64,000 bases of DNA, from assembly GCA_950097015.1 (NCBI GenBank), contig CATNEN010000001.1, positions 7,564,001 through 7,628,000 of the forward strand. Reading direction: 5' to 3'. The notes under the pieces were generated by a model. That model ran no database searches. It saw only the letters and a program-made list of their open reading frames with translations, and was not told the origin of the DNA. A program made the position numbers and the translations under genes. Shown piece by piece: positions 1 through 64,000 of the stretch. Origin of the DNA: Macrostomum hystrix (Eukaryota; Animalia; Platyhelminthes). Each line of letters starts with the position of its first letter. Position 1 is the first letter of the stretch.

Positions 1-445
1 CTAGGCGTTGCTGCTGCTGCAGTTGCTGCTGGAGCTGCTGCTGCTGCTGCTGGCGTTGAAAACGATTAGCAATGTAGCGAGTGGCTGCTGGGGAGCTTGA
101 GTGAGCCGCGGAAGTGGCTGCCGGTACACGGGGAAAATTGATGCTGTTCGGTGCTGAGGCTCCTCCTGCTGTAGCTACTGCAGCTGCTCCTGCTGCTGTG
201 GCTGCAGCTGCGACAGCTTCGCGGCGTTTGATCGCCTCGAGCTGCCGATCAAGCTCCTGGAGCTGGCGCCTTTGCTGCTGCTGCGGTTGCTGCTGCTGCG
301 GTTGCTGCTGCTGCGGTTGCTGCTGCTGCGGTTGCTGCTGCTGCGGTTGCTGCTGCTGCGGTTGCTGCTGCTGCGGTTGCTGCTGCTGCGGTTGCTGCTG
401 CTGCGGTTGCTGCTGCTGCGGTTGAGCGGCAGGCTCGCACTTTGC
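1..445 (-). CDS. Downstream Q-rich exon of the RIM-like gene, open to the window edge
   Basis: acctag|GCA AAG TGC phase-0 acceptor; reads AKCEPAA(QPQQQ)x~10 QRRQLQELDRQLEAIKRR... with no stop to position 1. Confidence 0.7.
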
Positions 446-3400
446 CTAGGTGTTAAAAGCGTTAAGAATTCGTACCGGCCTTGTTCTTTGAGTTGGCCAA
501 ACTTTCTAGCGGGCCAGCTAATTTCAGCCCCCAAAACGGCTGGGGAATGTTTGGCATCAGAACTTCTCTTGCCGCAGCTCTCCTCTCTCCTCCTGTGATC
601 CGGAACGTAAGTAGTAAGGTAGCCAGGATGCCGGGGAAAAGGGAGAGAGAGAGTTTGAGGGTAAGGAATGCAGGGAAAGGGGTGGGAGAACACGGACGCG
701 GAAACGCAATTCTATCCTGAGAGACTAGAGCGGTATTGGTTGGTTTGATGGGCGGGGCCTTGCGTGAGAAGCAGAGAAGGGAGTTATGAGGATCTCGGTC
801 TATTTACGGCCCACTAGGCGCACCGGGACGCGAACTGAGGTGGGACGAACAAGTTTGGGGTAGCTGTTGGACAGAGATGGAGAGAGTCAGTGCATCGATT
901 CCTCACCGCTGTGTCGGGGTTTATCCCCCTTCTCTGACCCCTTCAAGCCTCTCCTCTATTCCCTTCACTCGTATCTCCCCTCCGCGTTGCCACCGGCCCC
1001 TGTACAAAGTCGTACCCTGGGCGTTTTCAACAGAGGCCGGGATTGAGGCCTTGGCAACTATTCAGGAGAACCGGAGAGAAAAATAGATGGCGATGGCTGC
1101 GAACTGGATGCCATTGGTTGGCATTGGAATCCAGTTTTACCTACCCGTTCCCCTAACTTGCTATTCAGTATTTTTGCTCAACATTTCCGTTCCTCGCTGT
1201 CCTGCTCCAATAGGTCAGTCAAAATTCTTTCCAAATCTTAGTCCTCATTTGAATTTCTCTGTTAGATGCAATGGCGGGCTCAAAGCCTAATCCGTTTCCC
1301 AGTGACAGCACGCACTCGCCATGAAGCAGAAGATTAGCTGGAGCAGGGGCGGGTACTCCTGGCTAAAATGAGAGGGAGGAGCCCGAGTTGAGTCTGCCTT
1401 TTTTAGCTCGTTCAAGTGAGGAAATCAGGGACGATGGCTCTTTGTCTTTCTATTCCACTTTCATTCTTCCCTCTTTTCACTGCCTAATCTATTTTCCCTT
1501 TTCCTCACTAATTTAGTCTCGCCTCAGGTCGACATTTTATGAGGCTGAAGATTAAAAGGTAGGGGGAGCAGGGCGAGCTAGACAAAGGCGGGTTCGAGAT
1601 TCGCTGTTTGAGGATGAAGGACGGATTTTCTCGTCAAGGGAGGAAACTTTTTTTTCGTCGGGACATGTCACCGCGAGCTGGGGCCGGGCCTGTGCTCTCA
1701 AGAGTTGCGAGGAAAGCAAGTGCCTTTCCTGACCTGCTTGCTCATGCCTCATTTTCCACCTGCAAGCCATCTCGCATTCTCTAGTCTCATATTCTCCTCC
1801 TGTCTCTCCATGGCTACTCAGGAAAAACAGGCTGGATGCGGGAGAGCAGAAGCCGCCAAGTCTTTTGGAAACTTTCGTCACCTTCCAGGGCGCGCGCGCG
1901 TGTGTGTTGTGTGTGAGAGGACCTTGAGCACTGAAGGGCATTACAGTTCTCAAAACCAAACTCTCCAGCTAGCTCCACACCTTGTCGACCTCGGGGGGGG
2001 GGAGTGGTGAGGGGTTGCCTACTTCATCCGGTCTTTGCCTGCTAGTTTTCCCCACTTTTTCTCAATGCTTCTCTGTTTCCATCTGCTTTCTTCATTCTAG
2101 CTTCTCTAATCCTTGACTTTCAGATTTGAAAGGCAGAACTTTGCTAAAAGCAGACATCCTGATTTCTAGCCAGTTCTCTCTGGCTTTGAGCTTGCTTCTT
2201 GATGAGAGCCTGAAATGAGTTTCTTTGGAAAGACTAGAAAGAGTTCGTTGCTTTGAACGGCTTTGAACTAAGAAGTATAACTATGAAGGCTTGAAACAGG
2301 TATTTTAAGCATTTTTTTCGACTGCTTAAATTCTTGATTAAAAGATACTAATCATGAATCAGCGACGCAGCGGCGAACTCTAGTTCGACACGGAAATATA
2401 CTTTTCTAAGAAGAGTAACGAAATTACGAGTAGAACAATGTCCTACATGCCCTCTCTCACCACTGAACTTTTTCAAACACAAAATTATTTTTTTGGCAGC
2501 ATGCGTTTCCACTCTTCAATATCGACGTCTCTCTGCAGTGTTCCGCTGGCAGTGTTAGTAAAACCCAATGGCAGGATATAAAAGGGGCCTTCAGAGGCCT
2601 AGTCCTCATATTTTGATGATGGAGTTGCGGCAGAGTGTGGGCCAAACTAAGGAGAGTCTGCTGAATGGCTAGGGGAGAAAGAAAAACAGGGGGAGAGAAG
2701 TTGGGAATGCTGTTGAAACCGCCCTAAACCGGTTTTCTGGGATGTCGCAGTTCTGAAGAAGAAACTAAAATAAGAAGGGAAGAGAAGAGAGAGAGAGTGA
2801 ATAAAAGAAGCTTCTAAATTGGGGCTAGATTGGGAGCTCGGGAGGTAGCTATGCAGTTCTCAATAAATTTACGAGATTAATAACACCTAGCTTATTTGGT
2901 TTTTAAATAAGTGTGTTCATTTGTTCATGTTCAGTCCATGGACTGGGGAGGGATAAATAACAGGACCGGACCTCGGTTAGGGTCCGAAGCTCCCCTGTCA
3001 GTATTAGGACAAAAAGAGGGAGAGAAAGTAGGAGACTTTCCTGAAGCCCTGGAGTGATCGAAAAAGCAGAAGGTTTGGAGAAACTTTCTCGAGGTCCTTA
3101 CTTACTCAGCTGTTTACACTGGGTAGGGACTATTTTTATAATGAAGCTGGGGCAATGAGCTAGCCTAGAACCCTGGAAAAGAACTCAAATCTAATCTCCC
3201 CCTCTCCCCAGCCTAGGCAGACAGTCAGTTTCTAAGAAATCGCAGCCTCTTCAGCCAGTGGGTTGGCTATATCTAAGACTCAGTGAGTCCCCCAACCAGG
3301 CTACTCGTTTGTTTAGTTTCTCTGAGCAGATCCTGCGGCCTAGGCTAGTTACTAGCGATGGAGATTTCTTTGGGGAGTAATTTCCAGCCTTCCCTGTCCT

Positions 3401-6400
3401 TCACCCTGCCACTCTCTCTCCCCCGCCAAACTGAATCTCTTGGCAACCCTCCAGGGTCAGTTGCTCAGGCTGGGATAAATGGGAAACTTGAAACTCTCAT
3501 TTTATCTGCGCCGATTTCAACTTTGCGCATGCTCGCTTCTTAGACTAATTAGTTGTAGGCTTTCTCAAACTCGCCCATTAGAAGGATTAGAGTAGTCTCT
3601 AGCTGAAAAAGCACTTTAGAAGCCTAAAATTTTTCTGCTTTCTCGGTCGCAAACTTTCGTATCCCATTGCCGCTCTCTTACTCGTATAAAAGCCCTGTAT
3701 TCTCACCTCTCTGTCACCTCTCTGTACCTCCCTCTCACCTCTCTGTACCTATCCCACCTCTCTGTACCTATCCCACCTCCACCTCTCTGTGCCTCTCTCA
3801 CCTGTCTGTAGCTCTCTACCACCTCTCTGTAGCTCTCTCTCACCTCTCTGTAGCTCTCTACCACCTCTCTGTAGCTCTCTCTCACCTCTCTGTAGCTCTC
3901 TACCACCTCTCTGTAGCTCTTCTCTCACCTCTCTGTAGCTCTCTGTCACCTCTCTGTAGCTCTCTACCACCTCTCTGTAGCTCTCTGTCACCTCTCTGTA
4001 GCTCTCTGTCACCTCTCTGTAGCTCTCTACCACCTCTCTGTAGCTCTCTCTCACCTCTCTGTAGCTCTCTACCACCTCTCTGTAGCTCTTCTCTCACCTC
4101 TCTGTAGCTCTCTCTCACCTCTCTGTAGCTCTCTACCACCTCTCTGTAGCTCTTCTCTCACCTCTCTGTAGCTCTCTGTCACCTCTCTGTAGCTCTCTCT
4201 CACCTCTCTGTAGCTCTTCTCTCACCTCTCTGTAGCTCTCTCTCACCTCTCTGTAGCTCTCTACCACCTCTCTGTAGCTCTCTGTCACCTCTCTGTAGCT
4301 CTCTCACCTCTCTGTAGCTCTCTGTCACCTCTCTGTAGCTCTTCTCTCACCTCTCTGTAGCTCTCTCACCTCTCTGTAGCTCTCTGTCGCCTCTCTGTAG
4401 CTCTCTACCACCTCTCTGTAGCTCTTCTCTCACCTCTCTGTAGCTCTCTCTCACCTCTCTGTAGCTCTCTACCACCTCTCTGTAGCTCTCTCTCACCTCT
4501 CTGTAGCTCTCTACCACCTCTCTGTAGCTCTTCTCTCACCTCTCTGTAGCTCTCTCTCACCTCTCTGTAGCTCTCTCACCTCTCTGTAGCTCTCTGTCAC
4601 CTCTCTGTAGCTCTCTACCACCTCTCTGTAGCTCTCTCTCACCTCTCTGTAGCTCTCTACCACCTCTCTGTAGCTCTCTGTCACCTCTCTGTAGCTCTCT
4701 CACCTCTCTGTAGCTCTCTGTCACCTCTCTGTAGCTCTCTACCACATCTCTGTACCTCTCTCACCTGTCTGTAGCTCTCTACCACATCTCTGTACCTCTC
4801 TCACCTGTCTGTAGCTCTCTACCACCTCTCTGTAGCTCTCTCTCACCTCTCTGTAGCTCTCTCACCTCTCTGTAGCTCTCTCTCACATGTCTGTAGCTCT
4901 CTACCACATCTCTGTACCTCTCTCACCTGTCTGTAGCTCTCTACCACCTCTCTGTAGCTCTCTACCACCTCTCTGTAGCTCTCTACCACCTCTCTGTAGC
5001 TCTTCTCCCACCTCTCTGTAGCTCTCTACCACCTCTCTGTAGCTCTCTCTCACCTCTCTGTATCTCTTTGTAATTTCGACCGCTCTCTCCATGTTTTGTT
5101 GTAGAATCGTTGGAAACAAATATCAGATAGCATGCACTTTTGCAACGGAAGCCTAAACTCATTGCGAACAGTTCCGTTCAATTCTTTCTAGACTTTTTTA
5201 TCTTAATCACAATCACTTTTCCTGCAAGTGAACTGCGAGAAGGCTTTCAGACCAGACACGGGCATCCGCGACCCGCTCTGGCTGGAGAATTTCCCGACGA
5301 GAATAAACAATAGGCTCAAATTTCATGCCAAGCACACGGGGGGACACCCACCAGGCACACACAAACTGATGGGAGATGCCGAAGAGGAAATTGGATTCGA
5401 CCAAGAACGAATTCCTAGCCTAGCATACGAATAGAAGGCTTTCAACTGCAATTCGGACAGCCATATGCATTCGATTCGAAAATTATTGGCACACGCAAGT
5501 CATGTTCGTGACTGAGCCTTAGAAGACAAAACCTACAAATTTATTTTCAACTGCTCTTTAGCCAATGGATAACTGAGTCTCTGACTGTTCAGTCGTTGCT
5601 ATCCTCTTTCTGATTGTTCAGTGGATCGTTGCTATCCTCTCTCTATTTGGTCAGTGGTTCGTTGCTATCCTCTTTCTGATTGTTCAGTAGATAGTTGCTA
5701 TACTCTTTCTGATTGTTCAGTGGATCGTTGCTATCCTCTCTCTGATTGTTCAGTAGATCGTTGCTATCCTCTTTCTGATGGTTCAGTAGATCGTTGCTAT
5801 ACTCTTTCTGGTTGTTCAGTGGATCGTTGCTATCCTCTCTCTATTTGGTCATTGGTTCGTTGCTATACTCTTTCTGATGGTTCAGTGGTTCGTTGCTATC
5901 CTCTTTCTGGTTGTTCAGTGGTTCGTTGCTATCCTCTCTCTGATTGTTCAGTAGATCGTTGCTATACTCTTTCTGGTTGTTCAGTGGATCGTTGCTATCC
6001 TCTCTCTATTTGGTCAGTGGTTCGTTGCTATCCTCTTTCTGGTTGTTCAGTGGTTCGTTGCTATCCTCTCTCTGATTGTTCAGTAGATAGTTGCTATACT
6101 CTTTCTGATTGTTCAGTGGATCGTTGCTATCCTCTCTCTGATTGTTCAGTAGATCGTTGCTATCCTCTTTCTGATTGTTCAGTAGATAGTTGCTATCCTC
6201 TCTCTGATTGTTCAGTAGATCGTTGCTATCCTCTTTCTGATGGTTCAGTAGATCGTTGCTATACTCTTTCTGGTTGTTCAGTGGATCGTTGCTATACTCT
6301 TTCTGATTGTTCAGTGGATCGTTGCTATCCTCTCTCTGATTGTTCAGTAGATCGTTGCTATCCTCTTTCTGGTGGTTCAGTAGATCGTTGCTATACTCTT

Positions 6401-9400
6401 TCTGGTTGTTCAGTGGATCGTTGCTATCCTCTCTCTGATTGTTCAGTGGATCGTTGCTATCCTCTCTCTGACTGTTCAGTGGATCGTTGCTATCCTCTCT
6501 CTGGTTGTTCAGTGGATCGTTGCTATCCTCTCTCTGATTGTTCAGTGGATCGTTGCTATCCTCTCTCTGATTGTTCAGTGGATCGTTGCTATCCTCTTTC
6601 TGACTGTTCAGTGGATCGTTGCTATCCTCTTTCTGATTGTTCAGTAGATAGTTGCTATACTCTTTCTGATTGTTCAGTAGATCGTTGCTATCCTCTTTCT
6701 GATTGTTCAGTAGATCGTTGCTATCCTCTTTCTGATTGTTCAGTGGATCGTTGCTATCCTCTCTCTGATTGTTCAGTGGATCGTTGCTATCCTCTCTCTG
6801 ATTGTTAAGTGGATCGTTGCTATCCTCTCTCTGATTGGTCAGTGGATCGTTGCTATACTCTTTCTGATTGTTCAGTAGATCGTTGCTATCCTCTCTCTGA
6901 TTGTTCAGTAGATCGTTGCTATCCTCTCTCTGATTGGTCAGTGGATCGTTGCTATACTCTTTCTGATTGTTCAGTGGATCGTTGCTATCCTCTCTCTGAT
7001 TGTTCAGTGGATCGTTGCTATCCTCTTTCTGATTGTTCAGTGGATCGTTGCTATCCTCTCTCTGATTGTTCAGTGGATCGTTGCTATCCTCTTTCTGGTT
7101 GTTCAGTGGATCGTTGCTATCCTCTCTCTGATTGGTCAGTGGATCGTTGCTATCCTCTCTCTGATTGTTCAGTGGATCGTTGCTATCCTCTTTCTGGTTG
7201 TTCAGTGGATCGTTGCTATCCTCTCTCTGATTGGTCAGTGGATCGTTGCTATCCTCTCTCTGATGGTTCAGTGGATCGTTGCTATCCTCTCTCTGATTGC
7301 TCAGTGTAGCATCACAGCACTCTATTTGATAGTTGACAGGAAATTTGCAAACAACGTTTGTTTTACAAAGAACATAGACCTAGGAATCTTCTATTTTCGT
7401 CAGAAGCATTTTATTAACTAAACGCGTAATTTAACTCCTAGCACGCCTCCTATCATTTTCGTGTCAAAGAAAAATATGATAAATCTCAAAGCATCGTGCA
7501 AAAAATAACTGAAATTCTATCAGGTTGTCGGACGTCATTGTGATTAGGATTCTAGTGACTAAGGTTTACTTTCGAATGGCGTTTCAAAAAGGCACGATGA
7601 AGATGTGATTGTTTTCAAGTCGTCAGGTTTTTTGCCACGCCAAAAGCTCGATATTTATCTTTGCAGGATTTTACAGCATTTATCAGATCCGTAAAACAAC
7701 AAATTCTAAGCGATGGTTATTCAAAAAGCAGACAAAAAAATAAAATAGTTTTCCAAGACAAGAACCTTGTCCAGTTGTCACAACATATTTCGTCTTCAGC
7801 TCTTAAATATCCAGGATTTTGATAATTTTTTTACAAATACCAATCACCCGATTCAAGGATCGAGCATGACTGACGAAAAGAAAAGCTCTTGTTAACTACA
7901 TTTGATTGCACTGTAGCACATGACACACAAATTCCAAATTTCTAAAAATATCGCTAGAATAAATCGACTCACGTCGTCTTGTACGAGTATATATAGTACA
8001 AGAGTATCATCATTCTCTACCTCGCCTGGCTCCTCTGAAACTCTCTCGTTGCTAGCGGCAGCAGCTTATAAAATCTAATTTCTGGCCTCACTCCACTCGG
8101 CTCACTATTGATCTGGTCCAGCAGCCGCATGCCTACAGGCAAAGGCAGACGTGAGCACACTCATTCTAGATCCCATCTTGTTTCTACTCGTCCTAACACA
8201 GAGACTCAGTTTCTGGCCCCTCTAATCTCTCCCAAGCTAGCCACCATGTCATGCACCCTCGCCCGATCAGACAACCCTCTGACGTTGAAGAGAGAAAGAG
8301 TGAGAGATAATAAACGGTCTGCTGCTTCTACCGTTAGAGTCGGCCTCTGGTGTGTACTTCTAGTGTTGTGTGTGCTCATCACAGTAGCTGATTGCCATCG
8401 CTGCCTGGATGGGAGCGAGGCCAATTTCCCATCATAGAGTGTATAGATTTTTTGTCTGTTAGATGGGGGTAGAGAAATTTTTCCCTAGGAGCGATGTTTG
8501 AGTCGGTTGCTAGCCGTTATAGATTGGTTGGCAGTGTCAAGTGCCAGATGCTTCATCTTTGAAGAAGGATTCAGTCTCCCTCTCCGTCTCTCTCTCGTCA
8601 TGGACTGCTTGAACCGAAACAATACTTAACTGCCAACCAGTGAAATCAATAAAGAATGTAGATTATGGGGTTAAAGGGAGAAAACTACTAGGCAGAGTGG
8701 ATGTACGCACGATCTGACGATGATTAAGTCCGGATGTGCATCCAATTGTGTGTGCTCAATTATCGTTCGAAGGTATCGCTCGTGCTAGTAAATAACTGAA
8801 AATTGAGCGACTACCGCTGCAGTTATACGAGTCTTTAATGTACTTTAATGTCCTCGCGCGCGTATTTAAAAGAGGCATAAAATTTTCGGTCTGAAATTAA
8901 TCTGGTTTATTTTTATTTTTCCTGAAATTGCATCTGAAATTCGAGACAGATAGTCCCGTCTGGTTAAAATTTTATCAACACCCACAGCGCAGGAATAATG
9001 CATGACTCAAGCGTGTCACGTTGCATCGTCAATAATAAAACGATAACCGCCCATGGGAGCGCAGTCGTGCTGGGCAAAGCTTGGTCTCGGAAGTGCTCAA
9101 CGACCGATATCGTCTTACAGGCTGAGTCGAATATTTGAACCGTTCAATTTAATGCAATAAATGCAATTCAGCTGTTTGATGTAGCTAAAATTATGTTTCT
9201 TTTTTTGACTATCGAGTTTAAATTGACATTTCAACTCAAATTTGTTGTAGTCATTACAAAAGTTTTCACTGTCGAAAAACACTGATGCTGGAGCGCAAAG
9301 CCCGGAGTAAGTCCTTTGTCTGACGATACGAAATGCATATTTATGACCCCGGTCCGACTCGGTAAAAACCCGATCCCAGTTAATTAGTTACCTAGTTATC

Positions 9401-12400
9401 CCTAACGAACAAGAGAACGAAAAAATGCACAGTTCTCCACTTCCCATAAAAAGTAACTTATGATGGTGCTGTGACTACTGATAGCAGTAGATATAAAGAC
9501 TTTTAATACGGCTGGTGTCCAAAATTTTCTGCACATTCTACTCATGGTATGTATTTAACAGCAGCTGAACTGGGCCAACTGGGCATTAATAATCTTAATC
9601 AGGCACATAAATATTTGCCCTGGATTTAGAACGAACTTTCAGGGGAGCCCCCTTCTCAAACCACTAGACTCTATATCAGGGGTCGGAAAACTCCGTCCCG
9701 CGGGCCAGATGCGGCCCTCGAAGCTCCCAAATCCGACCCATTGCCCCTACAGTATCCTGTTTCATCTTTCCCCTTCCTCATCTCTCCTCAGTCTCGTCTC
9801 TCCCGTGTCTCATCTCTCCTCAGTCTCGTCTCTCCCGTGTCTCATCTCTCACGTGTCTCATCTCTCACGCGTCTCATCTCTCCTCAGTCTCGTCTCTCCT
9901 GTGTCTCATCTCTCCTCAGTCTCGTCTCTCCCGTGTCTCATCTCTCCTCAGTCTCGTCTCTCCCGTGTCTCATCTCTCCTCAGTCTCGTCTCTCCCGTGT
10001 CTCATCTCTCCTCAGTCTCGTCTCTCCCGTGTCTCATCTCTCCTCAGTCTCGTCTCTCCCGTGTCTCATCTCTCCTCAGTCTCGTCTCTCCCGTGTCTCA
10101 TCTCTCACGTGTCTCATCTCTCACGTGTCTCATCTCTCCCGTGTCTCATCTCTCACGTGTCTCATCTCTCACGCGTCTCATCTCTCACGTGTCTCGTCTC
10201 TCCCGTGTCTCATCTCTCACGTGTCTCATCTCTCACGTGTCTCATCTCTCACGTGTCTCATCTCTCACGCGTCTCATCTCTCCCGTGTCTCATCTCTCAC
10301 GTGTCTCATCTCTCACGCGTCTCATCTCTCACGTGTCTCGTCTCTCCCGTGTCTCATCTCTCCTCAGTCTCGTCTCTCCCGTGCCTCATCTCTCACGTGT
10401 CTCATCTCTCACGTGTCTCATCTCCTCAGCTGTCATCTCTTCTCTGTCTGATCTCTCCCCTATCTCATATTTCTACAGTCGATGCGGCCCGCTGTCGTCT
10501 TTTAGGTTCTCTCTTTGGCCGTCTCGCTAATAAGTTTGCCGCCCCCTGCTGCGCATGCTGTACTGTATAATACTTTCGATCAAATTGCCCAAAGTGAGCC
10601 CTAAAGTTATCATAACGTTATTATTTGTGAAAAAAAATTCAAGGGAAAAACCATTAAGTGAATTAATTAACTCACCTCAATAACAGTCTTGTCCTTCTCG
10701 CCTCCGCTGCCCTGCCGCACAACAGCGGTGCTAATCCGACTGACAACTTTGGTACCCTGGCTGCTCAGAAACCCGGTTAGACCTGTCTGAGGAGCCGCTG
10801 GTTGAGCTGATTGTAGCTGCGGCTGCGGCTGCTGTGGCGGCGGCTGAGGTGGCGCTGTTGTGGGCATTGCTTGATGCGTGTTTCTAGAGAACAGACTGCT
10901 CATTGTGGACAGAAAGCCACCCCCGCTTGTTTGTCCTGTACGCTCCTCCAACGAGCGCTGCTTCGGCAGCTGCTGCAAGGACGTTAGATTCGACGACTGA
11001 CGTGTTTCTTGAACATCCATCACCGATGGTAGCATGGGAGCTTCTCGAGAGCGCTCAGTAAGCAACGGCGGCGTGGGCGAAATATTTTTTCTACCCTCGG
11101 CCATCTCGGGTGATGCTAAATTTCGGTCGTAATCCAAGTCGGCTTCTTCTTCTTCCTCATCGAGTGGCATTGCAATAGCCTTTGCTCTCTGTACTATTAT
11201 GGGGTGAATAATAGGCTCCTCAATGGAGACGTCTTCTTCTGGTCTGGAAGCAGAAGCCTGCAGAGGCTGCTGCTGTTGAAAAGATTGCTGCTGAAGCTGC
11301 GATTCAGGTAACGCTGTTTGTGGCGCTTGTGGCTTCTGGTGCTGCTGAGGGTGCATGGTATGAACACTTGACTCTGCTTGCTGCTGATGCAACTGACGTT
11401 GCTGCTGCTGCTGCTGAGGATGCATTGGGTCTATTTCCCACTGTTGTTGCTGCTCATGCTGGTGTTGTTGACGATGCTGTTCTTGTTGACGTCGTTCGTT
11501 TTGTGTCTGAATGGACATCTGTTGAACTGCAGGCGGTGGGGAAACAATAGCAGCGCCATGGATCTTCATGGACGTAATATCAGCCTGTTGTCGAGGCATT
11601 GCTGGGGCCATCAGTGGTGGAGACGGCGTCCTTCTTGCCACTCTGAGGCTTGTTTCCTCTACACGAGAAGCCTCTGATATTGCACCTTTGGATGAGGCCT
11701 CACTTACTCTTGATGATAGCGGCTCAATTTGTTGCTCAGCCGTTGGTGCTTGGTAGGCAGCCGACGCAACTGCTGAAGCAACCTTTCTCGGCACGACTGG
11801 CGATTCGTAAACTGTCTTTGACGACCCACTGCTGTCTGTCCTTTCTCGTGCAATAGTTGCTGAGGCTAATGGCTGTCTATTGATTTGAGCTTGAACAGGT
11901 GGTGATGTCTGGAACTGAGCCGGCGGAGGCGGCAGAGGCGGTGACGCTGGTGGTGCTGCCGCAACTGCGGCGGATATCGCAATCGCAGCTGCTGAAGATG
12001 CAGCTGCGGATGCCAGCGACGGTTGAGGAGGCCCACGATGTAACTGCTCCTGCTTCGCAGGTGGATTTTGCTGCGAGGGTGGTGGGGTTGGCTGCTGCTG
12101 CGCTGGTGGCGGTGGCGGTGGAGGTACTGGAGGTGGGGGAAGCGACTTTCTGCGAGCTGATGGTTGCGAATGCTGTTGGACAGGCACTGGAGCCACGGAT
12201 GACCCTCTGGCCGGAGTCGATGGGGCAGTTTCGATTAAGCGTCCTGTTATGCGCCGCTTCTCAGCTGAAGCTGCAGCCGGCACTGGCTGATGATGCGGTT
12301 GCCTGACGTCTTTGGCGACTAACCTGACGACGGCAACTTCTTCCATCTTGCGAAATTTGGATTCTGCTGAGCTGCTCTGCTGCACAGTCTCAAGCGTTAG

Positions 12401-15400
12401 CGAGTCAGTGCTAGACGCGATAGTGGCAGCGTAGGAAGCCACATCCATGGCAGCCCCGTCACGGGAAATATTTGCTCGCAGTCGCTGATTTAGTTCATCT
12501 CCTGTGTCTGGTACCGGAATGTGCAGCTCTGCAGATGATGATTGCGGAACTAAAACTGTCTCCCGGTTTTCCCGGACACTTGAATTCTTAGAAACTTCCG
12601 TCTTGCTTAACTCAATTTCTTGCCGCCATCGCCGGCTTTCATCAATATCGTCCGGGTCGTCTTGAGTGGCCATCTCGGTGTACGGCTGAGCGTACAATGC
12701 CTCGCCAGTGCTGAGTGGTGAGAGCGGCGGAGACAGGCCGTAGAACTCGGGAAAAGAGTTGCGACGCTGCCTTGGCGATACCGGAGGACTTTCGAATGCG
12801 CCAACTGATGTAGGAGGCACTGAACCTGCTGAAGCGTCTAATGATTGCGGTGCACCGGGTCGTCGAAGATTCAAATGCTGATGCTGATGCTGGTAATGAT
12901 GAGAGTGATGGAGCTGATGAGCTGTATGCTGAGGTGATGCGTCTGACTCACTCGCTACGTTTCGTCTTGCCGGCTGCTGTCTAGGATGTCGCGAGTCGTC
13001 AGTCACAGCCGCTGTCACTCTAACTCCAGTTGGCGAGTTTTCTTCCGAGGCAACAGATCTTGGCGCAGTCTGTTGCTTGTGCTGCGGTTGCTGTTGTTGC
13101 AGCTGTTGCTGCCGAGGATGACGCGAGTCGTTCAGCAGGGAAGATGCTGCTGCTCTAACAGAAGCTGGTGCGCCACTGTCAGCTGTGGCAGCTCGGAAAG
13201 TATGCTGATCCTGTGGCTGAGGAAGCTGCCTCTGGGGCCGTATATCGTCGGATGTTTGCACGATTCTTCTAACAGTTGCTGGCGAACTGCTTTCGGAGAC
13301 TACGGCTCTGAAGGGATGCTGATCCTGCAGCTGGGGGAGCTGCCGTTGATGCCGGGGTTCCTCTGGCGATTGTGCTGAACGTCTAGTGGAAACTGGCGAG
13401 CTGTTTTCAGATACGTCGCCTCTACAAACCTTTTGATCCAGCGGCTGAGGTAGCTGCCGTTGATGCCTCTGGTCTTCTGATTCTTGTACAGATCTTCTAA
13501 TCTGTGCCGGAGAACTGCTCTCAGAGACGACAGCTCTGGAAGAATTCTGCTGCTTCTGTTGTTGTTGCTGGGGATGACGCAAATCGTCTGAAACCGATGC
13601 AGTAGATCTAGAAGTTGTCGGCAAGTCAGTTCTGTTCAACTGTTCTTGCTGCTCTAGATGATGCTGACGTTGGTTTCGTGAATCTTCCAATAAAGGCGCA
13701 GATGCTCTTGCAACGCTAGGCGAACTTGTTGCTGAAACAGATGTTCTCTGAGGATGCTCCGCGTGCCTTGGCTGTCTGGAATCGTCCGTAACAGAAGACG
13801 TCGACCTTACAACAGACGTCGAGCTAGCTCCACAGACGGCATTCTTAGGAGGATTGAATTTGGGTTGGTGATGCTGTTGCTGCTCTGGCTGGACAGCGAC
13901 AGCCTCTTCACTGCGGGGCAGGCGTCTAAGGGCCAACCTCAGCGGCGGCTGCGGTGACGACTGACCAGATCCTGGCCCGATCGATGCTGAAGTTGCTGTT
14001 GCTGCTGCGGCGGCTGCAATGGCGAATCGAAGCTGGTATTTATTGTTTGCTTGGCTAGCCGAGCTAAAAGCCAACTGGTGAGATGGAATAAGATCGAGCA
14101 AAGCTGGGACAGATAGATCTGAAGACAAGCAAAGATGCGTTCTCGCACTGGTTGTCTGCTTCGATGTAATGTCCAGGGGGCCAGTGGTTCTTCTGTGTCA
14201 GCAGAAGTGTGCCAGCATTTGATCGATCCCAATGGCTTCGAAATCCTGGCGCCAAATGCTCTAAGCGAGGGCCTCTGCTCTTATCCGTCCAGTCTCCTAT
14301 AGCTATAGCTACATGGGGAAGCGAAGCGCGCGATCGAGAGCTCTGGTCCCAGCCTCCTCTATCCCCACTTCGCCCCACCCGAAAGACAGCGCCCACACGG
14401 ACAAACACAACAGCTCTTGTGTTCCTATAACGTGCGGCGCTCATTTTCCCCTCTTAGTTTGAGCCGTCTCTGCTTATCCCCCTTCCCGGCTAACACATAT
14501 GGCCGTTCCCTGTTATGCCTGTCGCGACCCCAACACAGCATTAGTGCCATATGGTCGCCTCCGCTTCAACTATCCGAAACGTCGAAGCGTAAACAGTACT
14601 TCAAACAAGAACATAAATGTACTAGTACATTTACAGATGTACGAGTAGTACGAACCTAAAACAAGACTGGGAAGAAGCAATTATTAGAGGCCTAGGGTGA
14701 GCAAACTGTCTAGATGCGAGCATTTTTGCTTGTCGAAGGATATCTAGGAATATTTGTGCATCTAGCTAGTCCTGCTCCATAGCCCAGCCCAGATAACATA
14801 TACCGTGGAGATCAGCAGCTTAGTGGAGATCTGTCGGCTTTGCGTTAATCCAGCGTAACATTTTCCATTTCTACCCAACTCATCTTTCTTCTCAGGCTAA
14901 AAGTTGGTCTGTGTCTAGCAAGCTCTCTATATTGCTCAAACATGGTTGCCTGTACTTTATGCCTCATTTTAAATCAAATGCTCTCAACAGTAGAAAGACC
15001 TCGTACTTCAAATACCCATTGCCAGCATCACGGTAGCTCCCAAACCTAACAACCGATTTTCGTTAAAGTCCGACATGTGGATCAATTTTGAAATATGTAA
15101 AATATGAAAAAAATTGCAATAACCTCCGTGTTCTTTCTACTGTAAAGGCTACGGCGTCGGTTGTCTTAATTTTTACGTTTTCTGATGGCTCAGTGACATT
15201 CACAAAACATACGAGCTAAAAATCTGGCACAAATGCTCTTTGTGTTTGTCTTTGTTCAAATAAACTTACTTGAAGTGGAGCCTGCGTTGGTGACGTCAAT
15301 TGCGCCGGATGCGTCCGATGCGGTCATTCCGAGGTCCTCCGGTGTGTACACCCCAGCAGCCGGTCTGGGCCGATTGGGGAAACTGCGCCTGCGCCTCATA

Positions 15401-18400
15401 ACTGGCGACCCCGCCGACGGGGACCTGTTAGAGCCGCTCATTTCGTCGTAAAACGAGAAGGACTGGGTGCGCTCCACTTTGCGTGAGGAGTTCATCTGCG
15501 GTGTGGCGTTGTCAAGCGGCATTTTCTTAGAAAACTATGCATAGACTCGACAGGAGACTTTAACTTTACTCGTGAGTTTAATACTACCGGGAAACTTTAC
15601 TATTTTTTAAAACTACTTTAGTGCTTTAAATTCACTCAGGTGTTTTCAAGATCTGCTCATTCAACAAGTTTTTTACTGTTCTGATCATCCTACTAGCTCA
15701 TCCTACTAAACAGCTTAGCAATCTGTCACCGTCATTCTAAAGTCGATAACATTTCCAAATACATCAGCGAAAATTTAATAAATTGCCACCTAAAAAACTA
15801 TCTTCTGGTAGTCCTAAAAATAAGGTAAATCCGTAATCTTAGCTGTCACATTATTTACGCCGTGACAATCATTTTACCGTCTTGTCTCACCTTAAGCAGC
15901 GTCTGCAAGGAAATTGGCTGGTGCCTTAGACCGTGGTACCATGCACCGCTTGACATGGCCAAGTGCCGCTTCTTCTGGCAGATCGAGCACATCCACTCGG
16001 CAAACTAGAAAATAAAAATAAAAACAGAAGCGGGTGAACACGGCTAGCGGGATTGAGAAGAAAAGAACTGTTTTAATACGCATGTCTGCCTGCAGTATTC
16101 TACTAATAGTAGAATAAAGTGATGGTACACTACTAGTTGGCCATATTCTCGCAAAAATATTCACGAGCAGCAACTCTGCTTCATTCTGTTGATTCCTAAG
16201 CACACCTTTTCACATATCTGTAATTACAGTTTTTTCCATGCGTGAACGTGTTACCTCTCAGACACACATCATAGTGCCGTTGCTGAGTTAAGTTGCTGAG
16301 TAATAACAGGTCTTCCTTTCATTGTCTAGAAATGGGGCTTGTGGCAGAGCGGTCTAACGCGTTGCCTCTCACCCCAAGGTCCTTGAGCTCGATGTCGCGG
16401 CGAGGCCTCATTTATATGGGGCGCAGCCGCGGAGGGAAGTCTTGGGGGCTTGTCGTGCAATTTACGCCCTTGATGGCCAACCGTACAAGGCACAGTGAGT
16501 CTGTACACTGCCTGACGATGAGTAAGTCTCGATATCTGTGTGCGAGTGTGCTCAGGAGTCAGCGAAATGGGCAGAATTGCCTCCTCGCCGGTGTGACCAA
16601 ATAATATGCCACTTTGAGCCGTATTCGATGAGCCGTATTCAGGATGTGCTACTTATCAACCATCTAGCTAATTATTTTACCTTATTGAACAGCTTCATCA
16701 ATCAAAGCTAGGTATATGCGTGCGTAAATTGATTTAAAATTTAGAACTTCAAATCTGCCGCCTGATATGAAGAAAAGCAAAAACCGAATGGCATTGGAGA
16801 TTAAAGTGACTAACTCAGCTGTAACGCGAAGCAAAAAAGAAAGCATCCAAGAACCCCCTTGAGACACTTGAGACGTTCGGAGTAGAGCTGCAGGTCCCTC
16901 ACAAAGGAAGCAGCATTTTCGGCATCAAAGGCGATACATACGCAGCTTGGAATATTGGAAAATTAATTCACTAGTGAACTGGGGTGCGAGTGTGAGCCTA
17001 TCTGTCATCAGGGCCTATGCACCAATGCAGCTACGATATCCTTGCATTTGCAGCCTATTCCCATTGTACTCCGGGCGATAGCGATATGTTTTCGTTCGCA
17101 AAAGAGGCAGTGTACTTTAACCTACTGGCGAGTGTATTTGGGAACTGGGAAGGCATAAGCTAAACACAGCGAGTCACTGATAAGAAAAAAGATATGAATT
17201 AGCAATCCTGCTTTGCCTTCATCCGGTATTTTTTGTCAAACGAATGCAAATCAAAATTTAAATTGGCCTGTGTTGTCTGTTTAAATGGAGACGTGTAGCG
17301 CTATTTTCAAATCAAACCCTCCATTTTCTAATAGGCATTGTGTGCGGTTGTTTTCAATTTAGATTGATTCGCAGTTAGACATGCAACCATTTTTTGTTTA
17401 ATTCATTGCCAAATCTAACAATGCCGAGCATGACACATCACTAACGATGAGTAAACTGATGTATATTTTGTTATTAACAACATACCTCCCTTAGTGCCTA
17501 ATGCATTTGTTGGATATTTTGTGGCATCTGAAACGTGTTACTCGTTACTAATGCCAGTATTTATCCACAATATACTATCATCTTATCCCATGATCACATC
17601 CCAATTCCCTTCGTCACATCCCAATATTCACCCAAATAATAAATTCCCAATTTTGATCCCATCTTTATATCCATCCCATAATTCGTTAATATTATTTTCA
17701 TGAGGGCTGCAGGCAATGGCACATCATTTGGTGACATTAGACCCTCTGCCAGCGAGTAGGCAATTCTGCCCAATCCGCTGACTCCTGAGCACACACGCAC
17801 ACAGATACCGTACACACAGAAACATACTCACGCAGTGCACACTCTCACTGTGCGCTGGAGGTTGGCCATCGAGGGCGTAAATTGCACTACAATCCGTTGA
17901 GTCTTCTCTCTGTGGCCTCGACGCATTTTCGAGCTCATGAACCATCATCCGAGATGTCAACGCGTTAGAACCCTCTGCCACACTCCTCTATATTCATTAA
18001 ATTATCCCATGCCTAACCAATCAGGCTTAAAAAAATAAAATCAATCGACATTTAAAGCTTCTCACTTTATTTCCAGAATCGTTGCAGAAATTGCCGCAGT
18101 CGTAGCACACAAGCCGCTGGCACTCGGTGCATTTGTAGTCGCTCTTCGCTAAATTGATATCATTCTCTAGGCACAGCGGGCATTTGTTACCGCTGCAATC
18201 GAGCGCCACCGTCGATGTGTGCCGACTAGCCCGATCTTCTTGCGACTGGACGCTCAACTCGAGACGCCTGAAATGGAATCGGGCATTTGTATGGGGGATT
18301 TTTTCGAAGCCATTGGGGTTTGGCCCTTGTGGGCATCGATTGCAAGACAAGCCTCCAACCCTTTTTCTGCGGCTGTGGCCCAAATCAAACATGGTCTCAA

Positions 18401-21400
18401 GCTCAGGGACCTTGGTGCGATAGTTGGACGCGTTAATGCTGTCACACAACCTCATCGTTTGTCAGCTGCATCGAATGGCTACCTCATGAACCATTGAGAA
18501 CAAAAATACGCCACGGAATCGAGCTCAGGGACCTTGGTGCGAGAGGCAAACGTGTGAGACCTGCTCTGCCACTCATTTCCACAGGAATTCCTACAATTGG
18601 GATTCTATAAAGGCAAAATATATTGAATACTCGATTTACCGAAAACAAACAAATAGATAGGTTGAATTTACTGTACCGTATTTACTTCAACCGAAAGTTA
18701 ATAGTAAAGTTCTAACATATGCGTTCTGACATTTAAGAATCGATCGATGTTTCATTCAATATCAAATTTCAACTAGACTAGCCGGAGTTAAAAGTTTGAA
18801 AAAATGCAAATTCAGCAGTAACACAGGCGGACTATAGTCATTGGGACAGCAGGCTAGCATTGGCGGGCGAAAAAATATGCTAATTTTTATGGATCTTTGG
18901 ACGTCTCAATTTCGACTGCGAAAACTACATATGTGACTGTGATGTCTAGGGAGTGTTGTATACGTATTCAGCATTACAGTTCTAATGTTCACGTATCTCT
19001 GCAGTTTATTATTCAAACTTGACACTCGTAACAGTTCAGTTCAGTAGCAGTTCACTTCGGTAGCAGTTCACTTCAGTAACAGTTCAGTTCAGTAGCAGTT
19101 CACTTCGGTAACAGTTCACTTCAGTAACAGTTCAGTTCAGTAACAGTTCACTTCAGTAACAGTTCAGTTCAGTAGCAGTTCACTTCGGTAACAGTTCACT
19201 TCAGTAACAGTTCACTTCAGTAACAGTTCACTTCAGTAGCAGTTTACTTCAGTAACAGTTCACTTCAGTAACAGTTCACTTCAGTAACAGTTCACTTCAG
19301 TAACAGTTCACTTCAGTAACAGTTCACTTCAGTAGCAGTTTACTTCAGTAACAGTTCACTTCAGTAACAGTTCAGTTCAGTAGCAGTTCACTTCGGTAAC
19401 AGTTCACTTCAGTAACAGTTCACTTCAGTAGCAGTTCACTTCAGTAACAGTTCAGTTCAGTAGCAGTTCACTTCGGTAACAGTTCACTTCAGTAACAGTT
19501 CAGTTCAGTAGCAGTTCACTTCGGTAACAGTTCACTTCAGTAACAGTTCACTTCAGTAACAGTTCACTTCAGTAACAGTTCACTTCAGTAGCAGTTTACT
19601 TCGGTAACAGTTCACTTCAGTAACAGTTTACTTCGGTAACAGTTCACTTCACTTTTGTAACAGTTCACTTCGGTAGCAGTTCACTTCACTTTTGTAACAG
19701 TTCACTTCGGTAGCAGTTCACTTCACTTTTGTAACAGTTCACTTAAGTAAAATTTCAGTTCGGTACAGTGGCAACAGTTATGTAGTTACCTCGCTGACGA
19801 AGTTTTCTTTGTTAATATGCCGTATCTGAGTTGCCAATACTTTCTAATGTAATAATTGCTGGCCATTTTCAATGCAGGATGATTATCTTGAAGCTTTTGA
19901 TCTTTCTGTACACTGGTTTAGAGCCTTACGGGTTGGTAGGTATTTATAACTAAGCATCAACTTGCCAAAGAAGTATATTTTGGGCCGTAAACACTACTGC
20001 ACGGCTAGGAATGCACTATTTACAGTGGGCCTATCCTGGATCGGACAGCAACAGCAGCAGCAGCATCAACAGCTACGGACAGTCTTAAGGATGGACAGCA
20101 ATGGAAAGGTAGAAAGTAGTTTGCCTTTCAAGCGTTCAGACTTTCCAAACTTTTCAAACAAAGTTAGGACAGGGATCAGCGAGAGAATATTTTCTCCCGT
20201 TTGTTTCATTGACAGCGCAAAGTTTGTCTGCGTTGTTCAATAAGCCCGTCATTTTCAATGCTATTTCTATGAATCTACACAAGGATCCTCTCTAATAGAT
20301 TCTGATCTACTGCCTAGAAGTAAGACGAGCAACAGACGAGATTGTTTCTGATGTATAGAAATCTCCATTCATCTGATCTGATTCACATAAATTCACAATT
20401 TCCGAAATCTTTATCAACCGCAATCCGGTCTCACAGAAATCAGAATTATACCTATATTATAATACATATAACATTAGTAATAATACAATTATAATAGCAA
20501 TGAATCTAGCTAGCAGGACATGATTTATCTCTATGATTGCTCTGTTAGTCTGTGGAGCATCTTTTCACAGTAGAAAGACCACATACCCACTGCCTGATTA
20601 ACGATAGTGCTAAATTTCTAAGCTAAATTTTAAATGCGAACTCTAGCATTTAAACAAATTAAAATCTGCAGCGAGCTAGAATTCTAGGGAAAATAAGCTG
20701 AGCAACAACTGATAATTGAGAATTTTGAGTAGCCACTACTAAGCAATGTGCAGTTTTCTACTTGAATGAAAGCAATTTTTTTCAGCAGCCCCCGCTATCC
20801 AGTTAATTAGTTTCTTGGGCCTCTAAATGAAATAGATTTCTTGAAAATCCTATTTTAACATAATTGAGTACTTTAGCTGGGTGCTATGGCCATGATAGTC
20901 ACGGAAAATTGGCGCTTCCATGTAGATCTGTTTCAAATAACTGATTTCACCTGTTTGACTGTGATACTGTCCATACTGACTGTAAAGCTGTCAATGACCG
21001 ATACTGTCAATGACCGATACTGTCAATGACCGATACTGTCAATGACCGATAATGTCAATGACCGATACTGTCAATGACCGATACTGTCAATGACCGATAC
21101 TGTCAATGACCGATACTGTCAATGACCGATACTGTCAATGACCGATACTGTCAATGACCGATACTGTCAATGACCGATACTGTCAATGACTAAAGCTGTC
21201 AATAACTGAAGCAGGACCTATGACTGAAGCTGTCAATGACTGAAGCTGTCAATGACTGAAGTTATTCGAGAAAGTAGGTGTATTGACCTGACTTAAAATC
21301 TGCATGGCAGAAACTGTGTGTGATGCAAACCTCTGACTGAATTTAATTATGCCGACAATCTAATGGAGTAACAAAATGTAAATTGGTTTAATCTAATTTT

Positions 21401-23816
21401 CCTTGCTTAGTGTCTAGCCCTAATCCCTGTTCAAATCCTTTGTACGCTTTAGTGTGTAATTATTATATTCCAGATTATGGCAAGAAATAATAAACAGGGA
21501 AACTGTGCGCCAAATCCTCATTCATGCTTAATCTAACAGAATCCAAATGAGGTTTGGTAAAGCCCTATTCTGAGAACTCGTCGTCTTGGAGATGATTGAA
21601 AATGAGCGAGACTGTGATTTAGCTGCTCAGCTGCTCAGACTGCTCAGACAGGTGCCAACGCGCCTCTAAATATGCCTAGCGTGTTGCGGAATAAAATTAT
21701 CCTCAGCATTCGGGAGAATTTTAAACAGAGTTTCTGTCTCTGTAGCTACAAAATTCGATGACAATTCAGAAAGTTCATGAGGATCAGGATTGGGATTCTG
21801 ACGATCAGGATTGGGATTCTGACGATTAGGATTGGGATTCTGAGGATCAGGATTGGGATTCTGAGGATCAGGATTTGGATTCTGACGATTAGGATTGGGA
21901 TTCTGACGATCAGGATTGGGATTCTGACGATCAGGATTGGGATTCTGAGGATCAGGATTGGAATGCTGAGGATTAGGATTGGGATACTAAGGATCAGGAT
22001 TGGGATTCTGAGGATCAGGATTGGGATTCTGACGATCAGGATTGGGATTCTGACGATCAGGATTGGGATTCTGAGGATCAGGATTGGGATTCTGAGGATC
22101 AGGATTTGGATTCTGAGGATCAGGATTGGAATGCTGAGGATTAGGATTGGGATACTAAGGATCAGGATTGGGATTCTGAGGATCAGGATTGGGATTCTGA
22201 CGATCAGGATTGGGATTCTGACGATCAGGATTGGGATTCTGACGATCAGGATTGGGATTCTGAGGATCAGGATTTGGATTCTGAGGATCAGGATTGGAAT
22301 GCTGAGGATTAGGATTGGGATTCTAAGGATCAGGATTGGGATTCTAAGGATCAGGATTGGGATTCTGAGGATCAGGATTGGGATTCTGACGATCAGGATT
22401 GGGATTCTGACGATCAGGATTGGGATTCTGAGGATCAGGATTTGGATTCTGACGATTAGGATTGGGATTCTGACGATCAGGATTGGGATTCTGACGATCA
22501 GGATTGGGATTCTGACGATCAGGATTGGGATTCTGAGGATCAGGATTGGGATTCTGAGGATCAGGATTGGAATGCTGAGGATTAGGATTGGGATTCTGAG
22601 GATCAGGATTGGGATTCTGAGGATCAGGATTGGGATTCTGAGGATCAGGATTGGGATTCTGAGGATCAGGATTGGGATTCTGAGGATCAGGATTGGGATT
22701 CTGAGGATCAGGATTTGGATTCTGAGGATCAGGATTGGAATGCTGAGGATTAGGATTGGGATTCTAAGGATCAGGATTTGGATTCTGAGGATCAGGATTG
22801 GAATGCTGAGGATTAGGATTGGGATTCTAAGGATCAGGATTGGGATTCTAAGGATCAGGATTGGGATTCTGAGGATCAGGATTGGGATTCTGACGATCAG
22901 GATTGGGATTCTGACGATCAGGATTGGGATTCTGACGATCAGGATTGGGATTCTGACGATCAGAATTGGGATTCTGAGGATCAGGATTGGGATTCTGAGG
23001 ATCAGGATTGGGATTCTGACGATCAGGATTGGGATTCTGAGGATCAGGATTGGGATTCTGAGGATTAGGATTGGGATTCTAAGGACCAGGACTGATATTG
23101 CGAGCATCGAGATTGGAACTGAGAAGATAATTTTTGGGATTCTATTGATTAAGGTTGAGTTTCATTATCAGCATGGGAATTTATTTGACAGTTGTCTCAT
23201 GGTCTGAGGGGGGATTCAATCCATTGCGCAGCTCACCTCAGTCGCTCGTCCTCCTCCATTTCTGTCTGCCGGGCCCTGGCGAGCACCCTGGCAATCTGCA
23301 GCCTCTCTTCGTCAGTCAGGTGACTCAGGTCCGGCTCGGGCGGCGTCACCGGCGAGTCCTCGCTCGACGTCGGCACGGTTGAGCCACTGCCGCCGCCGTT
23401 GTCGTCGTCTTCGTCGTTGTCGAGATTTTCCATCAGCTCCGACGTTGACGCCTGCGGCTGCTTGGAGAATGCCGAAGTTAAGAATGAGGCAGCCGGCGAG
23501 AAGAAGAAGGTCGAACTGGACGCTGCGCCGGTAGACGAACCGCCAGCGGCTGTCGCTGGGCCGACATCGTCGCCAACGTCGGGCAGGTCGCTAGCCGCGT
23601 TGACGGACGCCAGCCGACGCCGCCGGGCAGTCTCCGGAGTGGCGCTGGCCGACGCAAAACCGCCCGCACCGACGAAGCGTCGGAAACGCGACGTGGCGGC
23701 TGGCGAAGCTGGAACTGAGTGCGTCTGACGACCTTCGCTGGCCGCCTCGAGCTTCGTCTCCGAGCTGTTGGCATGGTCAGGAGATTCGTCGGCGCCACCA
23801 GAATTTGTTGCACCTC

Positions 23817-23862
<46 letters not shown>

Positions 23863-23889
23863 TCCCCAGAGTTTCCTCACGAACAGCAT
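1..23889 (-). CDS. RIM/rabphilin/Piccolo-family presynaptic Rab-effector protein, multi-exon, 3' end outside the window
   Basis: Phase-consistent GT-AG exons: 23889-23237 (phase 2), 18267-18066 (0), 16004-15891 (0), 15534 or 15525-15270 (1), 14118-10676 (0), 445-<1. The spliced product reads PDLSHLTDEERLQIARVLARARQTEMEEDERLR-RLE (RabBD helix), CPLC..CTECQRLVCYDC..WMCSIC (FYVE-type double Zn finger) and KKRHLAMSSGAWYHG (SGAWF-type motif), then long Q/P/S-rich sequence. Extra exons in 446-10675 cannot be excluded, and the exact family member is undetermined. Confidence 0.8.
272..425. repeat. 15-bp coding tandem repeat (QPQQQ on the minus strand), ~10 copies
   Basis: (TTGCTGCTGCTGCGG)n. Confidence 0.95.
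3700..5065. repeat. ~20-23-bp pyrimidine-rich minisatellite
   Basis: (CACCTCTCTGTAGCTCTCT[AC/GT/CT])n. Confidence 0.95.
5580..7305. repeat. 33-bp minisatellite
   Basis: (GATCGTTGCTATCCTCTCTCTGATTGTTCAGTG)n. Confidence 0.95.
9677..10548. mobile_element. hAT (Charlie-like) MITE containing a 16-bp minisatellite
   Basis: TIRs CAGGGGTCGGAAAACT ... AGTTTGCCGCCCCCTG; subterminal GATGCGGCCC motifs near both ends; interior (GTGTCTCATCTCTCCC)n-type array ~9775-10430; 8-bp TSD not clearly retained. Confidence 0.75.
10676..14118 (-). CDS. Giant (~3.4 kb) low-complexity exon of the RIM-like gene
   Basis: 1153-codon open frame; phase-1 acceptor cttcag|AT (other acceptors possible); GAG|gtgagt donor; Q/P/S/A-rich with internal imperfect repeats. 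Confidence 0.8.
15270..15534 (-). CDS. RIM-like gene exon (Ser/Arg-rich, RRRRSFP)
   Basis: ORF 15256..15522 with phase-0 acceptors just upstream and an A|gtaagt donor. Confidence 0.7.
15891..16004 (-). CDS. RIM-like gene exon ending the Zn finger (FAEWMCSICQKKRHLAMSSGAWYHG); frame absent from the ORF track
   Basis: ttctag|TTT GCC GAG TGG ATG TGC ... CTT AAG|gtgaga; 114 nt, phase 0/0. Confidence 0.88.
16330..16625 (+). mobile_element. tRNA-derived SINE, family A
   Basis: A-box-like TGGCAGAGCGG and B-box-like GAGCTCGAT; body shared with the inverted copy at 17700-17990 (GTGCAATTTACGCCC, TGTGCTCAGGAGTCAGCG, GGGCAGAATTGCCT). Confidence 0.7.
17700..17990 (-). mobile_element. tRNA-derived SINE, family A, inverted copy
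   Basis: Reverse complement aligns with 16330-16610 over ~280 bp. Confidence 0.7.
18066..18267 (-). CDS. RIM-like gene Zn-finger exon
   Basis: tttcag|G CGT CTC GAG ... AAT AAA|gtgaga; encodes CPLC and CTECQRLVCYDC. Confidence 0.85.
18395..18580 (-). mobile_element. Two tandem tRNA-like head fragments of SINE family A
   Basis: AGCTCAGGGACCTTGGTGCGA occurs twice; the reverse reads TGGCAGAGCAGG...GGTCCCTGAGCTCGATTCC. Confidence 0.55.
19027..19750. repeat. 16-bp minisatellite
   Basis: (TAACAGTTCACTTCAG)n. Confidence 0.95.
20985..21260. repeat. 16-bp minisatellite
   Basis: (ATACTGTCAATGACCG)n. Confidence 0.95.
21777..23090. repeat. 21-bp minisatellite (7-bp sub-period)
   Basis: (GAGGATCAGGATTGGGATTCT)n. 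Confidence 0.95.
23237..23889 (-). CDS. First coding exon of the RIM-like gene (poly-Gly N-terminus, start of Rab-binding domain)
   Basis: ORF 23233..23889; AG|gtgagc donor at 23236; upstream acceptor tttcag| near 23999 implies a non-coding 5' exon. Confidence 0.85.
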
Positions 23890-24067
23890 GGCTGCTGCCC
23901 CGGTCCTCAGAGACGGACCGGCTTCATCTCGCTCTGGCGCTCACCGTTCCATTCGAGGGTCGAGGAGCCGTCAGGACGATGGCGACGATGATGGCGGCTG
24001 AAAGTAATCCGACAATGTGCTTTTTTATTTACTGTCACGTGACTGTTTAGTTTGATTGTTTGGAGTC

Positions 24068-24140
24068 GACAGCACAGCCGCAGCTATTGCACGGAGCATC
24101 TGAAGGCTGCGTACGGCTGTTCAGTCCATGGACTGGGAGA
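24068..24140 (-). mobile_element. Partial SINE family B copy abutting a 20-bp satellite
   Basis: AGCACAGCCGCAGCTATTGC..CATCTGAAGGCTGC..GGCTGTTCAGTCCATGGACTGGG. Confidence 0.65.
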
Positions 24141-25880
24141 CTCTCAAATCGCCTGTTAGACTCTCAAAGCACCTGTTAGACTCTCAAATCACCTGTTAGA
24201 CTCTCAAAGCACCTGTTAGACTCTCAAAGCACCTGTTAGACTCTCAAAGCACCTGTTAGACTCTCAACGCACCTGTTAGACTCTCAAAGCACCTGTTAGA
24301 CTCTCAAATCACCTGTTAGACTCTCAAAGCACCTGTTAGACTCTCAAAGCACCTTTTAGACTCTCAAATCACCTGTTAGACTCTCAAAGCACCTGTTAGA
24401 CTCTAAAATCACCTGTTAGACTCTCAAATCGCCTGTTAGACTCTCAAAGCACCTGTTAGACTCTCAAAGCACCTGTTAGACTCTCAAATCACCTGTTAGA
24501 CTCTCAAAGCACCTGTTAGACTCTCAAATCACCTGTTAGACTCTCAAAGCGCCTGTTAGACTCTCAAAGCACCTGTTAGACTCTCAAATCACCTGTTAGA
24601 CTCTCCAAGCACCTGTCTCAAATCACCTGTTAGACTCTCAAATCACCTGTTAGACTCTCAAATCACCTGTTAGACTCTCAAATCACCTGTTAGACTCTCA
24701 AAGCACCTGTTAGACTCTCAAATCACCTGTTAGACTCTCAAAGCACCTGTTAGACTCTCAAAGCACCTGTTAGACTCTCAAATCACCTGTTAGACTCTCA
24801 AAGCACCTGTTAGACTCTCAAAGCACATGTTAGACTCTCAAAGCACCTGTTAGACTCTCAAATCACCTGTTAGATTCTCAAATCACCTGTTAGACTCTCA
24901 AAGCACCTGTTAGACTCTCAAAGCACCTGTTAGACTCTCAAATCACCTGTTAGACTCTCAAATCACCTGTTAGACTCTCAAATCACCTGTTAGACTCTCA
25001 AAGCACCTGTTAGACTCTCAAATCACCTGTTAGACTCTCAAAGCGCCTGTTAGACTCTCAAAGCACCTGTTAGACTCTCAAATCACCTGTTAGACTCTCC
25101 AAGCACCTGTCTCAAATCACCTGTTAGACTCTCAAATCACCTGTTAGACTCTCAAATCACCTGTTAGACTCTCAAATCACCTGTTAGACTCTCAAAGCAC
25201 CTGTTAGACTCTCAAATCACCTGTTAGACTCTCAAAGCACCTGTTAGACTCTCAAAGCACCTGTTAGACTCTCAAATCACCTGTTAGACTCTCAAAGCAC
25301 CTGTTAGACTCTCAAAGCACATGTTAGACTCTCAAAGCACCTGTTAGACTCTCAAATCACCTGTTAGATTCTCAAATCACCTGTTAGACTCTCAAAGCAC
25401 CTGTTAGACTCTCAAAGCACCTGTTAGACTCTCAAATCACCTGTTAGACTCTCAAATCACCTGTTAGACTCTCAAAGCACCTGTTAGACTCTCAAAGCAC
25501 CTTTTAGACTCTCAAATCACCTGTTAGACTCTCAAAGCACCTTTTAGACTCTCAAATCACCTGTTAGACTCTCAAAGCACCTGTTAGACTCTCAAATCAC
25601 CTGTTAGACTCTCAAATCGCCTGTTAGACTCTCAAATCACCTGTTAGACTCTCAACGCACCTGTTAGACTCTCAAATCACCTGTTAGACTGTTGAACACT
25701 CTTTTTAGACTCTTTTTAGACTTGAGAAATCACCTGTTAGACTTTAAGAACTACCTGTTAAACTTTAGAAATCACGTTTTAGACTGTAGCAATCACCTCT
25801 GAGACTCTAGAAATCACCTGTTTTAGACTCTATAAATCGCCTGTTACGCTCTAGAAATCACCTGTTAGACTCTAGAAATC
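24139..25880. repeat. 20-bp minisatellite with an internal ~494-bp higher-order duplication
   Basis: (GACTCTCAAA[G/T]CACCTGTTA)n; the same deletion variant occurs at ~24601 and ~25095. Confidence 0.95.
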
Positions 25881-26244
25881 ACTTTTTAGACCTGTGATTC
25901 TGTCTGGCAACGAAAGAAAGAAATAGAAGTTTGTACTTTTAACTGGCAACGGTAAGGTGCAACAAAAGACTGACTCCCCTGAAATAATATAGCGCGCAGC
26001 TAAATATAAAACAGGTAAATTGCAAAGCTTGGTTCCATTGTCCAGATTGTAGAATAATCTGCGATCAGCAAAGCGAAGCAGAAAACAGAAGAAAACATAT
26101 GGCGACAAAAATATTGAGAACAGAAGCGCAATAATAATTGCCTGTCTGAGCAGCTAAACGTGAGCCTAAGTAAATCTTCTATTTCTAACCCCTTGGTCTG
26201 TGGGACGAGCTATTTTAACTCTGAGTTCACCCAGTTCTTAATTG

Positions 26245-26320
26245 TTGGGGGTAATTGGGGGTGGGTGTGGCGTCCCCCCTGTCCATGGACTGAACAGCCC
26301 AATAGCTGTGGCTGTACGTC
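26245..26320 (+). mobile_element. Partial SINE family B copy
   Basis: GGGGTAATTG..GTCCATGGACTGAACAGCC..AATAGCTGTGGCTGT. Confidence 0.55.
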
Positions 26321-26744
26321 TGGGACAATTGTGACTAGGTGTCTTTTCTACTCTCTATCAACTATTCCGTTATAGTAGAAACTGGAAATAATAAACATAA
26401 GGTATTTGATATTTAGCATGAGGCAGGCCACAAGAAACTCGTGTGGGCGTCTCACAAGAGGGACCTGCTTGACAAACATTTTTGAACGTGACCCTGCGCC
26501 CATTTTTCTGTTCTCTCCGGAACTGAAAAATATTTTTTTCTGGCTTAAATCCTGTTCTGGGATCCTGTTCGCGGATTATGCACAGCTTTCATTGCGTGTA
26601 CTTTTGTGCATGGCACATTGAAGTGTGAATTACTAAAGTAGCTGATGAAACAACTATTGACATATATGTCTAAATTGACATATCGACAGTCTTTGAAGAA
26701 AACACTGTTAGATAGCTCAGCAAAATATGCTGATAATCTATAAA

Positions 26745-27580
26745 TATTTTAGATAAGCTGCTAACCTGTTAGATAAGCTGCTAACCTGTTAGATAAGCTG
26801 CTAACCTGTTAGATAAGCTGCTAACCTGTTAGATAAGCTGCTAACCTGTTAGATAAGCTGCTAACCTGTTAGATAAGCTGCTAACCTGTTAGATAAGCTG
26901 CTAACCTGTTAGATAAGCTACTGACATTTTAGATAAGCTGCTAACCTGTTAGATAAGCTGCTAACCTGTTAGATAAGCTGCTAACCTGTTAGATAAGCTA
27001 ATGACCTGTTAGATAAGCTACTGAACTGTTAGATAAGCTAATGACCTGTTAGATAAGCTATACTAACCTGTTAGATAAGCTACTGACATTTTAGATAAGC
27101 TGCTAACCTGTTAGATAAGCTGCTAACCTGTTAGATAAGCTGCTAACCTGTTAGATAAGCTAATGACCTGTTAGATAAGCTACTGAACTGTTAGATAAGC
27201 TAATGACCTGTTAGATAAGCTATACTAACCTGTTAGATTAGCTACTGACATTTTAGATAAGCTTCTAACCTGTTAGACAAGCTACTTACCTGTTAGACAA
27301 GCTACTGACCTGTTAGATAAGCTACTGAACTGTTAGATAAGCTACTTACCTGTTAGATAAGCTGCTAACCTGTTAGATAAGCTGCTAACCTGTTAGATAA
27401 GCTACTGACGTTTTAGATAAGCTACTAACCTGTTAGATAAGCTACTAACCTGTTAGATAAGCTACTAACCTGTTAGATAAGCGACTAACCCATTAGATAA
27501 GCTACTAACCTGTTAGATAAGCTACTAACCTGTTAGATAAGCTATACTAACCTGTTAGATAAGCTACTAACCCATTAGAT
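26745..27580. repeat. 20-bp minisatellite
   Basis: (AGATAAGCTGCTAACCTGTT)n. Confidence 0.95.
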
Positions 27581-28467
27581 ATGCTGTTAAACACAAAGTC
27601 GTTCAGTATTTTTGCACTGACTGTCAAAACATGATGTTTAGATATTGTAATTAGGCCAAAATTATTTCGCAAAGTAGCTGACACGATGGAGATGATAAAA
27701 ATATTTATTATGTCTGGGGTGAAAGCTAGAACTGTTCTGAAATTTGAAGCACTCGACAAGACTAGCTTTCTGCATGCTTCATTTAACAAAAAATTCTAGA
27801 ATTTTTCTTTTGTCGAAGGAAACAAAATAGATTTTCAACAAGCAACAGGCTCGCTGGAAATAAGAATCCGGCAATGATAATTTTGCTGCTTTTGTGCTCA
27901 GATTTCCCGCCAAATCTTAGCAACTCAGCGAGTGCAGCAAAAATAAAAAGGAGAGATATCTATTTCCCGGCTTTTCCTCGCGTGGCCCAGAGCACGAGCT
28001 GATGAGGAGAGACGCGAGACAACAAAGCAAGAGGAAGAAGATGAGAACCAAAAAAACGGAAACTCCCCAGGCAAAAGCCTGAATGACGATAGGCTGACAA
28101 ATTAATCAGAAAATCAGAAAAAATCTATGCGCAAGACTGGCAGAATCAACCAGTCGAGCAGTCGGTAATTATTAGCTCGACCGAGGATAAAAGGCAAGGT
28201 TTAGTGTCCCGGGATAAAGGAGGTGATATGATTTCCTAAGCAACATGGTCACACCACATCAATATCAGCAGCTGTCAAGGCTTTCCATTGTCAATTCGCC
28301 AAGTTCTGTTGCCGACTGCCCTCCTGTGTGCTGAGGCGCCTGCGAGTGTCTCTCAGTTGGGCAACAGAAAATTTAATTAGCATCACTTTTGTCTGATAGA
28401 AATCTGTAACAATGCTAGAAAAAGAAAAAATCATCCAACTCGATGGATGATCCAACGGATAATTTAA

Positions 28468-28810
28468 TAGAATGGATTGCTAGTCTAGCCTCCGATGGAT
28501 GAAGGAACAGAATGGATTGCTAGTCTAGCCTCCAATTGATGAAGGAATAGAATGGATTGCTAGTCTAGCCTCCAATTGATGAAGGAATAGAATGGATTGC
28601 TAGTCTAGCCTCCAATGGATGAAGGAATAGAATGGATTGCTAGTCTAGCCTCCAATGGATGAAGGAATAGAATGGATTGCTAGTCTAGCCTCCAATGGAT
28701 GAAGGAATAGAATGGATTGCTAGTCTAGCCTCCAATTGATGAAGGAACAGAATGGATTGCTAGTCTAGCCTCCAATGGATGAAGGAACAGAATGGATTGC
28801 TAATCTAGCT
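28468..28810. repeat. 40-bp minisatellite, ~8 copies
   Basis: (AGAATGGATTGCTAGTCTAGCCTCCAATGGATGAAGGAAT)n. Confidence 0.95.
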
Positions 28811-29454
28811 TTTGAGCTAACACTATAGGACGTTGACCTTTGATGTTGGCCTGAGTGCAACAATTTAGTGTAAGCATCACAGCTACTTCTCGCTAACATG
28901 CAAAAGCCATTGAAACTTCCATTTTGGTTCCATTTTATAAATGGAATAATATTTATATTTGTGCCAAATGCGCGCGCTTGTGTGTGTGTTTAAGTGTGTG
29001 GGTGTGTGAGTTTCAACAAAGCAGCTTAGAAGTTTTTCAATGCTTCTGGATTGGCTTATCGGGCTTTGAGTCCCTCTGAGACTGGGGTGGGGCCATGGGC
29101 AGTAGAGATGGCAGGTGAATTATTTATTTGCCATTTCCATCTGTGGGTCTTCTGTCTGACTCTCTCATCCCTCCTCCTCTCTCTGTCTAGCACACTCTTA
29201 GATCGGTCGGTGGCTCAGACTAAAGCGATCTTGAGGTGAAAAAGCAGAAAAAATATAACCCAAGTTTGAACAACCCCGATCAGGGATTCCTCTAGCTTTT
29301 TAAGCACTCCCGAATCTTAAAGTTCGTGTCATTTTTAATTCAGGCACAATGGATTAAAAGCTTTTTTGTTTTAATTCCCGCTACAATTTTTTGTTTTAAC
29401 AAGTTACATTAAAAATGGGACATCAATTCTGGAAATTATGGTTCTGTAGTTTGG

Positions 29455-29780
29455 TTGAGATTCTGCAGTTCAGGATCCTACAGTTTCGAGATTTTACAGT
29501 TTCGGGATTCGAAAGTTTTGGGATTATACATTTTCTGGATTCTTCAGTTATGGGATTCTACAGTTTCAGGATTCTACAGTTTCGGGAATCTACAGTTTCG
29601 GGATTCTACAGTTTTGGGATTCTACAGTTTCGGGATTCTACAGTTTCGGGATTCTACAGTTTCGGGATTCTACAGTTTCGGGATTCTACAGTTTCAGGAT
29701 TCTACAGTTTCGGGATTCTACAGTTTCGGGAATCTACAGTTTCGGGATTTTTACATTTTCGGGATTATTTGAGTTTCGGA
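29455..29780. repeat. 16-bp minisatellite
   Basis: (GGGATTCTACAGTTTC)n. Confidence 0.9.
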
Positions 29781-32672
29781 ATCAAGTGTCTTGCTCTATA
29801 GACACTATTTGTCTCATTTGGGTTGAGAATCGAACTCCAAACGTGTCAGTCTGAAGTTCGATTCCCTGTTCGATTGTGTGCAATTTGCAACACAATAAAC
29901 GCGCGGTTGTCAGCAACTTATGAGTAAATATAAATCGTATAAATTATAGAAGAAGAACTTACCTTGATTTATTTGTAGCCGCCGAGTGTCATAGAGAGTG
30001 CTACAGGTACAGTTATTATCTTTCGATTCTGTGATTTCAGGAAATTGACAATTAGTAAAAGGCAAGTCTAGTTTACAACTTAGCAGTAAACACTAGATTC
30101 TTTGCAGGTGTCAAACCTACTGATTTATCAGCAATGCGTTCAGACGCCTCGTGTGAAAAAAGCTTTCAGAAGAAGAATTTGCGTTTTTAAAAAACCAGTC
30201 CAAGTTGATAAATAGAGCTGTTGCTGCTGCTGCTTGACCAGAAAAAAGGCAGACTTAATGGGGCCAATAATCTACCAGATAGTTTCGTTCGCTTAAGCAG
30301 AAGCAATTTGTGTGTATGCGTGTATGTATAGGCGAAAAAATATATAATTTTTGCAGAGAGGAACAGGAGAAATTCAGCACCCTATCCCCAATGCAGCCTT
30401 GGCTGGGGATGTCTGAGTGTAGGGGTGTGTTCAGCCCGGATTTGGGGTGGCTGCGAGGTGTGCGGAAGGGGTATCTGGGTGAGTTGCAGTGCGGTGGGAT
30501 TTCCCATCTTCTCAAAACTACCTCCCCGCCCCAACCAACCAAACAGCATCCATGGGTCTCGTTCTCTACTTGTTTCACTCCTGCCCATGCTTCATCTTCG
30601 CCTCCCTATCCGCAACTTGGGGTGGGGGGAGAATTGCTTTTTGAAGCCGGCGCCACTCTAACCCACCTCCGACCTCTGCTGCTCTTCAGCGCAACCCCAA
30701 CGGTAGAAGTCGCGAATCAGACGGACGCAACTCAGAGTGTCGCCACCCCGGCCTCAGTTGCCGAGGGGGGTTGGTGTAGGGATCACAAGAAGACTGCACG
30801 AAAGATGAAGGGAAGCAGAAGGACGCGATGCTGCTGGGAGAGAGCCTTCAACAGCCACCTCCTATGGCGTCTTCTGCTCCCGTATGTACACAGACACTGG
30901 CTATGCATTCCATTTCCTAAAAAGCGGCAGCACTGCCCCATACTTACGTGACTACTGCACTGGTCTCTGCTTTCCTCTCTTCCTCCCTGCATCTACTCCC
31001 CAGTTCAATTACTAAGCCCATTGCGAGTGGCCCTCGTACACTGCTTCAGCTTAGGGCAATAGGTCGCGAGTGTGGGCGTCGTGATAGGCCAGGAATAGAC
31101 ACTGTCGGACTAGAAGGAAGGAAAGAAAGGAAAAACTCCAAAAATTCGCTTTCTCTCTCTCTTCTACGCTCAACTCCTCATCTATTTCACCTCTGGTTTC
31201 CTTCGACCAAGGCCACACAGAGACACGCACACATTGGGGTTGGCACTGAGCACATGATGCATTGCTCAGAAAATTCTACTTTCGCCGTCTTCCAGAAAGC
31301 GGGGACAGACAGAGAGATCTCTGCTAGCAGATAAATTTAGAAATGAGGGTCGAACCAACGGAGACACTCGAGACGAACTGGAAGTCTCGGCTCTGTGTCT
31401 ATTCCCTTCTCTCCAATTTTTTCAGCCCACTGGATCCTCAAAGGGTGACACCTTTCATCCCATATTTCTGAGATCTCTTCCACTCGAATCTCTGCTTCCC
31501 TTTCTCGCATGCACTCTCCTGGGCCTCTTAACATTGGTCAAGTGTTGCCTGCTACAGCCTCCTCTCTAATCCTAAAAAAGCCATCCGCTTGCTTGTCGGG
31601 GCAGAATTACTTAAGGGGATATTGTGCAAAGATTCTTAGAAAATCCCCAGATGATTTCCCGCATGTCAACTATCTGTCTCTTTTTGTCTCAAGCCTTCGA
31701 TCCATCCTGAAATTGGTCTGCGCGTGTTGAATTTTATTTATTTAAAATCGTTTTCTCTAGATAAATAGCGTCTGAAGATCACCGCCAACTGATCCTTTGT
31801 TATTTTACAACAATATATTACGAAACAATGTCCCGAATGAGCCGGGAACATTCAGACTCAACGAAGCTTGTCGCAAAACAGAGATTTCAAATTCCGAAAA
31901 CAATCTCACGGATTATTTGCCATTGCTATCAGCTAAATTGATACGGGGTGGAGCAAGCAGACGACGGAGAATGCTGCCAAAAAATTGTGCGCCAATGGAA
32001 TCAAACCAGGGCATTAAAGAAACACTGAAAATTGCTTTAGCTCTACTTGAAGTAGTCAGATACAGATGTATAACTTTCTGATATAATTTTCTCTCTCACG
32101 CTAAATTCATGGCGCACATCGTCATGTTCATGACGGCATTTGCTGTCCTCGATTGTAGAGGTCAACAAGAGGAAGACTGACGTGATTTGCGTTCCGTTCA
32201 ACAACTAGGTTGCGTCACTGTCTTACCTCGTCCTACCGCCCGCAGTCGGTGTTGGTGGTGCTTTCCCCTCGGTCCGGATTCCAACCCCTCACAGGTTTCG
32301 AGTTTTGTTGTTTTTCGTCTTTGTGTATGCTGCTGTTTAGGGCCGACGTGTTTTCATATTTGATGCAAAAGAGGACTCTGAAGGTGAGGCAGACAGACGG
32401 CTGAGCGCTAAATGAGGTCGTCTTGTCGCGAAAGCTTAGCGTAACGTAGCGTGCTAAAATTGACATTCCTTTTTTTAATTAACACAGGATGGTGTCAAAA
32501 TTTCAAAAATGCTAAGGATTGCAGCCATAGTTCAGTATCAAGCAAAATGATTACGTATTCCATTTATATGCTTGTAAATGATAGTCGTATTGGTTTGCAA
32601 AGATCAGCATTCACTCTAAAATCAGCTCGGCACCCCCAATCAGTCGATGGTAATCGATTTCGATCAATTTTG

Positions 32673-32678
32673 TTTATT
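32673..32678 (-). terminator. Candidate polyadenylation signal of the neuropeptide gene
   Basis: AATAAA on the minus strand about 125 nt after the stop codon. Confidence 0.4.
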
Positions 32679-32800
32679 TCAGCTATCAAAAGAAGCCTCG
32701 ACAAGAAAAGCAAGCGAGCTGTGTCAGTTGACTTCGAATTTAAGATTTCAATGTTCAGCCTAAAGTGCCGGGACGTCACCCTGTCAATGGTTGACACGAG

Positions 32801-35800
32801 TTAGTCGAAGTCGTATCGGCGCCTTCCAGCCAGCGATCTGAAGCGCATAGCGGATCCCAGGTAGCGCTTGTTCTGCTTCTGACGACCAAGGCGCATCGCC
32901 GCACCGAGATGCCGCTTCATTGGGCGCTCCACCGTCCCGACATCGACCATGTGGGAACCATCGTCGTAATAATCGTTGATGTCTTCTATTTCATCGTAAG
33001 TTGGCTCTCCAAGCCAGTTAAAATCGTCACCGCATTGACTTTTTGCACTTCTGTCGTGCTCTGCCTGCGACCAACACGGCATGTCAACTTGACGCTTGAA
33101 CCGCAGTCGCATGGCGGAGCCCAAGTTCTTCTTGTAGCGGAGCCGCATGGCGGAGCCCATGTTCTTCTTGTAGCGGAGCCGCATGGCGGAGCCCATGTTC
33201 TTCTTGTAGCGGAGCCGCATGGCGGAGCCCATGTTCTTCTTGTAGCGGAGCCTCATGGCGGAGCCCATGTTCTTCTTGTAGCGGAGCCTCATGGCGGAGC
33301 CCATGTTCTTCTTGTAGCGGAGCCTCATGGCGGAGCCCATGTTCTTCTTGTAGCGGAGCCTCATGGCGGAGCCCATGTTCTTCTTGTAGCGGAGCCGCAT
33401 GGCGGAGCCCATGTTCTTCTTGCCTTTGAGTCGCATGGCGGAGCCCATGTTCTTCTTGTAGCGGAGCCGCATGGCGGAGCCCATGTTCTTCTTGCCTTTG
33501 AGTCGCATGGCGGAGCCCAAGTTGCGCTTGGCTTCTTCGACTGTTTGATAGGGAGCTTCATAAACTTCTGAACCATCGAAGGGTTCCACTTCGCTCGTCA
33601 TCCCAGTGTTGTCATTGTAGCTAGATGGCACCGGCTCCTCCGAATGGAATTGAGAGGCCTGAAAAAACATCGCGATTTGGAGCGACCAAGGAGAGTTACT
33701 TCGGTGCGATGCAAATCAATGATGTCATGAAAGTGCGTTTTTTCATTTAGTTTATTCTCTCTAAGAGTCACTGAATCCTACTGGATTTTGATAAAGCTGG
33801 TAGGGCTAAATTTAGCGTAATGTTTTTGGATTGACGTGTGCTGCTTGGTTTCTAGTCGATAAATGTTCGATACCAGTGCATAGAGGGCTACCAGATGAGA
33901 TTAGACTCATCTAAATAGAAGCACATAGCATCGATTGCTTATTTTTTCCAGATCTTCGAATGGAATAGGTCATCGTTAGGAGATAGGCCATTTAAAAACC
34001 GAAATGTTTCTAAGAAATTAACAGTATAAATTCGCGACTTTTTGTTTTACTGAATAAAAACTTGTTAATATAGGAAAAATTGTTTTACCGTAAGATTTAT
34101 ATTTGTTATAAATTATCCACCATTTTGACTAAAAATTGCTATAAATACAGACGACTAGAACGAAAGGAAAAAAACTTGTTTTTTTCATACCAAGTTCGTA
34201 TATAATACTCAGAAGTGTTCTTTAATGTTTTTAGAAAACATACCGAGGCGAATACTAAGAAAATTCAAGAGAGAGAAATACGAAGCACACTTGATGTACA
34301 CTTGAGATCATTGGTAACGCTCTTCGGAAAGCCAATACTCAAAAATACATATACGCGATAAAGTAATCGACCAGAAAAACTAAATACGATACTTATACTA
34401 ACGAGGGGGTAGCATGAATTATCGAGGGGGTAGCATGAATTATCTATGGGAAGCATGAATTATCGAGGGGTAGCATGAGTTATCGATGGGAAGCATGAGT
34501 TATCGATGGGAAGCATGAGTTATCGATGGGAAGCATGAGTTATCGATGGGAAGCATGAGTTATCGATGGGAAGCATGAGTTATCGATGGGAAGCATGAAT
34601 TATCGATGGATTAGCATGAATTATCGATGGAAAGCATGAATTATCGATGGGAAGCATGAGTTATCGATGGGAAGCATGAGTTATCGATGGGAAGCATGAA
34701 TTATCGAGGGGGTAGCATGAATTATCTATAGGAAGCATGAATTATCGATGGGAAGCATGAGTTATCTATGGGAAGCATGAGTTATCGATGGGAAGCATGA
34801 GTTATCGATAGGAAGCATGAGTTATCGATGGGAAGCATGAGTTATCGATGGGAAGCATGAATTATCTATGGGAAGCATGAGTTATCGATGGGAAGCATGA
34901 GTTATCGATGGGAAGCATGAATTATCGATGGGAAGCATGAATTATCGAGGGGGGTAGCACAAATTATCGAGGGGAATCACAATTTTCCCCTCGAAAGAAT
35001 GAATTATTGATGAAAAAGCATGAATTATCAAGGGGGTAGCATGGTTAATCGACTGGGTTGCTTGGTTTGATGAGGGCGTATAGCTTGATATATTGAGACG
35101 GTAGCATTTTTTCAATGCGGTAGCATGCTTTTACAAGGGTTAGCATGCTTTTACAAGGGTTAGCATGCTTTTACAAGGGTTAGCATGATTTTACAAGGGT
35201 TAGCATGCTTTTACAAGGGTTAGCATGCTTTTACAAGTGTTAGCATGCTCTTACAAGTGTTAGCATGCTTTTACAAGGGTTAGCATGCTTTTACAAGGGT
35301 TAGCATGCTTTTACAAGTGTTAGCATGCTTTTACAAGGGTTAGCATGCTTTTACAAGGGTTAGCATGATTTTACAAGGGTTAGCATGCTTTTACAAGGGT
35401 TAGCATGCTTTTACAAGTGTTAGCATGCTCTTACAAGTGTTAGCATGCTTTTACAAGGGTTAGCATGCTTTTACAAGGGTTAGCATGCTTTTACAAGGGT
35501 TAGCATGCTTTTACAAGGGTTAGCATGCTTTTACAAGTGTTAGCATGCTCTTACAAGTGTTAGCATGCTTTTACAAGGGTTAGCATGCTTTTACAAGGGT
35601 TAGCATGCTTTTACAAGGGTTAGTGAAGAGTAGTGAAGTTGCATATTAAAATTTAACTACTAGGGGTCTTGACTAGTGACACACACAGACGCTTCCTTTT
35701 TAGTATAATTGATTGTTCTGGAAGCTCTAGGTGACATTAAACCATTTCCAGAGACCAAAGTAATGCTAGCAAAACGCAATCGTGGATGAAATTCGCTGGT

Positions 35801-35879
35801 TTAAAACAAGCTTTTAGCTCACCTCACTGGTGATGGCAATTGTGGGGCACAGCAATAGCAGCAGAACCAGTGGAGACAT
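32801..35879 (-). CDS. Neuropeptide prohormone (~304 aa) with 14 related G(S/A)AMR(L/F) peptides
   Basis: Exon 35879-35823 encodes the signal peptide MSPLVLLLLLCPTIAITSE|gtgagc and splices in phase 0 to tttcag|GCC at 33658. It encodes an acidic spacer, 12 tandem 12-aa units flanked by KK/KR, then KR-HLGAAMRL-G-R and KR-YLGSAMRFRSLA-G-RRR; stop at 32801. Confidence 0.9.
34400..34970. repeat. 20-bp intronic minisatellite
   Basis: (AAGCATGAGTTATCGATGGG)n. Confidence 0.95.
35120..35623. repeat. 20-bp intronic minisatellite
   Basis: (TAGCATGCTTTTACAAGGGT)n. Confidence 0.95.
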
Positions 35880-36261
35880 TCTGCGCGGTTGGTACCTCGG
35901 AGAAATTTGGAGGATACAATCAGGGCAAATTTGGTACAGAAAATAGAGTTTTCACTAATGACAAACAAATCAGGGATACCCTGGTTTCGAGAGATGCTCT
36001 AGAATTTCTGTCACGTTCAACTCTTTGCCGAAACCAAATGAATCTTTAATAAGATTGGCTTCGCTCAAAGGATCATATTTTCTGCTGACCCCAAGACACG
36101 CTATGGTTCTTAAATAATCAATTTAATTCTCGAAGGAAAATGCAATGTGCATTAGGCTTTGCAAATGTTTTGCTATATTTCTTTCAGGACGTGATTTTTT
36201 GCTCTGATTGAAGGAATGAAATTCAGAGTTAAGTGTTCAATACTTGGCGCTTTCAATTAGT

Positions 36262-37120
36262 CCAGGGGTCGGCAAACTCCGACCTGCGGGCCAGATGCGA
36301 CCCTCGAAGCTCCCAAATCCAGCCCGTTGACCCTTCCGTCACCTACAGTATCCTGTTCCATCTTTTCCCTGTCTCATCTCTCCCGTGTCTCATCTCTCCC
36401 GTGTCTCATCTCTCCCGTGTCTCATCTCTCCCGTGTCTCATCTCTCCCGTGTCTCATCTCTCCTGTGTCTCATCTCTCCCGTGTCTCATCTCTCCCGTGT
36501 CTCATCTCTCCCGTGTCTCATCACGTGTCTCATCCCGTGTCTCTCCCGTGTCTCATCTCTCCAGTGTCTCATCTCTCCCGTGTCTCATCTCTCCCGTGTC
36601 TCATCTCTCCCGTGTCTCATCTCTCCCGTGTCTCATCTCACCCGTGTCTCATCTCTCACGTGTCTCATCTCTCCCGTGTCTCATCTCTCCCGTGTCTCAT
36701 CTCTCCCGTGTCTCATTTCTCTCCCGTGTCTCATCTCTCACCCGTGTCTCATCTCTCCCGTGTCTCATCTCTCCCGTGTCTCATCTCTCCCGTGTCTCAA
36801 ATCTCTCCCGTGTCTCATCTCTCCCGTGTCTCATCTCTCTCCCGTGTCTCACCTCTCTCCCGTGTCTCATCTCTCTCCCGTGTCTCACCTCTCTCCCGTG
36901 TCTCATCTCTCCCGTGTCTCATCTCTCCCGTGTCTCATCTCTCCCGTGTCTCATCTCTCCCGTGTCATCTCTCTCCCGTGTCTCATCTCTCCCGTGTCTC
37001 ATCTCTCCCGTGTCTCATCTCTCCCGTGTCTCATCTCTCCCGTGTCTCATCTCTCCCGTGTCTCATCTCTCCCGTGTCTCATCTCTCCCATGTCTCATCT
37101 CTCCCGTGTCTTATCTCATG
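36262..37120. mobile_element. Second, 3'-truncated copy of the same MITE with the 16-bp array
   Basis: Left end CAGGGGTCGGCAAACT..GGGCCAGATGCG..CGAAGCTCCCAAATCC..TACAGTATCCTGTT matches 9677-9770, then (GTGTCTCATCTCTCCC)n; no right TIR seen. Confidence 0.7.
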
Positions 37121-37290
37121 CCACTGCTGCTAATATAGACCAGGTTGAACATGATCTCGAGAACTAATTGATGCATGCAATGTAACCGTGACAGCTAGGC
37201 ATTCTCGATTTTGACAGGCTCTTGATTGATGTGTACTCAAAAAAGATAAAATAGCTCATATTTACTGATCAGCTAGATTATTTCACTTAC

Positions 37291-37500
37291 CTACAAGAGA
37301 TGGTGTTTAGCAATAGCCTGTTCTTAAAAATTTCAACGATTAAAAGTCTGTACAACTGAACAGAACTTTAATCCTTTGTCTCAGCGCAACCTCTGATTTG
37401 GAGGTGGACCCGTTTGGGTTAGGGAGGTGAGTAAACTGCAGCAGATGCAGGTGGATAACTTTTATAGCTTTGAAAAGTATTTCTCCCTTGAGGCCAATCA
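37291..37500 (-). promoter_or_regulatory. Putative promoter and non-coding first exon of the neuropeptide gene
   Basis: TATAAAAG on the minus strand at 37466-37459, CCAAT near 37494, and a strong donor GTAG|gtaagt at 37291/37290. Confidence 0.5.
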
Positions 37501-38109
37501 GTGCGCAGTTAGGTCAGGCCGCCTTTCATTGGTATTTTTTTGAGAACTTCAGTTCATGGGTTATTCCCATTTTCACAATTTTTGGTCATAAACTTGTAAA
37601 CTAATTACGATAATATTTATGCATAATCATAATTGTTACACACCTGGGCTCAATTCGATTAAGCTAAACAGTTTCTTCACCTGTTTGAGCAGGCAAGAGT
37701 CGTGTCTACAGAAGATTTTTGCTCAAATGCGTGACATAGCATGCGTTTAATGGCGAATGATGAATATCTGCTTATCACTAGTAGATTCGCATTTCAAAAG
37801 AAGCTATCCTGAAACACAGTATAGCAACTAACTGATAGTCAAGTGGTAGTGTTCAATTTCTTCATTTTCCGTTTGTTTTCAAATTCAGCCTTTTAAGGAA
37901 AGCATGCAGAACACCTCTTCGTGTTTCGTGTTTGCTGCTTCATTAAAATTATTTGCTTTCTCTCATTTCTAAATTTGGCCTTAAAATGGACTTGTATTTG
38001 ACTATTTAAATAACTTGTAGTACTCCTGTACTCAGAATTATAATATAAATATTTCCTTTCGCAATGCAATTCAAATAACTTAACATCTAGATTGATTTAT
38101 AACTATATT

Positions 38110-39964
38110 TTCTCAGTCACTGTCTTCCTCTCAGTTACTTTGTCTTCCTCTTAGTTACTTTGTCTTCCTCTCAGTTACTTTGTCTTCCTCTCAGTCACTT
38201 CGTCTTCCTCTCAGTCACTCCGTCTTCCTCTCAGTCACTCTCTCATACTCTTAGTCACTCCGTATTCCTCTCAGTCACTTTGTCTTCCTCTCAGTTACTC
38301 TCTTATTCTCAGTCACTCTCTTATTCTCAGTCACTCTTATTCTCAGTCACTCTCTTATTCTCAGTCACTCTTATTCTCAGTCACTCTCTTATTCTCAGTT
38401 ACTCTCTTATTCTCAGTCACTCTCTAATTCTCAGTCACTCTCTTATTCTCAGTCACTCTCTTATTCTCAGTCACTCTTATTCTCAGTCACTCTCTTATTC
38501 TCAGTCACTCTCTTATTCTCAGTCACTCTCTCATACTCTTAGTCACTCCGTATTCCTCTCAGTCACTTTGTCTTCCTCTCAGTTACTCTCTTATTCTCAG
38601 TCACTCTCTTATTCTCAGTCACTCTTATTCTCAGTCACTCTCTTATTCTCAGTCACTCTTATTCTCAGTCACTCTCTTATTCTCAGTTACTCTCTTATTC
38701 TCAGTCACTCTCTAATTCTCAGTCACTCTCTTATTCTCAGTCACTCTCTTATTCTCAGTCACTCTTATTCTCAGTCACTCTCTTATTCTCAGTCACTCTC
38801 TTATTCTCAGTCACTCTCTAATTCTCAGTCACTCTCTTATTCTCAGTCACTCTCTTATTCTCAGTCACTCTCTTATTCTCAGTCACTCTCTTATTCTCAG
38901 TCACTCTTATTCTCAGTCACTCTTATTCTCAGTCACTCTCTTATTCTCAGTCACTCTCTTATTCTCAGTCACTCTCTTATTCTCAGTCACTCTCTTATTC
39001 TCAGTCACTCTCTTATTCTCAGTCACTCTCTTATTCTCAGTCACTCTCTTATTCTCAGTCACTCTCTTATTCTCAGTCACTCTTATTCTCAGTCACTCTC
39101 TTATTCTCAGTCACTCTTATTCTCAGTCACTCTCTTATTCTCAGTCACTCTCTTATTCTCAGTCACTCTCTTATTCTCAGTCACTCTCTTATTCTCAGTC
39201 ACTCTCTTATTCTCAGTCACTCTCTTATTCTCAGTCACTCTCTTATTGTCAGTCACTCTCTTATTCTCAGTCACTCTTATTCTCAGTCACTCTCTTATTC
39301 TCAGTCACTCTTATTCTCAGTCACTCTCTTATTCTCAGTCACTCTCTTATTCTCAGTCACTCTCTTATTCTCAGTCACTCTCTTATTCTCAGTCACTCTC
39401 TAATTCTCAGTCACTCTCTTATTCTCAGTCACTCTCTTATTCTCAGTCACTCTCTTATTCTCAGTCACTCTCTTATTCTCAGTCACTCTTATTCTCAGTC
39501 ACTCTTATTCTCAGTCACTCTCTTATTCTCAGTCACTCTCTTATTCTCAGTCACTCTCTTATTCTCAGTCACTCTCATTTTCTCAGTCACTCTCTTATTC
39601 TCAGTCACTCTCTTATTCTCAGTCACTCTCTTATTCTCAGTCACTCTCTAATTCTCAGTCACTCTCTTATTCTCAGTCACTCTCTTATTCTCAGCCACTC
39701 TCTTATTCTCAGTCACTCTCTTATTCTCAGTTACTCTCTTATTCTCAGTCACTCTCTTATTCTCAGTCACTCTCTTATTCTCAGTCACTCTCTTATTCTC
39801 AGTCACTCTCTTATTCTCAGTCACTCTCTTATTCTCAGTCACTCTCTTATTCTCAGTTACTCTCTTATTCTCAGTCACTCTCTTTTTCTCAGTCACTCTC
39901 TTATTCTCAGTCACTCTCTTATTCTCAGTCACTTTTATTCTCAGTCACTCTCTTATTCTCAGTC
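38110..39964. repeat. 18-bp satellite, left arm
   Basis: (TTATTCTCAGTCACTCTC)n with 16-bp variants. Confidence 0.97.
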
Positions 39965-40078
39965 TTGACTTGACTTAGCGGCAGGGGGCCTCCATGACGG
40001 ACGCAGCGAGGAGGCGGCTGTTGCCGCCCATATCGCTAACCCCTGGCAGCCAGACGGCCTCCAGCGAGGCGGTGCCGC

Positions 40079-43000
40079 TCAGGGTGGTCCGTCGGTCGGT
40101 TCCGCCGCGCGATCTTCCTCGCCATAGGCTGGGAAGAAATCAGCTCGGCCGGTATCCCGGAGGAAGTGGGCGAGCTGAGGGATGTTCTCGGGCGAGCAGG
40201 CTTCGGCAAGAGTCGGTGCCGGCCCGAGGTGTTTTAGCCTAGCCCGGGTGAAGGCCGGGCAGTGGCAAATGAAATGCTCGGCGTTTTCACGGCCGGAGCA
40301 GCAGAAAGGACACGTTTCCTCAGGCACGTGGCCTTGGAGGTAGCGGTGTCTGGTGAAGCAGCCATGTCCCGAAAGGGCCATGGTGACTGCTCTCAGGTCT
40401 CTGCGGTTTAGCCTGAGTAAGGCCTTACGCAGGTTACTAGAGGGGGTTGGCACCGCAGCCCTGGACTGGCGACAGTTCAGGGTGCTGGACCACCTCCTCC
40501 GGTGCTGGGTCTCCATCCAGTGGTTGATGCTGGAGTTGACAACGGAGGCGGGGATCGGGGATTCCGGGCCCGGGCCCATCAGGGAGCTGGCTGCTCCAGC
40601 CTTTGCAAGCTCGTCCGCCATCTCATTCCCTGTGAGCCCGGCGTGCCCAGGGATCCACATCAGCTCCACCTTGTTAGACTGCGCCAAACCGTTTAACTGG
40701 GTGTTGCAGTCCAAGGTGGTTCTGGAGCGAGAGGTGCAGCGACTGAGGGCCTTAAGGGCTGCTTGACTGTCGGAGTGAAAAAAGATCCTCCGACCAGCCA
40801 GCTGCCTCTGGCGCAGCTCAGCCGCACAGAAGCTGATGGCGAGCATTTCGTTTTGGAAAACGCTTGAGCTCTTGCCACAGTGTTGGGAGTGGGTCCAGAG
40901 GACCTCGCCACCCGAGGCGACGCACACCCCGAATCCCGATTTACCGTTCATCAGGGAGCCGTCAGTGTAACAGTGGACTGCGGGGTCATCCCAGCAGTCC
41001 TTTACCTCATTACGAGGGAAGATGCTGACTTTGTACCTGTGGCTCCGGAGTAAAGTGGCCGGGGCCCCGTCCGAAAGGATGGTGAGCCCTCCGCACTCGC
41101 CCAGAGTTTTCAGGCAGAGGTCAGAGTGGGGCAGAAGGGAGCGCTTCGAGAAGGCTCGCGAATTCTGGAAGGATACACCCGCATCAAGGAGACGACGGGT
41201 GGACTTTGCCGCTTCCCCCTTAACAAAAATGTCAATGGGTGTAGCGTTGAGGAAAGCGTTCATGCCTTCAAAGGGAGTGGAGGGTGGGGCGCCCAGCGTC
41301 ATGCGACAGGCTCTGCCCTGCACCCTATAAAGCGCCTCCAGGTTTTTCTGGATGCTCATGGCACTGGCCCAGATGAGGCCAGCGTAAGCGACTGACGGTC
41401 TAATGATCGCCGTGTAAATCCACCAAAGGTTTTTGGGGGTTAGCCCCCAAGTGGTGCCCACGGCTCGCCTGACTTGCGCCAGAATGGCCAGGGCCCTCTT
41501 GGCCTTTGTGGTAATGTGCGGGGTCCAGTTAAGCCTATGGTCTAGCAGGATACCAAGGCACCGGACCTGCTTTTCCATGGCAATATTCTTGCCATAGAGA
41601 GTCAGAGGCTCAATGGTCCAGCGCAGCCTGCTGGTAAACATAACCGCAACGGTCTTGGACTCAGAGAGTCGGAGCCCGCATTGGTCCGCCCAGCGCACCG
41701 CCCTGTTGATAAAGCCCTGAATGAGGTCCCTGGTGGTTTCCGCCGAGGGGCCCGCGCAGATGGCGGTCACATCGTCGGCATATCCCACCTTCAGGACTGG
41801 GTCAGGCCGAGTGCTTTTTAGCAGCTCATCCATGACGAGATTCCACAGCAGTGGGGTGAGGACGCCACCTTGGGGCCCTCCTTTTAGGACAGGTGCCGAG
41901 AGCACCCTGCCTTCGAGGTGGGCCACCACGTGGCGATTCCGGATCATGTACATGACCCAACGGACGAGGTGGGGGTGAGTGGCCCTGGAAACCAGGGCCT
42001 TCTCAAAGGCTTCGAAAATAACGTTATCGAAGGCCCCCTCAATATCAAGGAAAACAGCCAGGGCAAAACCGCTGCCCAGCACTGCCTTCTCGAGAGTCTC
42101 CACAATGCAGTGGAGGGCGCTCTCCGTGGACCGGCCCGCCCGAAAGGCGTGCTGGTTTGGTGAGAGCGGGGCCCGCCCTAGCTCTACAGTAAGAAGGCGC
42201 CAGAGCACCAGTCTTTCCATGAGCTTGAGGCAGGTGGAAGTCAAGCTTATCGGGCGATAAGACTTGACCGAGCGATAGTCGCCTTTGGCGGGCTTCGGGA
42301 TGAAGACGACCCGGGCTTCATGCCACCGCGCTGGTACGTAGCCCAGCACGATGCAGGCCCGTAGAAGTCTGCAGAGGAGATGGAGGAAGCGGCCATTTTT
42401 AACCGCTTCATGCAGAAAGGCCGGATATATACCATCTGGCCCAGGTGCTTTAAAAGGATTGAATGACTTAGCCGCGCGAACGATGCGGTCATTCGTAACG
42501 AGTGACTGAGCCAGGCCCTGACCTCCACGCGAGTGGTCGTCTGGGCCGAAGTGCGCCGGTACACTCGGGAAGAAATGCCCTAGCATAAGCTCGAGCGTTT
42601 CCTCCGGGCGCTCAGTGATCGAGCCGTCCGGCTTTTTAATCGATGAGAGCTTGGAGAAGCGGTCGTTGGTGAGCGCCTTTACCACGCGGGCCGTGGGCCG
42701 CGAGCCCTCAAGCCCTTCGCAGTATTGTCGCCACTTGTCCGCTTTTGCCCTTCTGACCCGGCCCTTAAACTCATGGATGGCGCGAGTATAGGCCTCTTTG
42801 TCATCAGGGTCGTGCGAGGTTTTCAGCTTCCTCTGGAGAGCCTTAGCTCGGCGTCTTAGGACTCCGAGCTCGGGGTTCCACCAGGGGGCCGATTTTTTGC
42901 CTTTGTAGGCTTTGAGCGGGCAAGCCATTTCGTAGGCCTCTGTGATGGCGCCGCCCAGCAGGGCAGCCACTCCATCCAGGTCCTGCGTGGTTTCCATGGC

Positions 43001-43783
43001 CATGGAGGGGTCAGAATCCCGAAGGCCCTCATGCAGCTTTTGGCTGAACGCGGGCCAGTCGGTATTTCTGACATTACGCCTCCAAATAGGCTTTTGCTTC
43101 TTATCGGGGGTGCCGATGTTGAAACGGATGAAGCGGTGGTCCGAGAGCGAGCTTTCGGTCTCCCACACCTCCCACCCCAGCACCCTTGGGAGGATGCCGG
43201 GTGAGGCCAGGGTGACGTCAAGCACCTCAGCCCACCGCCCATTGTCGAAAGTGGGCGAGTTGCCCACATTGCAGAAGTTTAGAGGCGTGCCGCTGACGAA
43301 GGCCAGGAGCTCTTCGCCGCGGTCATTGATTTTTGAGCTACCCCAGTGGGTGTGATGCGAGTTTACATCTCCCGCGAGGAGCAGCTCGAAGTTTCGTGCC
43401 CTGGCGAATTCACAGAGGGCGACGAGGGTATCGCTAACCACGGGGGCGTCGCCTGCCAGGTAGGCGGATGCCACGAGGGTCAACTTGTTAGGCACAATGT
43501 GTGCAGATTGGATGACGCAGATGTCCCCGTTAGAGAGATCGGGTCTCATCCACGCATTTAAGGCTTTTGCGGCATAGATCAGTGATCTAGGGCGGACAGA
43601 GTCTGCCATGCAGAAGCAGTCATAGCCAGCAGGAGTGTTGCTTGGCTTGTTCTTTGATAGCCAGGGCTCCTGCACAAGTACAAGGCCCGGCATCATGCGC
43701 TCTGTCGTGCGCATCAGATTGACTGATGCTGCCACGCAGTGCTGGGTGTTAACTTGCAGACATGATATTCCGGGGATCATCAT
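40079..43783 (-). CDS. Retrotransposon ORF2: AP endonuclease, reverse transcriptase, RNase H, C-terminal Cys/His knuckle
   Basis: APE motifs (QVN, VQEPW, GDVNSHH, SDH); RT ([27 protein letters not shown]); RNase H ([26 protein letters not shown]); CPFC..EHFICHC. Confidence 0.97.
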
Positions 43784-43795
43784 GCAGGCAGAGGT

Positions 43796-45343
43796 CTACT
43801 TGGAGGGGGACCCAGCCAGAAGGCGGTCCTCCTCCTCCGGGTCGATGTCGGTAGCCATGGGCTCCTCCGTGCCCAGGCCCCGAGCCGGAGACGGGAACTC
43901 GACGGCGTCAGCCGCCCAGTCCCCGCCCCCGGCCCCGAGCCCAGGCCCAGAGTCGCCCTCAACTGGAGCCGACACCGCTCCCTGGGCCGTGGGAGGGGCG
44001 CTCGAAGGGCCCTGCTCGATGGAGCTGGGCACCTCTGAGGCCTCCCCCGTAGCCCTTGGTTGCGGCGCCTGCCCCGGTGGGCCACCGCGCATCTCAGCGC
44101 GCAGCTGGGCCATCTTGGCGGTTCGCACCACCTCGGAGGCCCGCTGGAGAAGGCCCCGGCGCTTTGTGACACGCGCGGGGCGACGCTCAGAGCTGCCAGC
44201 GATGGCACGCTCTGGCCTTTTTTGGCGGGACGACTGGGCCCTGCCCCCAGTCCCAGCCTTGGGGTCCGAGGACCCTTCATTGGCCGGTACGGTGGTGGGC
44301 CCGGTCTGACCTCGGGTTTTATCCGCCTCGAAGGCGAAGATTTTGGTCTTCCACAGACCAATGCAAATGTTGGCGCCATCTGGGTAGCGGCGTGTCCATT
44401 GCTCGGACAGGCCCAGAATGGCGGTGAAACCGGTGCCGTCGGGGCGCAGGATCGTGCGGTGCACGATCAGGCCCGCTGTCGGCAGCTCCCGGTTCATCGC
44501 GATGAGGCCCCTGCGGAGGTCCTCAGCGCTGGTGACGACACTTTTCGCCGGGACGAAGATACGGTGTCGCTTGGTCTTTGGTGGCTCGTTCTCCCGTAGG
44601 AACTCGAGGCCAGCCGCCCAGCTCTGCGTGGGCAGCAACTCGAGGAGCCGCCGCCCCGATTCCGCATCGCCGGGCCAGACGACGAAGCACGATTCCCTGG
44701 TAGCGCTTGCGCCGACCGCCAGGGGCTCGCCCTTCAGTTGAAGTTGCCACAACATAGCATCTATGTTGCGGCAAATGTCGCTGAGCTGTTCGCTGCTCAG
44801 CCTTTTCCCGTCTCTGCCGGTGATGATGACGGCAGGTTGCCTACGTGCGATGGCGGCGTAGGTAGCTTGTGGTCCCGGGCCCTGTCCGGTGGCGTCCCCA
44901 CCCTCGGGATCTGCGTCGGCGGTGGGCACAGGGCCCTCCGCCTCCGCTTCTCCTTCGGGCCGGGCAGCCGTCCGGATGGGCGCCGGGCCCTCCTTGGCCC
45001 GCGACCCTGGCCTCGGGGCGTCGTGGGCTCCGCCCCGTGCAGGAGCCTGGGCAGGAGGCACAAGGCCCCCCGCCCCAGCCCCCGCCCTAGGCAGAGCCCC
45101 TTCGGCCCCTCTGGCCTGGGCCTGGTCCTTGGTCAATGGAGCCGACGTGCCGTGGGCCAGCATGCGCCTACGGCGTTTTGCCGCTCCAGAGGTGGTGGAG
45201 CGCTTAGCGCCCCGGTCATCGCGCGAGTTGGGCAGCGCGGCATTTGTGGCGGTCGCGGGGCCAGCTAGCCCGGGCGCCGCAGCGTGTATGGCCTCAGGCA
45301 CCATGGTGTCCTCGGCCGGAGCAGTTGAAGGGCTAGAAGCCAT
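43796..45343 (-). CDS. Retrotransposon ORF1 (gag-like nucleic-acid-binding protein)
   Basis: Open ~515-codon frame directly upstream of ORF2 (first ATG at 45343); basic AKRRRR patch, TYAAIA motif, disordered termini, no CCHC knuckle. Confidence 0.85.
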   Translation of the reverse strand: MASSPSTAPAEDTMVPEAIHAAAPGLAGPATATNAALPNSRDDRGAKRSTTSGAAKRRRRMLAHGTSAPLTKDQAQARGAEGALPRAGAGAGGLVPPAQAPARGGAHDAPRPGSRAKEGPAPIRTAARPEGEAEAEGPVPTADADPEGGDATGQGPGPQATYAAIARRQPAVIITGRDGKRLSSEQLSDICRNIDAMLWQLQLKGEPLAVGASATRESCFVVWPGDAESGRRLLELLPTQSWAAGLEFLRENEPPKTKRHRIFVPAKSVVTSAEDLRRGLIAMNRELPTAGLIVHRTILRPDGTGFTAILGLSEQWTRRYPDGANICIGLWKTKIFAFEADKTRGQTGPTTVPANEGSSDPKAGTGGRAQSSRQKRPERAIAGSSERRPARVTKRRGLLQRASEVVRTAKMAQLRAEMRGGPPGQAPQPRATGEASEVPSSIEQGPSSAPPTAQGAVSAPVEGDSGPGLGAGGGDWAADAVEFPSPARGLGTEEPMATDIDPEEEDRLLAGSPSK

Positions 45344-45778
45344 TGAAAGCTGCAATGAAGAGAGGGGCTTCCTGTAGACACAGGCAGGAATAACCCGCTC
45401 AGCCGCGATCCCAAAACTGAGCGGGGGCAGCCAAAAAAGACAAGTTACAACCCGGGGTGGGATGCCAGGACCACCGGGAGGAACCGTAAGAGACCAGACT
45501 ACTCCCTGGCCAAGCGTCCATCAGCACGGTCAACACTGGGACATTGGAGGGTGCCATTGAGCCGGCGCCGAGGCCTGCGGGCTGGCCGCAAACCCTGTTA
45601 AGGTCAAAGGGTGACACCTGTCCCTCAGGGCCGTAGCCAGAGGTACCTGATCACGCACAGGTGCACGAAAATTGCGGACAAGCCACATACCCTGTTAAGG
45701 TCAAAGGGTGACACCTTTCCCTCCAGCCGGGGCTAGAGGTACCCAGTTTGGCCGGAGGCCCTGGATGGGTCATCCAGC

Positions 45779-46012
45779 GCTGTTGCCCATTCTGTCCGGC
45801 TGCCCTAGGGTCAGCCTTGAACACTCGCGGGACGTGTACCCATGGGTCAGCTGACGGGACAGCGTTGGAGGGATTCCTGCACCCGAAGGTACAGGTCTCC
45901 TTCCTGCCAGGCCTGCTCAAAAAACGGCTGCAGGTGTGAGGCATCGCAGACCAAAGCCCGTGGGCCTGGACTGACTCATATCTCACAGGCACTGTGTCCC
46001 GCCGGTGCGAGC
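45779..46012 (-). ncRNA. HDV-like self-cleaving ribozyme at the 5' end of the retrotransposon
   Basis: P1 GCUCGC/GCGAGU with G1-U; P2 CCCAU/AUGGG (+GCUG/CAGC); P3 GGG/CCC; L3 UACACGU; P1.1 AC/GU; P4 GGCUG-A-CCC/GGG-CAGCC; J4/2 CAGA; G1 coincides with the insertion junction. Confidence 0.88.
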
Positions 46013-49000
46013 CTTATTCTCAGTCACTCTCTTATTCTCAGTCACTCTCTTATTGTCAGTCACTCTCTTATTCTCAGTCACTCTCTTATTCTCAGTCACT
46101 CTCTTATTCTCAGTCACTCTCTTATTGTCAGTCACTCTCTTATTCTCAGTCACTCTCTTATTCCCAGTCACTCTCTTATTCTCAGTCACTCTCTTATTCT
46201 CAGTCACTCTCTTATTCTCAGTCACTCTCTTATTCTCAGTCACTCTCTTATTCTCAGTTACTCTCTTATTCTCAGTCACTCTCTTTTTCTCAGTCACTCT
46301 CTTATTCTCAGTCACTCTCTTATTCTCAGTCACTTTTATTCTCAGTCACTCTCTTATTCTCAGTCACTCTCTTATTCTCAGTCACTCTCTTATTCTCAGT
46401 CACTCTCTTATTCTCAGTCACTCTCTTATTCTCAGTCACTCTCTAATTCTCAGTCACTCTCTTATTCTCAGTCACTCTCTTATTCTCAGTCACTCTCTTA
46501 TTCTCAGTCACTCTCTTATTCTCAGTCACTCTCTTATTGTCAGTCACTCTCTTATTCTCAGTCACTCTCTTATTCTCAGTCACTCTCTTATTCTCAGTCA
46601 CTCTCTTATTGTCAGTCACTCTCTTATTCTCAGTCACTCTCTTATTCCCAGTCACTCTCTTATTCTCAGTCACTCTCTTATTCTCAGTCACTCTCTAATT
46701 CTCAGTCACTCTCTTATTCTCAGTTACTCTATTATTCTCAGTCACTCTCTTATTCTCAGTCACTCTCTTATTCTCAGTCACTCTCTTATTCTCAGTCACT
46801 CTCTTATTCTCAGTCACTCTCTTATTCTCAGTCACTCTCTAATTCTCAGTCACTCTCTTATTCTCAGTCACTCTCTAATTCTCAGTCACTCTCTTATTCT
46901 CAGTCACTCTCTTATTCTCAGTCACTCTCTAATTCTCAGTCACTCTCTTATTCTCAGTCACTCTCTTATTCTCAGTCACTCTCTTATTCTCAGTTACTCT
47001 CTTATTCTCAGTCACTCTCTTATTCTCAGTCACTCTCTTATTCTCAGTCACTCTCTTATTCTCAGTCACTCTCTTATTCTCAGTCACTTTTATTCTCAGT
47101 CACTCTCTTATTCTCAGTCACTCTCTTATTCTCAGTCACTCTCTTATTCTCAGTCACTTTTATTCTCAGTCACTCTCTTATTCTCAGTCACTCTCTTATT
47201 CTCAGTCACTCTCTTATTCTCAGTCACTCTCTTATTCTCAGTCACTCTCTTATTCTCAGTCACTCTCTTATTCTCAGTCACTCTCTTATTCTCAGTCACT
47301 CTCTTATTCTCAGTCACTCTCTTATTCTCAGTCACTCTCTAATTCTCAGTCACTCTCTTATTCTCAGTCACTCTCTTATTCTCAGTCACTCTCTTATTCT
47401 CAGTCACTCTCTTATTCTCAGTCACTCTCTAATTCTCAGTCACTCTCTTATTCTCAGTCACTCTTATTCTCAGTCACTCTCTTATTCTCAGTCACTCTCT
47501 TATTCTCAGTCACTCTCTAATTCTCAGTCACTCTCTTATTCTCAGTCACTCTCTTATTCTCAGTCACTCTCTTATTCTCAGTCACTCTCTTATTCTCAGT
47601 CACTCTCTTATTCTCAGTCACTCTCTTATTCTCAGTTACTCTCTTATTCTCAGTCACTCTCTTATTCTCAGTCACTCTCTTATTCTCAGTCACTCTCTTA
47701 TTCTCAGTCACTCTCTTATTCTCAGTCACTCTCTTATTCTCAGTCACTCTCTTATTGTCAGTCACTCTCTTATTCTCAGTCACTCTCTTATTCTCAGTCA
47801 CTCTCTTATTCCCAGTCACTCTCTTATTCTCAGTCACTCTCTTATTCTCAGTCACTCTCTAATTCTCAGTCACTCTCTTATTCTCAGTTACTCTATTATT
47901 CTCAGTCACTCTCTTATTCTCAGTCACTCTCTTATTCTCAGCCACTCTCTTATTCTCAGTCACTCTCTTATTCTCAGTCACTCTCTTATTCTCAGTCACT
48001 CTCTTATTCTCAGTCACTCTCTTATTCCCAGTCACTCTCTTATTCTCAGTCACTCTCTTATTCTCAGTCACTCTCTAATTCTCAGTCACTCTCTTATTCT
48101 CAGTTACTCTATTATTCTCAGTCACTCTCTTATTCTCAGTCACTCTCTTATTCTCAGCCACTCTCTTATTCTCAGTCACTCTCTTATTCTCAGTCACTCT
48201 CTTATTCTCAGTCACTCTCTTATTCTCAGCCACTCTCTTATTCTCAGTCACTCTCTTATTCTCAGTCACTCTCTTATTCTCAGTCACTCTCTTATTCTCA
48301 GTCACTCTTATTCTCAGTCACTCTCTTATTCTCAGTCACTCTTATTCTCAGTCACTCTCTTATTCTCAGTCACTCTCTTATTCTCAGTCACTCTCTTATT
48401 CTCAGTCACTCTCTTATTCTCAGTCACTCTCTAATTCTCAGTCACTCTCTTATTCTCAGTCACTCTCTTATTCTCAGTCACTCTCTTATTCTCAGTCACT
48501 CTCTTATTCTCAGTCACTCTTATTCTCAGTCACTCTTATTCTCAGTCACTCTCTTATTCTCAGTCACTCTCTTATTCTCAGTCACTCTCTTATTCTCAGT
48601 CACTCTCATTTTCTCAGTCACTCTCTTATTCTCAGTCACTCTCTTATTCTCAGTCACTCTCTTATTCTCAGTCACTCTCTAATTCTCAGTCACTCTCTTA
48701 TTCTCAGTCACTCTCTTATTCTCAGCCACTCTCTTATTCTCAGTCACTCTCTTATTCTCAGTTACTCTCTTATTCTCAGTCACTCTCTTATTCTCAGTCA
48801 CTCTCTTATTCTCAGTCACTCTCTTATTCTCAGTCACTCTCTTATTCTCAGTCACTCTCTTATTCTCAGTCACTCTCTTATTCTCAGTTACTCTCTTATT
48901 CTCAGTCACTCTCTTTTTCTCAGTCACTCTCTTATTCTCAGTCACTCTCTTATTCTCAGTCACTTTTATTCTCAGTCACTCTCTTATTCTCAGTCACTCT

Positions 49001-51115
49001 CTTATTCTCAGTTACTCTCTTATTCTCAGTCACTCTCTTTTTCTCAGTCACTCTCTTATTCTCAGTCACTCTCTTATTCTCAGTCACTTTTATTCTCAGT
49101 CACTCTCTTATTCTCAGTCACTCTCTTATTCTCAGTCACTCTCTTATTCTCAGTCACTCTCTTATTCTCAGTCACTCTCTTATTCTCAGTCACTCTCTAA
49201 TTCTCAGTCACTCTCTTATTCTCAGTCACTCTCTTATTCTCAGTCACTCTCTTATTCTCAGTCACTCTCTTATTCTCAGTCACTCTCTTATTGTCAGTCA
49301 CTCTCTTATTCTCAGTCACTCTCTTATTCTCAGTCACTCTCTTATTCTCAGTCACTCTCTTATTGTCAGTCACTCTCTTATTCTCAGTCACTCTCTTATT
49401 CCCAGTCACTCTCTTATTCTCAGTCACTCTCTTATTCTCAGTCACTCTCTAATTCTCAGTCACTCTCTTATTCTCAGTTACTCTATTATTCTCAGTCACT
49501 CTCTTATTCTCAGTCACTCTCTTATTCTCAGTCACTCTCTTATTCTCAGTCACTCTCTTATTCTCAGTCACTCTCTTATTCTCAGTCACTCTCTAATTCT
49601 CAGTCACTCTCTTATTCTCAGTCACTCTCTAATTCTCAGTCACTCTCTTATTCTCAGTCACTCTCTTATTCTCAGTCACTCTCTAATTCTCAGTCACTCT
49701 CTTATTCTCAGTCACTCTCTTATTCTCAGTCACTCTCTTATTCTCAGTTACTCTCTTATTCTCAGTCACTCTCTTATTCTCAGTCACTCTCTTATTCTCA
49801 GTCACTCTCTTATTCTCAGTCACTCTCTTATTCTCAGTCACTCTCTTATTCTCAGTCACTCTCTTATTCTCAGTCACTCTCTTATTCTCAGTCACTCTCT
49901 TATTCTCAGTTACTCTCTTATTCTCAGTCACTCTCTTTTTCTCAGTCACTCTCTTATTCTCAGTCACTCTCTTATTCTCAGTCACTTTTATTCTCAGTCA
50001 CTCTCTTATTCTCAGTCACTCTCTTATTCTCAGTTACTCTCTTATTCTCAGTCACTCTCTTTTTCTCAGTCACTCTCTTATTCTCAGTCACTCTCTTATT
50101 CTCAGTCACTTTTATTCTCAGTCACTCTCTTATTCTCAGTCACTCTCTTATTCTCAGTCACTCTCTTATTCTCAGTCACTCTCTTATTCTCAGTCACTCT
50201 CTTATTCTCAGTCACTCTCTAATTCTCAGTCACTCTCTTATTCTCAGTCACTCTCTTATTCTCAGTCACTCTCTTATTCTCAGTCACTCTCTTATTCTCA
50301 GTCACTCTCTTATTGTCAGTCACTCTCTTATTCTCAGTCACTCTCTTATTCTCAGTCACTCTCTTATTCTCAGTCACTCTCTTATTGTCAGTCACTCTCT
50401 TATTCTCAGTCACTCTCTTATTCCCAGTCACTCTCTTATTCTCAGTCACTCTCTTATTCTCAGTCACTCTCTAATTCTCAGTCACTCTCTTATTCTCAGT
50501 TACTCTATTATTCTCAGTCACTCTCTTATTCTCAGTCACTCTCTTATTCTCAGTCACTCTCTTATTCTCAGTCACTCTCTTATTCTCAGTCACTCTCTTA
50601 TTCTCAGTCACTCTCTAATTCTCAGTCACTCTCTTATTCTCAGTCACTCTCTAATTCTCAGTCACTCTCTTATTCTCAGTCACTCTCTTATTCTCAGTCA
50701 CTCTCTAATTCTCAGTCACTCTCTTATTCTCAGTCACTCTCTTATTCTCAGTCACTCTCTTATTCTCAGTTACTCTCTTATTCTCAGTCACTCTCTTATT
50801 CTCAGTCACTCTCTTATTCTCAGTCACTCTCTTATTCTCAGTCACTCTCTTATTCTCAGTCACTTTTATTCTCAGTCACTCTCTTATTCTCAGTCACTCT
50901 CTTATTCTCAGTCACTCTCTTATTCTCAGTCACTTTTATTCTCAGTCACTCTTATTCTCAGTCACTCTTATTCTCAGTCACTCTCTTATTCTCAGTCACT
51001 CTCTTATTCTCAGTCACTCTCTTATTCTCAGTCACTCTCATTTTCTCAGTCACTCTCTTATTCTCAGTCACTCTCTTATTCTCAGTCACTCTCTTATTCT
51101 CAGTCACTCTCTCTT
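46013..51115. repeat. 18-bp satellite, right arm, with higher-order blocks
   Basis: (TTATTCTCAGTCACTCTC)n; identical variant strings at 46443, 49197 and 50219. Confidence 0.97.
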
Positions 51116-51549
51116 CCACTCAGAAGTCAAAATCAGCCCAACGATTTACGGAGCAGTCATTCAAAGAACAGAGTTAAATAAGCTGGACTGCTTGGCGCTT
51201 ATCATCCCATGATACGAATCCCCTGTATCCACGGGTAGGTTCAGCCTCGATGATGGGGATTACTTTTTAATCTCAGCGACCCCAGGGAATAACTTATATA
51301 GTCTCGTTGAAAATAGATAAGTCCCAAGCGTTTCACTCCAATATTTTTCCTCTTGCTCATTCGAGCATAACAGTTCAGGCCCTACTTTACCTAAAAAATC
51401 TTTCTTTTCACTGAAGGAAGTCCATCCAAATATGCTTATGGTGTTTGCGATAATACGAGCAAATCTTTATTTAATGATTTTTGAAGGCATGGGTCCGTAT
51501 ATTCTGGTCCGACATGGACTTCTGAATCTACTCCATGACATCTTCAAAC

Positions 51550-52187
<638 letters not shown>

Positions 52188-54306
52188 TGAATAAATTAAT
52201 TCTGCCTCAGATGCACGGAACGAAATAAAGTTATAAAAAATGGAAGTCTACCGAAAATAGTTTTCAACGAGTCACCTATAGCTTCCCAATAAACAACCCG
52301 CGAGCTAAAAATAGATCGTCAGCCAATAAAATTCTGCAACGATCATGTCTCACTCAGTGCCAGCGACTAAATCATAGCTGAATTAGTTCTTGGCGCAATG
52401 AGCACTATTTTTTAATTGCGTGTTCGTCACCTCCTCGATGGTTAAGATTGGAAGCCGCTTAACTAAATCGATAATGCTTCGCTAATCCTATCCTGTGAGA
52501 GAGAGAACCTAGCTAATACCGCGGGTATAAGTGTGTGCATCATGGATTCCAAGGCTTCAGGTTCTACATCTTTTTTGGCCCCTTGGGAAAGATCACAGTG
52601 TATAGTGGCCAGGTATGTAAAGGAATCCAGTGTCTTATACTGACTGACGTTGGGATTATAAAAGCTTATAGATTCGACTAAGAATAATCGAAAAACTAAA
52701 TTTTAATTTATAATTTTTAAGTTGCTCGTTGACACAGTGCAGATGTAACTTCAGGTGATAATTAGCCTTGTTTCTGAAAATATCACGGTGTTGAAAATGT
52801 GTGATAAAAATTGTGCTAAAAATAGCTCTCTGTACTTTGCGCGTCGATTTGTCGTAAACATCACGTGACTTATTACTAAAAATAGCACAGAGCAAAATAC
52901 ACAGTATATTTGCAAACATCCAGTGCCTAAATACACCACTATTTTAAATGCTATTGTAACAATCAATTAAGAGTCTAGAATCCCATACTTCTACTCGTAA
53001 GTTAAAACACTTCACTATATTGTCAGGGACCACTCAGAATACAAAATAATGAAGTTATAAGATTGTGCAACGACCGGAAACACAGTCCCGCTGATAATTT
53101 TCAACCTAATAGAACTAATTAATTAATGTATACTTTCCTTTACTACTGCAGACGGATGCTTTTACCTGCAGACAGATGAGCTTGAGAGACAGACAGGATT
53201 TCCTGTTCGATGAAAGATGCGATTATAATTCACTTGATCCGAGTCGACTGACTTGCTTATATACTGGCTTTACTTTTACTTCAGGACAATGCTTCCTATT
53301 TGTCTGAATCGCTCTCCGTAATGCAATAATCTCGCAGACTTAGCTAATTTTACCTATCAGTTAGTATTTCAGTGTTGAAAGAAATCTAGTTCTGTCGCTA
53401 TTCGTAGTTCTAGATAAAACACTGGATTCTCTGAGAAGAAAAACTACTAGAAGAAGAATCAAGACATTTTCTGCACTTTCATCGTTCGGTAAAAAATGAC
53501 AACTTAACGTTTTAAAAAACCATACTTGAAGTTCTGAAAAATGTATTAGACACTTTTTAACTACTGGAATCGATCACCAGTTAATTTACAACTCGAAAAT
53601 AAAATCATTGAGCGATGAGCAAAAACTAATACTACTCAATGAAAGTAGTACAGGTGTACAAAATTATTAAAGAAGACAATTGTTAATGATAGATAAGGTT
53701 TTAATAAAACAAAAACTACTTTTCTCATTTTTCTGCTCTCACGATAAAAGCAAACGGAAAGTTCTGAATAAATTTTGTTAAAACAATATTGGAAAGCAGC
53801 TCAAGTTGTTTAAAAAAGAACCTGACAAACTAAGGAACACAAAAAGGTCACTGGAATTGTTCTAGAATGGTCTAGCAAAGTGATAAATGGCTAGAATGAA
53901 TAAAATGATTTGTTGGAAGTAATATCACAAGCATTTGGTAAACCAAAGCGGATAAATTTGCCCTCGTAGTTCAAGCACAGCCGAAACCGGGGCTCTGATG
54001 TTGATCGTGAAGAAAGGCAACTTTTTACACACGAATAAAAATAGTCAGTACTATGAATCGTTTCGATTATAAACACAAAGGCATATTCAGCAATGAGTAA
54101 AATTCGTTGTTTTCTATCGATTGTAAAATTCTCTGAAACAATGCGCCATCAGGTTTTGAGATTCTTGAAATGTAGTGATTAAAAATTGATGAAATTATCA
54201 GAAATATTTAGATCGTTGAAGAATTTAGATTCTCTCTTTGATAATGCATCGAGTCAATCATTCTGCTCGCTTTCGCATTGTGATGGTACCTCGAGAAAGT
54301 TCAAAA

Positions 54307-57300
54307 TTAAAACTTTGTCTCGCCCTCAAATCCGGCATTGTCTAGGCCGGTGGGGCCATTGTGCGGTGACAGAGAGGCTCCGCTTGACAAGTCCTGCGGC
54401 AGGCCAAAGCGAACATGACCATTAGAGGCTTCACTATCAATGCCAGAGATGGGATGGCTCATGTCTGTGACAATGACGCCCTCGGCCAAGGCTGGAAGGC
54501 TGCTCACTGGTTGAAGCGACCGGGTCTGAAGAATGTTACCAGCCAGCAGCTCGCTAGAGTTGCGTCGCCAGCTCTCCTTCCGGATGCGCCGACGGCGATC
54601 GCGAGCCAACTCGGTTGAGCTCATTCGCCTCGACTTGGCGAGGGTGCTGTGAGAGCCGTGGCCTCCGTGAGATGGTCCTGCAGCTGCGGCACTGTTCAGG
54701 TGAGAATGTCGACCTCATGATTGTTAGACGATTAGATTGTTACACTCAAACTACTCAGGGAAAGTATTTAGGCCTTTGAAACCATCAGAATTTGGATACA
54801 TATTGTTCATGACAAGTCCAAAGTCAAGCTATCAAACAATAAATAACAGTAGAGAGACATGGTGTATTTCAAATACCCGCATATTTATTTTTCTGTCTCC
54901 TGAAGTATTAAACCAATTGACATGAAAATCCAGTACACTGGCTAGAATTTTCCGCTCTATCCGATGAAACAACTTCCAGAATAAAAAAACATCGGCAATG
55001 GTGGTATCGTCGAGATATTCAAGATTCTCGTCGGGGTGTCTGATGGCAAAAATGGATTCGCCTAGGGGTTTAAACACAGCAATGTTAGTTGTCCTTGTCA
55101 CCAGGGTCTCCAACAAAAATAGCTGAACATCTCGACGATGGTGACGCCTGACGGCTTTGAAAGTTGGTTTATCGTAAATGGCGGACAATTTAGACTCAGA
55201 TGGTGGACTTTTACGAAAATCGGTCATTCGGTTTGGAAGCATCGTGAAGTAGGCAGTGGGTAATATATAGAAATATATTCCCGGGAGGGAAGATAGCGTT
55301 GTCTTTCTAATGTTAACCAAACGGTGACTCGCTTTCACAAACTCTATACTTTCGACCTTGTGAAACTACCCCAACCTTGTAATATTTAACTACCTGTGGT
55401 ATTATTATAGAAGGAATCATCGAACAATTTAGAGTAGAAAGAAAACTTTCAACCAAGTCTACGTTATAAAAGTGACTGACTTATCGGAGGTGGCGCCATC
55501 GCCAGCTGATCCGCCAGCATTTCCTGCCGCATCCAGCTGACTGTCCTCTTCGCCGTCATGCATTTTGGCTTCGTCCTTGAATTTTGACAAGGAGTTGAAT
55601 TAATTAGATAGAATACAACGACTTCACTTGAGACTAGAATGCTGAGTACGCAAATAGGCTCACCTGAACCAGCTCGTTATAGAAGGTGGAGAGAGCGTGA
55701 AGGACAGCGTCGTGGACGGTGACGAAGAGGCCCTCCTCGCTCCTCTTGGCGTAGAAGTTGGCCTTCCTAAGCTGGGATCTGACCAGCCAGGTGCAGCCGC
55801 TCAGGTAGATCTCCACGCCGATCTTGCTGAACTCGTCCACGATTTGGGACAGCAGGCGAATGCCCACGGCGTCGGTGAAGGCGCAGGCTGACAGGTCCAG
55901 GATGATGCAGAAGATGTTCACAGTAGAGGCTATCTCCTTATCGGAGTGATAAGCCACCGACTCAAAGTGCGCGTGCTTCTCCAGCACCGGCTGCGTGCCC
56001 TGCGCCACCACGCGGGCCTCCGCCACCTGCGCAAGAGACCGGCTGCGTTTCTAGGAAACTGCAGTGAACTGACCTGACACCTCTCTGCATCGCCTGACAC
56101 CTCTCTGCTTCGCCTGACACCTCTCTACCTCGCCTGACACCTCTCTGCCTCGTCTGAAACCTCTTTACCTCGCCTGAAATCTCTCCGCCTTGCCTGACAC
56201 CTTAATGCCTCGCCTGACACCTCTCTACTTCGCCTGACACCACTCTGCCTCTTCTGACACCTCACCGCCTCGCCTGATACCTCAATTTCTAGTCTCTATC
56301 TTAGTAATATTTTTTCAGACTTATCAGCGAATTGCTTTGACATAACTAATAGCTTTCTAAACACCCTAAGATTGTCATAACAAGAAATCAGCAATGAAAA
56401 ACTGAAAAAAAATTCAACGCACCGGATGGCTGCCCTCCTCAGTGACGGTCTCCAGAATCTGGCGAACACCTTCAACCTGAAGCATGTCAGTGCGCAGGTC
56501 AACTTCGCCGTGACGCCTTCCTTCTCGTTTCGCGCGCGCTTTGGCTTTGGCCAGAATTCGCTTCGGATTCAGGGCCACCTGGCGGTAGAGCCGATTGCGA
56601 TAGTTCTCAGCGCTGGCAAAGTACAGCGAGCCCTCGAATTTGAAGATCTTGATGCCAGGAATCTGTTCGGCCTGAATAATTGAGTTTTTATTGTTAAGAG
56701 TTTTGCATGTTTACTACTTTAAGTAGCTTAACCTGTACAAAATATAACAGTAAGCTAAAGATAAAGTGTGTTTCTTACGATTCTCAATTAATGATAAAAT
56801 TAACGAACAAATTAGCCCTGTTTAACAAGCAGACCAACAGAATACCAGTATTTAGATGTGTGTGTCAAAAGTCACTCAGTCTATGATTTTTCTGTATAAT
56901 AAGTTATAGTCCAAAACGGATCTACAAACATGTCTAAAAATATATTAAAGTTCTTAAATAGAATTTATAGACACAAAATTTAGTAAATTTTAATTTCTAT
57001 ACATACCAATTATACGCTCATAAAATGTTTTACAAATTTATTTATATTATAGAATCGTAAACACTACAGTTGGTCTAGTTAGTCTCACTTCCCAGCAACA
57101 GCATCTTAAGCTCTTGAATTTTGAGACAGTCAGACTAACACAGTAAAAGCAAGTGTCTAGCTAAAATCGAAGCCTACCTTCTTGTGCTTTTTAATATTCC
57201 TGTAGATGTCAGTGTTTGGCAGTCGGCCCAACAGGTAAGCCTTGGGCGCCTGGGTGCGAAAGATCACAGTAGCCAATGAGAAGACGACTCCGATGAGTAG

Positions 57301-60300
57301 TCCGATGGGCAAGTCGAGACCGAGAATGGCGCCCAATGTGACAAGAAAGATCGTCTGCCATAAAGTTCAAATTTTCTTTGTAGACGATTTCGAGTAGATA
57401 AATATAAAACATTTCCAGGTAGAAATACTTACGAAGTCGTATCTGTTAGTTCGCCACAGTCGTGGCAGCTGTTCCACTTGCAGGATCATGTTTTTTAGGT
57501 TTACGATGATAATTGCTGATAAAACGCACTGAAAATTTGAGTTAAAAAAACCTCTTTAACTTAAATTTTGACTCAAAAAACGTTTTAAAGAACATTTAAA
57601 GGTCGTGGCTTAGTGTTAAGAGCGTCGAACTCACGACTTTAATTCGGATGTTTGATTCACGACTCTACTGGAACAATTTGTGTCCGTTAGCAAGACACTT
57701 AAACTCTGCATTGCTTCAGTTCAACCAGCTGTTAAATGGGTGCCAGCGTCAGCTGGGGTAATTGAGAGTGGGAGTGGAATCCCACCAGTCCCCAGTCCAT
57801 GGACTGAACAGCCACATGCAGCTATCAGATGCGCCGCGCAATAGCTGCGGCTGTGCTACGGCAATATAAAGGCTTCAAATCTAGCCAAGTTAGGTAATCC
57901 ATTATTATTACTATTATTATTATCACCAATGAATATTATGCCATTAGAAATTTATATGGGGCCACATGGGGTCAATGAATAGATGATCAAAATAAATAAG
58001 CGCACTGTGTCACCTTTGGCACAGGTGCAAATTCAGGTGCAATCACGAGTATAGCAATCAGTGTAATGACTGCAGCGTACAGCGAGTAGACTAAAGTTTT
58101 GCCTTTTAAAGACTCGTGTAGCGATGTGCAGGTGATGGCAGCCGCCGAGACGAAGGTGCTAAACCAGCACATACCAATGTTCACGGCACCGTAGGCGATC
58201 ATCTCCTGATTGGGGTCGATTTCGTAGCCGTTGCGTAGGGCGAAGGTTTTCGATAGCGAGACGGACAGCGCGTAGGAGATGACGCCGAGAACGATGCCGT
58301 TCACAATGATCCCAGAGCCTGAGGTAAAGTGTTCAATCTTAGGAGATCTCGGCGCCTCGAACCTTGACATGGTGCAATGAGAGTTGGCAATTTGAGCAGA
58401 GTAGATAAGATGTGACAAGATTACATAACTAATCAGATTAGAGAGTGACAAGATTGCATAACTTATATCAGATCAGAGAGAGACAAGATTACATAATTAA
58501 TCCGATTAGAGAGTGACAAGATTGCATAACTAATCAGATAGAGAGGGACAAGACTGCATAACTAATTAGATAAGAGAGTGACAAGATTGCATAACTAATT
58601 AGATAAGAGAGTGACAAGATTACATAACTAATCAGATAAGAGAGGGACAAGATTACATAACTAATTAGATAAGAGAGGGACAAGACTGCATAACTAATTA
58701 GATAAGAGAGGGACAAGATTACATAACTAATTAGATAAGAGAGTGACAAGATTACATAACTAATCAGATCAGAGAGGGACAAGACTGCATAACTAATTAG
58801 ATAAGAGAGTGACAAGATTACATAACTAATCAAATCAGAGAGGGACAAGACTGCATAACTAATTAGATAAGAGAGTGACAAGATTACATAACTAATCAGA
58901 TCAGAGAGGGACAAGACTGCATAACTAATTAGATAAGAGAGTGACAAGATTACATAACTAATCAGATAAGAGAGGGACAAGATTGAATAACTAATTAGAT
59001 AAGAGAGTGACAAGATTACATAACTAATCAGATCAGAGAGGGACAAGATTGCATAACTAATTAGATAAGAGAGTGACAAGATTACATAACTAATCAGATA
59101 AGAGAGTGACAAGATTACATAACAAATCAGATCAGAGAGGGACAAGACTGTATAACTAATTAGATAAGAGAGGGACAAGATTACATAACTAATCAGATCA
59201 GAGAGGGACAAGACTGCATAACTAATTAGATAAGAGAGTGACAAGATTACATAACTAATCAGATAAGAGAGGGACAAGATTGAATAACTAATTAGATAAG
59301 AGAGTGACAAGATTACATAACTAATCAGATAAGAGAGGGACAAGATTACATAACTAATTAGATAAGAGAGGGACAAGACTGCATAACTAATTAGATAAGA
59401 GAGTGACAAGATTGCATAACTAATTAGATAAGAGAGTGACAAGACTGCATAACTAATCAGATAAGAGAGGGACAAGATTACATAACTAATTAGATAAGAG
59501 AGTGACTAGATTACATAACTAATCAGATCAGAGAGTGACAAGATTTTGCTTACCCTTTGCGAATTTCTCCAACAGACGCAATTTTCAATGTAGTCTCCCA
59601 GAAGAGAAACTTTGATAACAGCAGGCTGGCAATGAGCTGCAAATTATTACAAATTTAGATATGTCAACAAATTGACCAATTATATGTACATGCAGATGGC
59701 AAAAGCTTACTCACCACAATGATATCAATTGGGATTGGCACCCTGATGTGTTTGATGCACCTCTCGTTAACGATCTTGATCGATAACAAGATCAGAAAGA
59801 AAAATACAAAAACCAAGATTGTGGGCACGTTCACCTTTGACGCAAGGATTTCTTTTACGGCCTCGATGAAGTACTGAAAATAAGGGACAGAATACGAGCG
59901 CTTAATTTTCCATTGGTTTCAAAATCATACGAGCACTTCTTACAGTCTACCAAGTCTACTTCTCACCGTCTACCACGTCTACTTCTTAAAGTCTACTAAG
60001 TCTACTTCTTACAGTCTACCGAGTCTACTTCTCACAGTCTTCTAAGTCTACATCCCACAGTCTACCAAGTCTACTTCTCACAGTTTACCAAGTCTACTTC
60101 TCACAGTTTACCAAATCTACTTCTAACTGTCTACCAAGCCCAACTCTCACAGTCTACCAAGTCTACTTCCCACCGTCTACCAAGTCTACTTCCCACCGTC
60201 TACCAAGTCTACTTCTCACCGTCTACCAAGTCTACTTCTCACCGTCTACCAAATCTACTTCTAACTGTCCACCAAGCCTAACTCTCACAGTCTACCAAGT

Positions 60301-63300
60301 CTACTTCTCACAGTCTACCAAGTCTTCCCACCGTCTACCAAGTCTTCCCACCGTCTACCAAGTCTACTTCCCTCCGTCTACCAAGTCTTCCCACCGTCTA
60401 CCAAGTCTTCCCACCGTCTACCAAGTCTTCCCACCGTCTACCAAGTCTTCCCACCGTCTACCAAGTCTACTTCCCACCGTCTACCAAGTCTACTTCTCAC
60501 AGAGTACCATCAATAACTATCATAATCTACCAACGCTACAACTGTATTACAAACTGCACAAATAGTTCAAAGTTAAACAAACCAGAAAGAATTTTCCATT
60601 GCCATTGATAGTTGGTATTGGGGCGCCCAGCATGTTGCCCAGCTGGCTGCTGACAATGTGCAGTGCCGCTCCGCAGGTAAAAGCGCTATTAATTGGATCA
60701 GACAGGTAGATGGTGAGGAAACCGAATTGAAACAGGCCAAGCACCAGCTGCAGGGCACCCGCAATCATTGTGATTGTCAGGGCGATTCTTGCATTGGCGT
60801 CATCTGGGGTGGTGCATGGCACTGAAATGAAGGCGCATCCAAAGAATTTGTAAAGTTCTGTTCAGTCCGCGGACAGGGCAAAGCAATACCCGTCAAAGTT
60901 TCTGCACCTAGCCAATAAATAAAAATAATGATTGATTACACCTGCGCTAATTGGGTCAGATGTGCAGCGGACGGTACAGCCGCAGCTATAGCGCAGCTCA
61001 TCTGAAGGATACGTACGGCTGTTCAGTCCATGGACTGGAAACTCGGGGGACGAGACACCAACTCTCAATTATCCCAGCTAATGCTGGTACTTATTTAAGG
61101 GACTAAAACCCCATAGACTAGGCTACAACCCCCTAGACTAGCTAGAACATCCCTAGATTGGGCAAAAACCACCTTGACTACGCTACAACCCCCTAGATTA
61201 AGCTACAGCCCCGTAGATTAAGCTAACAACCCCTAGATTAAGCTACAGCCCCGTAGATTAAGTTAACAAGCCCTAGATTAAGCTACAACCCTGTAGATTA
61301 AGCTACAGCCCTCTAGATTAAGCTACAGCCCCGTAGATTAAGCTAACAACCCCTAGATTAAGCTACAGCCCCCTAGATTAAGCTACAGCCCCCTAGATTA
61401 AGCTACAGCCCCGTAGATTAAGCTAACAACCCCTAGATTAAGCTACAACCCCCTAGATGAAGCTAACAACCCCTAGATTAAGCTAACCCCTAGATTAAGC
61501 TACAGCCCCGTAGATTAAGCTAACAACCCCTAGATTAAGCTACAGCCCCGTAGATTAAGCTAACAACCCCTAGATTAAGCTACAGCCCCGTAGATTAAGC
61601 TAACAACCCCTAGATTAAGCTACAGCCCCGTAGATTAAGCTAACAACCCCTAGATTAAGCTACAACCCCCTAGATTAAGCTACAACCCCCTAGATTAAGC
61701 TACAACCCCGTAGATTAAGCTACAACCCCTAGATTAAGCTACAACCCCCTAGATTAAGCTACAACCCCTAGATTAAGCTACAACCCCCTAGATTAAGCTA
61801 CAACCCCGTAGATTAAGCTAACAACCCTAGATTAAGCTACAACCCCCTAGATTAAGCTAACAACCCCTAGATTAAGCTAAAACCCCCTAGATTAAGCTAC
61901 AACCCGCTAGATTAAGCTACAACCCCTTCTGATCCAGATACAGTTAAGCTTTATTGAAAATAAATACAGTTCACTGTTAGCAAACACACTACTCACCATT
62001 CGTAGCCGCAGTAGTATTAGCGCTAGTAAATGTCGTCGCGCTAGTCCAAGCCACTGTGGGTTCGCTAGTCGACCAGGCGGTGTAGTTTGAGTCCGCAGTT
62101 GAGTTCGGTGTCAAACAGAGGCCGACGCGGTTGGGATAGACCTGATCTACGCCGGCCCTCACTGCCTCGCCAACCAGTAGGGATATCGCGCCCTGATTGG
62201 CTGGTTGATTTTGTTTGAAGAGAAATCATTATCCTTTTCAGATCATCTCATAATATTCTTTATATTTTCTTGCCCTACAAATTTTCTGTAATCGAACCTT
62301 AGTTCATTGATAATCTCACTCTACTTCTCAGAAAATATAACTCCACTTCTCAGATAATGTAACTCTACTTCTCAGATAATGTCGCTCTACTTCACAGATA
62401 ATGTCGCTCTACTTCACAGATAATGTCGCTCTACTTCACAGATAATCTCACTCGACTTCTTAGATAATCTCACTCTACTTCACAGATAATGTCACTCTAC
62501 TTCACAGATAATTTCGCTCTACTTCACAGATAATCTCACTCGACTTCTTAGATAATCTCACTCCACTTCACAGATAATGTCACTCCACTTCACAGATAAT
62601 CTCACTCTACTTCTCAGATAATCTAACTCCACTTCACAGATAATCTAACTCCACTTCTCTCAGATAATCTTCTTGACAATAACTAGACTCCACATCAGTG
62701 AAACAAAGACTCACTCATATTAAGGTGGTTGGATGTGCCAAAAATAAAGTAGATAATCATGGCAAAGAATGCGGAGTAGAATCCACTCTGCGGTCTGAGA
62801 TTGGCCAGCAGAGCGTAGGCAATGGCTGAAATTTAAATTCAAGTAAAAATCTGTTTATAAATTTAGAAGTGTGAATTTTTTTCCTAAATTAAATTCATTT
62901 TTCAACACATATCGGCTACCTTATAAGTACAACTTCTCATCCCTTTCAGATTCAGTATCATCCGATTAAAAAAACTGCAAATCAAACTATAGAGTTTTGC
63001 AGGGAATTTTTTTCTTCACAAAAACACCATTCGCATAAACTACTCGCTATGAAAGTTAGTAGTAAAGTGAGGAAATTATTGCATCCCAAATTATGAAAAC
63101 GCAATTTAAAGGCTCAGCATTGCAGAACTCACACTGAGGAATGAGGAACAGACCCACGCTAATTCCGGATAACAGGTCGTAGGGTCCGTATTCGCGCAGG
63201 TCGTAGTTAAGCAGCACCTTCACAAATGGAAACAGCCGGGTGATGATGCCCAGAGCGATGACACCCTTGCCCTTCACCTCCTTGTTAGCCCGACGTTCGT

Positions 63301-63670
63301 CCATGAGATTCTGCTTGTGAGCCTTCTGTTCTTCCGGCTCCATCCGGGTCTGATAGGCTTGCTCAAGCTGCACCTCAGTGTAAGCTGGCCTGGAAGCTAT
63401 CGTGCCAGCCGGAGTGAAGCCGTCCCCGGCGCCTCTGTTATCGTCGACGTCTTCGGCGACGCCGACGCTGAAGCCGCCTCCGCCACCGCCGCCTCCAGCG
63501 GCGTTGCCAACGCCTGCGGTGTCAGCCGGGATGGCCACCTGCAGCCTCAGATCCGAAGGAATCCTGCTTCGCCGATTGATAGAACCGCTGCCGCCGTTTG
63601 CGCCGCCATTGCCACCCGGTGTCGTCGGTGGTGGCGCAGCAGGACCACCGGCTGCCGGTTGGTCAGACAT
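54307..63670 (-). CDS. SLC26/SulP family anion transporter with STAS domain (prestin/pendrin-like), 13 coding exons, ~1015 aa
   Basis: Phase-consistent exons 63670-63133, 62825-62715, 62200-61997, 60821-60583, 59873-59715, 59636-59554, 58362-58014, 57528-57433, 57354-57178, 56671-56423, 56026-55664, 55575-55481, 54691-54307 (3048 nt). Motifs DLLSGISVG..IPQSIAYALLA, YFIFGTS, DPNQEMIAYG, SLYFAS, IILDLSACAFTD..G, FVTVHDAV; ends ETKF. Confidence 0.93.
56070..56285. repeat. 20-bp intronic minisatellite
   Basis: (CGCCTGACACCTCTCTGCCT)n. Confidence 0.9.
57597..57925 (+). mobile_element. tRNA-derived SINE, family B, near full length
   Basis: Head TGGCTTAGTGTT/GTTTGATTC; central GCAAGACACTTAA..CCAGCTGTTAAATGGG resembling conserved SINE core domains; CAGTCCATGGACTG palindrome; (ATT)n tail. 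Confidence 0.75.
58395..59545. repeat. 33-bp minisatellite filling almost an entire SLC26 intron
   Basis: (AGATAAGAGAGTGACAAGATTACATAACTAAT[C/T])n. Confidence 0.95.
59935..60500. repeat. 20-23-bp intronic minisatellite
   Basis: (AGTCTACCAAGTCTACTTCTCAC)n and shorter variants. Confidence 0.9.
60960..61100 (-). mobile_element. Partial SINE family B copy
   Basis: CAGCCGCAGCTAT..CATCTGA..GGCTGTTCAGTCCATGGACTGG..CTCTCAATTATCCCAGCT is the reverse complement of the 57740-57855 region. Confidence 0.7.
61110..61925. repeat. 19-21-bp intronic minisatellite
   Basis: (TAGATTAAGCTACAACCCCC)n. Confidence 0.93.
62305..62670. repeat. 22-bp intronic minisatellite
   Basis: (CTTCACAGATAATCTCACTCTA)n. Confidence 0.9.
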
Positions 63671-63789
63671 ATTGGGGACTTAGAGACGGCTGCCTGAACT
63701 GCTGCATGACGGAATTGGACTCATGATCGATAATAAGTGAATAATGAACAATTCCCAATAAACCATGACCGAAATCATTGTGAATCACC

Positions 63790-64000
63790 GGCCAGTCATA
63801 CTGAATGACCAATAATAATATATGACCAATCATACTGAATAACCAATATTAATATATGACCAATCATACTGAATGAACAATTATAATGAATGACCAATCA
63901 TACTGAATGACCAGTCAAACTGAATGACCAGTCAAACTGAATGACCAATAATAATATATGACCAATCATACTGAATGACCAATCATACTGAATGACCAAA
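63790..64000. repeat. ~17-bp minisatellite running off the window end
   Basis: (GACCAATCATACTGAAT)n. Confidence 0.85.

Follow-up and report, generated by a model that had tools for sequence, protein, structure and literature searches.

The window, meaning the whole stretch of 64,000 nucleotides that was analysed, contains an 18-bp satellite with the unit AGAATAAGAGAGTGACTG, which stops at 39964 and resumes at 46013. Between these two points lies an intact non-LTR retrotransposon, whose features are listed in Table 1. Read on the minus strand, the upstream array ends ...AGAATAAG at 46013, and unique sequence starts from G46012. In the element, a 5' UTR about 660 nt long precedes two open reading frames. 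No Pfam domain was found in ORF1, and this frame is intact in many genomic copies. The domain matches in ORF2 had E-values of 3e-17 (Exo_endo_phos_2), 2.4e-28 (RVT_1) and 1.9e-13 (RNase_H). The closest named relatives of ORF2 were Macrostomum lignano proteins, with 56-73% identity over part of the protein, and more relatives, with 42-62% identity, were found in Logan and ENA contigs of other samples. The M. lignano matches point to a Macrostomum-type flatworm as the host.

We searched a genome of 220 Mb in 42 contigs for further copies of the element. The 3' tails of copies L073-L091 and of the window copy were short AAGTC/AAGT repeats, not poly(A). About one third of the first 30 copies inspected sat inside short tandem repeats or satellites, and repeat or satellite flanks were recorded for L002, L009, L010, L013, L017, L020, L021, L030 and the window copy. 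These locations may reflect a target preference or merely a satellite-rich genome.

Beyond 5.1 kb of satellite, about 9.6 kb upstream of the element, lies an SLC26-type gene. The preliminary description had placed such a gene on the same strand, and it is real, with STAS (55634-56026) and Sulfate_transp (57987-58451) domains on the minus strand. Different satellites were observed around its exons, at 51549-52146, 56073-56283, 58403-59545, 59935-60500, 61103-61926, 62309-62670 and 63792-63999. Read-through from this gene into the element is a possibility.

Table 1. Features of the element, its flanks and the predicted ribozyme. Element position p equals 46013 minus the coordinate, on the minus strand; paired strands share a line.
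Feature	Coordinates	Element nt	Strand	Sequence or remark
Non-LTR retrotransposon, intact	39965-46012		minus	6,048 bp; read from flanking satellite arrays, ORFs, domains and 3' tail
Upstream flank, 18-bp satellite	46013-51112		none	same array as 38189-39964 beyond the element's other end
Predicted ribozyme	46012 to 45779	1-234	minus	
P1, 5' strand	46012-46007	1-6	minus	GCUCGC; predicted cleavage 5' of G46012 (element nt 1)
Linker after P1		7-9	minus	ACC, 3 nt
J1/2 (P1.2) closing stem, 9 bp	46003-45995 with 45861-45853	10-18 with 152-160	minus	GGCGGGACA with UGUCCCGUC
J1/2 interior	45994-45862	19-151	minus	133 nt; peripheral domain
J1/2 hairpin	45895-45876		minus	CCUGUACC-UUCG-GGUGCAGG
P2 extension	45851-45848 with 45782-45779	162-165 with 231-234	minus	GCUG with CAGC
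P2	45846-45842 with 45790-45786	167-171 with 223-227	minus	CCCAU with AUGGG
P3	45841-45839 with 45831-45829	172-174 with 182-184	minus	GGG with CCC
L3	45838-45832	175-181	minus	UACACGU, 7 nt; enclosed by P3
P1, 3' strand	45828-45823	185-190	minus	GCGAGU; 6 bp with the 5' strand, including G1.U190
P1.1	45837-45836 with 45822-45821	176-177 with 191-192	minus	AC (L3 positions 2-3) with GU
P4 hairpin	45820-45795	193-218	minus	
J4/2		219-222	minus	CAGA; candidate catalytic C at 45794 (C219)
97-bp tandem monomer	45575-45743		minus	about 1.7 copies, from self-matches; in the 5' UTR
ORF1	43796-45355		minus	519 codons as listed in the ORF list; first ATG at 45343
ORF2	40079-43783		minus	1,234 aa; APE-type endonuclease, reverse transcriptase and RNase H domains
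3' tail	39965-39977		minus	AAGTCAAGTCAA(G), from the tail/flank reading; most other copies end AAGTCAAGTAAGTCAA(G)

The first nucleotide of the element and its copies

G46012 had been taken as the first base of the element in the preliminary description. The results agreed with this assignment, as the satellite breaks off there and 50 copies at unrelated sites start at the same G. The first 313 nt of the element were present at at least 40 places in the genome, and a covariance model of the 73-nt core found at least 150 genomic copies. Among the core matches listed, 93 scored the same as the window's copy (108.5 bits), and only near-identical copies were among them. Every full-length 5' end inspected (51 of 51) began with GCTCGC at the equivalent of G46012, and the 30-45 nt upstream of G1 were unrelated among these 51 ends.

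The boundary was also read from target-site duplications (TSDs). In 15 of the 17 copies readable at both ends, a TSD of 11-14 bp directly adjoined G1, and the remaining two carried 1 or 6 extra bases. The apparent duplication of the window copy, (G)ACTGAGAATAAG, is ambiguous because its target is the periodic 18-bp array, and it is the other copies that fix the boundary. In addition, contigs from four other public runs, which are not on record as RNA, broke exactly at 46012 and carried three different flanks. A low-depth contig in run X4 joined 45623 to 45912, with 288 nt skipped and 34 other letters between them; this contig probably stems from a related copy or a rearranged one.

The predicted HDV-like fold

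All pairings listed in the preliminary description were found on the minus strand at the coordinates it had given. All helices and joining segments that make up the HDV fold follow one another in the canonical 5'-to-3' order (P1, P2, P3, P1.1, P4) when the descriptor is anchored at nt 1. Several HDV hallmarks were present: P1 is closed by a G1.U pair, the first base of J4/2 is a C, and L3 carries U at position 1 and CG at positions 5-6. Within the P2 region, a bulged A separates the GCUG strand of the extension from the P2 5' strand, and CAA lies between AUGGG and CAGC.

We calculated folding energies for the parts of this structure. The closing stem of J1/2 reached -15.1 kcal/mol as a duplex in isolation, the J1/2 interior alone had an MFE of -55.8 kcal/mol, and the duplex energies were -10.5 kcal/mol for P2 with its extension and -8.2 kcal/mol for P1. 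The two nested, pseudoknot-free halves folded at -94.3 and -95.7 kcal/mol, compared with an unconstrained MFE of -101.8 kcal/mol. On these model energies, the double pseudoknot is energetically competitive once the crossing helix (P2 or P1) is added.

The preliminary description had suggested fitting an HDV descriptor, and our own descriptor matched at 46012 on the minus strand. This lax descriptor comprised a 6-bp P1, a J1/2 of up to 200 nt, a 5-bp P2, a 3-bp P3, an L3 of 5-8 nt, a 2-bp P1.1, any 4-bp hairpin as P4, and a C separated from the P2 3' strand by 2-4 nt; the closing stem of J1/2 (9 bp) and the extension of P2 were ignored. Five of the 128,000 sites in the window matched, 46012 among them. 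The other four matches (+7555, +12174, +53732 and -37768) were A/U-rich, none of them combined G1.U with a G/C-only P3, and we read them as chance. At random sites with the dinucleotide make-up of the 5' UTR, 65 of 400,000 matched the descriptor (about 1.6e-4); G1.U was also present in 4 of 400,000 (1e-5), and G1.U together with a G/C-only P3 in 2 of 400,000 (about 5e-6). The chance of a fit exactly at the first base of the element is thus roughly 1e-4 to 5e-6, with the closing stem and the P2 extension left uncounted.

The curated Rfam models gave a different result. The HDV-family models (RF00094, RF00622, RF02682 and relatives) did not reach gathering score anywhere in the window, and no Rfam match was obtained at E up to 10 over 45600-46150, so the check by HDV-like covariance models proposed in the preliminary description failed to recover the fold. 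The missing match is likely due to the 155-160-nt J1/2 insert between P1 and P2, because a glocal covariance model would penalise this insert heavily.

Genome-wide, RF00094 had no match, and the matches of RF00622 were confined to short ribozyme-like sites elsewhere, none of which scored above 34.3 bits (cut-off 35). Among these CPEB3-like sites were G000:C1:21386521-21386593 (L051, 34.3 bits), G000:C38:8568484-8568574 (L052, 30.3 bits) and G000:C38:33832107-33832192 (L053, 27.3 bits), and their L3 read UUCACGU or UUCACGC. These sites probably represent further HDV-like ribozymes in the genome. The covariance model of the window's 73-nt core did not recognise them, and the exact core pattern had no match in metagenome contigs.

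We then compared the core directly with known consensus sequences. The Rfam CPEB3 consensus reads GCG-UUCACGU-CGC-GGCCCCU-GU...CGAA, and the corresponding segments of the predicted ribozyme read GGG-UACACGU-CCC-GCGAGU-GU...CAGA. The two share six of seven L3 positions, the GU after P1' and a 3-bp G/C P3. The one L3 base that differs from the CPEB3 consensus, A176, can pair with U192, which would give a second P1.1 pair. The mammalian CPEB3 ribozyme (RF00622), in contrast, is intronic and not retrotransposon-borne, and its J4/2 is CGAA where the predicted ribozyme has CAGA. The departures of the predicted ribozyme from the HDV/CPEB3 consensus are this J4/2 and the one P1.1 pair that is A-U. The AC/GU P1.1 had been described as a compensatory variant, which holds as a comparison with HDV but not within these LINEs, where the pair is invariant. 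The L3 consensus of F. prausnitzii, UCUaCGU, also agrees with the window's UACACGU in having U first and CG at positions 5-6.

Conservation of the core and a shared 5' module

The first 240 nt were compared among 22 distinct sequences, drawn from five LINE families (subfamilies of the window element and four others). The predicted catalytic segments were taken as the P1 5' strand, the stretch from the P2 extension through P1.1, and the stretch from J4/2 through the P2 extension. The results showed that 2 of the 53 positions in the catalytic segments varied, both in L3 (positions 4 and 7), whereas 30 of the 133 positions in the J1/2 interior varied and several indels of 1-3 nt occurred there as well (catalytic segments versus J1/2 interior, Fisher p = 0.0012). 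A minor allele carried by at least three distinct sequences was found at 17 J1/2 sites and at no core site. P4 varied at 3 of 26 positions: one change fell in a bulge, one turned a G-C pair into G.U, and one replaced a U-A pair by a U.U mismatch. The closing stem with its linkers varied at 2 of 22. In the closing stem, eight of the nine pairs never varied and one pair was broken in 2 of the 22 sequences. G1.U190, P1, P1.1, P2, the P2 extension, J4/2 including C45794, and the C and G of L3 were invariant in all 22 sequences.

The preliminary description had proposed checking whether other full-length copies start at GCTCGC and covary in their helices. The shared start was borne out by all 51 ends. 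P1, P2, P3 and P1.1 never varied, and no pair was changed on both sides in the 22 distinct sequences. The core is invariant, and therefore the pair count speaks neither for nor against the pairs. The only pair to occur in three forms (A-U, G.U and G-C) lies in the J1/2 hairpin. In contigs from other runs, variants were found at 13 J1/2 sites and at three P4 sites (one low-depth contig), with none in P1, P2, P3, L3, P1.1 or J4/2. A coding explanation for the conserved block (the open reading frame at 45651-45992) was excluded by 1-nt indels upstream in the same frame.

The first ~438 nt of the element (45575-46012) form a 5' module consisting of the predicted ribozyme, a short spacer and the 97-bp monomers, and this module was 91-94% identical across the five LINE families. 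The families were A (L060), B (L061/L063), C (L064/L066), D (L050/L067) and, as the fifth, the window element. Compared with the window element, ORF2 was 61% identical in A, 60% in B, 60% in C and 73% in D, and ORF1 was 35-48% identical; pairwise comparisons among the families gave 60-75% for ORF2 and 33-50% for ORF1. The J1/2 interior drifts freely, and therefore the similarity of the module does not reflect vertical inheritance since the families split. Module variants were also mixed across families: U181C with A202C occurred in D and B, A212U in A and B, and C9U in B and C, and two family-B copies carried different module variants. These sequence comparisons support well the view that the 5' module has been exchanged recently and repeatedly among at least five LINE families.

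The monomers varied from about 1.7 to 7 copies among copies and families (for example L050:1019-1779, L060, L061 and L064). Each monomer contains AGGTGTCACCCTTTGACCT, which can be read as an imperfect inverted pair of AGGTCA-like half-sites. Tandem monomers in the 5' UTR of a LINE are typical of promoters, and the 97-bp monomers may be a promoter or enhancer. The earlier suggestion that the element has no need of a promoter and relies on read-through transcription was left unsupported, as monomers of variable number follow the predicted ribozyme. Copies L058 and L062, of families A and B, begin at a homologous point (L058:1871 and L062:1869) that lies shortly after the monomer array and precedes the ORF1 ATG by about 50 nt. 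A second start site at this point was rejected: no ribozyme fits there, and 11 further copies ran through it, were truncated elsewhere or gave no usable match. The starts of L058 and L062 are probably ordinary 5' truncations.

Interpretation and relation to known LINE ribozymes

R2, L1Tc, RTE and Baggins elements are established cases of LINEs with an HDV-like ribozyme at the 5' end. Our full-text literature searches found no paper that describes such ribozymes in Macrostomum or, apart from planarian R2, in LINEs of flatworms.

Beside the published R2 ribozymes, the size of the predicted ribozyme is in no way exceptional. The J1/2 of R2 ribozymes spans 216-498 nt in silkmoths, and the separation of P1 and P1' ranges from 23 to more than 700 nt; P1 comprises 6-7 bp, P2 no fewer than 5 bp, and P4 varies greatly (PMC3774820). 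Rigid conservation is limited to the catalytic C and four other positions, and the C and G of L3 are conserved (PMC3774820). The window element resembles R2 of insects, the planarian Schmidtea and others in having a ribozyme (here predicted) at the 5' end, a long and poorly conserved J1/2, a P1 and a P2 within the size limits just given and a P4 that varies. R2, however, is specific to 28S rDNA, has only one ORF and a restriction-like endonuclease, and is transcribed together with rRNA, and its ribozyme trims the element out of the co-transcript (PMC3774820), whereas the window element has many insertion sites, an APE endonuclease and two ORFs.

In layout, the predicted ribozyme follows the architecture of the drz-Agam-2 family from mosquito RTE elements: its linkers are 3 nt and 1 nt long, its P1.2 domain is stable, and its P2 has 5+4 bp. 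The features shared with that family are short linkers, a stable base-paired J1/2 (P1.2) and an extended P2, a combination ("pinch") that activates the core up to about 1000-fold (PMC4908430). The drz-Agam-2 ribozymes differ in LINE clade and sequence, and their P2 has 12 bp, compared with the 5+4 bp and internal loop found here.

L1Tc of the ingi clade (L1TcRz in Pr77, Trypanosoma cruzi) is likewise a LINE that is dispersed without site specificity, encodes APE, RT and RNase H, and is flanked by TSDs of about 12 bp; an HDV-like ribozyme lies at its very first nucleotides and is cleaved at +1 (PMC3185411, PMC6765202). Its promoter and its ribozyme lie together in one 5' end (PMC3383444). L1TcRz has 77 nt, in contrast to the 234 nt found here with a structured J1/2 of about 155 nt. 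The hosts also differ (a kinetoplastid and a flatworm), and the window element has a separate ORF1 and a promoter that is only putative.

We consider it probable, at about 0.8, that element nt 1-234 are an HDV-like self-cleaving ribozyme with a CPEB3-like core, a large structured J1/2 and an extended P2. The preliminary description had claimed a complete HDV-like fold with its cut at the 5' end of the LINE. The anatomy, the chance estimate, the terminus and the conservation favour this claim. On the other side stand the lack of an Rfam match and of covariation, the failure of the core model to recognise the CPEB3-like sites of the genome, and the departures from consensus in J4/2 and P1.1, and the cleavage itself is predicted.

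Transcription may enter the element from upstream, whether from the satellite, from a host gene or from a start site driven by the element's own monomers. An active ribozyme would then cut 5' of G1 and remove all foreign upstream RNA, and the cut would leave an uncapped 5'-OH end. Target-primed reverse transcription would then copy the RNA up to this end, and full-length daughters would start at the same G. We propose that the terminus is uniform and free of extra 5' bases because the 5'-OH RNA is reverse-transcribed to its end.

Alternatively, the fixed 5' end could be the start site of an internal promoter residing in the first bases, the 97-bp monomers or both, and the HDV-like drawing would be coincidental. 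Transcription of many LINEs starts at a defined +1 set by an internal promoter. The tandem monomers of variable number in the 5' UTR point in this direction, as do the missing Rfam match and covariation, and a shared terminus with a conserved 5' region would fit a fixed-start promoter equally well. However, a coincidental fit at this one site has a chance of only about 1e-4 to 5e-6, and the conserved segments are the predicted catalytic strands, with the 133 nt between them drifting freely. The untemplated extra 5' G that capped LINE RNAs sometimes leave was found in 0 of the 17 readable copies, which speaks weakly against a capped start. Moreover, a promoter and a ribozyme are compatible, as in L1Tc (PMC3383444). 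We therefore regard a coincidental drawing over a promoter start as unlikely. A double pseudoknot that is real but non-catalytic, serving as a 5' structure that binds proteins, helps to initiate translation or stabilises the RNA, would accord with the IRES-like role proposed for retrotransposon HDV-like ribozymes (PMC6765202) and with the departures from the HDV/CPEB3 consensus in J4/2 (CAGA) and P1.1 (A-U plus C-G), but it seems very unlikely, as a structural role leaves the start of P1 at exactly nt 1 in every copy unexplained, R2 ribozymes themselves vary widely outside the catalytic C and four positions (PMC3774820), and the candidate catalytic C and the C and G of L3 are invariant here.

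With the self-cleaving ribozyme as the preferred reading, the 5' module might act as a dual unit, in which the monomers would drive or boost transcription and the ribozyme would restore the exact, cassette-bearing 5' end wherever transcription starts. This dual promoter and ribozyme function is a conjecture, which we hold tentatively and at well below even odds. If it is true, a promoter-carrying 5' end would be inherited intact.

These findings would add a young, high-copy group of APE/RT/RNase H LINEs from a free-living flatworm to the LINEs predicted to be headed by a ribozyme. With at least 150 copies and one predicted cut site, the group offers a natural test case for a large P1.2-type domain with natural variants. 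The module has passed between LINE families that share only 35-73% identity in their proteins, and if the monomers are a promoter, it would show how a promoter-bearing 5' end survives retrotransposition.
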